Origin: Eledone cirrhosa
Lineage: Eukaryota
Assembly (NCBI GenBank): GCA_964016885.1
Contig: OZ024744.1
Location: 15,686,001-15,750,000 of the forward strand
Length of the DNA stretch: 64,000 nt
Direction: 5' to 3'
Of this stretch, positions 1 to 64,000 are shown one piece after another; position 1 is the first letter of the stretch; every line of letters starts with the position of its first letter. The translations under genes were made by a program, and so were the position numbers. The notes below the pieces were generated by a model. The model was not told where the DNA came from, ran no database searches, and saw only the letters and a program-made list of their open reading frames with translations.

Positions 1-3000
1 TGTGAATATGAGTGTGTGTGTGTCAGTGTGTATGTGAGTGTGTCAGTGTGTATGTGAGTGTGTGTGTGAGTGCGTCAGTGTGTATGTGAGTGTGTCAGTG
101 TGTATGTGACTGTGAGTGTGAGTGTGTCAGTGTGTATGTGAGTGTGTCAGTGTGTATGGAAGTGTATTTCAGTGTGTATGTGAGTGTGAGTGTGAGTGTG
201 TGAGTATGTATGTGAGTGTGTCAATGTGTATGTGAGTGTGAGTGTGTCAATGTGTATTTTGAGTGTGAGTGTGAGTTTGTCGGTGTGTATGTGAGTGTGT
301 CAGTGTGTCTGTGAGTGTGAGTGTGTCAGTGTGTATGTGTGTGTGTCAGTGTGTATGTGAGTGTGTCAGTGTGTATGTGAGTGTCAGTGTGTCAGTGTGT
401 GTTTGAGTGTGTCAGTGTGTATGTGAGTGTGTCAGTGTGTATGTGAGTGTGTATGTGTCAGTGTGTATCTGAGTGTGAGTGTGTCAGTGTATATGTGAGT
501 GTGTCAGTGTGTATGTGAGTGTGAGTCTGAGTGTGTCAGTGTGTATGTGAGTGTGTCAGTGTGTATGTGAATATGAGTATGTGTGTGTCAGTGTGTATGT
601 GAGTGTGTCAGTGTGTATGTGAGTGTGAGTGTGAGTGCGTCAGTGTGTATGTGAGTGTGTCAGTGTGTATGTGAGTGTGAGTGTGAGTGTGTCAGTGTGT
701 ATGTGAGTGTGAGTGTGTCAGTGTGTTTGTGAGTGTGTCAGTGTGTATGTGAGTGTGTATGTCAGTGTGTCAGTGTCTATGTGAGTGTGTCAAGTGTATG
801 TGAGTGTGTGTGTGAGTTTGTCAGTGTGTATGTGAGTGTGTCAGTGTGTATGTCAGTCTCAGTGTGTCAGTGTGTATGTCAGCGTGTCAGTGTGTATGTG
901 AGTGTCAGTGTGTATGTGAGTGTGAGTGTGAGTGTGTCAGTTTGTGTGTAAGTGTGAGTGTGTCAGTGTGTATGTGAGTGTGTCAGTGTGTAGCTGAGTG
1001 TGAGTGTGTCAGTGTGTATGTGAGTGTGAGTATGTCAGTGTGTATGTGAGTGTGAGTGTGTCAGTGTGTATATGAGTGTGAGTGTATCAGTGTGTATGTG
1101 AGTGTGTCAGTGTGTATGTGAGTGTGAGTGTGAGTGTGTCAGTGTGTATGTGAGTGTGAGTGTTCCAGTGTGTATGTGTGTGTGTCAATGTGTATGTGAG
1201 TGTGAGTGTGTCAGTTTGTATGTGAGTGTGAGTGTGTCAGTGTGTATGTGAGTGTGAGTGCGAGAGTGTCAGTGTGTATGTGAGTGTGAGTGTGTCAGTG
1301 TGTATGTGAGTGTGTCAGTCTGTATGTGAGTGTGGCAGTGTGTATGTGAGTGTGAGTGCGAGTGTGTCAGTATGTATGTGAGTGCGAGTGTGTCAGCGTG
1401 TATATGAGTGTGAGTGTGTCAGTGTGTATGTGAGTGTGTCAGTGTGTATGTGAGTGTGAGTGTGAGTGTGTCAGTCTGTATGTGAGTGTGAATGTGTCAG
1501 TGTGTATGTGAGTGTGTCAGTGTGTGTGTGAGTGTGAGTGTGAGTGTGTCAGTGTGTGTGAGAGTTTATCAGTGTGTATGTGAGTGTGTCAGTGTGTATG
1601 TGAGTGTGAGTGTGAGTGTGTCAGTGTGTATGTGAGTGTGAGTGTGTCAGTGTGTATGTGTATGTGAGTGTGTCAGGGCGTATGTGAGTGTGTCAGTGTT
1701 TATGTGAGCGTGAGTGCGAGTGTGTCAGTGTGTATGTGAGTGTCATTGTGTCAGTGTGTATGTGAGTGTGTCAGAATGTATGTGAGTGTGAGTGAGAATG
1801 TGTCAATGTGTATGTCAGTCTCGGTGAGTCAGTGTGTGAGTGTGAGTGTGAGCGTGTCAGTGTGTATGTGAGTGTGTCAATGTGTATGTGAGTGTGAGCG
1901 TGTCAGTTTGTATGTGAGTGTGTCACTGTGTATGTGAGTGTGAGTGCGAGTGTGTGAGTGTGTATGTGAGTGCGAGTGTGTCAGTGTGTATGTGAGTGTA
2001 AGTGTGTCAGTGTGTATGTGAGCATGTCAGTGTGTATGTGAGTGTGAGTGTGTCAGTGTGTATGTGAGTGTGTGTGTCAGTGTGTATGTGAGTGTGAGTG
2101 TGAGTGTGTCAGTGTGTATGTGAGTGTGTCAGTGTGTATGTGAGTGTGAGTGTGAGTGTGTTAGTGTGTATGTGAGTGTGAGTGTGTCAGTGTGTTTGTG
2201 AGTGTGTCAGTGTGTATGTGAGTGTGTATGTCAGTGTGTCAGTGTGTATGTGAGTGTGTCAATGTGTATGTTAGTGTGAGTGTGTATGTGAGTGTGAGTG
2301 TGAGTTTGTCACTGTGTATGTGAGTGTGTCAGTGTGTATGTGAGTGTGAGTGTGTCAGTGTGTATGTGAGTGTGTCAGTGTGTATGTTAGTGTGAGTGTG
2401 TCAGTGTGTATGTCAGTGTTAGTGTGTCAGTGTGTACGTGAGTGTGAGTGTGAGTGTGCCAGTGTGTATGTGAGTGTGAGTGTGTCAGTGTGCATGAGAG
2501 TGTGTCAGTGTGTATGTGAGTATGAGTGTGTCAGTGTGTATGTGAGTGTGATTGTGTCAGTGTGTATGTGAGTGAGTCAGAGTGTACGTGAGTGTGAGTG
2601 AGAATGTGTCAATGTGTATGTCAGTCTCAGTGTGTCAGTGTGTGAGTGCGTGTGTGAGCGTGTCAGTGTGTATGTGAGTTTGTCAATGTGTATGTGAGTG
2701 TGAGTGTGTCAGTTTGTATGTGAGTGTGTCAGTGTGTATGTGAGTGTGAGTTTGAGTGTGTCAGTGTGTATGTGAGAGTCAGTATGTGAGTGTGTAAGTG
2801 TGAGTGAGAGTGTGTATGTGCGTATGTGAGTGTGTCAGTGTGTATGTTAGTGTGTCAGTGTGTATGTGAGCGTGAGTGTGAGTGTGTCATTGTGTATGTG
2901 AGTGTGTCAGTGTGTATGTGAGTGTGAGTGTGTCATGTCAGTGTGTGTGTGAGTGTGTCAGAGTGTATGTGACTGTGTCAGTGTGTATGTAAGTGTGAGT

Positions 3001-6000
3001 GTGAGTGTGTGTGTGTCATTGTGTATGTGAGTGTGTCAGTGTGTATGTGAGTGTGAGTGTCTCAGTGTGTATGTGAGTGTGAGTGTGTCAGTGTGTATGT
3101 GAGTGTGTCAGTGTGAGTGTGAGTGTGTCAGTGTGTGTGTGAGTGTGGGTGTGTCAGTGTGTATGTGACTGTGAGTGTGGCAGTGTGTATGTGAGTGTGA
3201 GTGTGAGTTTGTCAGTGTGTATGTGAGTGTGAGTGTGTCAGTGTGTATGAAAGTGTGTCAGTGTGTATGTGAGTGTGAGTGTGAGTGTGAGTGTGTGAGT
3301 GTGTATGTGAGTGTGTCAGTGTGTATGTGTGTGTGAGTGTAAGTGTGTGAGGGTGTGTGTGAGTGTGTCAGTGTGTATGTGAGTCTGTCAGTGTGTATGT
3401 GAGTGTGTCAGTGTGTATGAGAGTGTGAGTGTGTCAGTGTGTATGTGAGTGTGAGTGTGTCAGTGTGTATATGAGATTGTCAGTGTGTATGTGAGTGTGA
3501 GTGTGTCAGTAGGTGTGTCAGTGTGTATGTGAGTGTGTCAGTGTGTATGTGAGTGTGTCAGTGTGTATGTGATTGTGTCAGTGTGTATGTGAGTGTCAGT
3601 GTGAGTGTGTCAGTGTGTATGTGAGTGTGCGTGTGTCAGTGTGTGTGTGAGTGTGTCAGTGTGTATGTGAGTGTGTTAGTGTGTATGTGAGTGTGAGTGC
3701 GAGTGTGTCAGTGTGTATGTGAGTGCGAGTGTGTCAGTGTGTATGTGAGTGTGAGTGTGTCAGTGTGTATGTGAGTGTGTCAGTGTGTATGTGAATATGA
3801 GTGTGTGTGTCAGTGTGTATGTGAGTGTGTCAGTATGTATGTGAGTGTGAGTGTGTCAGTGTGTATGTGAGTGTGTCAGTGTGTATGTGAATATGAGTAT
3901 GCGTGTGTCAGTGTGTATGTGAGTGTGTCAGTGTGTATGTGAGTGTGAGTGTGAGTGTGTCAGTGTGTATGTGAGTGTGTCAGTGTGCATGTGAGTGTGA
4001 GTGTGAGTGTGTCAGTGTGTATGTGAGTATGTCAGTGTGTATGTGAGTGTGATTGTGAGTGTGTCAGTGTGTATGTGAGTGTGAGTGTGTCAGTGTGTAT
4101 GTCAGTGTGTCAGTGTCTATGTGAGTGTGTCAATGTGTATGTGAGTGTGAGTGTGAGTTTGTCAGTGTGTATGTGAGTGTGTCAGTGTGTATGTGAGTGT
4201 GTCAGTGTGTATGTCTGTCTCAGTGTGTCAGTGTGTATGTCAGTGTGTCAGTGTGTCAGTGTGTGTGTGAGTGTGTCAGTGTGTATGTGCGTGTCAGTGT
4301 GTATGTGAGTGTGAGTGTGAGTGTGTCAGTGTGTGTGTAAGTGTGAGTGTGTCAGTGTGTATGTGAGTGTGTCAGTGTGTATGTGAGTGTGAGTATGTCA
4401 GTATGTATGTGAGTGTGAGTGTGTCAGTGTGTATGAGTGTGTCAGTGTGTAAGTGAGTGTGAGTTTGAGTGTGTCAGTGTGTATGTGAGAGTCAGTGTGT
4501 GAGTGTGTATGTGTGAGTGTGAGTGTGTAAGTGCGTATGTGAGTGTGTCAGTGTGTATGTGAGTGTGTCAGTGTGTATGTGAGTGTGAGTGTGTCAGTGT
4601 GTATGTTAGTGTGTCAGTGTGTATGTGAGCGTGAGTGTGAGTGTGTCATTGTGTATGTGAGTGTGTATATGAGTGTGAGTGTATCATGTCAGTGTGTGTG
4701 TGAGTGTGAGTGCGAGTGTGTCAGTGTGTATGTGAGTGTGAGTGCGAGTGTGTCAGTGTGTATGTGAGTGCGAGTGTGTCAGTTTGTATGTGAGTGTGTC
4801 AGTGTGTCAGTGTGTATGTGAGTGTGAGTGTGTCAGTGTGTATGTGTATGTGAGTGTGTCAGGGCGTATGTGAGTGTGTCAGTGTTTATGTGAGTGTGAG
4901 TGCAAGTGTGTCAGTGTGTATGTGAGTGTGAGTGTGTCAGTGTGTATGTGAGTGTGAGTGTGTCAGTGTGCATGTGAGTGTGTGTGTGATTGTGTCAATG
5001 TGTATGTGAGTGTGTCAGTGTGTATGTGAGTGTGATTGCTAGTGTGTCAGTGTGTATGTGAGTGTGTGTGTGTCAGTGTGTATGTGAGTGTGTCAGTGTG
5101 TAGCTGAGTGTGAGTGTGTTAGTGTGTATGTGAGAGTGAGTGTGTCAGTGTGTATGTGAGTGTGAGTGTGTCAGTGTGTATGTGAGTGTGAGTGTGTCAG
5201 TGTCTATGTGAGTGTGTCAGAGTGTATGTGAGTGTGAGTGTGAGTGTGTCAGTGTGTATGTGAGTGTGAGTGTGCCAGTGTGTATGTGTGTGTTTCAATG
5301 TGTATGTGAGTGTGAGTGTGTCAGTTTGTATGTGAGTGTGAGTGTGTCAGTGTGTATGTGAGTGTGTTAGTGTGTATGTGAGTGTGAGTGTGTCAGTGTG
5401 TATGTGAGTGTGTCAGTGTGTATGTGAGTGTGAGTGCGAGAGTGTCAGTGTGTATGTGAGTGTGAGTGTGTCAGTGTGTATGTGAGTGTGTCAGTGTGTA
5501 TGTGAGTGTGGCAGTGTGTATGTGAGTGTGAGTGCGAGAGTGTCAGTGTGTATGTGAGTGTGAGTGTGTCAGTGTGTATGTGAGTGTGTCAGTGTGTATG
5601 TGAGTGTGGCAGTGTGTATGTGAGTGTGAGTGCCAGTGTGTCAGTGTGTATGTGAGTGCGAATGTGTCAGCGTGTATATGAGTGTGAGTGTGTCAGTGTG
5701 TATGTGAGTGTGAGTGTATCAGTCTGTATGTGAGTGTGAATGTGTCAGTGTGTATGTGAGTGTGTCAGTGTGTGTGTGAGTGTGAGTGTGAGTGTGTCAG
5801 TGTGTATGTGAGTGTGAGTGTGTCAGTGTGTATGTCTATGTGAGTGTGTCAGGGCGTATGTGAGTGTGTCAGTGTTTATGTGAGTGTGAGTGCAAGTGTG
5901 TCAGTGTGTATGTGAGTGTGAGTGTGTCAGTGTGTATGTGAGTGTGAGTGTGTCAGTGTGCATCTAAGTGTGTGTGTGATTGTGTCAATGTGTATGTGAG

Positions 6001-9000
6001 TGTGTCAGTGTGTATGTGAGTGTGATTGCTAGTGTGTCAGTGTGTATGTGAGTGTGTGTGTGTCAGAGTGTATGTGAGTGTGTCAGTGTGTATGTGAGTG
6101 TGTGTGTGAGTGTGTCAGTGAGTATGTGAGTGTGTCAGTGTGTATGTGAATGTGAGTGTGTCAGTGTCTATGTGAGTGTGTCAGTGTGTATGTGAGTGTG
6201 AGTGTGTCACTGTGTATGTGAGTGTGTCAGTGTGTATGTGAGTGTGAGTGTGTCAGTGTGTATGTGAGTGTGAGTGCAAGTGTGTCAGTGTGTATGTGAG
6301 TGTGAGTGTGTCAGTGTGTATGTGAGTGTGAGTGTGTCAGTGTGCATCTAAGTGTGTGTGTGATTGTGTCAATGTGTATGTGAGTGTGTCAGTGTGTATG
6401 TGAGTGTGATTGCTAGTGTGTCAGTGTGTATGTGAGTGTGTGTGTGTCAGAGTGTGTGTGTGTCAGTGTGTCAGTCTGTATGTGAGTGTGAGTGTGAGTG
6501 ATCCAGTGTGTATGTGAGTGTGAGTGTGTCAGTGTGTATGTGAGTGTGTCAGTGTGTATGTGAGTAGTTGAGTGTAAGTGTGTCAGTGTGTATGTCAGTC
6601 TCAGTGTGTCAGTGTGTGAGTGTGAGTGTGAGCGTGTCAGTGTGTATGTGAGTGTGTCAATGTGTATGTGAGTGTCAGTGTGTCAGTGTGTATGTGAGTG
6701 TGTCAGTGTGTATGTGAGTGTGAGTGTGAGTGTGTCAGTGTGTATGAGTGTGTCAGTGTGTATGTGAGTGTGTGTGTGAGTGTGTCAGTGTGTATGTGAG
6801 AGTCAGTGTGTGAGTGTGTAAGTGTGACTGTGAGTTTGTATGTGAGTGTGAGTGTGTCAGTTTGTATGTGAGTGTGAGTGTGTCAGTGTGTATGTGAGTG
6901 TGTCAGTGTGTATGTGATTGTGTCAGTGTGTATGTGAGTGTCAGTGTGAGTGTGTCAGTGTGTATGTGAGTGTGCGTGTGTCAGTGTGTGTGTGAGTGTG
7001 TCAGTGTGTATGTGAGTGTGTTAGTGTGTATGTGAGTGTGAGTGCGAGTGTGTCAGTGTGTATGTGAGTGCGAGTGTGTCAGTGTGTATGTGAGTGTGAG
7101 TGTGTCAGTGTGTATGTGAGTGTGTCAGTGTGTATGTGAATATGAGTGTGTGTGTCAGTGTGTATGTGAGTGTGTCAGTATGTATGTGAGTGTGAGTGTG
7201 TCAGTGTGTATGTGAGTGTGTCAGTGTGTATGTGAATATGAGTATGCGTATGTCAGTGTGTATGTGAGTGTGTCAGTGTGTATGTGAGTGTGAGTGTGAG
7301 TGTGTCAGTGTGTATGTGAGTGTGTCAGTGTGCATGTGAGTGTGAGTGTGAGTGTGTCAGTGTGTATGTGAGTATGTCAGTGTGTATGTGAGTGTGATTG
7401 TGAGTGTGTCAGTGTGTATGTGAGTGTGAGTGTGTCAGTGTGTATGTCAGTGTGTCAGTGTCTATGTGAGTGTGTCAATGTGTATGTGAGTGTGAGTGTG
7501 AGTTTGTCAGTGTGTATGTGAGTGTGTCAGTGTGTATGTGAGTGTGTCAGTGTGTATGTCTGTCTCAGTGTGTCAGTGTGTATGTCAGTGTGTCAGTGTG
7601 TCAGTGTGTGTGTGAGTGTGTCAGTGTGTATGTGCGTGTCAGTGTGTATGTGAGTGTGAGTGTGAGTGTGTCAGTGTGTGTGTAAGTGTGAGTGTGTCAG
7701 TGTGTATGTGAGTGTGTCAGTGTGTATGTGAGTGTGAGTATGTCAGTATGTATGTGAGTGTGAGTGTGTCAGTGTGTATGAGTGTGTCAGTGTGTAAGTG
7801 AGTGTGAGTTTGAGTGTGTCAGTGTGTATGTGAGAGTCAGTGTGTGAGTGTGTATGTGTGAGTGTGAGTGTGTAAGTGCGTATGTGAGTGTGTCAGTGTG
7901 TATGTGAGTGTGTCAGTGTGTATGTGAGTGTGAGTGTGTCAGTGTGTATGTTAGTGTGTCAGTGTGTATGTGAGCGTGAGTGTGAGTGTGTCATTGTGTA
8001 TGTGAGTGTGTATATGAGTGTGAGTGTATCATGTCAGTGTGTGTGTGAGTGTGAGTGCGAGTGTGTCAGTGTGTATGTGAGTGTGAGTGCGAGTGTGTCA
8101 GTGTGTATGTGAGTGCGAGTGTATCAGTTTGTATGTGAGTGTGTCAGTGTGTCAGTGTGTATGTGAGTGTGAGTGTGTCAGTGTGTATGTGTATGTGAGT
8201 GTGTCAGGGCGTATGTGAGTGTGTCAGTGTTTATGTGAGTGTGAGTGCAAGTGTGTCAGTGTGTATGTGAGTGTGAGTGTGTCAGTGTGTATGTGAGTGT
8301 GAGTGTGTCAGTGTGCATGTGAGTGTGTGTGTGATTGTGTCAATGTGTATGTGAGTGTGTCAGTGTGTATGTGAGTGTGATTGCTAGTGTGTCAGTGTGT
8401 ATGTGAGTGTGTGTGTGTCAGTGTGTATGTGAGTGTGTCAGTGTGTAGCTGAGTGTGAGTGTGTTAGTGTGTATGTGAGAGTGAGTGTGTCAGTGTGTAT
8501 GTGAGTGTGAGTGTGTCAGTGTGTATGTGAGTGTGAGTGTGTCAGTGTCTATGTGAGTGTGTCAGAGTGTATGTGAGTGTGAGTGTGAGTATGTCAGTGT
8601 GTATGTGAGTGTGAGTGTGCCAGTGTGTATGTGTGTGTTTCAATGTGTATGTGAGTGTGAGTGTGTCAGTTTGTATGTGAGTGTGAGTGTGTCAGTGTGT
8701 ATGTGAGTGTGTTAGTGTGTATGTGAGTGTGAGTGTGTCAGTGTGTATGTGAGTGTGTCAGTGTGTATGTGAGTGTGAGTGCGAGAGTGTCAGTGTGTAT
8801 GTGAGTGTGAGTGTGTCAGTGTGTATGTGAGTGTGTCAGTGTGTATGTGAGTGTGGCAGTGTGTATGTGAGTGTGAGTGCGAGAGTGTCAGTGTGTATGT
8901 GAGTGTGAGTGTGTCAGTGTGTATGTGAGTGTGTCAGTGTGTATGTGAGTGTGGCAGTGTGTATGTGAGTGTGAGTGCCAGTGTGTCAGTGTGTATGTGA

Positions 9001-12000
9001 GTGCGAATGTGTCAGCGTGTATATGAGTGTGAGTGTGTCAGTGTGTATGTGAGTGTGAGTGTATCAGTCTGTATGTGAGTGTGAATGTGTCAGTGTGTAT
9101 GTGAGTGTGTCAGTGTGTGTGTGAGTGTGAGTGTGAGTGTGTCAGTGTGTATGTGAGTGTGAGTGTGTCAGTGTGTATGTCTATGTGAGTGTGTCAGGGC
9201 GTATGTGAGTGTGTCAGTGTTTATGTGAGTGTGAGTGCAAGTGTGTCAGTGTGTATGTGAGTGTGAGTGTGTCAGTGTGTATGTGAGTGTGAGTGTGTCA
9301 GTGTGCATCTAAGTGTGTGTGTGATTGTGTCAATGTGTATGTGAGTGTGTCAGTGTGTATGTGAGTGTGATTGCTAGTGTGTCAGTGTGTATGTGAGTGT
9401 GTGTGTGTCAGAGTGTATGTGAGTGTGTCAGTGTGTATGTGAGTGTGTGTGTGAGTGTGTCAGTGAGTATGTGAGTGTGTCAGTGTGTATGTGAATGTGA
9501 GTGTGAGTGTGTCAGTGTCTATGTGAGTGTGTCAGTGTGTATGTGAGTGTGAGTGTGTCACTGTGTATGTGAGTGTGTCAGTGTGTATGTGAGTGTGAGT
9601 GTGTCAGTGTGTATGTGAGTGTGAGTGCAAGTGTGTCAGTGTGTATGTGAGTGTGAGTGTGTCAGTGTGTATGTGAGTGTGAGTGTGTCAGTGTGCATCT
9701 AAGTGTGTGTGTGATTGTGTCAATGTGTATGTGAGTGTGTCAGTGTGTATGTGAGTGTGATTGCTAGTGTGTCAGTGTGTATGTGAGTGTGTGTGTGTCA
9801 GAGTGTGTGTGTGTCAGTGTGTCAGTCTGTATGTGAGTGTGAGTGTGAGTGATCCAGTGTGTATGTGAGTGTGAGTGTGTCAGTGTGTATGTGAGTGTGT
9901 CAGTGTGTATGTGAGTAGTTGAGTGTAAGTGTGTCAGTGTGTATGTCAGTCTCAGTGTGTCAGTGTGTGAGTGTGAGTGTGAGCGTGTCAGTGTGTATGT
10001 GAGTGTGTCAATGTGTATGTGAGTGTCAGTGTGTCAGTGTGTATGTGAGTGTGTCAGTGTGTATGTGAGTGTGAGTGTGAGTGTGTCAGTGTGTATGAGT
10101 GTGTCAGTGTGTATGTGAGTGTGTGTGTGAGTGTGTCAGTGTGTATGTGAGAGTCAGTGTGTGAGTGTGTAAGTGTGACTGTGAGTTTGTATGTGAGTGT
10201 GAGTGTGTCAGTTTGTATGTGAGTGTGAGTGTGTCAGTGTGTATGTGAGTGTGTCAGTGTGTATGTGAGTGTGAGTGTGTCAGTGTGTATGTGAGTGTGT
10301 CAGTGTGTATGTGAATGTGACTGCGAGAGTGTCAGTGTGTATGTGAGTGTGAGTGTGTGAGTGTGTGTGTGAGTGTGTCAGTGTGTATGTGAGTGTGGCA
10401 GTGTGTATGTGAGTGTGAGTGCGAGAGTGTCAGTGTGTATGTGAGTGTGTGTGTGTCAGTGTGTATGTGAGTGTGTCAGTGTGTATGTGAGTGTGAGTGC
10501 GAGTGTGTGTGTGTCATTGTGTATGTGAGTGTGTCAGTGTGTATGTGAGTGTGAGTGTCTCAGTGTGTATGTGAGTGTGAGTGTGTCAGTGTGTATGTGA
10601 GTGTGTCAGTGTGAGTGTGAGTGTGTCAGTGTGTGTGTGAGTGTGGGTGTGTCAGTGTGTATGTGACTGTGAGTGTGGCAGTGTGTATGTGAGTGTGAGT
10701 GTGAGTTTGTCAGTGTGTATGTGAGTGTGAGTGTGTCAGTGTGTATGAAAGTGTGTCAGTGTGTATGTGAGTGTGAGTGTGAGTGTGAGTGTGTGAGTGT
10801 GTATGTGAGTGTGTCAGTGTGTATGTGTGTGTGAGTGTAAGTGTGTGAGGGTGTGTGTGAGTGTGTCAGTGTGTATGTGAGTCTGTCAGTGTGTATGTGA
10901 GTGTGTCAGTGTGTATGAGAGTGTGAGTGTGTCAGTGTGTATGTGAGTGTGAGTGTGTCAGTGTGTATATGAGATTGTCAGTGTGTATGTGAGTGTGAGT
11001 GTGTCAGTAGGTGTGTCAGTGTGTATGTGAGTGTGTCAGTGTGTATGTGAGTGTGTCAGTGTGTATGTGATTGTGTCAGTGTGTATGTGAGTGTCAGTGT
11101 GAGTGTGTCAGTGTGTATGTGAGTGTGCGTGTGTCAGTGTGTGTGTGAGTGTGTCAGTGTGTATGTGAGTGTGTTAGTGTGTATGTGAGTGTGAGTGCGA
11201 GTGTGTCAGTGTGTATGTGAGTGCGAGTGTGTCAGTGTGTATGTGAGTGTGAGTGTGTCAGTGTGTATGTGAGTGTGTCAGTGTGTATGTGAATATGAGT
11301 GTGTGTGTCAGTGTGTATGTGAGTGTGTCAGTATGTATGTGAGTGTGAGTGTGTCAGTGTGTATGTGAGTGTGTCAGTGTGTATGTGAATATGAGTATGC
11401 GTGTGTCAGTGTGTATGTGAGTGTGTCAGTGTGTATGTGAGTGTGAGTGTGAGTGTGTCAGTGTGTATGTGAGTGTGTCAGTGTGCATGTGAGTGTGAGT
11501 GTGAGTGTGTCAGTGTGTATGTGAGTATGTCAGTGTGTATGTGAGTGTGATTGTGAGTGTGTCAGTGTGTATGTGAGTGTGAGTGTGTCAGTGTGTATGT
11601 CAGTGTGTCAGTGTCTATGTGAGTGTGTCAATGTGTATGTGAGTGTGAGTGTGAGTTTGTCAGTGTGTATGTGAGTGTGTCAGTGTGTATGTGAGTGTGT
11701 CAGTGTGTATGTCTGTCTCAGTGTGTCAGTGTGTATGTCAGTGTGTCAGTGTGTCAGTGTGTGTGTGAGTGTGTCAGTGTGTATGTGCGTGTCAGTGTGT
11801 ATGTGAGTGTGAGTGTGAGTGTGTCAGTGTGTGTGTAAGTGTGAGTGTGTCAGTGTGTATGTGAGTGTGTCAGTGTGTATGTGAGTGTGAGTATGTCAGT
11901 ATGTATGTGAGTGTGAGTGTGTCAGTGTGTATGAGTGTGTCAGTGTGTAAGTGAGTGTGAGTTTGAGTGTGTCAGTGTGTATGTGAGAGTCAGTGTGTGA

Positions 12001-15000
12001 GTGTGTATGTGTGAGTGTGAGTGTGTAAGTGCGTATGTGAGTGTGTCAGTGTGTATGTGAGTGTGTCAGTGTGTATGTGAGTGTGAGTGTGTCAGTGTGT
12101 ATGTTAGTGTGTCAGTGTGTATGTGAGCGTGAGTGTGAGTGTGTCATTGTGTATGTGAGTGTGTATATGAGTGTGAGTGTATCATGTCAGTGTGTGTGTG
12201 AGTGTGAGTGCGAGTGTGTCAGTGTGTATGTGAGTGTGAGTGCGAGTGTGTCAGTGTGTATGTGAGTGCGAGTGTGTCAGTTTGTATGTGAGTGTGTCAG
12301 TGTGTCAGTGTGTATGTGAGTGTGAGTGTGTCAGTGTGTATGTGTATGTGAGTGTGTCAGGGCGTATGTGAGTGTGTCAGTGTTTATGTGAGTGTGAGTG
12401 CAAGTGTGTCAGTGTGTATGTGAGTGTGAGTGTGTCAGTGTGTATGTGAGTGTGAGTGTGTCAGTGTGCATGTGAGTGTGTGTGTGATTGTGTCAATGTG
12501 TATGTGAGTGTGTCAGTGTGTATGTGAGTGTGATTGCTAGTGTGTCAGTGTGTATGTGAGTGTGTGTGTGTCAGTGTGTATGTGAGTGTGTCAGTGTGTA
12601 GCTGAGTGTGAGTGTGTTAGTGTGTATGTGAGAGTGAGTGTGTCAGTGTGTATGTGAGTGTGAGTGTGTCAGTGTGTATGTGAGTGTGAGTGTGTCAGTG
12701 TCTATGTGAGTGTGTCAGAGTGTATGTGAGTGTGAGTGTGAGTGTGTCAGTGTGTATGTGAGTGTGAGTGTGCCAGTGTGTATGTGTGTGTTTCAATGTG
12801 TATGTGAGTGTGAGTGTGTCAGTTTGTATGTGAGTGTGAGTGTGTCAGTGTGTATGTGAGTGTGTTAGTGTGTATGTGAGTGTGAGTGTGTCAGTGTGTA
12901 TGTGAGTGTGTCAGTGTGTATGTGAGTGTGAGTGCGAGAGTGTCAGTGTGTATGTGAGTGTGAGTGTGTCAGTGTGTATGTGAGTGTGTCAGTGTGTATG
13001 TGAGTGTGGCAGTGTGTATGTGAGTGTGAGTGCGAGAGTGTCAGTGTGTATGTGAGTGTGAGTGTGTCAGTGTGTATGTGAGTGTGTCAGTGTGTATGTG
13101 AGTGTGGCAGTGTGTATGTGAGTGTGAGTGCCAGTGTGTCAGTGTGTATGTGAGTGCGAATGTGTCAGCGTGTATATGAGTGTGAGTGTGTCAGTGTGTA
13201 TGTGAGTGTGAGTGTATCAGTCTGTATGTGAGTGTGAATGTGTCAGTGTGTATGTGAGTGTGTCAGTGTGTGTGTGAGTGTGAGTGTGTCAGTGTGTATG
13301 TGAGTGTGAGTGTGTCAGTGTGTATGTCTATGTGAGTGTGTCAGGGCGTATGTGAGTGTGTCAGTGTTTATGTGAGTGTGAGTGCAAGTGTGTCAGTGTG
13401 TATGTGAGTGTGAGTGTGTCAGTGTGTATGTGAGTGTGAGTGTGTCAGTGTGCATCTAAGTGTGTGTGTGATTGTGTCAATGTGTATGTGAGTGTGTCAG
13501 TGTGTATGTGAGTGTGATTGCTAGTGTGTCAGTGTGTATGTGAGTGTGTGTGTGTCAGAGTGTATGTGAGTGTGTCAGTGTGTATGTGAGTGTGTGTGTG
13601 AGTGTGTCAGTGAGTATGTGAGTGTGTCAGTGTGTATGTGAATGTGAGTGTGTCAGTGTCTATGTGAGTGTGTCAGTGTGTATGTGAGTGTGAGTGTGTC
13701 ACTGTGTATGTGAGTGTGTCAGTGTGTATGTGAGTGTGAGTGTGTCAGTGTGTATGTGAGTGTGAGTGCAAGTGTGTCAGTGTGTATGTGAGTGTGAGTG
13801 TGTCAGTGTGTATGTGAGTGTGAGTGTGTCAGTGTGCATCTAAGTGTGTGTGTGATTGTGTCAATGTGTATGTGAGTGTGTCAGTGTGTATGTGAGTGTG
13901 ATTGCTAGTGTGTCAGTGTGTATGTGAGTGTGTGTGTGTCAGAGTGTGTGTGTGTCAGTGTGTCAGTCTGTATGTGAGTGTGAGTGTGAGTGATCCAGTG
14001 TGTATGTGAGTGTGAGTGTGTCAGTGTGTATGTGAGTGTGTCAGTGTGTATGTGAGTAGTTGAGTGTAAGTGTGTCAGTGTGTATGTCAGTCTCAGTGTG
14101 TCAGTGTGTGAGTGTGAGTGTGAGCGTGTCAGTGTGTATGTGAGTGTGTCAATGTGTATGTGAGTGTCAGTGTGTCAGTGTGTATGTGAGTGTGTCAGTG
14201 TGTATGTGAGTGTGAGTGTGAGTGTGTCAGTGTGTATGAGTGTGTCAGTGTGTATGTGAGTGTGTGTGTGAGTGTGTCAGTGTGTATGTGAGAGTCAGTG
14301 TGTGAGTGTGTAAGTGTGACTGTGAGTTTGTATGTGAGTGTGAGTGTGTCAGTTTGTATGTGAGTGTGAGTGTGTCAGTGTGTATGTGAGTGTGTCAGTG
14401 TGTATGTGATTGTGTCAGTGTGTATGTGAGTGTCAGTGTGAGTGTGTCAGTGTGTATGTGAGTGTGCGTGTGTCAGTGTGTGTGTGAGTGTGTCAGTGTG
14501 TATGTGAGTGTGTTAGTGTGTATGTGAGTGTGAGTGCGAGTGTGTCAGTGTGTATGTGAGTGCGAGTGTGTCAGTGTGTATGTGAGTGTGAGTGTGTCAG
14601 TGTGTATGTGAGTGTGTCAGTGTGTATGTGAATATGAGTGTGTGTGTCAGTGTGTATGTGAGTGTGTCAGTATGTATGTGAGTGTGAGTGTGTCAGTGTG
14701 TATGTGAGTGTGTCAGTGTGTATGTGAATATGAGTATGCGTGTGTCAGTGTGTATGTGAGTGTGTCAGTGTGTATGTGAGTGTGAGTGTGAGTGTGTCAG
14801 TGTGTATGTGAGTGTGTCAGTGTGCATGTGAGTGTGAGTGTGAGTGTGTCAGTGTGTATGTGAGTATGTCAGTGTGTATGTGAGTGTGATTGTGAGTGTG
14901 TCAGTGTGTATGTGAGTGTGAGTGTGTCAGTGTGTATGTCAGTGTGTCAGTGTCTATGTGAGTGTGTCAATGTGTATGTGAGTGTGAGTGTGAGTTTGTC

Positions 15001-18000
15001 AGTGTGTATGTGAGTGTGTCAGTGTGTATGTGAGTGTGTCAGTGTGTATGTCTGTCTCAGTGTGTCAGTGTGTATGTCAGTGTGTCAGTGTGTCAGTGTG
15101 TGTGTGAGTGTGTCAGTGTGTATGTGCGTGTCAGTGTGTATGTGAGTGTGAGTGTGAGTGTGTCAGTGTGTGTGTAAGTGTGAGTGTGTCAGTGTGTATG
15201 TGAGTGTGTCAGTGTGTATGTGAGTGTGAGTATGTCAGTATGTATGTGAGTGTGAGTGTGTCAGTGTGTATGAGTGTGTCAGTGTGTAAGTGAGTGTGAG
15301 TTTGAGTGTGTCAGTGTGTATGTGAGAGTCAGTGTGTGAGTGTGTATGTGTGAGTGTGAGTGTGTAAGTGCGTATGTGAGTGTGTCAGTGTGTATGTGAG
15401 TGTGTCAGTGTGTATGTGAGTGTGAGTGTGTCAGTGTGTATGTTAGTGTGTCAGTGTGTATGTGAGCGTGAGTGTGAGTGTGTCATTGTGTATGTGAGTG
15501 TGTATATGAGTGTGAGTGTATCATGTCAGTGTGTGTGTGAGTGTGAGTGCGAGTGTGTCAGTGTGTATGTGAGTGTGAGTGCGAGTGTGTCAGTGTGTAT
15601 GTGAGTGCGAGTGTATCAGTTTGTATGTGAGTGTGTCAGTGTGTCAGTGTGTATGTGAGTGTGAGTGTGTCAGTGTGTATGTGTATGTGAGTGTGTCAGG
15701 GCGTATGTGAGTGTGTCAGTGTTTATGTGAGTGTGAGTGCAAGTGTGTCAGTGTGTATGTGAGTGTGAGTGTGTCAGTGTGTATGTGAGTGTGAGTGTGT
15801 CAGTGTGCATGTGAGTGTGTGTGTGATTGTGTCAATGTGTATGTGAGTGTGTCAGTGTGTATGTGAGTGTGATTGCTAGTGTGTCAGTGTGTATGTGAGT
15901 GTGTGTGTGTCAGTGTGTATGTGAGTGTGTCAGTGTGTAGCTGAGTGTGAGTGTGTTAGTGTGTATGTGAGAGTGAGTGTGTCAGTGTGTATGTGAGTGT
16001 GAGTGTGTCAGTGTGTATGTGAGTGTGAGTGTGTCAGTGTCTATGTGAGTGTGTCAGAGTGTATGTGAGTGTGAGTGTGAGTATGTCAGTGTGTATGTGA
16101 GTGTGAGTGTGCCAGTGTGTATGTGTGTGTTTCAATGTGTATGTGAGTGTGAGTGTGTCAGTTTGTATGTGAGTGTGAGTGTGTCAGTGTGTATGTGAGT
16201 GTGTTAGTGTGTATGTGAGTGTGAGTGTGTCAGTGTGTATGTGAGTGTGTCAGTGTGTATGTGAGTGTGAGTGCGAGAGTGTCAGTGTGTATGTGAGTGT
16301 GAGTGTGTCAGTGTGTATGTGAGTGTGTCAGTGTGTATGTGAGTGTGGCAGTGTGTATGTGAGTGTGAGTGCGAGAGTGTCAGTGTGTATGTGAGTGTGA
16401 GTGTGTCAGTGTGTATGTGAGTGTGTCAGTGTGTATGTGAGTGTGGCAGTGTGTATGTGAGTGTGAGTGCCAGTGTGTCAGTGTGTATGTGAGTGCGAAT
16501 GTGTCAGCGTGTATATGAGTGTGAGTGTGTCAGTGTGTATGTGAGTGTGAGTGTATCAGTCTGTATGTGAGTGTGAATGTGTCAGTGTGTATGTGAGTGT
16601 GTCAGTGTGTGTGTGAGTGTGAGTGTGAGTGTGTCAGTGTGTATGTGAGTGTGAGTGTGTCAGTGTGTATGTCTATGTGAGTGTGTCAGGGCGTATGTGA
16701 GTGTGTCAGTGTTTATGTGAGTGTGAGTGCAAGTGTGTCAGTGTGTATGTGAGTGTGAGTGTGTCAGTGTGTATGTGAGTGTGAGTGTGTCAGTGTGCAT
16801 CTAAGTGTGTGTGTGATTGTGTCAATGTGTATGTGAGTGTGTCAGTGTGTATGTGAGTGTGATTGCTAGTGTGTCAGTGTGTATGTGAGTGTGTGTGTGT
16901 CAGAGTGTATGTGAGTGTGTCAGTGTGTATGTGAGTGTGTGTGTGAGTGTGTCAGTGAGTATGTGAGTGTGTCAGTGTGTATGTGAATGTGAGTGTGAGT
17001 GTGTCAGTGTCTATGTTAGTGTGTCAGTGTGTATGTGAGTGTGAGTGTGTCACTGTGTATGTGAGTGTGTCAGTGTGTATGTGAGTGTGAGTGTGTCAGT
17101 GTGTATGTGAGTGTGAGTGCAAGTGTGTCAGTGTGTATGTGAGTGTGAGTGTGTCAGTGTGTATGTGAGTGTGAGTGTGTCAGTGTGCATCTAAGTGTGT
17201 GTGTGATTGTGTCAATGTGTATGTGAGTGTGTCAGTGTGTATGTGAGTGTGATTGCTAGTGTGTCAGTGTGTATGTGAGTGTGTGTGTGTCAGAGTGTGT
17301 GTGTGTCAGTGTGTCAGTCTGTATGTGAGTGTGAGTGTGAGTGATCCAGTGTGTATGTGAGTGTGAGTGTGTCAGTGTGTATGTGAGTGTGTCAGTGTGT
17401 ATGTGAGTAGTTGAGTGTAAGTGTGTCAGTGTGTATGTCAGTCTCAGTGTGTCAGTGTGTGAGTGTGAGTGTGAGCGTGTCAGTGTGTATGTGAGTGTGT
17501 CAATGTGTATGTGAGTGTCAGTGTGTCAGTGTGTATGTGAGTGTGTCAGTGTGTATGTGAGTGTGAGTGTGAGTGTGTCAGTGTGTATGAGTGTGTCAGT
17601 GTGTATGTGAGTGTGTGTGTGAGTGTGTCAGTGTGTATGTGAGAGTCAGTGTGTGAGTGTGTAAGTGTGACTGTGAGTTTGTATGTGAGTGTGAGTGTGT
17701 CAGTTTGTATGTGAGTGTGAGTGTGTCAGTGTGTATGTGAGTGTGTCAGTGTGTATGTGAGTGTGAGTGTGTCAGTGTGTATGTGAGTGTGTCAGTGTGT
17801 ATGTGAATGTGACTGCGAGAGTGTCAGTGTGTATGTGAGTGTGAGTGTGTGAGTGTGTGTGTGAGTGTGTCAGTGTGTATGTGAGTGTGGCAGTGTGTAT
17901 GTGAGTGTGAGTGCGAGAGTGTCAGTGTGTATGTGAGTGTGTGTGTGTCAGTGTGTATGTGAGTGTGTCAGTGTGTATGTGAGTGTGAGTGCGAGTGTGT

Positions 18001-21000
18001 CAGTGTGTATGTGAGTGCGAGTGTGTCAGCGTGAATATAAGTGTGAGTGTGTCAGTGTGTATGTGAGTGCGAGTGTGTCAGCGTGTATATGAGTGTGAGT
18101 GTGTCAGTGTGTATGTGAGTGCGAGTTTGTCTGTGTGTATGTGAGTGTGTCAGTGTGTATGTGAGTGTGAGTGTGAGCGTGTCAATGTGTATGTGAGTGT
18201 GAGTGTGTCAGTGTGTATGTGTATGTGAGTGTGTCAGGGTGTATGTGAGTGTGTCAGTGTTTATGTGAGTGTGAATGCGAGTGTGTCAGTGTGTATGTGA
18301 GTGTGAGTGTGTCAGTGTGTATGTGAGTGTGAGTGTGTCAGTCTGTATGTGAGTGGGAGTGTGTTAGTGTGTATGTGAGTTTGTCAGTGTGCATGTGAGT
18401 GTGTGTGTGATTGTGTCAATGTGTATGTGAGTGTATCAGTGTGTATGTGAGTGTGATTGCGAGTGTGTCAGTGTGTATGTGAGTGCGAGTGTGTCAATGT
18501 GTATGTGAGTGTGAGTGTGTCAGTGTGTATGTGAGTGTGAGTGTGTCAGTGTGTATGTGAGTGTGTGTGTGTCAGTGTGTATGTGAGTGTGTCAGTGTGT
18601 ATGTGAGTGTGTGTGTGAGTGTGTCAGTGTGTATGTGAGTGTGAGTGTGAGTGTGTCAGTGTGTATGTGAGTGTGAGTGTGCCAGTGTGTATGTGAGTGT
18701 GTCAGTGTGCATGTGAATGTGAGTGTGAGTGTGTCAATGTGTATGTGAGTGTGTCAGTGTGTATGTGTGTGTGAGTGCGCGTGTGTCAGTGTGTATGTGA
18801 GTGCGAGTGTGTCAGTGTGTATGTGAGTTTGAGTGTGTATGTGAGTGTGAGTGTGTATGTGAGTGCGAGTGTGAGTGTGTCAGTGTGTATGTGAGTGTGT
18901 GTGTGTCAGTGTGTATGTGAGTGTGTCAGTGTGTATGTGAGTGTGTCAGTGTGTATGTGAGTGTGTCAGTGTGTATATTAGTGTGAGTGTGTCAGTGTGT
19001 ATGTGAGTGTGGGTGTGAGTGTGTCAGTGTGTATGTGAGAGTCAGTGTGTGAGTGTGTAAGTGTGAGTGTGAGTGTGAAAGTGCGTATGTGAGTGTGTGA
19101 GTGTGTATGTGAGTGGGTCAGTGTGTATGTGAGTGTGAGTGTGTCAGTGTGAATGTGAATGTGAGTTTGTCAGTGTGTATGTGAGTGTGACTGTGTCAGT
19201 GTGTATGAAAGTGTGTCAGTGTGTATGTGAGTGTGAGTGTGAGTGTGAGTGTGTGAGTGTGTATGTCAGTGTGTCAGTGTGTATGTGTGTGTGAGTGTGA
19301 GTGTGTCAGTGTGTGTGTCAGTGTGTGAGTGTGTATGTGATTGTTTCAGTGTGTATGTGAGTGTGAGTGTGAGTGTGTCAGTGTGTATGTGAGTGTGTCA
19401 GTGTGTAAGAGAGTGTGAGTGTGTCAGTGTGTATGTGAGTGTGAGTGTGTCAGTGTGTATGTGAGTGTGAGTGTGTCAGTGTGTATGTGAGTGTGAGTGT
19501 GTCAGTGGGTGTGTCAGTGTGTATGTGAGTGATGTCAGTGTGTATGTGAGTGTGCGTGTGAGTGTGTCAGTATGTATGTGAGTGTGTCAGTGTGTATGTG
19601 AGTGTCAGTGTGAGTGTGTCAGTTTGTATGCGAGTGTGCGTCTGTCAGTGTGTATGAAAGTGTGTCAGTGTGTATGTGAGTGTGAGTGTGAGTGCGTCAG
19701 TGTGTATGTGAGTGTGACAGTGTGTATGTGAGTGTGAGTGTGAGTGTGTCAGTGTGTATGTGAGTGTGAGTGTGTCAGTGTGTATTGTGAGTGTGAGTGT
19801 GAGTTTGTCAGTGTGTATGTGAGTGTGTCAGTGTGTATGTGAGTGTGAGTGTGTCAGTGTGTATGTAAGTGTGTCAGTGTGTATGTGAGTGTGTCAGTGT
19901 GTATGTGAGTGTGAGTGTGTCAGTCTGTATGTGAGTGTGTTAGTGTGTATGTGAGTGTGAGTACGATTGTGTCAGTGTGTATGTGAGTGTGTCAGTGTGT
20001 ATGTGAGCGTGAGTGTGAATGTGTCAGTGTGTATGTGAATGTGAGTGTGTCAGTGTGTATGTGTGTGTGAGGGTGTCAGTGTGTATGGGAGTGTGAATGT
20101 GAGTGTGAGTGTGAGTGTGTCAGTGTGTATGTGAGTGTTTATGTGAGTGTGTCAGTGTGTATGTGAGTGTGTCAGTGTGTATGTGAGTGTGTATGTGAGT
20201 GTGTCAGTGTGTATGTGAGTGTCTCAGTGTGTATGTAAGTGTGTATGTGAGTGTGTTAGTGTGTATGTGAGTGTGTCAGTGTGTATGTGAATGTCAGTGT
20301 GTATGTGTGAGTGTGAGTGTGTCAGTGTGTATGTGAGTGTGCGTGTGAGTGTGTCAGTGTGTATGTGAGTGTGTCAGTGTGTATGTGAGTGTCAGTGTGA
20401 GTGTGTCAGTTTGTATGCGAGTGTGCGTCTGTCAGTGTGTATGAAAGTGTGTCAGTGTGTATGTGAGTGTGAGTGTGAGTGCGTCAGTGTGTATGTGAGT
20501 GTGACAGTGTGTATGTGAGTGTGAGTGTGAGTGTGTCAGTGTGTATGTGAGTGTGAGTGTGTCAGTGTGTATTGTGAGTGTGAGTGTGAGTTTGTCAGTG
20601 TGTATGTGAGTGTGTCAGTGTGTATGTGAGTGTGAGTGTGTCAGTGTGTATGTAAGTGTGTCAGTGTGTATGTGAGTGTGTCAGTGTGTATGTGAGTGTC
20701 AGTGTGTCAGTGTGTGTTTGAGTGTGTCAGTGTGTATTTGAGTGTGTCAGTGTGTATGTGAATGTGAGTGCGAGTGTGTCAGTGTGTATGTGAGTGTGTC
20801 AGTGTGTATATGAGTGTGAGTGTGTCAGTGTGTATGTGAGTGTGAGTGTGTCAGTGTGTATGTGAGTGTGTCAGTGTGTATGTTAGTGTGAGTGTGTCAG
20901 TGTGTATGTGAGTGTTAGTGTGTCAGTGTGTATGTGAGTCTCTCAGTGTGTATGTGAGTGTGAGTGTGCCAGTGTGTATGTGAGTGTGTCAGTGTATATA

Positions 21001-24000
21001 TGAGTGTGAGTTTGTCAGTGTGTATGTGAGTGTGATTGTGTCAGTGTGTATGTGAGTTTGTCAGTGTGTATGTGAGTGTGTCAGTGTGTATGTGAGTGTG
21101 TCAGTGTGTATGTCAGTGTGTCAGTGTGTATATGAGTGTGTCTGTGTGTATGTGAGTGTCAGTGTGTCAGTGTGTGTTTGAGTGTGTCAGTGTGTATGTG
21201 AGTGTGTCAGTGTGTATGTGAGTGTGTCAATGTGTATGTCAGTCTCAGTGTGCCAGTGTGTGAGTGTGAGTGTGAGCGTGTCATTGTGTATGTGAGTGTG
21301 TCAATGTGTATGTGAGTGTGAGTGTGAGTGTGTCAGTGTGTATGAGTGTGTCAGTGTGTAAATGAGTGTGAGTTTGAGTGTGTCAGTGTGTATGTGAGAG
21401 TCAGTGTGTGAGTGTGTAAGTGTGAGTGTTTGTGTGTAAGTCCGTATGTGAGTGTGTCAGTGTGTATGTGAATGTGAGTGTGTCAGTCTGTATGTGAGTG
21501 TGTTAGTGTGTATGTGAGTGTGAGTACGATTGTGTCAGTGTGTATGTGAGTGTGTCAGTGTGTATGTGAGCGTGAGTGTGAATGTGTCAGTGTGTATGTG
21601 AATGTGAGTGTGTCAGTGTGTATGTGTGTGTGAGGGTGTCAGTGTGTATGGGAGTGTGAATGTGAGTGTGAGTGTGAGTGTGTCAGTGTGTATGTGAGTG
21701 TTTATGTGAGTGTGTCAGTGTGTATGTGAGTGTGTCAGTGTGTATGTGAGTGTGTATGTGAGTGTGTCAGTGTGTATGTGAGTGTCTCAGTGTGTATGTA
21801 AGTGTGTATGTGAGTGTGTTAGTGTGTATGTGAGTGTGTCAGTGTGTATGTGAGTGTGCGTGTGAGTGTGTCAGTGTGTATGTGAGTGTGTCAGTGTGTA
21901 TGTGAGTGTCAGTGTGAGTGTGTCAGTTTGTATGCGAGTGTGCGTCTGTCAGTGTGTATGAAAGTGTGTCAGTGTGTATGTGAGTGTGAGTGTGAGTGCG
22001 TCAGTGTGTATGTGAGTGTGACAGTGTGTATGTGAGTGCGAGTGTGTCAGTGTGTATGTGAGTGTAAGTGTGTCAGTGTGTATGTGAGCATGTCAGTGTG
22101 TATGTGAGTGTGAGTGTGTCAGTGTGTATGTGAGTGTGTGTGTCAGTGTGTATGTGAGTGTGAGTGTGAGTGTGTCAGTGTGTATGTGAGTGTGTCAGTG
22201 TGTATGTGAGTGTGAGTGTGAGTGTGTTAGTGTGTATGTGAGTGTGAGTGTGTCAGTGTGTTTGTGAGTGTGTCAGTGTGTATGTGAGTGTGTATGTCAG
22301 TGTGTCAGTGTGTATGTGAGTGTGTCAATGTGTATGTTAGTGTGAGTGTGTATTTGAGTGTGAGTGTGAGTTTGTCACTGTGTATGTGAGTGTGTCAGTG
22401 TGTATGTGAGTGTGAGTGTGTCAGTGTGTATGTGAGTGTGTCAGTGTGTATGTTAGTGTGAGTGTGTCAGTGTGTATGTCAGTGTTAGTGTGTCAGTGTG
22501 TACGTGAGTGTGAGTGTGAGTGTGCCAGTGTGTATGTGAGTGTGAGTGTGTCAGTGTGCATGTGAGTGTGTCAGTGTGTATGTGAGTATGAGTGAGTCAG
22601 TTTGTATGTGAGTGTGATTGTGTCAGTGTGTATGTGAGTGAGTCAGAGTGTACGTGAGTGTGAGTGAGAATGTGTCAATGTGTATGTCAGTCTCAGTGTG
22701 TCAGTGTGTGAGTGCGTGTGTGAGCGTGTCAGTGTGTATGTGAGTTTGTCAATGTGTATGTGAGTGTGAGTGTGTCAGTTTGTATGTGAGTGTGTCAGTG
22801 TGTATGTGAGTGTGAGTTTGAGTGTGTCAGTGTGTATGTGAGAGTCAGTATGTGAGTGTGTAAGTGTGAGTGAGAGTGTGTATGTGCGTATGTGAGTGTG
22901 TCAGTGTGTATGTTAGTGTGTCAGTGTGTATGTGAGCGTGAGTGTGAGTGTGTCATTGTGTATGTGAGTGTGTCAGTGTGTATGTGAGTGTGAGTGTGTC
23001 ATGTCAGTGTGTGTGTGAGTGTGTCAGAGTGTATGTGACTGTGTCAGTGTGTATGTAAGTGTGAGTGTGAGTGTGTGTGTGTCATTGTGTATGTGAGTGT
23101 GTCAGTGTGTATGTGAGTGTGAGTGTCTCAGTGTGTATGTGAGTGTGAGTGTGTCAGTGTGTATGTGAGTGTGTCAGTGTGAGTGTGAGTGTGTCAGTGT
23201 GTGTGTGAGTGTGGGTGTGTCAGTGTGTATGTGACTGTGAGTGTGGCAGTGTGTATGTGAGTGTGAGTGTGAGTTTGTCAGTGTGTATGTGAGTGTGAGT
23301 GTGTCAGTGTGTATGAAAGTGTGTCAGTGTGTATGTGAGTGTGAGTGTGAGTGTGTGAGTGTGTATGTGAGTGTGTCAGTGTGTATGTGTGTGTGAGTGT
23401 AAGTGTGTGAGGGTGTGTGTGAGTGTGTCAGTGTGTATGTGAGTCTGTCAGTGTGTATGTGAGTGTGTCAGTGTGTATGAGAGTGTGAGTGTGTCAGTGT
23501 GTATGTGAGTGTGAGTGTGTCAGTGTGTATATGAGATTGTCAGTGTGTATGTGAGTGTGAGTGTGTCAGTAGGTGTGTCAGTGTGTATGTGAGTGTGTCA
23601 GTGTGTATGTGAGTGTGTCAGTGTGTATGTGATTGTGTCAGTGTGTATGTGAGTGTCAGTGTGAGTGTGTCAGTGTGTATGTGAGTGTGCGTGTGTCAGT
23701 GTGTGTGTGAGTGTGTCAGTGTGTATGTGAGTGTGTTAGTGTGTATGTGAGTGTGAGTGCGAGTGTGTCAGTGTGTATGTGAGTGCGAGTGTGTCAGTGT
23801 GTATGTGAGTGTGAGTGTGTCAGTGTGTATGTGAGTGTGTCAGTGTGTATGTGAATATGAGTGTGTGTGTCAGTGTGTATGTGAGTGTGTCAGTATGTAT
23901 GTGAGTGTGAGTGTGTCAGTGTGTATGTGAGTGTGTCAGTGTGTATGTGAATATGAGTATGCGTGTGTCAGTGTGTATGTGAGTGTGTCAGTGTGTATGT

Positions 24001-27000
24001 GAGTGTGAGTGTGAGTGTGTCAGTGTGTATGTGAGTGTGTCAGTGTGCATGTGAGTGTGAGTGTGAGTGTGTCAGTGTGTATGTGAGTATGTCAGTGTGT
24101 ATGTGAGTGTGATTGTGAGTGTGTCAGTGTGTATGTGAGTGTGAGTGTGTCAGTGTGTATGTCAGTGTGTCAGTGTCTATGTGAGTGTGTCAATGTGTAT
24201 GTGAGTGTGAGTGTGAGTTTGTCAGTGTGTATGTGAGTGTGTCAGTGTGTATGTGAGTGTGTCAGTGTGTATGTCTGTCTCAGTGTGTCAGTGTGTATGT
24301 CAGTGTGTCAGTGTGTCAGTGTGTGTGTGAGTGTGTCAGTGTGTATGTGCGTGTCAGTGTGTATGTGAGTGTGAGTGTGAGTGTGTCAGTGTGTGTGTAA
24401 GTGTGAGTGTGTCAGTGTGTATGTGAGTGTGTCAGTGTGTATGTGAGTGTGAGTATGTCAGTATGTATGTGAGTGTGAGTGTGTCAGTGTGTATGAGTGT
24501 GTCAGTGTGTAAGTGAGTGTGAGTTTGAGTGTGTCAGTGTGTATGTGAGAGTCAGTGTGTGAGTGTGTATGTGTGAGTGTGAGTGTGTAAGTGCGTATGT
24601 GAGTGTGTCAGTGTGTATGTGAGTGTGTCAGTGTGTATGTGAGTGTGAGTGTGTCAGTGTGTATGTTAGTGTGTCAGTGTGTATGTGAGCGTGAGTGTGA
24701 GTGTGTCATTGTGTATGTGAGTGTGTATATGAGTGTGAGTGTATCATGTCAGTGTGTGTGTGAGTGTGTCAGAGTGTATGTGACTGTGTCAGTGTGTATG
24801 TGAGTGTGAGTGCGAGTGTGTCAGTGTGTATGTGAGTGCGAGTGTGTCAGTTTGTATGTGAGTGTGTCAGTGTGTCAGTGTGTATGTGAGTGTGAGTGTG
24901 TCAGTGTGTATGTGTATGTGAGTGTGTCAGGGCGTATGTGAGTGTGTCAGTGTTTATGTGAGTGTGAGTGCAAGTGTGTCAGTGTGTATGTGAGTGTGAG
25001 TGTGTCAGTGTGTATGTGAGTGTGAGTGTGTCAGTGTGCATGTGAGTGTGTGTGTGATTGTGTCAATGTGTATGTGAGTGTGTCAGTGTGTATGTGAGTG
25101 TGATTGCTAGTGTGTCAGTGTGTATGTGAGTGTGTGTGTGTCAGTGTGTATGTGAGTGTGTGTGTGTCAGTGTGTATGTGAGTGTGTCAGTGTGTAGCTG
25201 AGTGTGAGTGTGTTAGTGTGTATGTGAGAGTGAGTGTGTCAGTGTGTATGTGAGTGTGAGTGTGTCAGTGTGTATGTGAGTGTGAGTGTGTCAGTGTCTA
25301 TGTGAGTGTGTCAGAGTGTATGTGAGTGTGAGTGTGAGTGTGTCAGTGTGTATGTGAGTGTGAGTGTGCCAGTGTGTATGTGTGTGTGTCAATGTGTATG
25401 TGAGTGTGAGTGTGTCAGTTTGTATGTGAGTGTGAGTGTGTCAGTGTGTATGTGAGTGTGTTAGTGTGTATGTGAGTGTGAGTGTGTCAGTGTGTATGTG
25501 AGTGTGTCAGTGTGTATGTGAGTGTGAGTGCGAGAGTGTCAGTGTGTATGTGAGTGTGAGTGTGTCAGTGTGTATGTGAGTGTGTCAGTGTGTATGTGAG
25601 TGTGGCAGTGTGTATGTGAGTGTGAGTGCGAGAGTGTCAGTGTGTATGTGAGTGTGAGTGTGTCAGTGTGTATGTGAGTGTGTCAGTGTGTATGTGAGTG
25701 TGGCAGTGTGTATGTGAGTGTGAGTGCCAGTGTGTCAGTGTGTATGTGAGTGCGAATGTGTCAGCGTGTATATGAGTGTGAGTGTGTCAGTGTGTATGTG
25801 AGTGTGAGTGTATCAGTCTGTATGTGAGTGTGAATGTGTCAGTGTGTATGTGAGTGTGTCAGTGTGTGTGTGAGTGTGAGTGTGAGTGTGTCAGTGTGTA
25901 TGTGAGTGTGAGTGTGTCAGTGTGTATGTCTATGTGAGTGTGTCAGGGCGTATGTGAGTGTGTCAGTGTTTATGTGAGTGTGAGTGCAAGTGTGTCAGTG
26001 TGTATGTGAGTGTGAGTGTGTCAGTGTGTATGTGAGTGTGAGTGTGTCAGTGTGCATCTAAGTGTGTGTGTGATTGTGTCAATGTGTATGTGAGTGTGTC
26101 AGTGTGTATGTGAGTGTGATTGCTAGTGTGTCAGTGTGTATGTGAGTGTGTGTGTGTCAGAGTGTATGTGAGTGTGTCAGTGTGTATGTGAGTGTGTGTG
26201 TGAGTGTGTCAGTGAGTATGTGAGTGTGTCAGTGTGTATGTGAATGTGAGTGTGAGTGTGTCAGTGTCTATGTGAGTGTGTCAGTGTGTATGTGAGTGTG
26301 AGTGTGTCACTGTGTATGTGAGTGTGTCAGTGTGTATGTGAGTGTGAGTGTGTCAGTGTGTATGTGAGTGTGAGTGCAAGTGTGTCAGTGTGTATGTGAG
26401 TGTGAGTGTGTCAGTGTGTATGTGAGTGTGAGTGTGTCAGTGTGCATCTAAGTGTGTGTGTGATTGTGTCAATGTGTATGTGAGTGTGTCAGTGTGTATG
26501 TGAGTGTGATTGCTAGTGTGTCAGTGTGTATGTGAGTGTGTGTGTGTCAGAGTGTGTGTGTGTCAGTGTGTCAGTCTGTATGTGAGTGTGAGTGTGAGTG
26601 ATCCAGTGTGTATGTGAGTGTGAGTGTGTCAGTGTGTATGTGAGTGTGTCAGTGTGTATGTGAGTAGTTGAGTGTAAGTGTGTCAGTGTGTATGTCAGTC
26701 TCAGTGTGTCAGTGTGTGAGTGTGAGTGTGAGCGTGTCAGTGTGTATGTGAGTGTGTCAATGTGTATGTGAGTGTCAGTGTGTCAGTGTGTATGTGAGTG
26801 TGTCAGTGTGTATGTGAGTGTGAGTGTGAGTGTGTCAGTGTGTATGAGTGTGTCAGTGTGTATGTGAGTGTGTGTGTGAGTGTGTCAGTGTGTATGTGAG
26901 AGTCAGTGTGTGAGTGTGTAAGTGTGACTGTGAGTTTGTATGTGAGTGTGAGTGTGTCAGTGTGTATGTTAGTGTGAGTGTGTCAGTGTGTATGTCAGTG

Positions 27001-30000
27001 TTAGTGTGTCAGTGTGTACGTGAGTGTGAGTGTGAGTGTGCCAGTGTGTATGTGAGTGTGAGTGTGTCAGTGTGCATGTGAGTGTGTCAGTGTGTATGTG
27101 AGTATGAGTGAGTCAGTTTGTATGTGAGTGTGATTGTGTCAGTGTGTATGTGAGTGAGTCAGAGTGTACGTGAGTGTGAGTGAGAATGTGTCAATGTGTA
27201 TGTCAGTCTCAGTGTGTCAGTGTGTGAGTGCGTGTGTGAGCGTGTCAGTGTGTATGTGAGTTTGTCAATGTGTATGTGAGTGTGAGTGTGTCAGTTTGTA
27301 TGTGAGTGTGTCAGTGTGTATGTGAGTGTGAGTTTGAGTGTGTCAGTGTGTATGTGAGAGTCAGTATGTGAGTGTGTAAGTGTGAGTGAGAGTGTGTATG
27401 TGCGTATGTGAGTGTGTCAGTGTGTATGTTAGTGTGTCAGTGTGTATGTGAGCGTGAGTGTGAGTGTGTCATTGTGTATGTGAGTGTGTCAGTGTGTATG
27501 TGAGTGTGAGTGTGTCATGTCAGTGTGTGTGTGAGTGTGTCAGAGTGTATGTGACTGTGTCAGTGTGTATGTAAGTGTGAGTGTGAGTGTGTGTGTGTCA
27601 TTGTGTATGTGAGTGTGTCAGTGTGTATGTGAGTGTGAGTGTCTCAGTGTGTATGTGAGTGTGAGTGTGTCAGTGTGTGTGTGAGTGTGGGTGTGTCAGT
27701 GTGTATGTGACTGTGAGTGTGGCAGTGTGTATGTGAGTGTGAGTGTGAGTTTGTCAGTGTGTATGTGAGTGTGAGTGTGTCAGTGTGTATGAAAGTGTGT
27801 CAGTGTGTATGTGAGTGTGAGTGTGAGTGTGAGTGTGTGAGTGTGTATGTGAGTGTGTCAGTGTGTATGTGTGTGTGAGTGTAAGTGTGTGAGGGTGTGT
27901 GTGAGTGTGTCAGTGTGTATGTGAGTCTGTCAGTGTGTATGTGAGTGTGTCAGTGTGTATGAGAGTGTGAGTGTGTCAGTGTGTATGTGAGTGTGAGTGT
28001 GTCAGTGTGTATATGAGATTGTCAGTGTGTATGTGAGTGTGAGTGTGTCAGTAGGTGTGTCAGTGTGTATGTGAGTGTGTCAGTGTGTATGTGAGTGTGT
28101 CAGTGTGTATGTGATTGTGTCAGTGTGTATGTGAGTGTCAGTGTGAGTGTGTCAGTGTGTATGTGAGTGTGCGTGTGTCAGTGTGTGTGTGAGTGTGTCA
28201 GTGTGTATGTGAGTGTGTTAGTGTGTATGTGAGTGTGAGTGCGAGTGTGTCAGTGTGTATGTGAGTGCGAGTGTGTCAGTGTGTATGTGAGTGTGAGTGT
28301 GTCAGTGTGTATGTGAGTGTGTCAGTGTGTATGTGAATATGAGTGTGTGTGTCAGTGTGTATGTGAGTGTGTCAGTATGTATGTGAGTGTGAGTGTGTCA
28401 GTGTGTATGTGAGTGTGTCAGTGTGTATGTGAATATGAGTATGCGTGTGTCAGTGTGTATGTGAGTGTGTCAGTGTGTATGTGAGTGTGAGTGTGAGTGT
28501 GTCAGTGTGTATGTGAGTGTGTCAGTGTGCATGTGAGTGTGAGTGTGAGTGTGTCAGTGTGTATGTGAGTATGTCAGTGTGTATGTGAGTGTGATTGTGA
28601 GTGTGTCAGTGTGTATGTGAGTGTGAGTGTGTCAGTGTGTATGTCAGTGTGTCAGTGTCTATGTGAGTGTGTCAATGTGTATGTGAGTGTGAGTGTGAGT
28701 TTGTCAGTGTGTATGTGAGTGTGTCAGTGTGTATGTGAGTGTGTCAGTGTGTATGTCTGTCTCAGTGTGTCAGTGTGTATGTCAGTGTGTCAGTGTGTCA
28801 GTGTGTGTGTGAGTGTGTCAGTGTGTATGTGCGTGTCAGTGTGTATGTGAGTGTGAGTGTGAGTGTGTCAGTGTGTGTGTAAGTGTGAGTGTGTCAGTGT
28901 GTATGTGAGTGTGTCAGTGTGTATGTGAGTGTGAGTATGTCAGTATGTATGTGAGTGTGAGTGTGTCAGTGTGTATGAGTGTGTCAGTGTGTAAGTGAGT
29001 GTGAGTTTGAGTGTGTCAGTGTGTATGTGAGAGTCAGTGTGTGAGTGTGTATGTGTGAGTGTGAGTGTGTAAGTGCGTATGTGAGTGTGTCAGTGTGTAT
29101 GTGAGTGTGTCAGTGTGTATGTGAGTGTGAGTGTGTCAGTGTGTATGTTAGTGTGTCAGTGTGTATGTGAGCGTGAGTGTGAGTGTGTCATTGTGTATGT
29201 GAGTGTGTATATGAGTGTGAGTGTATCATGTCAGTGTGTGTGTGAGTGTGTCAGAGTGTATGTGACTGTGTCAGTGTGTATGTGAGTGTGAGTGCGAGTG
29301 TGTCAGTGTGTATGTGAGTGCGAGTGTGTCAGTTTGTATGTGAGTGTGTCAGTGTGTCAGTGTGTATGTGAGTGCGAGTGTGTCAGTGTGTATGTGTATG
29401 TGAGTGTGTCAGGGCGTATGTGAGTGTGTCAGTGTTTATGTGAGTGTGAGTGCAAGTGTGTCAGTGTGTATGTGAGTGTGAGTGTGTCAGTGTGTATGTG
29501 AGTGTGAGTGTGTCAGTGTGCATGTGAGTGTGTGTGTGATTGTGTCAATGTGTATGTGAGTGTGTCAGTGTGTATGTGAGTGTGATTGCTAGTGTGTCAG
29601 TGTGTATGTGAGTGTGTGTGTGTCAGTGTGTATGTGAGTGTGTCAGTGTGTAGCTGAGTGTGAGTGTGTTAGTGTGTATGTGAGAGTGAGTGTGTCAGTG
29701 TGTATGTGAGTGTGAGTGTGTCAGTGTGTATGTGAGTGTGAGTGTGTCAGTGTCTATGTGAGTGTGTCAGAGTGTATGTGAGTGTGAGTGTGAGTGTGTC
29801 AGTGTGTATGTGAGTGTGAGTGTGCCAGTGTGTATGTGTGTGTGTCAATGTGTATGTGAGTGTGAGTGTGTCAGTTTGTATGTGAGTGTGAGTGTGTCAG
29901 TGTGTATGTGAGTGTGTTAGTGTGTATGTGAGTGTGAGTGCGAGAGTGTCAGTGTGTATGTGAGTGTGAGTGTGTCAGTGTGTATGTGAGTGTGTCAGTG

Positions 30001-33000
30001 TGTATGTGAGTGTGGCAGTGTGTATGTGAGTGTGAGTGCGAGAGTGTCAGTGTGTATGTGAGTGTGAGTGTGTCAGTGTGTATGTGAGTGTGTCAGTGTG
30101 TATGTGAGTGTGGCAGTGTGTATGTGAGTGTGAGTGCCAGTGTGTCAGTGTGTATGTGAGTGCGAATGTGTCAGCGTGTATATGAGTGTGAGTGTGTCAG
30201 TGTGTATGTGAGTGTGAGTGTATCAGTCTGTATGTGAGTGTGAATGTGTCAGTGTGTATGTGAGTGTGTCAGTGTGTGTGTGAGTGTGAGTGTGAGTGTG
30301 TCAGTGTGTATGTGAGTGTGAGTGTGTCAGTGTGTATGTCTATGTGAGTGTGTCAGGGCGTATGTGAGTGTGTCAGTGTTTATGTGAGTGTGAGTGCAAG
30401 TGTGTCAGTGTGTATGTGAGTGTGAGTGTGTCAGTGTGTATGTGAGTGTGAGTGTGTCAGTGTGCATCTAAGTGTGTGTGTGATTGTGTCAATGTGTATG
30501 TGAGTGTGTCAGTGTGTATGTGAGTGTGATTGCTAGTGTGTCAGTGTGTATGTGAGTGTGTGTGTGTCAGAGTGTATGTGAGTGTGTCAGTGTGTATGTG
30601 AGTGTGTGTGTGAGTGTGTCAGTGAGTATGTGAGTGTGTCAGTGTGTATGTGAATGTGAGTGTGAGTGTGTCAGTGTCTATGTGAGTGTGTCAGTGTGTA
30701 TGTGAGTGTGAGTGTGTCACTGTGTATGTGAGTGTGTCAGTGTGTATGTGAGTGTGAGTGTGTCAGTGTGTATGTGAGTGTGAGTGCAAGTGTGTCAGTG
30801 TGTATGTGAGTGTGAGTGTGTCAGTGTGTATGTGAGTGTGAGTGTGTCAGTGTGCATCTAAGTGTGTGTGTGATTGTGTCAATGTGTATGTGAGTGTGTC
30901 AGTGTGTATGTGAGTGTGATTGCTAGTGTGTCAGTGTGTATGTGAGTGTGTGTGTGTCAGAGTGTGTGTGTGTCAGTGTGTCAGTCTGTATGTGAGTGTG
31001 AGTGTGAGTGATCCAGTGTGTATGTGAGTGTGAGTGTGTCAGTGTGTATGTGAGTAGTTGAGTGTAAGTGTGTCAGTGTGTATGTCAGTCTCAGTGTGTC
31101 AGTGTGTGAGTGTGAGTGTGAGCGTGTCAGTGTGTATGTGAGTGTGTCAATGTGTATGTGAGTGTCAGTGTGTCAGTGTGTATGTGAGTGTGTCAGTGTG
31201 TATGTGAGTGTGAGTGTGAGTGTGTCAGTGTGTATGAGTGTGTCAGTGTGTATGTGAGTGTGTGTGTGAGTGTGTCAGTGTGTATGTGAGAGTCAGTGTG
31301 TGAGTGTGTAAGTGTGACTGTGAGTTTGTATGTGAGTGTGAGTGTGTCAGTTTGTATGTGAGTGTGAGTGTGTCAGTGTGTATGTGAGTGTGTCAGTGTG
31401 TATGTGAGTGTGAGTGTGTCAGTGTGTATGTGAGTGTGTCAGTGTGTATGTGAATGTGACTGCGAGAGTGTCAGTGTGTATGTGAGTGTGAGTGTGTGAG
31501 TGTGTGTGTGAGTGTGTCAGTGTGTATGTGAGTGTGGCAGTGTGTATGTGAGTGTGAGTGCGAGAGTGTCAGTGTGTATGTGAGTGTGTGTGTGTCAGTG
31601 TGTATGTGAGTGTGTCAGTGTGTATGTGAGTGTGAGTGCGAGTGTGTCAGTGTGTATGTGAGTGCGAGTGTGTCAGCGTGAATATAAGTGTGAGTGTGTC
31701 AGTGTGTATGTGAGTGCGAGTGTGTCAGCGTGTATATGAGTGTGAGTGTGTCAGTGTGTATGTGAGTGCGAGTTTGTCTGTGTGTATGTGAGTGTGTCAG
31801 TGTGTATGTGAGTGTGAGTGTGAGCGTGTCAATGTGTATGTGAGTGTGAGTGTGTCAGTGTGTATGTGTATGTGAGTGTGTCAGGGTGTATGTGAGTGTG
31901 TCAGTGTTTATGTGAGTGTGAATGCGAGTGTGTCAGTGTGTATGTGAGTGTGAGTGTGTCAGTGTGTATGTGAGTGTGAGTGTGTCAGTCTGTATGTGAG
32001 TGGGAGTGTGTTAGTGTGTATGTGAGTTTGTCAGTGTGCATGTGAGTGTGTGTGTGATTGTGTCAATGTGTATGTGAGTGTATCAGTGTGTATGTGAGTG
32101 TGATTGCGAGTGTGTCAGTGTGTATGTGAGTGCGAGTGTGTCAATGTGTATGTGAGTGTGAGTGTGTCAGTGTGTATGTGAGTGTGAGTGTGTCAGTGTG
32201 TATGTGAGTGTGTGTGTGTCAGTGTGTATGTGAGTGTGTCAGTGTGTATGTGAGTGTGTGTGTGAGTGTGTCAGTGTGTATGTGAGTGTGAGTGTGAGTG
32301 TGTCAGTGTGTATGTGAGTGTGAGTGTGCCAGTGTGTATGTGAGTGTGTCAGTGTGCATGTGAATGTGAGTGTGAGTGTGTCAATGTGTATGTGAGTGTG
32401 TCAGTGTGTATGTGTGTGTGAGTGCGCGTGTGTCAGTGTGTATGTGAGTGCGAGTGTGTCAGTGTGTATGTGAGTGTGAGTGTGTATGTGAGTGTGAGTG
32501 TGTATGTGAGTGCGAGTGTGAGTGTGTCAGTGTGTATGTGAGTGTGTGTGTGTCAGTGTGTATGTGAGTGTGTCAGTGTGTATGTGAGTGTGTCAGTGTG
32601 TATGTGAGTGTGTCAGTGTGTATATTAGTGTGAGTGTGTCAGTGTGTATGTGAGTGTGGGTGTGAGTGTGTCAGTGTGTATGTGAGAGTCAGTGTGTGAG
32701 TGTGTAAGTGTGAGTGTGAGTGTGAAAGTGCGTATGTGAGTGTGTGAGTGTGTATGTGAGTGGGTCAGTGTGTATGTGAGTGTGAGTGTGTCAGTGTGAA
32801 TGTGAATGTGAGTTTGTCAGTGTGTATGTGAGTGTGACTGTGTCAGTGTGTATGAAAGTGTGTCAGTGTGTATGTGAGTGTGAGTGTGAGTGTGAGTGTG
32901 TGAGTGTGTATGTGAGTGTGTGAGTGTGTATGTGTGTGTGAGTGTGAGTGTGTCAGTGTGTGTGTCAGTGTGTGAGTGTGTATGTGATTGTTTCAGTGTG

Positions 33001-36000
33001 TATGTGAGTGTGAGTGTGAGTGTGTCAGTGTGTATGTGAGTGTGTCAGTGTGTAAGAGAGTGTGAGTGTGTCAGTGTGTATGTGAGTGTGAGTGTGTCAG
33101 TGTGTATGTGAGTGTGAGTGTGTCAGTGTGTATGTGAGTGTGAGTGTGTCAGTGGGTGTGTCAGTGTGTATGTGAGTGATGTCAGTGTGTATGTGAGTAT
33201 GCGTGTGAGTGTGTCAGTATGTATGTGAGTGTGTCAGTGTGTATGTGAGTGTCAGTGTGAGTGTGTCAGTTTGTATGCGAGTGTGCGTCTGTCAGTGTGT
33301 ATGAAAGTGTGTCAGTGTGTATGTGAGTGTGAGTGTGAGTGCGTCAGTGTGTATGTGAGTGTGACAGTGTGTATGTGAGTGTGAGTGTGAGTGTGTCAGT
33401 GTGTATGTGAGTGTGAGTGTGTCAGTGTGTATTGTGAGTGTGAGTGTGAGTTTGTCAGTGTGTATGTGAGTGTGTCAGTGTGTATGTGAGTGTGAGTGTG
33501 TCAGTGTGTATGTAAGTGTGTCAGTGTGTATGTGAGTGTGTCAGTGTGTATGTGAGTGTGAGTGTGTCAGTCTGTATGTGAGTGTGTTAGTGTGTATGTG
33601 AGTGTGAGTACGATTGTGTCAGTGTGTATGTGAGTGTGTCAGTGTGTATGTGAGCGTGAGTGTGAATGTGTCAGTGTGTATGTGAATGTGAGTGTGTCAG
33701 TGTGTATGTGTGTGTGAGGGTGTCAGTGTGTATGGGAGTGTGAATGTGAGTGTGAGTGTGAGTGTGTCAGTGTGTATGTGAGTGTTTATGTGAGTGTGTC
33801 AGTGTGTATGTGAGTGTGTCAGTGTGTATGTGAGTGTGTATGTGAGTGTGTCAGTGTGTATGTGAGTGTCTCAGTGTGTATGTAAGTGTGTATGTGAGTG
33901 TGTTAGTGTGTATGTGAGTGTGTCAGTGTGTATGTGAATGTCAGTGTGTATGTGTGAGTGTGAGTGTGTCAGTGTGTATGTGAGTGTGCGTGTGAGTGTG
34001 TCAGTGTGTATGTGAGTGTGTCAGTGTGTATGTGAGTGTCAGTGTGAGTGTGTCAGTTTGTATGCGAGTGTGCGTCTGTCAGTGTGTATGAAAGTGTGTC
34101 AGTGTGTATGTGAGTGTGAGTGTGAGTGCGTCAGTGTGTATGTGAGTGTGACAGTGTGTATGTGAGTGTGAGTGTGAGTGTGTCAGTGTGTATGTGAGTG
34201 TGAGTGTGTCAGTGTGTATTGTGAGTGTGAGTGTGAGTTTGTCAGTGTGTATGTGAGTGTGTCAGTGTGTATGTGAGTGTGAGTGTGTCAGTGTGTATGT
34301 AAGTGTGTCAGTGTGTATGTGAGTGTGTCAGTGTGTATGTGAGTGTCAGTGTGTCAGTGTGTGTTTGAGTGTGTCAGTGTGTATTTGAGTGTGTCAGTGT
34401 GTATGTGAATGTGAGTGCGAGTGTGTCAGTGTGTATGTGAGTGTGTCAGTGTGTATATGAGTGTGAGTGTGTCAGTGTGTATGTGAGTGTGAGTGTGTCA
34501 GTGTGTATGTGAGTGTGTCAGTGTGTATGTTAGTGTGAGTGTGTCAGTGTGTATGTGAGTGTTAGTGTGTCAGTGTGTATGTGAGTCTCTCAGTGTGTAT
34601 GTGAGTGTGAGTGTGCCAGTGTGTATGTGAGTGTGTCAGTGTATATATGAGTGCGAGTTTGTCAGTGTGTATGTGAGTGTGATTGTGTCAGTGTGTATGT
34701 GAGTTTGTCAGTGTGTATGTGAGTGTGTCAGTGTGTATGTGAGTGTGTCAGTGTGTATGTCAGTGTGTCAGTGTGTATATGAGTGTGTCTGTGTGTATGT
34801 GAGTGTCAGTGTGTCAGTGTGTGTTTGAGTGTGTCAGTGTGTATGTGAGTGTGTCAGTGTGTATGTGAGTGTGTCAATGTGTATGTCAGTCTCAGTGTGC
34901 CAGTGTGTGAGTGTGAGTGTGAGCGTGTCATTGTGTATGTGAGTGTGTCAATGTGTATGTGAGTGTGAGTGTGAGTGTGTCAGTGTGTATGAGTGTGTCA
35001 GTGTGTAAATGAGTGTGAGTTTGAGTGTGTCAGTGTGTATGTGAGAGTCAGTGTGTGAGTGTGTAAGTGTGAGTGTTTGTGTGTAAGTCCGTATGTGAGT
35101 GTGTCAGTGTGTATGTGAATGTGAGTGTGTCAGTCTGTATGTGAGTGTGTTAGTGTGTATGTGAGTGTGAGTACGATTGTGTCAGTGTGTATGTGAGTGT
35201 GTCAGTGTGTATGTGAGCGTGAGTGTGAATGTGTCAGTGTGTATGTGAATGTGAGTGTGTCAGTGTGTATGTGTGTGTGAGGGTGTCAGTGTGTATGGGA
35301 GTGTGAATGTGAGTGTGAGTGTGAGTGTGTCAGTGTGTATGTGAGTGTTTATGTGAGTGTGTCAGTGTGTATGTGAGTGTGTCAGTGTGTATGTGAGTGT
35401 GTATGTGAGTGTGTCAGTGTGTATGTGAGTGTCTCAGTGTGTATGTAAGTGTGTATGTGAGTGTGTTAGTGTGTATGTGAGTGTGTCAGTGTGTATGTGA
35501 ATGTCAGTGTGTATGTGTGAGTGTGAGTGTGTCAGTGTGTATGTGAGTGTGCGTGTGAGTGTGTCAGTGTGTATGTGAGTGTGTCAGTGTGTATGTGAGT
35601 GTCAGTGTGAGTGTGTCAGTTTGTATGCGAGTGTGCGTCTGTCAGTGTGTATGAAAGTGTGTCAGTGTGTATGTGAGTGTGAGTGTGAGTGCGTCAGTGT
35701 GTATGTGAGTGTGACAGTGTGTATGTGAGTGTGAGTGTGAGTGTGTCAGTGTGTATGTGAGTGTGAGTGTGTCAGTGTGTATTGTGAGTGTGAGTGTGAG
35801 TTTGTCAGTGTGTATGTGAGTGTGTCAGTGTGTATGTGAGTGTGAGTGTGTCAGTGTGTATGTAAGTGTGTCAGTGTGTATGTGAGTGTGTCAGTGTGTA
35901 TGTGAGTGTCAGTGTGTCAGTGTGTGTTTGAGTGTGTCAGTGTGTATTTGAGTGTGTCAGTGTGTATGTGAATGTGAGTGCGAGTGTGTCAGTGTGTATG

Positions 36001-37722
36001 TGAGTGTGTCAGTGTGTATATGAGTGTGAGTGTGTCAGTGTGTATGTGAGTGTGAGTGTGTCAGTGTGTATGTGAGTGTGTCAGTGTGTATTTTAGTGTG
36101 AGTGTGTCAGTGTGTATGTGAGTGTTAGTGTGTCAGTGTGTATGTGAGTCTCTCAGTGTGTATGTGAGTGTGAGTGTGCCAGTGTGTATGTGAGTGTGTC
36201 AGTGTATATGTGAGTGTGAGTGTGTCAGTGTGTATGTGAGTGTGATTGTGTCAGTGTGTATGTGAGTTTGTCAGTGTGTATGTGAGTGTGTCAGTGTGTA
36301 TGTGAGTGTGTCAGTGTGTATGTCAGTGTGTCAGTGTGTATGTGAGTGTGTCAGTGTGTATGTGAGTGTCAGTGTGTCAGTGTGTATTGTGAGTGTGAGT
36401 GTGAGTTTGTCAGTGTGTATGTGAGTGTGTCAGTGTGTATGTGAGTGTGAGTGTGTCAGTGTGTATGTAAGTGTGTCAGTGTGTATGTGAGTGTGTCAGT
36501 GTGTATGTGAGTGTCAGTGTGTCAGTGTGTGTTTGAGTGTGTCAGTGTGTATTTGAGTGTGTCAGTGTGTATGTGAATGTGAGTGCGAGTGTGTCAGTGT
36601 GTATGTGAGTGTGTCAGTGTGTATATGAGTGTGAGTGTGTCAGTGTGTATGTGAGTGTGAGTGTGTCAGTGTGTATGTGAGTGTGTCAGTGTGTATGTTA
36701 GTGTGAGTGTGTCAGTGTGTATGTGAGTGTTAGTGTGTCAGTGTGTATGTGAGTATCTCAGTGTGTATGTGAGTGTGAGTGTGCCAGTGTGTATGTGAGT
36801 GTGTCAGTGTATATGTGAGTGTGTGTGTGTCAGTGTGTATGTGAGTGTGATTGTGTCAGTGTGTATGTGAGTTTGTCAGTGTGTATGTGAGTGTGTCAGT
36901 GTGTATGTCAGTGTGTCAGTGTGTATGTCAGTGTGTCAGTGTGTATATGAGTGTGTCAGTGTGTATGTGAGTGTCAGTGTGTCAGTGTGTGTTTGAGTGT
37001 GTCAGTGTGTATGTGAGTGTGTCAGTGTGTATGTGAGTGTGTCAATGTGTATGTCAGTCTCAGTGTGCCAGTGTGTGAGTGTGAGTGTGAGCGTGTCATT
37101 GTGTATGTGAGTGTGTCAATGTGTATGTGAGTGTGAGTGTGAGTGTGTCAGTGTGTATGAGTGTGTCAGTGTGTAAATGAGTGTGAGTTTGAGTGTGTCA
37201 GTGTGTATGTGAGAGTCAGTGTGTGAGTGTGTAAGTGTGAGTGTTTGTGTGTAAGTCCGTATGTGAGTGTGTCAGTGTGTATGTGAGTGTGAGTGTGTCA
37301 GTCTGTATGTGAGTGTGTTAGTGTGTATGTGAGTGTGAGTACGATTGTGTCAGTGTGTATGTGAGTGTGTCAGTGTGTATGTGAGCGTGAGTGTGAATGT
37401 GTCAGTGTGTATGTGAATGTGAGTGTGTCAGTGTGTATGTGTGTGTGAGGGTGTCAGTGTGTATGGGAGTGTGAATGTGAGTGTGAGTGTGAGTGTGTCA
37501 GTGTGTATGTGAGTGTTTATGTGAGTGTGTCAGTGTGTATGTGAGTGTGTCAGTGTGTATGTGAGTGTGTATGTGAGTGTGTCAGTGTGTATGTGAGTGT
37601 CTCAGTGTGTATGTAAGTGTGTATGTGAGTGTGTTAGTGTGTATGTGAGTGTGTCAGTGTGTATGTGAATGTCAGTGTGTATGTGTGAGTGTGAGTGTGT
37701 CAGTGTGTATGTGAGTGTGTAT
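1..37722. repeat. GT-rich complex minisatellite/satellite array (20-bp core GAGTGTGTCAGTGTGTATGT with 0-3 extra GAGTGT hexamers), open at the window start
   Basis: Continuous TGTGAG/TGTCAG/TGTGTATG motifs; pure 20-bp period at 3531-3570; rare variants (GATCC, TACGATT, GCATCTAAG, TTGCTAG) recur at multi-kb spacing; ends abruptly at ~37722. Confidence 0.97.
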
Positions 37723-37792
37723 ATAATACTGTGTATTATACGTGGTTTACAAAACAAATGCCGTGTCTATTTTAATTATTGTTGTTGGGGAC

Positions 37793-37931
37793 GGTGGATT
37801 GGGAGTAATCGGTAGAGCGTCAGATACCATGCTTTGCAGCATACAGTTTAAATCTCACCGAGGTTAACTTTGCCATTCATCCTTACGGGGGTTGACAAAA
37901 TAAAGTACCAGTAATGTACAGAGGTTAATTG
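37793..37931 (+). mobile_element. tRNA-derived SINE copy with Nin/Deu-type central domain, internally deleted
   Basis: Aligns to the reverse complement of 37974-38128 apart from an ~18-nt gap; has degenerate A/B boxes and GAGGTTAACTTTGCCATTCATCCTTACGGGGGTTGACAAAATAAAGTACCAGT, which resembles the Nin/Deu SINE domain. Confidence 0.75.
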
Positions 37932-37945
37932 TTGTTGTTAAAATA

Positions 37946-38128
37946 ATAGTTTCTACTTTAGCCACAAGGCTAGCAATTACCCAGTACATTACTGGTACTT
38001 TATTTTATCGACCCCGTAAGGATGAAAGTCAAAGTCAACCTCAGTGGGATTTGAACTCAGACCGTAAAGGGACGTAACTATGCTGGAAACCATGGCGCCC
38101 AACCCTCTACCGATACTGCCAATACACC
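37946..38128 (-). mobile_element. tRNA-derived SINE copy (octopus-type, Nin/Deu-like domain)
   Basis: Minus strand reads TGGCAGTATCGG (A box) ... GAGTTCAAATCC (B box) ... GAGGTTGACTTTGACTTTCATCCTTACGGGGTCGATAAAATAAAGTACCAGT; adjacent to (TAA)n. Confidence 0.8.
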
Positions 38129-38129
38129 T

Positions 38130-38130
<1 letters not shown>

Positions 38131-38178
<48 letters not shown>
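38131..38178. repeat. (TAA)16 microsatellite
   Basis: Direct reading. Confidence 0.98.
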
Positions 38179-38179
<1 letters not shown>

Positions 38180-38331
38180 GGGCGATATATTAGGTCTCCA
38201 TTACCTTTATTGAGGTGTGACGCGCGTTTCGCGATTGGTCAGCTCACGGTTCGATCTGTATCGATGTAGCCCGACATCTGTTATGTATGTATTTATAAGC
38301 AAATAATATATATGTGTGTGTGTATATATAT

Positions 38332-38472
38332 GATGTGAGAAAAATCACAGACCCTCCATCTCAACTCTACTTTTGAAAAGCAGAAGAACTGCGAAACCGG
38401 TAAAGGAACCAAATAAATATATATATATTTTAAAAAATAAGACTCCAGTTGTATTTTCGATTTCATCTTTTT
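38332..38472 (+). repeat. Direct repeat copy 1 (pseudo-LTR-like, hammerhead-bearing)
   Basis: Near-identical to 41008-41148 (offset 2676); begins directly after an (AT)n/(GT)n tract. Confidence 0.93.
38370..38405 (+). ncRNA. Minimal type I hammerhead ribozyme, U3-A8 core variant
   Basis: CUU-UUGAAAA-GCAG(AAGAA)CUGC-GAAA-CCGG-UA-AAG: stem I CUU/AAG, 4-bp stem II, palindromic stem III ACCGGU, GUA triplet (predicted cut after 38402). Confidence 0.78.
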
Positions 38473-38540
38473 TTCTTTATACTTTCACTCGTGTAGGACA
38501 CCTCGGTTATTTTTCATTTTGTAAAAAACCCTCACTTTCT

Positions 38541-38600
38541 AATATATATATATATATTGACATATATATATAACATATATATATTTGCATATACATACAT
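38541..38600. repeat. Imperfect (AT)n tract at the 5' truncation point of the retroelement ORF
   Basis: Direct reading. Confidence 0.85.
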
Positions 38601-39950
38601 ACTTACATTTCCTTTCGCAAACACCCTAACACCGTTCAAACTAAACTTAGGAATGATATTAAGAAATGTAGGTCTTCTAGTAACACTTTCGTTCTTTCCG
38701 ACAAAACTAATAATATTTACGAAGTCGACAACACCACTTTCCGCTACCTGGCCCATAACGCTATTACTTCCAAATATAAGAAAGCTAACCCTATGACCTA
38801 CCACGACATTAATACAGAAGCCAAAGAACTTGCCGCCGCCCTTAAGGTAGATAAGAAGTTACAATCTCTAGTTAAGCGGGAGGCGTTCCTCACCCTGAAA
38901 GATCACAAGGTAGACTTTACTTCTAACCCCACATGTAGACTAATAAACTCGGCACGCACAGATATGGGACTAGTGAGTAAGGCCATACTTAGAAACATAG
39001 TTAAGACCATTAGGACCAAGTCCAACCTGTCCCAGTGGGAGAACAGCGACTCCATAATTAAGTGGTTTAACTCCTTAAAATCCCAAAAAGCGAAGTTCAC
39101 ACAGTTTGACATTGTTGATTTTTACCCGTCGATCTCAGAGATCCTGTTAAACAAAGCGTTGGACTTCGCTACCACTTACACTACCGTTGATAGTTTAGAC
39201 AGAGAAATCATCGCTCACTGCCCAAAAACCCTCCTCTTCAACGACGGAGTAGTCTGGGCAAAAAAGTCAACAACTTCAGACCTATTCGACGTCTCCATGG
39301 TATCGTTTGACAGTGCTGACGTATGTGACTTGGTTGGCCTATTTATTTTAGACATATTACGTGTTAGATTCCCGGACTTCCACACGGGAATATACCGCGA
39401 CGATGGACTGACCTTATCGAGCCATAAAAGTGGTCACGACCTCGACCGGTTTAAAAAAGACTTAGCTTCTACCTTCAATGAGTTAGGACTTAGGATAACA
39501 GTAGCTAACACCCTCTCTAGCGTAGATTTCTTAGACATTAATTCAGACCTTCGCACACACACCTACAGACCCTTCCATAAGCTAAACGAAGAACTCAATT
39601 ACATTCACAAGGACTCATGCCACCTTCCCACTGGTTTTACAAACTTCGTAAATAATATCAGTACTAGAATCTCAAACCTCTCCTCTAATAGGGCTATCTT
39701 TGACAGGGCGGCATCCTACTATAACACGGCGTTAGCTAACAGCGTCTTACGCAACCTATCACTTACTCTCCCACTATCAACAACAGTAATAAGAAAAGAA
39801 AGCGTAACAATAGACAAAGTATCTGCCCCCCCCCCACTTCTCACTCAACGTTAAAACCAATGTAGGCAAAACATTTCTATCCCTCTTAGATAGACACTTT
39901 CCCATAGGTCATAAATACGGCTCCATCTTTAACCGACACAAAGTAAAAGA
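38601..39950 (+). pseudogene. PLE reverse transcriptase (core plus thumb), frameshifted
   Basis: The frame is open from 38601 (ISFRKHPNTVQTKLRNDIKK...SDKTNNIY) into ORF 38793-39854 with LKDHK, NPTCRLIN, FDIVDFYPSI, SFDSADVCDLVG, GIYRDDGL, VDFLDI and YRPFHK motifs. The thumb continues in shifted frames (KKRKRN; [38 protein letters not shown]), with breaks at ~39744, ~39826-39835 and ~39949. Confidence 0.92.
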
Positions 39951-40466
39951 TACTCCTGCGCTAAGAACATGAAGGCCCACATCACCAACAGCCCTAAGAG
40001 CAACACCCCACCAGGGTGCTCAGGTTGTAAGCCTGAAGTTTGTCTCCTTCAACAGCAATGCAATACACTCGGTGTAATTTATGAAGCTGTGGTCACTTCC
40101 AACCGACCAAATCAACCACAGGAGGTCAAATCCTATGTGGGTATGGTGGAGGGCCAATTTAAGGAACGCTTCCTGAACCACCAGTCGACCTTTAGGTACC
40201 CATACAGACGTTCATCCACGAAACTCGCGAGCCACGTATGGTCCCTCAAGGACTCAAGTATAGACTACTCCATTCAATGGAAAGCCACCACTAAGTCCAA
40301 GCCATACGCAAGGGGAAATCCGTTGTGTGGACTATGTATTGATGAACGAATAAATATTCTAAAGAGATTATGCAATAGCGATTGCCTAAACATGAGAAAT
40401 GAATTCTTCACACGTTGTCCTCACGTCTCGAAACATCTCTTACGTAACTACAAACCTCCGGATTGA
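39951..40466 (+). pseudogene. GIY-YIG endonuclease domain of the PLE polyprotein
   Basis: YSCAKNM leads in frame into ORF 39969-40466: Cys cluster CSGC..C..C, GVIYEAVV...SYVG...FKERFLNH, TKLASHVWSLK, CGLCIDE, LNMRNEFFTRCPH. Confidence 0.9.
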
Positions 40467-40634
40467 ATTACAACAACATCCTAATTTTCTTATCAACTAG
40501 AAACTTTTCTGACTTTCGCAGTTATCTCCTTACACCTCTCGCACACATTTTAGTATTGCCTGTGTGAAGTGATCGTTTCTGCGCATGCACGTTCGTACGG
40601 TTGTCCTTCCTGTTCCGTATAACCATGTCCATTG

Positions 40635-40672
40635 CGAGCTGAGGATCCGCTAAGGTGAAACAATTGTTCTCG
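40635..40672 (+). ncRNA. Type I hammerhead ribozyme in the PLE 3' UTR
   Basis: CGAG-CUGAGGA-UCC(GCUAA)GGU-GAAA-CAAUUG-UU-CUCG: canonical core, stem I CGAG/CUCG extendable by ACCAUG(40622-27)/UAUGGU(40674-79), palindromic stem III, GUU triplet. Confidence 0.8.
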
Positions 40673-41007
40673 GTATGGTGAACTAACTGTTGTGTAACCA
40701 CGCGAAATTTAATGAACTTTTTCACGTGACAGCCTTAATTTCATTTATAACCAATCAAATTACATTTATAAAAAAAAGCCTTCGTGAGCCCCCTTTTTTT
40801 AAGTTAAAAGAAATTCAAACACTCGTATATGAAAAAAACAACCTGAGCCCCCCCCCCCCCCCCACCCTTGTTTGAATAACTTTGTAACGCGAACTGGGTC
40901 GAAATTTATTATACTTATTGAGCAACCAATCAAATTACTTCTCTAAAAACCTGGCGTTTCGAGCCACTTTTTTCCATATAAAACAAGTAACATTCAAAGA
41001 CCAACCA

Positions 41008-41341
<334 letters not shown>

Positions 41342-41422
41342 GTTATTCCGGGTTGAATCGGAGGTAACCACAGTAAGTAAGGTACTCAATACATAGCAGA
41401 GTATAACAGTTTTAATATAGAT

Positions 41423-41475
41423 GAGATTCTACAGGACTAGAACTGTTTCATTCATTAGAAATCATCAGGAATCCC
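41423..41475 (-). ncRNA. Type I hammerhead ribozyme (intact), left arm of the palindrome
   Basis: Minus strand: GGGAUUC-CUGAUGA-UUUC(UAAU)GAAU-GAAA-CAG(UUCUAGUC)CUG-UA-GAAUCUC; 7-bp stem I, canonical core, GUA triplet. Confidence 0.85.
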
Positions 41476-41479
41476 TGAT

Positions 41480-41530
41480 GATTCCTGTTGATTTCTAATG
41501 AATGAAACAGTTCTAGTCCTGTAGAATCTC
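41480..41530 (+). ncRNA. Hammerhead ribozyme copy with core mutation (CUGUUGA), probably inactive
   Basis: Same fold as the left arm, but the invariant A6 is U (41488). Confidence 0.7.
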
Positions 41531-41531
41531 A

Positions 41532-41533
<2 letters not shown>

Positions 41534-41567
<34 letters not shown>

Positions 41568-41592
41568 ATGTATATATCTATATATATATATA
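41534..41592. repeat. (AT)n microsatellite
   Basis: Direct reading. Confidence 0.93.
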
Positions 41593-41853
41593 TTCACGTA
41601 TATAGATGTGTGTGCACACAAATAATTAAATAATTCATAATACCGGAAGTGGTCTAATCGCCAACAACCGAAACATATTAAGATATTCAGGAATAAACTA
41701 AACTCGTAGGTGGACGCAATTTTCGTCAGAAATGTCATAATCTTGTCTCAGTTCAGCTCATAAATATATGGACTTTTATTAAGGAGAATATAACGATATC
41801 ATTGCGAGAAATTCACAACTCGGGAAAACTGTGAAGTTGCCAAAATGTTCTGA

Positions 41854-42028
41854 TATTTTCATGTCATACGACACAATATCTTGGTATTTTCATGTCATAC
41901 GACAAAATATCTTGGTATTTTCATGTCATACGACACAATATCTTGGTATTTTCATGTCATACGACACAATATCTTGGTATTTTCATGTCATACGACACAA
42001 TATCTTGGTATTTTCATGTCATACGACA
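41854..42028. repeat. 31-bp minisatellite, ~5.6 copies (TATTTTCATGTCATACGACACAATATCTTGG)
   Basis: Units start at 41854, 41885, 41916, 41947, 41978 and 42009; one substitution seen. Confidence 0.97.
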
Positions 42029-42218
42029 GGAAATGTTGAAATCAGCTGACGAGAAAATAACCGTCTTCTCTGCTGTATTCTTAACACGCGTTGTGGCAAA
42101 AAATTACCCTTGTTTTCTTCAACGTTTGTATCAGCTTCTGTTACGTTTGTATCATATGGGAAGCTGCTAAAAAAGCGCTCAACATAAGATATATAAATGT
42201 GATTCAAATATAGATTGC

Positions 42219-42340
42219 GAGAGGAAGAGAGGGAGAGAGGGGAGAGAGAAAGAGAGGGCATGCCTATATACATATAAAGAGAGGGAGAGAGAGAGGGGGA
42301 GAGACTAAGAGAGAGAGTGGGTGAGAGAGAGAAAGAGAGA
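42219..42340. repeat. Degenerate (GA)n purine tract
   Basis: Direct reading. Confidence 0.85.
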
Positions 42341-42394
42341 TCCTCTAAGTAATCACTCGATTTGCTAGACACATTAGTCAAGTTACCTTTATGA

Positions 42395-42562
42395 TTCCCA
42401 TTCGGTGACGAATAACCATGGGTTTCTGCACCTAGAACTTTCCCTCCGAGGCACATGCCCGACCAAGGTGTTTTTGTGCAAAACCAACAGTCACCCATTC
42501 ACCTCTCCATACCCCCGATGTTGTCCAAAAGAAAGGCAAAAGCCGATACAGCTTGACACAAA
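42395..42562 (-). mobile_element. 3' part of a second SINE family (octopus-type)
   Basis: Shares AGGCAA..GCCGATACAGCTTGACACAA (42534-42562) with 43131-43159; the minus-strand tail GTGCCTCGGAGGGAAAGTTCTAGGTGCA..CCCATGG resembles an octopus SINE 3' end recalled from memory, not searched. Confidence 0.6.
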
Positions 42563-42667
42563 AAATATAAATATATATATATATATATATAACGAAAGAA
42601 TTGTGGTAAGGAACCTGATAGACCATAACGCACCAGAGTACTCAATACTTAGGGTAGTAGAGTGTGT

Positions 42668-42726
42668 CATAGGAAGAAGTATGACCCCGACGGCAGAGCT
42701 CTGCCGTCGAGGTCATACTTTTTCTT

Positions 42727-42729
<3 letters not shown>
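42668..42729. repeat. 62-bp loopless palindrome
   Basis: Centre 42698/42699 (GAG|CTC); 31-bp arms with one C.A mismatch and two G.T pairs. Confidence 0.93.
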
Positions 42730-42995
<266 letters not shown>

Positions 42996-43111
42996 GTGAA
43001 AAATGGCGTGCTGCGTTGTTGCAAATGGGATACATCACCTTGAGGTATATGGTCTTTAATGCGAAGAAATACCGATAATGGCTGGAAGATCACTGATGAC
43101 GGACACTATAT

Positions 43112-43312
43112 ATGTTGTTGTTGAAGGTAGAGGCAATGGGCGATACATCTTGACACAAGAAACGTCGCACCTCATTTCTACAACTGAGTAAAGTGAAACA
43201 ACGTGAAATAAAACGTCTTGCTCAATGACACAACGCACCGCCCAGATCCTGGATTTCAATTCACAGCCCCATGATTGTGAATCCAATGCAATAAACACTA
43301 AGCTCCGAGCCT
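43112..43312 (-). mobile_element. 5' part of a degenerate tRNA-derived SINE
   Basis: Minus strand has decayed A/B boxes (GAGCTTAGTGT; GAATTGAAATCC), then GTTGTGTCATTGAGCAAGACGTTTTATTTCACGTTG..ACTCAGTTGTAGAAATGAG, similar to the widespread GTGTCCTTGAGCAAGACACT SINE motif. Confidence 0.65.
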
Positions 43313-43567
43313 TCAGCAGACTAGCATACTATCTATTAAAAAAAAGGAGACACTGGAAATTTCACCGTATAAAATACCACGAAGATGAGATAGTAACGGC
43401 TTTAACCAGCGGTCTGTTAAACCAAAAGCTGACCTAATTGTTTTATTGCGCCAGCAGTCCAACATTCCTGACAAAATCTCTCCAAAATTCACGGTTTTCC
43501 ATTCCTCCTAGTAACTGTCGCTACTGAGGTTTGTATCACCTAAGAAATGATCGATGCTTGAGGAGGT

Positions 43568-46500
43568 CTTCCTCTACTGTGTCTCCTGTGTGTTGGTTCC
43601 CACAATAGTAACTTGTGTATAACTTCCTCTACTGTGTCTCCTGTGTGTTGGTTCCCACAATAGTAACTTGTGTATAATTTCCTCTACTGTATCTCCCGTG
43701 TGTTGGTTCCCACAATAGGAAATTGTGTATAACTTCCTCTACTGTATCTCCTGTGTGTTGGTTCCCACAATAGTAACTTGTGTATAACTTCCTCTACTGT
43801 ATCTCCTGTGTGTTGGTTCCCACAATAGTAACTTGTGTATAACTTCCTCTACTGTATCTCCTGTGTGTTGGTTCCAACAATAGTAACTTGTGTATAAATT
43901 CCTCTACTGTGTCTCCCGTGAGTTGGTTCCCACAATAGTAACTTGTGTATAACTTCCTCTACTGTGTCTCCTGTGTGTTGGTTCCCACAATAGTAACTTG
44001 TGTATAACTTCCTCTACTGTATCTCCTGTGTGTTGGTTCCCACAATAGTAACTTGTGTATAACTTCCTCTACTGTGTCTCCTGAGTGTTGGTTCCCACAA
44101 TAGTAACTTGTGTATGACTTCCTCTACTATGTCTCTCGTGAGTTGGTTCCCACAATAGTAACTTGTGTATAACTTCCTCTACTGTGTCTCCCGTGAGTTG
44201 GTCCCCACAATAGTAACTTGTGCATAACTTCCTCTACTGTATCTCATGTGTGTTGGTTCCCACAATAGTAACTTGTGTATAACTTCCTCTACTGTATCTC
44301 CTGTGTGTTGGTTCCCACAATAGTAACTTGTGTATAACTTCCTCTACTGTGTTTCCCGTGAGTTCGTCCCCACAATAGTAACTTGTGTATAACTTACTCT
44401 ACTGTGTCTCCCGTGAGTTGGTCCCCACAATAGTAACTTGTGTATAACTTCCTCTACTGTATCTCCTGTGTGTTGGTTCCCACAATAGTAACTTGTGTAT
44501 AACTTCCTCTACTGTATCTCCTGTGTGTTGGTTCGCACAATAGTAACTTGTGTATAACTTCCTCTACTGTGTCTCCCGTGAGTTGGTTCCCACATTAGTA
44601 ACTTGTGTATAACTTCCTCTACTGTGTGTCCCGTGAGTTGGTTCCCACAATAGTACCTTGTGTATAACTTCTCTACTGTGTCTCCTGTGTGTTGGTTCCC
44701 ACAATAGTAACTTGTGTATAACTTCCTCTACTGTGTCTCCCGTGAGTTGGTCCCCACAATAGTAACTTGTGTATAACTTCCTCTACTGTGTCTCCTGTGT
44801 GTTGGTTCCCACAATAGTAAATTGTGTATAACTTCCTCTACTGTATCTCCTGTGTGTTGGTTCCCACAATAGTAAATTGTGTATAACTTCCTCTACTGTA
44901 TCTCCTGTGTGTTGGTTCCCACAATAATAACTTGTGTATAACTTCCTCTACTGTGTCTCCCGTGAGTTGGTTCCCACAATAGTAACTTGTGTATAACTTC
45001 CTCTACTGTGTCTCCTGTGTGTTGGTTCCCACAATAGTAACTTGTGTATAACTTCCTCTACTGTGTCTCCTGTATGTTGGTTCCCACAATAGTAACTTGT
45101 GTATAACTTCCTCTACTGTATCTCCTGTGTGTTGGTTCCCACAATAGTAACTTGTGTATAACTTCCTCTACTGTGTCTCCTGTGTGTTGGTTCCCACAAT
45201 AGTAACTTGTGCATAACTTCCTCTACTGTGTCTCTCGTGAGTTGGTTCCAACAATAGTAACTTGTGTATAAATTCCTCTACTGTGTCTCCCGTGAGTTGG
45301 TTCCCACAATAGTAACTTGTGTATAAATTCCTCTACTGTGTCTCCTGTGTGTTGGTTCCCACAATAGTAACTTGTGTATAACTTCCTCTACTGTATCTCC
45401 TGTGTGTTGGTTCCCACAATAGTAACTTGTGTATAACTTCCTCTACTGTGTCTCCTGAGTGTTGGTTCCCACAATAGTAACTTGTGTATGACTTCCTCTA
45501 CTGTGTCTCTCGTGAGTTGGTTCCCACAATAGTAACTTGTGTATAACTTCCTCTACTGTGTCTCCCGTGAGTTGGTCCCCACAATAGTAACTTGTGCATA
45601 ACTTCCTCTACTGTATCTCCTGTGTGTTGGTTCCCACAATAGTAACTTGTGTATAACTTCCTCTATTGTATCTCCTGTGTGTTGGTTCCCACAATAGTAA
45701 CTTGTGTATAACTTCCTCTACTGTGTCTCCCGTGAGTTCGTCCCCACAATAGTAACTTGTGTATAACTTACTCTACTGTGTCTCCCGTGAGTTGGTCCCC
45801 ACAATAGTAACTTGTGTATAACTTCCTCTACTGTATCTCCTGTGTGTTGGATCCCACAATAGTAACTTGTGTATAACTTCCTCTACTGTATCTCCTGTGT
45901 GTTGGTTCGCACAATAGTAACTTGTGTATAACTTCCTCTACTGTGTCTCCCGTGAGTTGGTTCCCACAATAGTAACTTGTGTATAACTTCCTATACTGTG
46001 TGTCCCGTGAGTTGGTTCCCACAATAGTACCTTGTGTATAACTTCCTCTACTGTGTCTCCTGTGTGTTGGTTCCCACAATAGTAACTTGTGTATAACTTC
46101 CTCTACTGTGTCTCCCGTGAGTTGGTCCCCACAATAGTAACTTGTGTATAACTTCCTCTACTGTGTCTCCTGTGTGTTGGTTCCCACAATAGTAAATTGT
46201 GTATAACTTCCTCTACTGTATCTCCTGTGTGTTGGTTCCCACAATAGTAAATTGTGTACAACTTCCTCTACTGTATCTCCTGTGTGTTGGTTCCCACAAT
46301 AATAACTTGTGTATAACTTCCTCTACTGTGTCTCCCGTGAGTTGGTTCCCACAATAGTAACTTGTGTATAACTTCCTCTACTGTGTCTCCTGTGTGTTGG
46401 TTCCCACAATAGTAACTTGTGTATAACTTCCTCTACTGTGTCTCCTGTATGTTGGTTCCCACAATAGTAACTTGTGTATAACTTCCTCTACTGTATCTCC

Positions 46501-49500
46501 TGTGTGTTGGTTCCCACAATAGTAACTTGTGTATAACTTCCTCTACTGTGTCTCCTGTGTGTTGGTTCCCACAATAGTAACTTGTGCATAACTTCCTCTA
46601 CTGTGTCTCTCGTGAGTTGGTTCCCACAATAGTAACTTGTGTATAACTTCCTCTACTGTGTCTCCCGTGAGTTGGTCCCCACAATAGTAACTTGTGCATA
46701 ACTTCCTCTACTGTATCTCCTGTGTGTTGGTTCCCACAGTGTATAACTTCCTCTACTGTATCTCCTGTGTGTTGGTTCCCACAATAGTTACTTGTGTATA
46801 ACTTACTCTACTGTGTCTCCCGTGAGTTGGTCCCCACAATAGTAACTTGTGTATAACTTACTCTACTGTGTCTCCCGTGAGTTGGTCCCCACAATAGTAA
46901 CTTGTGTATAACTTCCTCTACTGTATCTCCTGTGTGTTGGTTCCCACAATAGTAACTTGTGTATAACTTACTCTACTGTATCTCCTGTGTGTTGGTTCCC
47001 ACAATAGTAACTTGTGTTTAACTTCCTCTACTGTTTCTCCCGTGAGTTGGTTCCCACAATAGTAACTTGTGTATAGCTTCCTCTACTGTGTCTCTCGTGA
47101 GTTGGTTCCCACAATAGTAACTTGTGTATAACTTCCTCTACTGTGTCTCCCGTGAGTTGGTCCCCACAATAGTAACTTGTGCATAACTTCCTCTACTGTA
47201 TCTCCTGTGTGTTGGTTCCCACAATAGTAACTTGTGTATAACTTACTCTACTTTGTCTCCCGTGAGTTGGTCCCCACAATAGTAACTTGTGTATAACTTA
47301 CTCTACTGTGTGTCCCGTGAGTTGGTCCCCATAATAGTAACTTGTGTATAACTTACTCTACTGTATCTCCTGTGTGTTGGTTCCCACAATAGTAACTTGT
47401 GCATAACTTCCTCTACTGTATCTCCTGTGTGTTGGTTCCCACAATAGTAACTTGTGTATAACTTACTCTACTGTGTCCCCCGTGAGTTGGTTCCCACAAT
47501 AGTAACTTGTGTATAACTTCCTCTACTGTGTGTCCCGTGAATTGGTTCCCACAATAGTAACTTGTGTATAACTTCCTCTACTGTGTCTCCCGTGAGTTGG
47601 TCCCCACAATAGTAACTTGTATATAACTTCCTCTACTGTGCATCCCGTGTGTTGGTTCCCACAATAGTAACTTGTGTATAACTTCCTCTACTGTGTCTCC
47701 TGTGTGTTGGTTCCCACAATAGTAACCTGTGTATAACTTCCTCTACTGTATCTCCTGTGTGTTGGTTCCTACAATAGTAACTTGTGTATAACTTCCTCTA
47801 CTCTATCTCCTGTGTGTTGGTTCCCACAATAGTAAATTGTGTATAACTTCCTCTACTGTATCTCCTGTGTGTTGGTTCCCACAATAGTAACTTGTGTATA
47901 ACTTGCTCTACTGTATCTCCTGTGTGTTGGTTCCCACAATAGTAAATTGTGTATAACTTCCTCTACTGTAATCCTGTGTGTTGGTTCCCACAATAATAAC
48001 ATGTGTATAACTTCCTCTACTGTGTCTCCCGTGAGTTGGTTACCACAATAGTAACTTGTGTATAACTTCCTCTACTGTGTCTCCTGTATGTTGGTTCCCA
48101 CAATAGTAACTTGTGTATAACTTCCTCTACTGTATCTCCTGTGTGTTGGTTCCCACAATAGTAACTTGTGTATAACTTCCTCTACTGTGTCTCCCGTGAG
48201 TTGGTTCCCACAATAGTAACTTGTGTATAACTTCCTCTACTGTGTCTCCTGTGTGTTGGTTCCCACAATAGTAACTTGTGTATAACTTCCTCTACTGTAT
48301 CTCCTGTGTGTTGGTTCCCACAATAGTAAATTGTGTATAACTTCCTCTACTGTATCTCCTGTGTGTTGGTTCCCACAATAGTAACTTGTGTATAACTTCC
48401 TCTACTGTGTCTCCCGTGAGTTGGTTCCCACAATAGTAACTTGTGTATAACTTCCTCTACTGTGTCTCCCGTGAGTTGGTCCCCACAATAGTAACTTGTG
48501 CATAACTTGCTCTACTGTATCTCCTGTGTGTTGGTTCCCACAATAGTAACTTGTGTATTACTTGCTCTACTGTATCTCCTGTGTGTTGGTTACCACAATA
48601 GTAACTTGTGTATAACTTCCTCTACTGTATCTCCTGTGTGTTGGTTCCCACAATAATAACATGTGTATAACTTCCTCTACTGTGTCTCCCGTGAGTTGGT
48701 TCCCAGAATAGTAACTTGTGTATAACTTCCTCTACTGAGTCTCCCGTGAGTTGGTCCCCACAATAGTAACTTGTGCATACCTTCCTCTACTGTATCTCCT
48801 GTGTGTTGGTTCCCACAATAGTAACTTGTGTATAACTTCCTCTACTGTGTCTCCCGGGAGTTGGTTCACACAAAAGTAACTTGTGTATAACTTCCTCTAC
48901 TGTGTCGCCCGTGAGTTGGTCCCCACAATAGTAACTTGTGCATAACTTGCTCTACTGTATCTCCTGTGTGTTGGTTCCCACAATAGTAACTTGTGTATAA
49001 CTTCCTCTTTGTCTCCCGTGAGTTGGTTCCCACAATAGTAACTTGTGTATAACTTCCTCTACTGTGTCTCCCGTGAGTTGGTTCCCACAATAGTAACTTG
49101 TGTATAACTTCCTCTACTCTGTCTCCCGTGAGTTGGTTCCCACAATAGTAACTTGTGTATAACTTCCTCTACTGTGTCTCTTGTGTGTTGGTTCCCATAA
49201 TGGTAACTTGTGTATAACTTCCTCCACTGTGTCTCCTGTGTGTCGGTTCCCACAATAGTAACTTGTGTATAACTTCCTCTACTGTATCTCCTGTAGGTTG
49301 GTTGCCACAATAGTAACTTGTGTATAACTTCCTCTACTGTGTCTCCTGTGTGTTGGTTCCCAAAATAGTAACTTGTGTATAACTTCCTCTACTGTGTCTC
49401 CTATGTGTTGATTCCCACAATAGTAACTTGTGTATAACTTCCTCTACTGTGTCTCCCGTTAGTTGGTCCCCACAATAATATCTTGTGTATAACTTCCTCT

Positions 49501-52500
49501 ACTGTGTCTCCTGTGTGTTGGTTCCCACAATAGTAACTTGTGTATAACTTCCTCTACTGTGTCTCCCGTGAGTTGGTTCCCACAATAGTAACTTGTGTAT
49601 AACTTACTCTACTGTGTCTCCCGTGAGTTGGTCCCCACAATAGTAACTTGTGTATAACTTCCTCTACTGTATCTCCTGTGTGTTGGTTCCCACAATAGTA
49701 ACTTGTGTATAACTTCCTCTAATATATCTCCTGTGTGTTGGTTCCCACAATAGTAAATTGTGTATAACTTCCTCTACTGTGTCTCCCGTGAGTTGGTTCC
49801 CACAATAGTAACTTGTGTATAACTTCCTCTACTCTGTGTCCCGTGAGTTGGTTCCCACAATAGTAACTTGTGTATAACTTCCTCTACTGTGTCTCCTGTG
49901 TGTTGGTTCCCACAATAGTAACTTGTGTATAACTTCCTCTACTGTGTCTCCCGTGAGTTGGTCCCCACAATAGTAACTTGTGTATAACTTCCTCTACTGT
50001 GTCTCCTGTGTGTTGGTTCCCACAATAGTAACTTGTGTATAATTTCCTCTACTGTATCTCCTGTGTGTTAGTTCCCACAATAGTAACTTGTGTATAACTT
50101 CCTCTACTGTATCTCCTGTGTGTTGGTTCCCACAATAGTAAATTGTGTATAACTTCCTCTACTGTATCTCCTGTGTGTTGGTTCCCACAATAGTAAATTG
50201 TGTATAACTTCCTCTACTGTATCTCCTGTGTGTTGGTTCCCACAATAATAACATGTGTATAACTTCCTCTACTGTGTCTCCCGTGAGTTGGTTCCCACAA
50301 TAGTAACTTGTGTATAACTTCCTCTACTGTGTCTCCTGTATGTTGGTTCCCACAATAGTAACTTGTGTATAACTTCCTCTACTGTATCTCCTGTGTGTTG
50401 GTTCCCACAATAGTAACTTGCGTATAACTTCCTCTACTGTGTCTCCCGTGAGTTGGTTCCCACAATAGTAACTTGTGTATAACTTCCTCTACTGTGTCTC
50501 CTGTGTGTTGGTTCCCACAATAGTAACTTGTGTATAACTTCCTCTACTGTATCTCCTGTGTGTTGGTTCCCACAATAGTAAATTGTGTATAACTTCCTCT
50601 ACTGTATCTCCTGTGTGTTGGTTCCCACAATAGTAACTTGTGTATAACTTCCTCTACTGTGTCTCCCGTGAGTTGGTTCCCACAATAGTAACTTGTGTAT
50701 AACTTCCTCTACTGTGTCTCCCGTGAGTTGGTCCCCACAATAGTAACTTGTGCATAACTTCCTCTACTGTATCTCCTGTGTGTTGGTTCCCACAATAGTA
50801 ACTTGTGTATTACTTGCTCTACTGTATCTCCTGTGTGTTGGTTACCACAATAGTAACTTGTGTATAACTTCCTCTACTGTATCTCCTGTGTGTTGGTTCC
50901 CACAATAATAACATGTGTATAATTTCCTCTACTGTGTCTCCCGTGAGTTGGTTCCCAGAATAGTAACTTGTGTATAACTTCCTCTACTGAGTCTCCCGTG
51001 AGTTGGTCCCCACAATAGTAACTTGTGCATACCTTCCTCTACTGTATCTCCTGTGTGTTGGTTCCCACAATAGTAACTTGTGTATAACTTCCTCTACTGT
51101 GTCTCCCGGGAGTTGGTTCACACAAAAGTAACTTGTGTATAACTTCCTCTACTGTGTCGCCCGTGAGTTGGTCTCCACAATAGTAACTTGTGCATAACTT
51201 GCTCTACTGTATCTCCTGTGTGTTGGTTCCCACAATAGTAACTTGTGTATAACTTCCTCTTTGTCTCCCGTCAGTTGGTTCCCACAATAGTAACTTGTGT
51301 ATAACTTACTCTACTGTGTCTCCCGTGAGTTGGTTCCCACAATAGTAACTTGTGTATAACTTCCTCTACTCTGTCTCCCGTGAGTTGGTTCCCACAATAG
51401 TAAATTGTGTATGACTTCCTCTACTGTGTCTCCTGTGTGTTGGTTCCCACAATAGTAACTTGTGCAAAACTTCCTCTACTGTGTCTCTCGTGAGTTGGTT
51501 CCCACAATAGTAACTTGTGTATAACTTCCTCTACTGTGTCTCCCGTGAGTTGGTCCCCACAATAGTAACTTGTGCATAACTTCCTCTACTGTATCTCCTG
51601 TGTGTTGGTTCCCACAGTGTATAACTTCCTCTACTGTATCTCCTGTGTGTTGGTTCCCACAATAGTTACTTGTGTATAACTTACTCTACTGTGTCTCCCG
51701 TGAGTTGGTCCCCACAATAGTAACTTGTGTATAACTTCCTCTACTGTGTCTCCCGTGAGTTGGTCCCCACAATAGTAACTTGTGTATAACTTCCTCTACT
51801 GTATCTCCTGTGTGTTGGTTCCCACAATAGTAACTTGTGTATAACTTCCTCTACTGTATCTCCTGTGTGTTGGTTCACACAATAGTAACTTGTGTTTAAC
51901 TTCCTCTACTGTTTCTCCCGTGAGTTGGTTCCCACAATAGTAACTTGTGTATAGCTTCCTCTACTGTGTCTCTCGTGAGTTGGTTCCCACAATAGTAACT
52001 TGTGTATAACTTCCTCTACTGTGTCTCCCGTGAGTTGGTCCCCACAATAGTAACTTGTGCATAACTTCCTCTACTGTATCTCCTGTGTGTTGGTTCCCAC
52101 AATAGTAACTTGTGTATAACTTACTCTACTTTGTCTCCCGTGAGTTGGTCCCCACAACAGTAACTTGTGTATAACTTACTCTACTGTGTCTCCCGTGAGT
52201 TGGTCCCCATAATAGTAACTTGTGTATAACTTACTCTACTGTATCTCCTGTGTGTTGGTTCCCACAATAGTAACTTGTGTATAACTTCCTCTACTGTATC
52301 TCCTGTGTGTTGGTTCCCACAATAGTAACTTGTGTATAACTTACTCTACTGTGTCCCCCGTGAGTTGGTTCCCACAATAGTAACTTGTGTATAACTTCCT
52401 CTACTGTGTGTCCCGTGAATTGGTTCCCACAATAGTAACTTGTGTATAACTTCCTCTACTGTGTCTCCCGTGAGTTGGTCCCCACAATAGTAACTTGTAT

Positions 52501-55500
52501 ATAACTTCCTCTACTGTGCATCCCGTGTGTTGGTTCCCACAATAGTAACTTGTGTATAACTTCCTCTACTGTGTCTCCTGTGTGTTGGTTCCCACAATAG
52601 TAACCTGTGTATAACTTCCTCTACTGTATCTCCTGTGTGTTGGTTCCTACAATAGTAACTTGTGTATAACTTCCTCTACTCTATCTCCTGTGTGTTGGTT
52701 CCCACAATAGTAAATTGTGTATAACTTCCTCTACTGTATCTCCTGTGTGTTGGTTCCCACAATAGTAACTTGTGTATAACTTGCTCTACTGTATCTCCTG
52801 TGTGTTGGTTCCCACAATAGTAAATTGTGTATAACTTCCTCTACTGTAATCCTGTGTGTTGGTTCCCACAATAATAACATGTGTATAACTTCCTCTACTG
52901 TGTCTCCCGTGAGTTGGTTACCACAATAGTAACTTGTGTATAACTTCCTCTACTGTGTCTCCTGTATGTTGGTTCCCACAATAGTAACTTGTGTATAACT
53001 TCCTCTACTGTATCTCCTGTGTGTTGGTTCCCACAATAGTAACTTGTGTATAACTTCCTCTACTGTGTCTCCCGTGAGTTGGTTCCCACAATAGTAACTT
53101 GTGTATAACTTCCTCTACTGTGTCTCCTGTGTGTTGGTTCCCACAATAGTAACTTGTGTATAACTTCCTCTACTGTATCTCCTGTGTGTTGGTTCCCACA
53201 ATAGTAAATTGTGTATAACTTCCTCTACTGTATCTCCTGTGTGTTGGTTCCCACAATAGTAACTTGTGTATAACTTCCTCTACTGTGTCTCCCGTGAGTT
53301 GGTTCCCACAATAGTAACTTGTGTATAACTTCCTCTACTGTGTCTCCCGTGAGTTGGTCCCCACAATAGTAACTTGTGCATAACTTCCTCTACTGTATCT
53401 CCTGTGTGTTGGTTCCCACAATAGTAACTTGTGTATTACTTGCTCTACTGTATCTCCTGTGTGTTGGTTACCACAATAGTAACTTGTGTATAACTTCCTC
53501 TACTGTATCTCCTGTGTGTTGGTTCCCACAATAATAACATGTGTATAACTTCCTCTACTGTGTCTCCCGTGAGTTGGTTCCCAGAATAGTAACTTGTGTA
53601 TAACTTCCTCTACTGAGTCTCCCGTGAGTTGGTCCCCACAATAGTAACTTGTGCATACCTTCCTCTACTGTATCTCCTGTGTGTTGGTTCCCACAATAGT
53701 AACTTGTGTATAACTTCCTCTACTGTGTCTCCCGGGAGTTGGTTCACACAAAAGTAACTTGTGTATAACTTCCTCTACTGTGTCGCCCGTGAGTTGGTCC
53801 CCACAATAGTAACTTGTGCATAACTTGCTCTACTGTATCTCCTGTGTGTTGGTTCCCACAATAGTAACTTGTGTATAACTTCCTCTTTGTCTCCCGTGAG
53901 TTGGTTCCCACAATAGTAACTTGTGTATAACTTCCTCTACTGTGTCTCCCGTGAGTTGGTTCCCACAATAGTAACTTGTGTATAACTTCCTCTACTCTGT
54001 CTCCCGTGAGTTGGTTCCCACAATAGTAACTTGTGTATAACTTCCTCTACTGTGTCTCTTGTGTGTTGGTTCCCATAATGGTAACTTGTGTATAACTTCC
54101 TCCACTGTGTCTCCTGTGTGTCGGTTCCCACAATAGTAACTTGTGTATAACTTCCTCTACTGTATCTCCTGTAGGTTGGTTGCCACAATAGTAACTTGTG
54201 TATAACTTCCTCTACTGTGTCTCCTGTGTGTTGGTTCCCAAAATAGTAACTTGTGTATAACTTCCTCTACTGTGTCTCCTGTGTGTTGATTCCCACAATA
54301 GTAACTTGTGTATAACTTCCTCTACTGTGTCTCCCGTTAGTTGGTCCCCACAATAATATCTTGTGTATAACTTCCTCTACTGTGTCTCCTGTGTGTTGGT
54401 TCCCACAATAGTAACTTGTGTATAACTTCCTCTACTGTGTCTCCCGTGAGTTGGTTCCCACAATAGTAACTTGTGTATAACTTACTCTACTGTGTCTCCC
54501 GTGAGTTGGTCCCCACAATAGTAACTTGTGTATAACTTCCTCTACTGTATCTCCTGTGTGTTGGTTCCCACAATAGTAACTTGTGTATAACTTCCTCTAA
54601 TATATCTCCTGTGTGTTGGTTCCCACAATAGTAAATTGTGTATAACTTCCTCTACTGTGTCTCCCGTGAGTTGGTTCCCACAATAGTAACTTGTGTATAA
54701 CTTCCTCTACTCTGTGTCCCGTGAGTTGGTTCCCACAATAGTAACTTGTGTATAACTTCCTCTACTGTGTCTCCTGTGTGTTGGTTCCCACAATAGTAAC
54801 TTGTGTATAACTTCCTCTACTGTGTCTCCCGTGAGTTGGTCCCCACAATAGTAACTTGTGTATAACTTCCTCTACTGTGTCTCCTGTGTGTTGGTTCCCA
54901 CAATAGTAACTTGTGTATAATTTCCTCTACAGTATCTCCTGTGTGTTAGTTCCCACAATAGTAACTTGTGTATAACTTCCTCTACTGTATCTCCTGTGTG
55001 TTGGTTCCCACAATAGTAAATTGTGTATAACTTCCTCTACTGTATCTCCTGTGTGTTGGTTCCCACAATAGTAAATTGTGTATAACTTCCTCTACTGTAT
55101 CTCCTGTGTGTTGGTTCCCACAATAATAACATGTGTATAACTTCCTCTACTGTGTCTCCCGTGAGTTGGTTCCCACAATAGTAACTTGTGTATAACTTCC
55201 TCTACTGTGTCTCCTGTATGTTGGTTCCCACAATAGTAACTTGTGTATAACTTCCTCTACTGTATCTCCTGTGTGTTGGTTCCCACAATAGTAACTTGCG
55301 TATAACTTCCTCTACTGTGTCTCCCGTGAGTTGGTTCCCACAATAGTAACTTGTGTATAACTTCCTCTACTGTGTCTCCTGTGTGTTGGTTCCCACAATA
55401 GTAACTTGTGTATAACTTCCTCTACTGTATCTCCTGTGTGTTGGTTCCCACAATAGTAAATTGTGTATAACTTCCTCTACTGTATCTCCTGTGTGTTGGT

Positions 55501-58500
55501 TCCCACAATAGTAACTTGTGTATAACTTCCTCTACTGTGTCTCCCGTGAGTTGGTTCCCACAATAGTAACTTGTGTATAACTTCCTCTACTGTGTCTCCC
55601 GTGAGTTGGTCCCCACAATAGTAACTTGTGCATAACTTCCTCTACTGTATCTCCTGTGTGTTGGTTCCCACAATAGTAACTTGTGTATTACTTGCTCTAC
55701 TGTATCTCCTGTGTGTTGGTTACCACAATAGTAACTTGTGTATAACTTCCTCTACTGTATCTCCTGTGTGTTGGTTCCCACAATAATAACATGTGTATAA
55801 TTTCCTCTACTGTGTCTCCCGTGAGTTGGTTCCCAGAATAGTAACTTGTGTATAACTTCCTCTACTGAGTCTCCCGTGAGTTGGTCCCCACAATAGTAAC
55901 TTGTGCATACCTTCCTCTACTGTATCTCCTGTGTGTTGGTTCCCACAATAGTAACTTGTGTATAACTTCCTCTACTGTGTCTCCCGGGAGTTGGTTCACA
56001 CAAAAGTAACTTGTGTATAACTTCCTCTACTGTGTCGCCCGTGAGTTGGTCTCCACAATAGTAACTTGTGCATAACTTGCTCTACTGTATCTCCTGTGTG
56101 TTGGTTCCCACAATAGTAACTTGTGTATAACTTCCTCTTTGTCTCCCGTCAGTTGGTTCCCACAATAGTAACTTGTGTATAACTTACTCTACTGTGTCTC
56201 CCGTGAGTTGGTTCCCACAATAGTAACTTGTGCAAAACTTCCTCTACTGTGTCTCTCGTGAGTTGGTTCCCACAATAGTAACTTGTGTATAACTTCCTCT
56301 ACTGTGTCTCCCGTGAGTTGGTCCCCACAATAGTAACTTGTGCATAACTTGCTCTACTGTATCTCCTGTGTGTTGGTTCCCACAGTGTATAACTTCCTCT
56401 ACTGTATCTCCTGTGTGTTGGTTCCCACAATAGTTACTTGTGTATAACTTACTCTACTGTGTCTCCCGTGAGTTGGTCCCCACAATAGTAACTTGTGTAT
56501 AACTTCCTCTACTGTGTCTCCCGTGAGTTGGTCCCCACAATAGTAACTTGTGTATAACTTCCTCTACTGTATCTCCTGTGTGTTGGTTCCCACAATAGTA
56601 ACTTGTGTACAACTTCCTCTACTGTATCTCCTGTGTGTTGGTTCACACAATAGTAACTTGTGTTTAACTTCCTCTACTGTTTCTCCCGTGAGTTGGTTCC
56701 CACAATAGTAACTTGTGTATAGCTTCCTCTACTGTGTCTCTCGTGAGTTGGTTCCCACAATAGTAACTTGTGTATAACTTCCTCTACTGTGTCTCCCGTG
56801 AGTTGGTCCCCACAATAGTAACTTGTGCATAACTTCCTCTACTGTATCTCCTGTGTGTTGGTTCCCACAATAGTAACTTGTGTATAACTTACTCTACTTT
56901 GTCTCCCGTGAGTTGGTCCCCACAACAGTAACTTGTGTATAACTTACTCTACTGTGTCTCCCGTGAGTTGGTCCCCATAATAGTAACTTGTGTATAACTT
57001 ACTCTACTGTATCTCCTGTGTGTTGGTTCCCACAATAGTAACTTGTGTATAACTTCCTCTACTGTATCTCCTGTGTGTTGGTTCCCACAATAGTAACTTG
57101 TGTATAACTTACTCTACTGTGTCCCCCGTGAGTTGGTTCCCACAATAGTAACTTGTGTATAACTTCCTCTACTGTGTGTCCCGTGAATTGGTTCCCACAA
57201 TAGTAACTTGTGTATAACTTCCTCTACTGTGTCTCCCGTGAGTTGGTCCCCACAATAGTAACTTGTATATAACTTCCTCTACTGTGCATCCTGTGTGTTG
57301 GTTCCCACAATAGTAACTTGTGTATAACTTCCTCTACTGTGTCTCCTGTGTGTTGGTTCCCACAATAGTAACCTGTGTATAACTTCCTCTACTGTATCTC
57401 CTGTGTGTTGGTTCCTACAATAGTAACTTGTGTATAACTTCCTCTACTCTATCTCCTGTGTGTTGGTTCCCACAATAGTAACTTGTGTATAACTTGCTCT
57501 ACTGTATCTCCTGTGTGTTGGTTCCCACAATAGTAAATTGTGTATAACTTCCTCTACTGTAATCCTGTGTGTTGGTTCCCACAATAATAACATGTGTATA
57601 ACTTCCTCTACTGTGTCTCCCGTGAGTTGGTTACCACAATAGCAACTTGTGTATAACTTCCTCTACTGTGTCTCCTGTATGTTGGTTCCCACAATAGTAA
57701 ATTGTGTATAACTTCCTCTACTGTATCTCCTGTGTGTTGGTTCCCACAATAGTAACTTGTGTATAACTTCCTCTACTGTGTCTCCCGTGAGTTGGTTCCC
57801 ACAATAGTAACTTGTGTATAACTTCCTCTACTGTGTCTCCTGTGTGTTGGTTCCCACAATAGTAACTTGTGTATAACTTCCTCTACTGTATCTCCTGTGT
57901 GTTGGTTCCCACAATAGTAAATTGTGTATAACTTCCTCTACCGTATCTCCTGTGTGTTGGTTCCAACAATAGTAACTTGTGTATAACTTCCTCTACTGTG
58001 TCTCCCGTGAGTTGGTTCCCACAATAGTAACTTGTGTATAACTTTCTCTACTGTGTCTCCCGTGAGTTGGTCCCCACAATAGTAACTTGTGCATAACTTC
58101 CTCTACTGTATCTCCTGTGTGTTGGTTCCCACAATAGTAACTTGTGTATTACTTGCTCTACTGTATCTCCTGTGTGTTGGTTACCACAATAGTAACTTGT
58201 GTATAACTTGCTCTACTGTATCTCCTGTGTGTTGGTTCCCACAATAGTAAATTGTGTATAACTTCCTCTACTGTAATCCTGTGTGTTGGTTCCCACAATA
58301 ATAACACGTGTATAACTTCCTCTACTGTGTCTCCCGTGAGTTGGTTCCCACAATAGTAACTTGTGTATAACTTCCTCTACTGTGTCTCCTGTATGTTGGT
58401 TCCCACAATAGTAACTTGTGTATAACTTCCTCTACTGTATCTCCCGTGTGTTGGTTCCCACAATAGTAACTTGTGTATAACTTCCTCTACTGTGTCTCCC

Positions 58501-61500
58501 GTGAGTTGGTTCCCACAATAGTAACTTGTGTATAACTTCCTCTACTGTGTCTCCTGTGTGTTGGTTCCCACAATAGTAACTTGTGTATAACTTCCTCTAC
58601 TGTATCTCCTGTGTGTTGGTTCCCACAATAGTAAATTGTGTATAACTTCCTCTACTGTATCTCCTGTGTGTTGGTTCCCACAATAATAACATGTGTATAA
58701 CTTCCTCTACTGTGTCTCCCGTGAGTTGGTTCCCAGAATAGTAACTTGTGTATAACTTCCTCTACTGAGTCTCCCGTGAGTTGGTCCCCACAATAGTAAC
58801 TTGTGCATACCTTCCTCTACTGTATCTCCTGTGTGTTGGTTCCCACAATAGTAACTTGTGTATAACTTCCTCTACTGTGTCTCCCGGGAGTTGGTTCACA
58901 CAAAAGTAACTTGTGTATAACTTCCTCTACTGTGTCGCCCGTGAGTTGGTCCCCACAATAGTAACTTGTGCATAACTTGCTCTACTGTATCTCCTGTGTG
59001 TTGGTTCCCACAATAGTAACTTGTGTATAACTTCCTCTTTGTCTCCCGTGAGTTGGTTCCCACAATAGTAACTTGTGTATAACTTACTCTACTGTGTCTC
59101 CCGTGAGTTGGTTCCCACAATAGTAACTTGTGTATAACTTCCTCTACTCTGTCTCCCGTGAGTTGGTTCCCACAATAGTAACTTGTGTATAACTTCCTCT
59201 ACTGTGTCTCTTGTGTGTTGGTTCCCATAATGGTAACTTGTGTATAACTTCCACTACTGTGTCTCCTGTGTGTCGGTTCCCACAATAGTAACTTGTGTAT
59301 AACTTCCTCTACTGTATCTCCTGTAGGTTGGTTGCCACAATAGTAACTTGTGTATAACTTCCTCTACTGTGTCTCCTGTGTGTTGGTTCCCAAAATAGTA
59401 ACTTGTGTATAACTTCCTCTACTGTGTCTCCTGTGTGTTGATTCCCACAATAGTAACTTGTGTATAACTTCCTCTACTGTGTCTCCCGTTAGTTGGTCCC
59501 CACAATAATATCTTGTGTATAACTTCCTCTACTGTGTCTCCTGTGTGTTGGTTCCCACAATAGTAACTTGTGTATAACTTCCTCTACTGTGTCTCCCGTG
59601 AGTTGGTTCCCACAATAGTAACTTGTGTATAACTTACTCTACTGTGTCTCCTGTGAGTTCGTCCCCACAATAGTAACTTGTGTATAACTTACTCTACTGT
59701 GTCTCCCGTGAGTTGGTCCCCACAATAGTAACTTGTGTATAACTTCCTCTACTGTATCTCCTGTGTGTTGGTTCCCACAATAGTAACTTGTGTATAACTT
59801 CCTCTAATGTATCTCCTGTGTGTTGGTTCCCACAATAGTAAATTGTGTATAACTTCCTCTACTGTGTCTCCCGTGAGTTGGTTCCCACAATAGTAACTTG
59901 TGTATAACTTCCTCTACTGTGTGTCCCGTGAGTTGGTTCCCACAATAGTAACTTGTGTATAACTTCCTCTACTGTGTCTCCTGTGTGTTGGTTCCCACAA
60001 TAGTAACTTGTGTATAACTTCCTCTACTGTGTCTCCCGTGAGTTGGTCCCCACAATAGTAACTTGTGTATAACTTCCTCTACTGTGTCTCCTCTGTGTTG
60101 GTTCCCACAATAGTAACTTGTGTATAACTTCCTCTACTGTATCTCCTGTGTGTTAGTTCCCACAATAGTAACTTGTGTATAACTTCCTCTACTGTATCTC
60201 CTGTGTGTTGGTTCCCACAATAGTAAATTGTGTATAACTTCCTCTACTGTATCTCCTGTGTGTTGGTTCCCACAATAGTAAATTGTGTATAACTTCCTCT
60301 ACTGTATCTCCTGTGTGTTGGTTCCCACAATAATAACATGTGTATAACTTCCTCTACTGTGTCTCCCGTGAGTTGGTTCCCACAATAGTAACTTGTGTAT
60401 AACTTCCTCTACTGTGTCTCCTGTATGTTGGTTCCCACAATAGTAACTTGTGTATAACTTCCTCTACTGTATCTCCTTGTGTTGGTTCCCACAATAGTAA
60501 CTTGTGTATAACTTCCTCTACTGTGTCTCCCGTGAGTTGGTTCCCACAATAGTAACTTGTGTATAACTTCCTCTACTGTGTCTCCTGTGTGTTGGTTCCC
60601 ACAATAGTAACTTGTGTATAACTTCCTCTACTGTATCTCCTGTGTGTTGGTTCCCACAATAGTAAATTGTGTATAACTTCCTCTACTGTATCTCCTGTGT
60701 GTTGGTTCCCACAATAGTAACTTGTGTATAACTTCCTCTACTGTGTCTCCCGTGAGTTGGTTCCCACAATAGTAACTTGTGTATAACTTCCTCTACTGTG
60801 TCTCCCGTGAGTTGGTCCCCACAATAGTAACTTGTGCATAACTTCCTCTACTGTATCTCCTGTGTGTTGGTTCCCACAATAGTAACTTGTGTATTACTTG
60901 CTCTACTGTATCTCCTGTGTGTTGGTTACCACAATAGTAACTTGTGTATAACTTCCTCTACTGTATCTCCTGTGTGTTGGTTCCCACAATAATAACATGT
61001 GTATAACTTCCTCTACTGTGTCTCCCGTGAGTTGGTTCCCAGAATAGTAACTTGTGTATAACTTCCTCTACTGAGTCTCCCGTGAGTTGGTCCCCACAAT
61101 AGTAACTTGTGCATACCTTCCTCTACTGTATCTCCTGTGTGTTGGTTCCCACAATAGTAACTTGTGTATAACTTCCTCTACTGTGTCTCCCGGGAGTTGG
61201 TTCACACAAAAGTAACTTGTGTATAACTTCCTCTACTGTGTCGCCCGTGAGTTGGTCCCCACAATAGTAACTTGTGCATAACTTGTTCTACTGTATCTCC
61301 TGTGTGTTGGTTCCCACAATAGTAACTTGTGTATAACTTCCTCTTTGTCTCCCGTGAGTTGGTTCCCACAATAGTAACTTGTGTATGACTTACTCTACTG
61401 TGTCTCCCGTGAGTTGGTTCCCAAAATAGTAACTTGTGTATAACTTCCTCTACTCTGTCTCCCGTGAGTTGGTTCCCACAATAGTAACTTGTGTATAACT

Positions 61501-64000
61501 TCCTCTACTGTGTCTCTTGTGTGTTGGTTCCCATAATGGTAACTTGTGTATAACTTCCTCTACTGTGTCTCCTGTGTGTCGGTTCCCACAATAGTAACTT
61601 GTGTATAACTTCCTCTAGTGTATCTCCTGTAGGTTGGTTGCCACAATAGTAACTTGTGTATAACTTCCTCTACTGTGTCTCCTGTGTGTTGGTTCCCAAA
61701 ATAGTAACTTGTGTATAACTTCCTCTACTGTGTCTCCTGTGTGTTGGTTCCCACAATAGTAACTTGTGTATAACTTCCTCTACTGTGTCTCCCGTGAGTT
61801 GGTTCCCACAATAGTAACTTGTGTATAACTTACTCTACTGTGTCTCCCGTGAGTTCGTCCCCACAATAGTAACTTGTGTATAACTTACTCTACTGTGTCT
61901 CCCGTGAGTTGGTCCCCACAATAGTAACTTGTGTATAACTTCCTCTACTGTATCTCCTGTGTGTTGGTTCCCACAATAGTAACTTGTGTATAACTTCCTC
62001 TAATGTATCTCCTGTGTGTTGGTTCCCACAATAGTAAATTGTGTATAACTTCCTCTACTGTGTCTCCCGTGAGTTGGTTCCCACAATAGTAACTTGTGTA
62101 TAACTTCCTCTACTGTGTGTCCCGTGAGTTGGTTCCCACAATAGTAACTTGTGTATAACTTCCCCTACTGTGTCTCCTGTGTGTTGGTTCCCACAATTGT
62201 AACTTGTGTATAACTTCCTCTACTGTGTCTCCCGTGAGTTGGTCCCCACAATAGTAACTTGTGTATAACTACCTCTACTGTGTCTCCTGTGTGTTGGTTC
62301 CCACAATAGTAACTTGTGTATAACTTCCTCTACTGTATCTCCTGTGTGTTAGTTCCCACAATAGTAACTTGTGTATAACTTCCTCTACTGTATCTCCTGT
62401 GTGTTGGTTCCCGCAATAGTAAATTGTGTATAACTTCCTCTACTGTATCTCCTGTGTGTTGGTTCCCACAATAGTAAATTGTGTATAACTTCCTCTACTG
62501 TATCTCCTGTGTATTGGTTCCCCCAATAATAACTTGTGTATAACTTCCTCTACTGTGTCTCCCGTGAGTTGTTTCCCACAATAGTAACTTGTGTATAACT
62601 TCATCTACTGTGTCTCCTGTGTGTTGGTTCCCACAATAGTAACTTTTGTATAACTTCCTCTACTGTGTCTCCTGTGTGTTGGTTCCCACAATAGTAACTT
62701 GTGTATAACTTCCTCTACTGTCTCTTGTGAGTTGGTTCCCACAATGGTAACTTGTGTATAACTTCCTCTACTGTGTCCCCCGTGAGTTGGTCCCCACAAT
62801 AGTAACTTGTGCATAACTTACTCTACTGTATCTCCTGTGTGTTGGTTCCCACAGTGTATAACTTCCTCTACTTTATCTCCTGTGTGTTGGTTCCCACAAT
62901 AGTTACTTGTGTATAACTTACTCTACTGTGTGTCCCGTGAGTTGGTCCCCACAATAGTAACTTGTGTATAACTTACTCTACTGTGTCTCCCGTGAGTTGG
63001 TCACCACAATAGTAACTTGTGTATAACTTCCTCTACTGTATCTCCTGTGTGTTGGTTCCCACAATTGTAACTTGTGTATAACTTCCTCTACTGTATCTCC
63101 TGTGTGTTAGTTCCCACAATAGTAACTTGTGTTTAACTTCCTCTACTGTTTCTCCCGTGAGTTGGATCCCACAATAGTAACTTGTGTATAACTACCCATA
63201 CTCTGTATCTCGTGAGTTGGTTCCCACAATAGTAACTTGTGTATAACTTCCTCTACTGTGTCTCACGTGAGTTGGTCCCCACAATAGTAACTTGTGCATA
63301 ACTTCCTCTACTGTATCTCCTGTGTGTTGGTTCCCACAATAGTAACTTGTGTATAACTTCCTCTACTGTATCTCCTGTGTGTTGGTTCCCACAATAGTAA
63401 CTTGTGTATAACTTACTCTACTGTGTCTCCCGTGAGTTGGTTCCCAGAATAGTAACTTGTGTATAACTTCCTCTACTGAGTCTCCCGTGAGTTGGTCCCC
63501 ATAATAGTAACTTGTGTATAACTTCCTCTACTGTGTCTCCCGTGAGTTGGTCCCCACAATAGTAACTTGTATATAACTTCCTCTACTGTGCCTCCTGTGT
63601 GTTGGTTCCCACAATAGTAACTTGTGTATAACTTCCTCTACTGTGTCTCCTGTGTGTTGGTTCCCACAATAGTAACCTGTGTATAACTTCCTCTACTGTA
63701 TCTCCTGTGTGTTGGTTCCTACAATAGTAACTTGTGTATAACTTCCTCTACTGTATCTCCTGTGTGTTGGTTCCCACAATAGTAAATTCTGTATAACTTC
63801 CTCTACTGTATCTCCTGTGTGTTGGTTCCCACAATAGTAACTTGTGTATAACTTGCTCTACTGTATCTCCTGTCTGTTGGTTCCCACAATAGTAAATTGT
63901 GTATAACTGCCTCTACTGTAATCCTGTGTGTTGGTTCCCACAATAATAACATGTGTATAACTTCCTCTACTGTGTCTCCCGTGAGTTGGTTCCCACAATA
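43568..64000. repeat. 55-bp satellite array, ~370 monomers, open at the window end
   Basis: Consensus CTTCCTCTACTGTRTCTCCYGTGWGTTGGTTCCCACAATAGTAACTTGTGTATAA; first two units start at 43568 and 43623; head-to-tail without spacers. Confidence 0.98.

What the first reader, a model, noticed from the sequence alone, without database searches (positions are those of the whole stretch)
41415..41538. Palindromic back-to-back hammerhead pair whose only mismatch is a catalytic-core base
Seen: each 59-bp arm encodes a complete type I hammerhead pointing outward. The single arm difference changes CUGAUGA (minus strand, intact) to CUGUUGA (plus strand). Any transcript would contain a ribozyme plus its antisense, so a long hairpin competes with the catalytic fold. 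Inference: most simply a minimal PLE insertion with the typical inverted 5' pLTR. It also resembles an ambisense, rod-like ribozyme RNA or a hairpin small-RNA source.
Basis: partly seen in the sequence, partly recalled or inferred. Interest (0 to 1): 0.75.

Follow-up and report, generated by a model that had tools for sequence, protein, structure and literature searches.

The report
Head-to-head stump of Penelope retrotransposon
This palindrome is one of more than four thousand back-to-back copies of the front end of a Penelope-like jumping gene in this genome, its single mismatch is likely a chance mutation, and the joints of such copies suggest that each likely formed when both ends of a cut TA repeat copied the element's RNA back to its likely capped start and were joined.

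Summary
The palindrome is real: 59-bp arms, 58/59 paired, a 6-nt centre, a type I hammerhead motif in each arm, and A6U in the plus arm. It is not a stand-alone ribozyme device.

The minus arm continues to 41341 as a 133-nt copy of the pLTR plus tail of a Hydra-clade Penelope-like element (PLE), inserted in (TA)n. An intact 712-aa parent ORF lies in L062.

The genome holds 4,179 such pairs with both cores intact and 43 with this mismatch, nearly all with different centres. The mismatch is neutral decay.

Across copies, arm ends pile up at the inferred transcription start (82 of 147 within 11 nt), often with a non-genomic G. Arms always share subfamily variants (79/79). Exactly one arm carried the tail in 44 of 50 pairs, and both arms in 0 of 50.

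Best model (about 0.55): both target strands copy the same uncut, capped RNA from two start sites and join head to head. The rival is single-cDNA snap-back with hairpin opening.

The layout is published. This scan reached the same reading earlier on other DNA of this genome. No RNA evidence was available.

The parts
41341..41473 (-). Tail-bearing pLTR copy (+1 to +133) of a Hydra-clade Penelope-like element, in the element's sense
   Evidence: 99% identical over 133 nt to the 5' pLTR in front of the intact ORF in L062; the 33-nt tail end has 6,306 exact genomic copies
41425..41473 (-). Intact type I hammerhead motif of the Hydra-PLE pattern; predicted cut between 41430 and 41429
   Evidence: Descriptor hit, 0 of 20,000 shuffles; the same core and stem III pattern as Hydra HHRs in File S2 of PMC8557442; compensatory change in stem I between subfamilies; cleavage not tested
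41341..41414 (-). One-sided extension (tail) between the two inferred reverse-transcription start zones (+59/+66 and +133)
   Evidence: Inverted arms end at +59 (19) or +66 (28) of 57; exactly one arm with tail in 44 of 50 pairs, both in 0 of 50
41474..41479 (.). Junction centre; likely one or two added C, a short snap-back copy (7-bp hairpin 41463-41469/41474-41480) and a 4-nt microhomology join
   Evidence: Sequence; this centre and its reverse complement both occur relative to the tail arm, 8 against 3 of 30 top copies; the mechanism is inferred
41480..41538 (+). Inverted, tail-less pLTR copy (+1 to +59) with the hammerhead motif
41488..41488 (+). A6U point change in the hammerhead core of the inverted arm; independent decay
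   Evidence: 43 such pairs against 4,179 intact pairs, this centre only in the window copy
41304..41340 (.). (TA)n target, left flank
   Evidence: Sequence
41539..41564 (.). (TA)n target, right flank
   Evidence: Sequence

Best explanation
The palindrome is a short head-to-head insertion of the hammerhead-bearing front end of a Hydra-clade Penelope-like retrotransposon into a TA repeat, likely made when both strands of the cut target were extended on the same likely capped, uncut element RNA and the two copies were joined at their 3' ends. Shown: parent element, copy numbers, end positions, tail asymmetry, identity of the two arms, decay of the core base. Inferred: a TATA/Inr promoter starts the RNA just before the hammerhead. 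One strand primes at +133 (tail) and the other at +59 to +66. Both run to the RNA 5' end, where the cap is copied as an extra base, and the ends join by short snap-back and microhomology. The stump lacks the upstream TATA box and is probably inert; any read-through transcript would be a hairpin that blocks the ribozyme.
For: Parent ORF with RWR, DKT, YRDD, CxCx5C, YIG, CxxC and CxH, flanked by a tail-bearing 5' pLTR and a 3' pLTR ending at +66 (clade definition). 57 of 90 tail-anchored copies carry an inverted arm. 82 of 147 arm ends fall in -2..+9, against 7 in each flanking 11-nt bin. A TATA box lies about 30 nt upstream. At -2, read-through copies have C in 97, T in 3 and G in 0 of the first 100 of 5,428, whereas arms with a non-C base there have G in 76, T in 13 and A in 11 of the first 100 of 2,284 (counted by hand). 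In 5 inspected pairs, picked for this feature, both arms end in that G. Arms agree in subfamily variants in 79 of 79 pairs, against 49% if drawn independently. One tail in 44 of 50 pairs, two tails in 0. Centres occur in both orientations. The cDNAs cross the predicted cut site, with 4 of 147 ends at +42..+46. In vitro, a Poseidon PLE extends both target strands, starts at two sites bounding the tail and uses uncut RNA (PMC11167929).
Against: The extra G also equals the complement of stem I, so snap-back could supply it. My test in a second subfamily was inconclusive: G 38, A 53, T 9 of the first 100 of 172 (counted by hand), and 11 of 13 inspected G cases could come from the other arm. Full agreement between arms and the one-tail rule are equally predicted by single-cDNA snap-back with hairpin opening. 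PMC11167929 found no difference in start site between the two strands, which does not by itself explain the asymmetry. One pair with two tails was seen outside the 50 (L166). The transcription start is inferred from DNA only. Raw reads barely cross the window's centre.
Confidence: 0.55

Rival explanations
1. The same PLE origin, but only one cDNA is made: it runs from +133 to the RNA 5' end, folds back on itself, is extended into a hairpin, and the endonuclease opens the hairpin at the AT-rich +59/+66 site on either strand, giving flip and flop centres.
For: Predicts identical arms (79/79), one tail only and both centre orientations. The window's centre contains a 7-bp snap-back hairpin. PMC8557442 attributes the tail to endonuclease resolution of the intermediate.
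Against: Pairs in which both arms end in the extra G with 1-4 nt between them (5 inspected) are simpler as two run-off ends. L062 has a full element ending at +66 with no inverted partner, so +66 behaves as a start site. Some pairs have barely overlapping or non-overlapping arms, such as L113 (+1..+59 against +80..+133) and L057, which would need large loops.
Confidence: 0.3
2. Head-to-head palindromes arise by self-priming on an antisense RNA template, as proposed for rotifer Penelope elements.
For: Proposed in PMC3846280 from junction palindromes.
Against: Arm ends stop sharply about 30 nt downstream of a sense-strand TATA box and often carry a non-genomic G, as expected for a sense, capped template.
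Confidence: 0.06
3. The palindrome is a self-propagating unit (an ambisense rod-like ribozyme RNA, a palindromic MITE, or a regulated intact/dead ribozyme pair).
For: Very stable hairpin; a few centres recur.
Against: Centres are highly variable; arm ends are the parent's ends; the mismatch occurs in about 1% of pairs, on many different centres; core mismatches are not enriched.
Confidence: 0.04
4. Library or assembly fold-back artefact.
For: Independent raw reads give almost no depth across this centre and no contig spans the stretch.
Against: 21 of 65 pairs have arms that differ by point changes, this copy included; outer ends are fixed at +59/+66 and +133; opposite-strand joints near the hammerhead 5' end occur in a few raw reads of another study.
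Confidence: 0.03

Closest known systems
Hydra clade of C-terminal-EN Penelope-like elements (Craig et al. 2021, PMC8557442; passages, section 11 and supplement part 2 of 59 read)
   Same: Single RT-GIY-YIG ORF, DKT, CxCx5C linker, CxxC and CxH, (TA)n targets, hammerheads of the ctgatgat...tgaa / acag...ctgt-a pattern; Penelope-13_HM is listed with a 5'-truncated inverted copy and a hammerhead on each strand.
   Different: RWR in place of RWK; the parent L062 is about 6 kb because of a 3.6-kb microsatellite-filled 3' spacer (the clade is generally under 3 kb); stem III has an 8-nt loop; the tail is about 67-74 nt.
EN+ PLE insertion unit with inverted pLTR, junction palindrome and one-sided tail (PMC3846280 passages; PMC8557442 passages)
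   Same: Head-to-head inverted pLTR and a tail on one side only.
   Different: Here the unit shrinks to 198 bp, occurs thousands of times and is centred on the inferred transcription start; PMC3846280 favours self-priming on an antisense template.
Poseidon PAc of Anolis in vitro (PMC11167929; parts 1-2 of 4 read)
   Same: Two internal start sites bounding the tail, both target strands extended, uncut RNA as the dominant template.
   Different: Another clade; the parts read do not explain inverted repeats and report no strand bias in start site.
L1 twin priming and untemplated 5' G (passages of the review PMC4859970; the primary paper seen only as a reference entry)
   Same: Two target-primed events give an inversion; an untemplated G marks a copied cap.
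   Different: In L1 the two pieces come from different parts of the RNA (recalled); here both arms duplicate the same 5' segment.
Non-LTR retrozymes (PMC7229834 passages; bioRxiv 10.64898/2026.07.22.740005 part 1 of 5)
   Same: Short PLE-related repeats with type I hammerheads.
   Different: Retrozymes are head-to-tail tandems with circular RNA; this unit is head-to-head and dispersed.

Membership tests
Hydra-clade PLE (parent L062) | Single ORF with RT and C-terminal GIY-YIG endonuclease | tested here: met
   712-aa open frame with YRDD at 346 and YIG at 601; Pfam GIY-YIG only E=0.012, below its cut-off
Hydra-clade PLE (parent L062) | RWK motif present, GxKF absent, DKG changed to DKT | tested here: met
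   RWR at 37 (conservative variant), DKT at 115, no GxKF match (definition)
Hydra-clade PLE (parent L062) | CxCx5C linker; CxxC and CxH beside the conserved E and N | tested here: met
   Matches at 565, 665 and 693
Hydra-clade PLE (parent L062) | CCHH motif of other PLE endonucleases absent | not tested
   No alignment to other clades was made
Hydra-clade PLE (parent L062) | Placement in the Hydra clade on an RT tree | not tested
   Reference proteins were seen only as supplement text; likeness judged by eye
Hydra-clade PLE (parent L062) | (TA)n target and hammerhead in the pLTR | tested here: met
   89 of 90 tail ends are followed by TA, 69 by TATA; hammerhead pattern as in File S2
Hydra-clade PLE (parent L062) | Generally shorter than 3 kb (typical, not strict) | tested here: not met
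   The ORF is 2.1 kb but L062 spans about 6 kb with a microsatellite spacer
EN+ PLE inverted-pLTR insertion unit | Inverted 5'-truncated copy head to head, with a tail on one side | tested here: met
Type I hammerhead ribozyme | Three stems around CUGANGA, GAAA and NUH | tested here: met
   Minus arm; the plus arm fails at A6
Type I hammerhead ribozyme | G10.1-C11.1 pair of canonical motifs | tested here: not met
   U and U flank stem II; this is the common form among Hydra PLE hammerheads in File S2, though PMC4209133 calls G-C highly conserved
Type I hammerhead ribozyme | Self-cleavage | not testable with these tools
   The genomic test for ends at the cut site was inconclusive
Non-LTR retrozyme | Head-to-tail tandem monomers | tested here: not met
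   The window copy and the sampled pairs are head to head and dispersed
Palindromic MITE or self-propagating unit | One fixed internal sequence and symmetric ends across copies | tested here: not met
   Variable centres and asymmetric ends

The most novel reading that the evidence does not exclude
These thousands of stumps are a genomic record of how Penelope-like elements build their inverted repeats: a dimeric enzyme primes both strands of a cut TA repeat on one capped RNA that its own hammerhead has not cut, one strand at the tail end and one at the inner site, copies the same 5' segment twice up to the cap, and the ends are joined head to head. This would replace the antisense self-priming model and show that hammerhead cleavage is not needed for these insertions in vivo.
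Probability: 0.45. Interest if true: 0.55.

Novelty: new member of a known kind. Interest (0 to 1): 0.3.

Why it matters
As a single locus it is ordinary: a decayed stump of an abundant retrotransposon. The family matters more. PMC8557442 names the formation of tandem and inverted repeats as an open problem of PLE biology, and the role of the PLE hammerhead is unclear. The junction statistics here give sharp predictions (RNA start, two priming sites, one per strand, uncut template), and an intact parent ORF exists with which to test them in vitro. Practically, back-to-back hammerhead palindromes in TA-rich animal genomes should be read as PLE insertion by-products, not as ambisense ribozyme replicons.

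Tried and rejected
1. Rfam gathering scan of the window: no hit.
2. A DNA search with the tail found nothing because common words are skipped; an exact pattern found 6,306.
3. An early guess that the sequence upstream of the pLTR was the ORF end was wrong; the ORF ends 3.6 kb further up.
4. An early guess of Naiad for both PLEs was dropped: the endonuclease is C-terminal and the motifs fit Hydra.
5. The broken PLE at 38574-40466 is not the parent: 42% protein identity.
6. Pile-up of ends at the ribozyme cut site: 68 matches at +45 against 16 at +42, but 52 of the 68 are joins through a 7-nt stem I identity (counted by hand; 20 contexts viewed). Inconclusive.
7. Cap test in a second subfamily: inconclusive.
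8. One search used a mis-spaced pattern and is not evidence; it was repeated correctly.
9. No RNA holder was listed, so expression, small RNAs and transcript ends are untested.
10. The isolated 134-nt monomer does not fold into the hammerhead as its minimum-energy structure (z -0.54); this says little about activity.
11. Paper searches for an earlier two-cDNA or cap explanation of PLE inversions: 2 unrelated papers; only PMC3846280. None surfaced in the listings or in the parts read; subscription papers are not covered, and bioRxiv supplements are closed.
12. The look-up of earlier findings by sequence returned nothing.

Full report
Observation. The palindrome is present as described. Arms 41415-41473 and 41480-41538 pair at 58 of 59 positions, with a 6-nt centre and one mismatch at 41465/41488. 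The minus arm matches a type I hammerhead descriptor with the cut between 41430 and 41429. It is the only hit in the window, and 0 of 20,000 shuffles of the arm matched. The plus arm carries A6U. Rfam found nothing at gathering level. The whole folds as a -106 kcal/mol hairpin.

It is part of a larger, dispersed repeat. The 124-mer had 1,139 candidates in the 3.0-Gb genome, 40 of them scored. In all 30 fetched top copies one arm runs on to +132-134 and the other stops early, almost always at a TA run. In the window the long arm is on the minus strand and ends at 41341, so the unit is 41341-41538 between two (TA)n runs. Numbering below: +1 is the first base of stem I (41473 on minus, 41480 on plus). 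The 33-nt tail end has 6,306 exact copies. Back-to-back pairs with both cores intact and at most 30 nt between the anchors number 4,179.

The mismatch is decay. The same pattern with A6U on one arm gives 43 pairs, about 1%, on many different centres and in both subfamilies; only the window copy has this centre. Among 65 pairs with both arms complete, 44 are identical and 21 differ. Six of 38 mismatches fall on core positions, against 21% expected by chance (88 pairs found, 79 passed the identity filter, 65 had complete cores; this set includes the 30 copies chosen by likeness to the query).

Parent element. Two of the first 30 tail-anchored copies continue past the tail into an ORF. L062 holds an intact 712-aa frame behind a tail-bearing pLTR, then a 3.6-kb microsatellite spacer and a second pLTR that ends at +66 in (TA)n. 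It has RWR, DKT, YRDD, CxCx5C, YIG, CxxC and CxH and lacks GxKF, matching the Hydra clade definition (PMC8557442 section 11). Pfam gave only a sub-threshold GIY-YIG match, and no tree was built. Hydra hammerheads listed in that paper's File S2 share the U on each side of stem II, and several share the same stem III and cut triplet. A second subfamily here changes one stem I pair on both sides and varies the stem II loop, consistent with a kept structure. PLE hammerheads (PMC4209133, parts 1-2 of 4), inverted 5' copies and one-sided tails (PMC8557442, PMC3846280) are all published.

What the junctions show. I took 90 of the first 100 listed tail matches, all on contig C1 and chosen without regard to their 5' side. 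The other 10 were left out: three were fetched as one larger locus (L063) and seven were not fetched. Fifty-seven carry an inverted arm, ending at +66 (28), +59 (19) or nearby. Of 147 inner ends, 82 lie in -2..+9, 7 in -13..-3, 7 in +10..+20 and 35 further upstream. A TATA box lies about 30 nt upstream in read-through copies, followed by an initiator-like sequence (consensus recalled). At -2, read-through copies have C 97, T 3, G 0 in the first 100 of 5,428. Arms with a non-C base there have G 76, T 13, A 11 in the first 100 of 2,284 (counted by hand). Five pairs, picked because both arms matched, end in that G on both sides with 1-4 nt between. An untemplated 5' G is the accepted sign of a copied cap in L1 and SVA (PMC4859970 passages). 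The two arms share subfamily variants in 79 of 79 pairs, against 49% if independent. In the first 50 centre-anchored pairs, 44 score as one tail, 0 as two and 6 as none; several of those six have a damaged tail on one side. Four centre types occur in both orientations relative to the tail arm: 8/3, 3/3, 4/3 and 1/1 of 30.

Mechanism. The simplest reading is that the RNA starts just before the hammerhead and that both strands of a cut TA repeat are extended on it, one from +133 and one from +59/+66. A monomeric RNA then yields only 59-133 nt of cDNA before the cap, which explains the many minimal stumps; tandem read-through RNA yields long copies such as L062. The two 3' ends join by microhomology, sometimes after a short snap-back, as in the window's centre. 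The cDNAs cross the predicted cut, so the template was uncut. In vitro work on a Poseidon PLE shows both strands extended, two start sites bounding the tail and uncut RNA as template (PMC11167929). All of these steps are inferred from DNA.

Evidence against. The extra G also equals the stem I complement. The test in a subfamily where it does not was inconclusive: G 38, A 53, T 9 of the first 100 of 172, and 11 of 13 inspected G cases could be supplied by the other arm. Single-cDNA snap-back with hairpin opening predicts the same arm identity, one-tail rule and flipped centres; I give it 0.3. The test for ends at the cut site was inconclusive. No RNA run was listed. RAD-seq raw reads from another study show a few opposite-strand joints near the hammerhead's 5' end but almost no depth across the window's centre. 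Reduced representation and loss of hairpins could explain this (inference), but the locus itself is not independently confirmed. An artefact is unlikely because arms have diverged in 21 of 65 pairs and the outer ends are fixed.

Novelty. The element class, its hammerhead and its insertion shape are known. In six paper searches I saw no published two-cDNA, cap-terminated explanation; PMC3846280 favours antisense self-priming. Subscription papers and bioRxiv supplements were not seen and may bear on this. Earlier notes of this scan reach the same reading on other DNA, including a 198-letter piece of this genome with 59-bp arms that is probably the same family. I had recorded my reading before seeing them, and they are not independent evidence. 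Verdict: new member of a known kind, interest 0.3.

Noticed in passing
window 38574-40466 (+), with a hammerhead-like motif at about 40635-40672: A broken PLE of another Hydra-like family (frameshifted RT and GIY-YIG frames, 42% identical to the L062 protein), followed by a hammerhead-like motif with a very short stem II that my descriptor did not accept.
   Followed up: partly
window 38333-38541 and 41008-41140 (+); L037:1660-1840: Two copies of a third short repeat, one with a longer 3' extension, holding what looks by eye like a U3-A8 hammerhead core variant (such a variant is described in PMC4209133). In L037 the same repeat forms a head-to-head palindrome.
   Followed up: partly
window 42679-42717: A 39-bp perfect-looking palindrome next to a TA run; related sequence lies beside several fetched copies (L002, L008, L036). 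Possibly the head-to-head stump of yet another family.
   Followed up: no
window 1-37700 and 43570-64000: Two large tandem arrays, a strongly G-skewed TG-rich minisatellite and a 55-bp satellite, flank a 6-kb island of transposon fragments.
   Followed up: no
L062:1400-4960: The intact parent carries about 3.6 kb of microsatellite between its stop codon and its 3' pLTR, unusual for a clade described as under 3 kb; part of the spacer is shared with other copies.
   Followed up: partly
G000:C1:83679811-83687414: At least eight read-through pLTR matches at about 1.07-kb spacing on one strand, suggesting a head-to-tail tandem array of the pLTR region; forward matches also outnumber reverse ones 3,833 to 1,595, hinting at a larger array elsewhere.
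   Followed up: no
L066 (G000:C2:151353951-151354284); L166: Two palindromic units about 210 bp apart in opposite orientation (L066), and one pair with tails on both arms (L166).
   Followed up: no
window 41864-42030: A short tandem repeat of about 33 bp, five copies.
   Followed up: no
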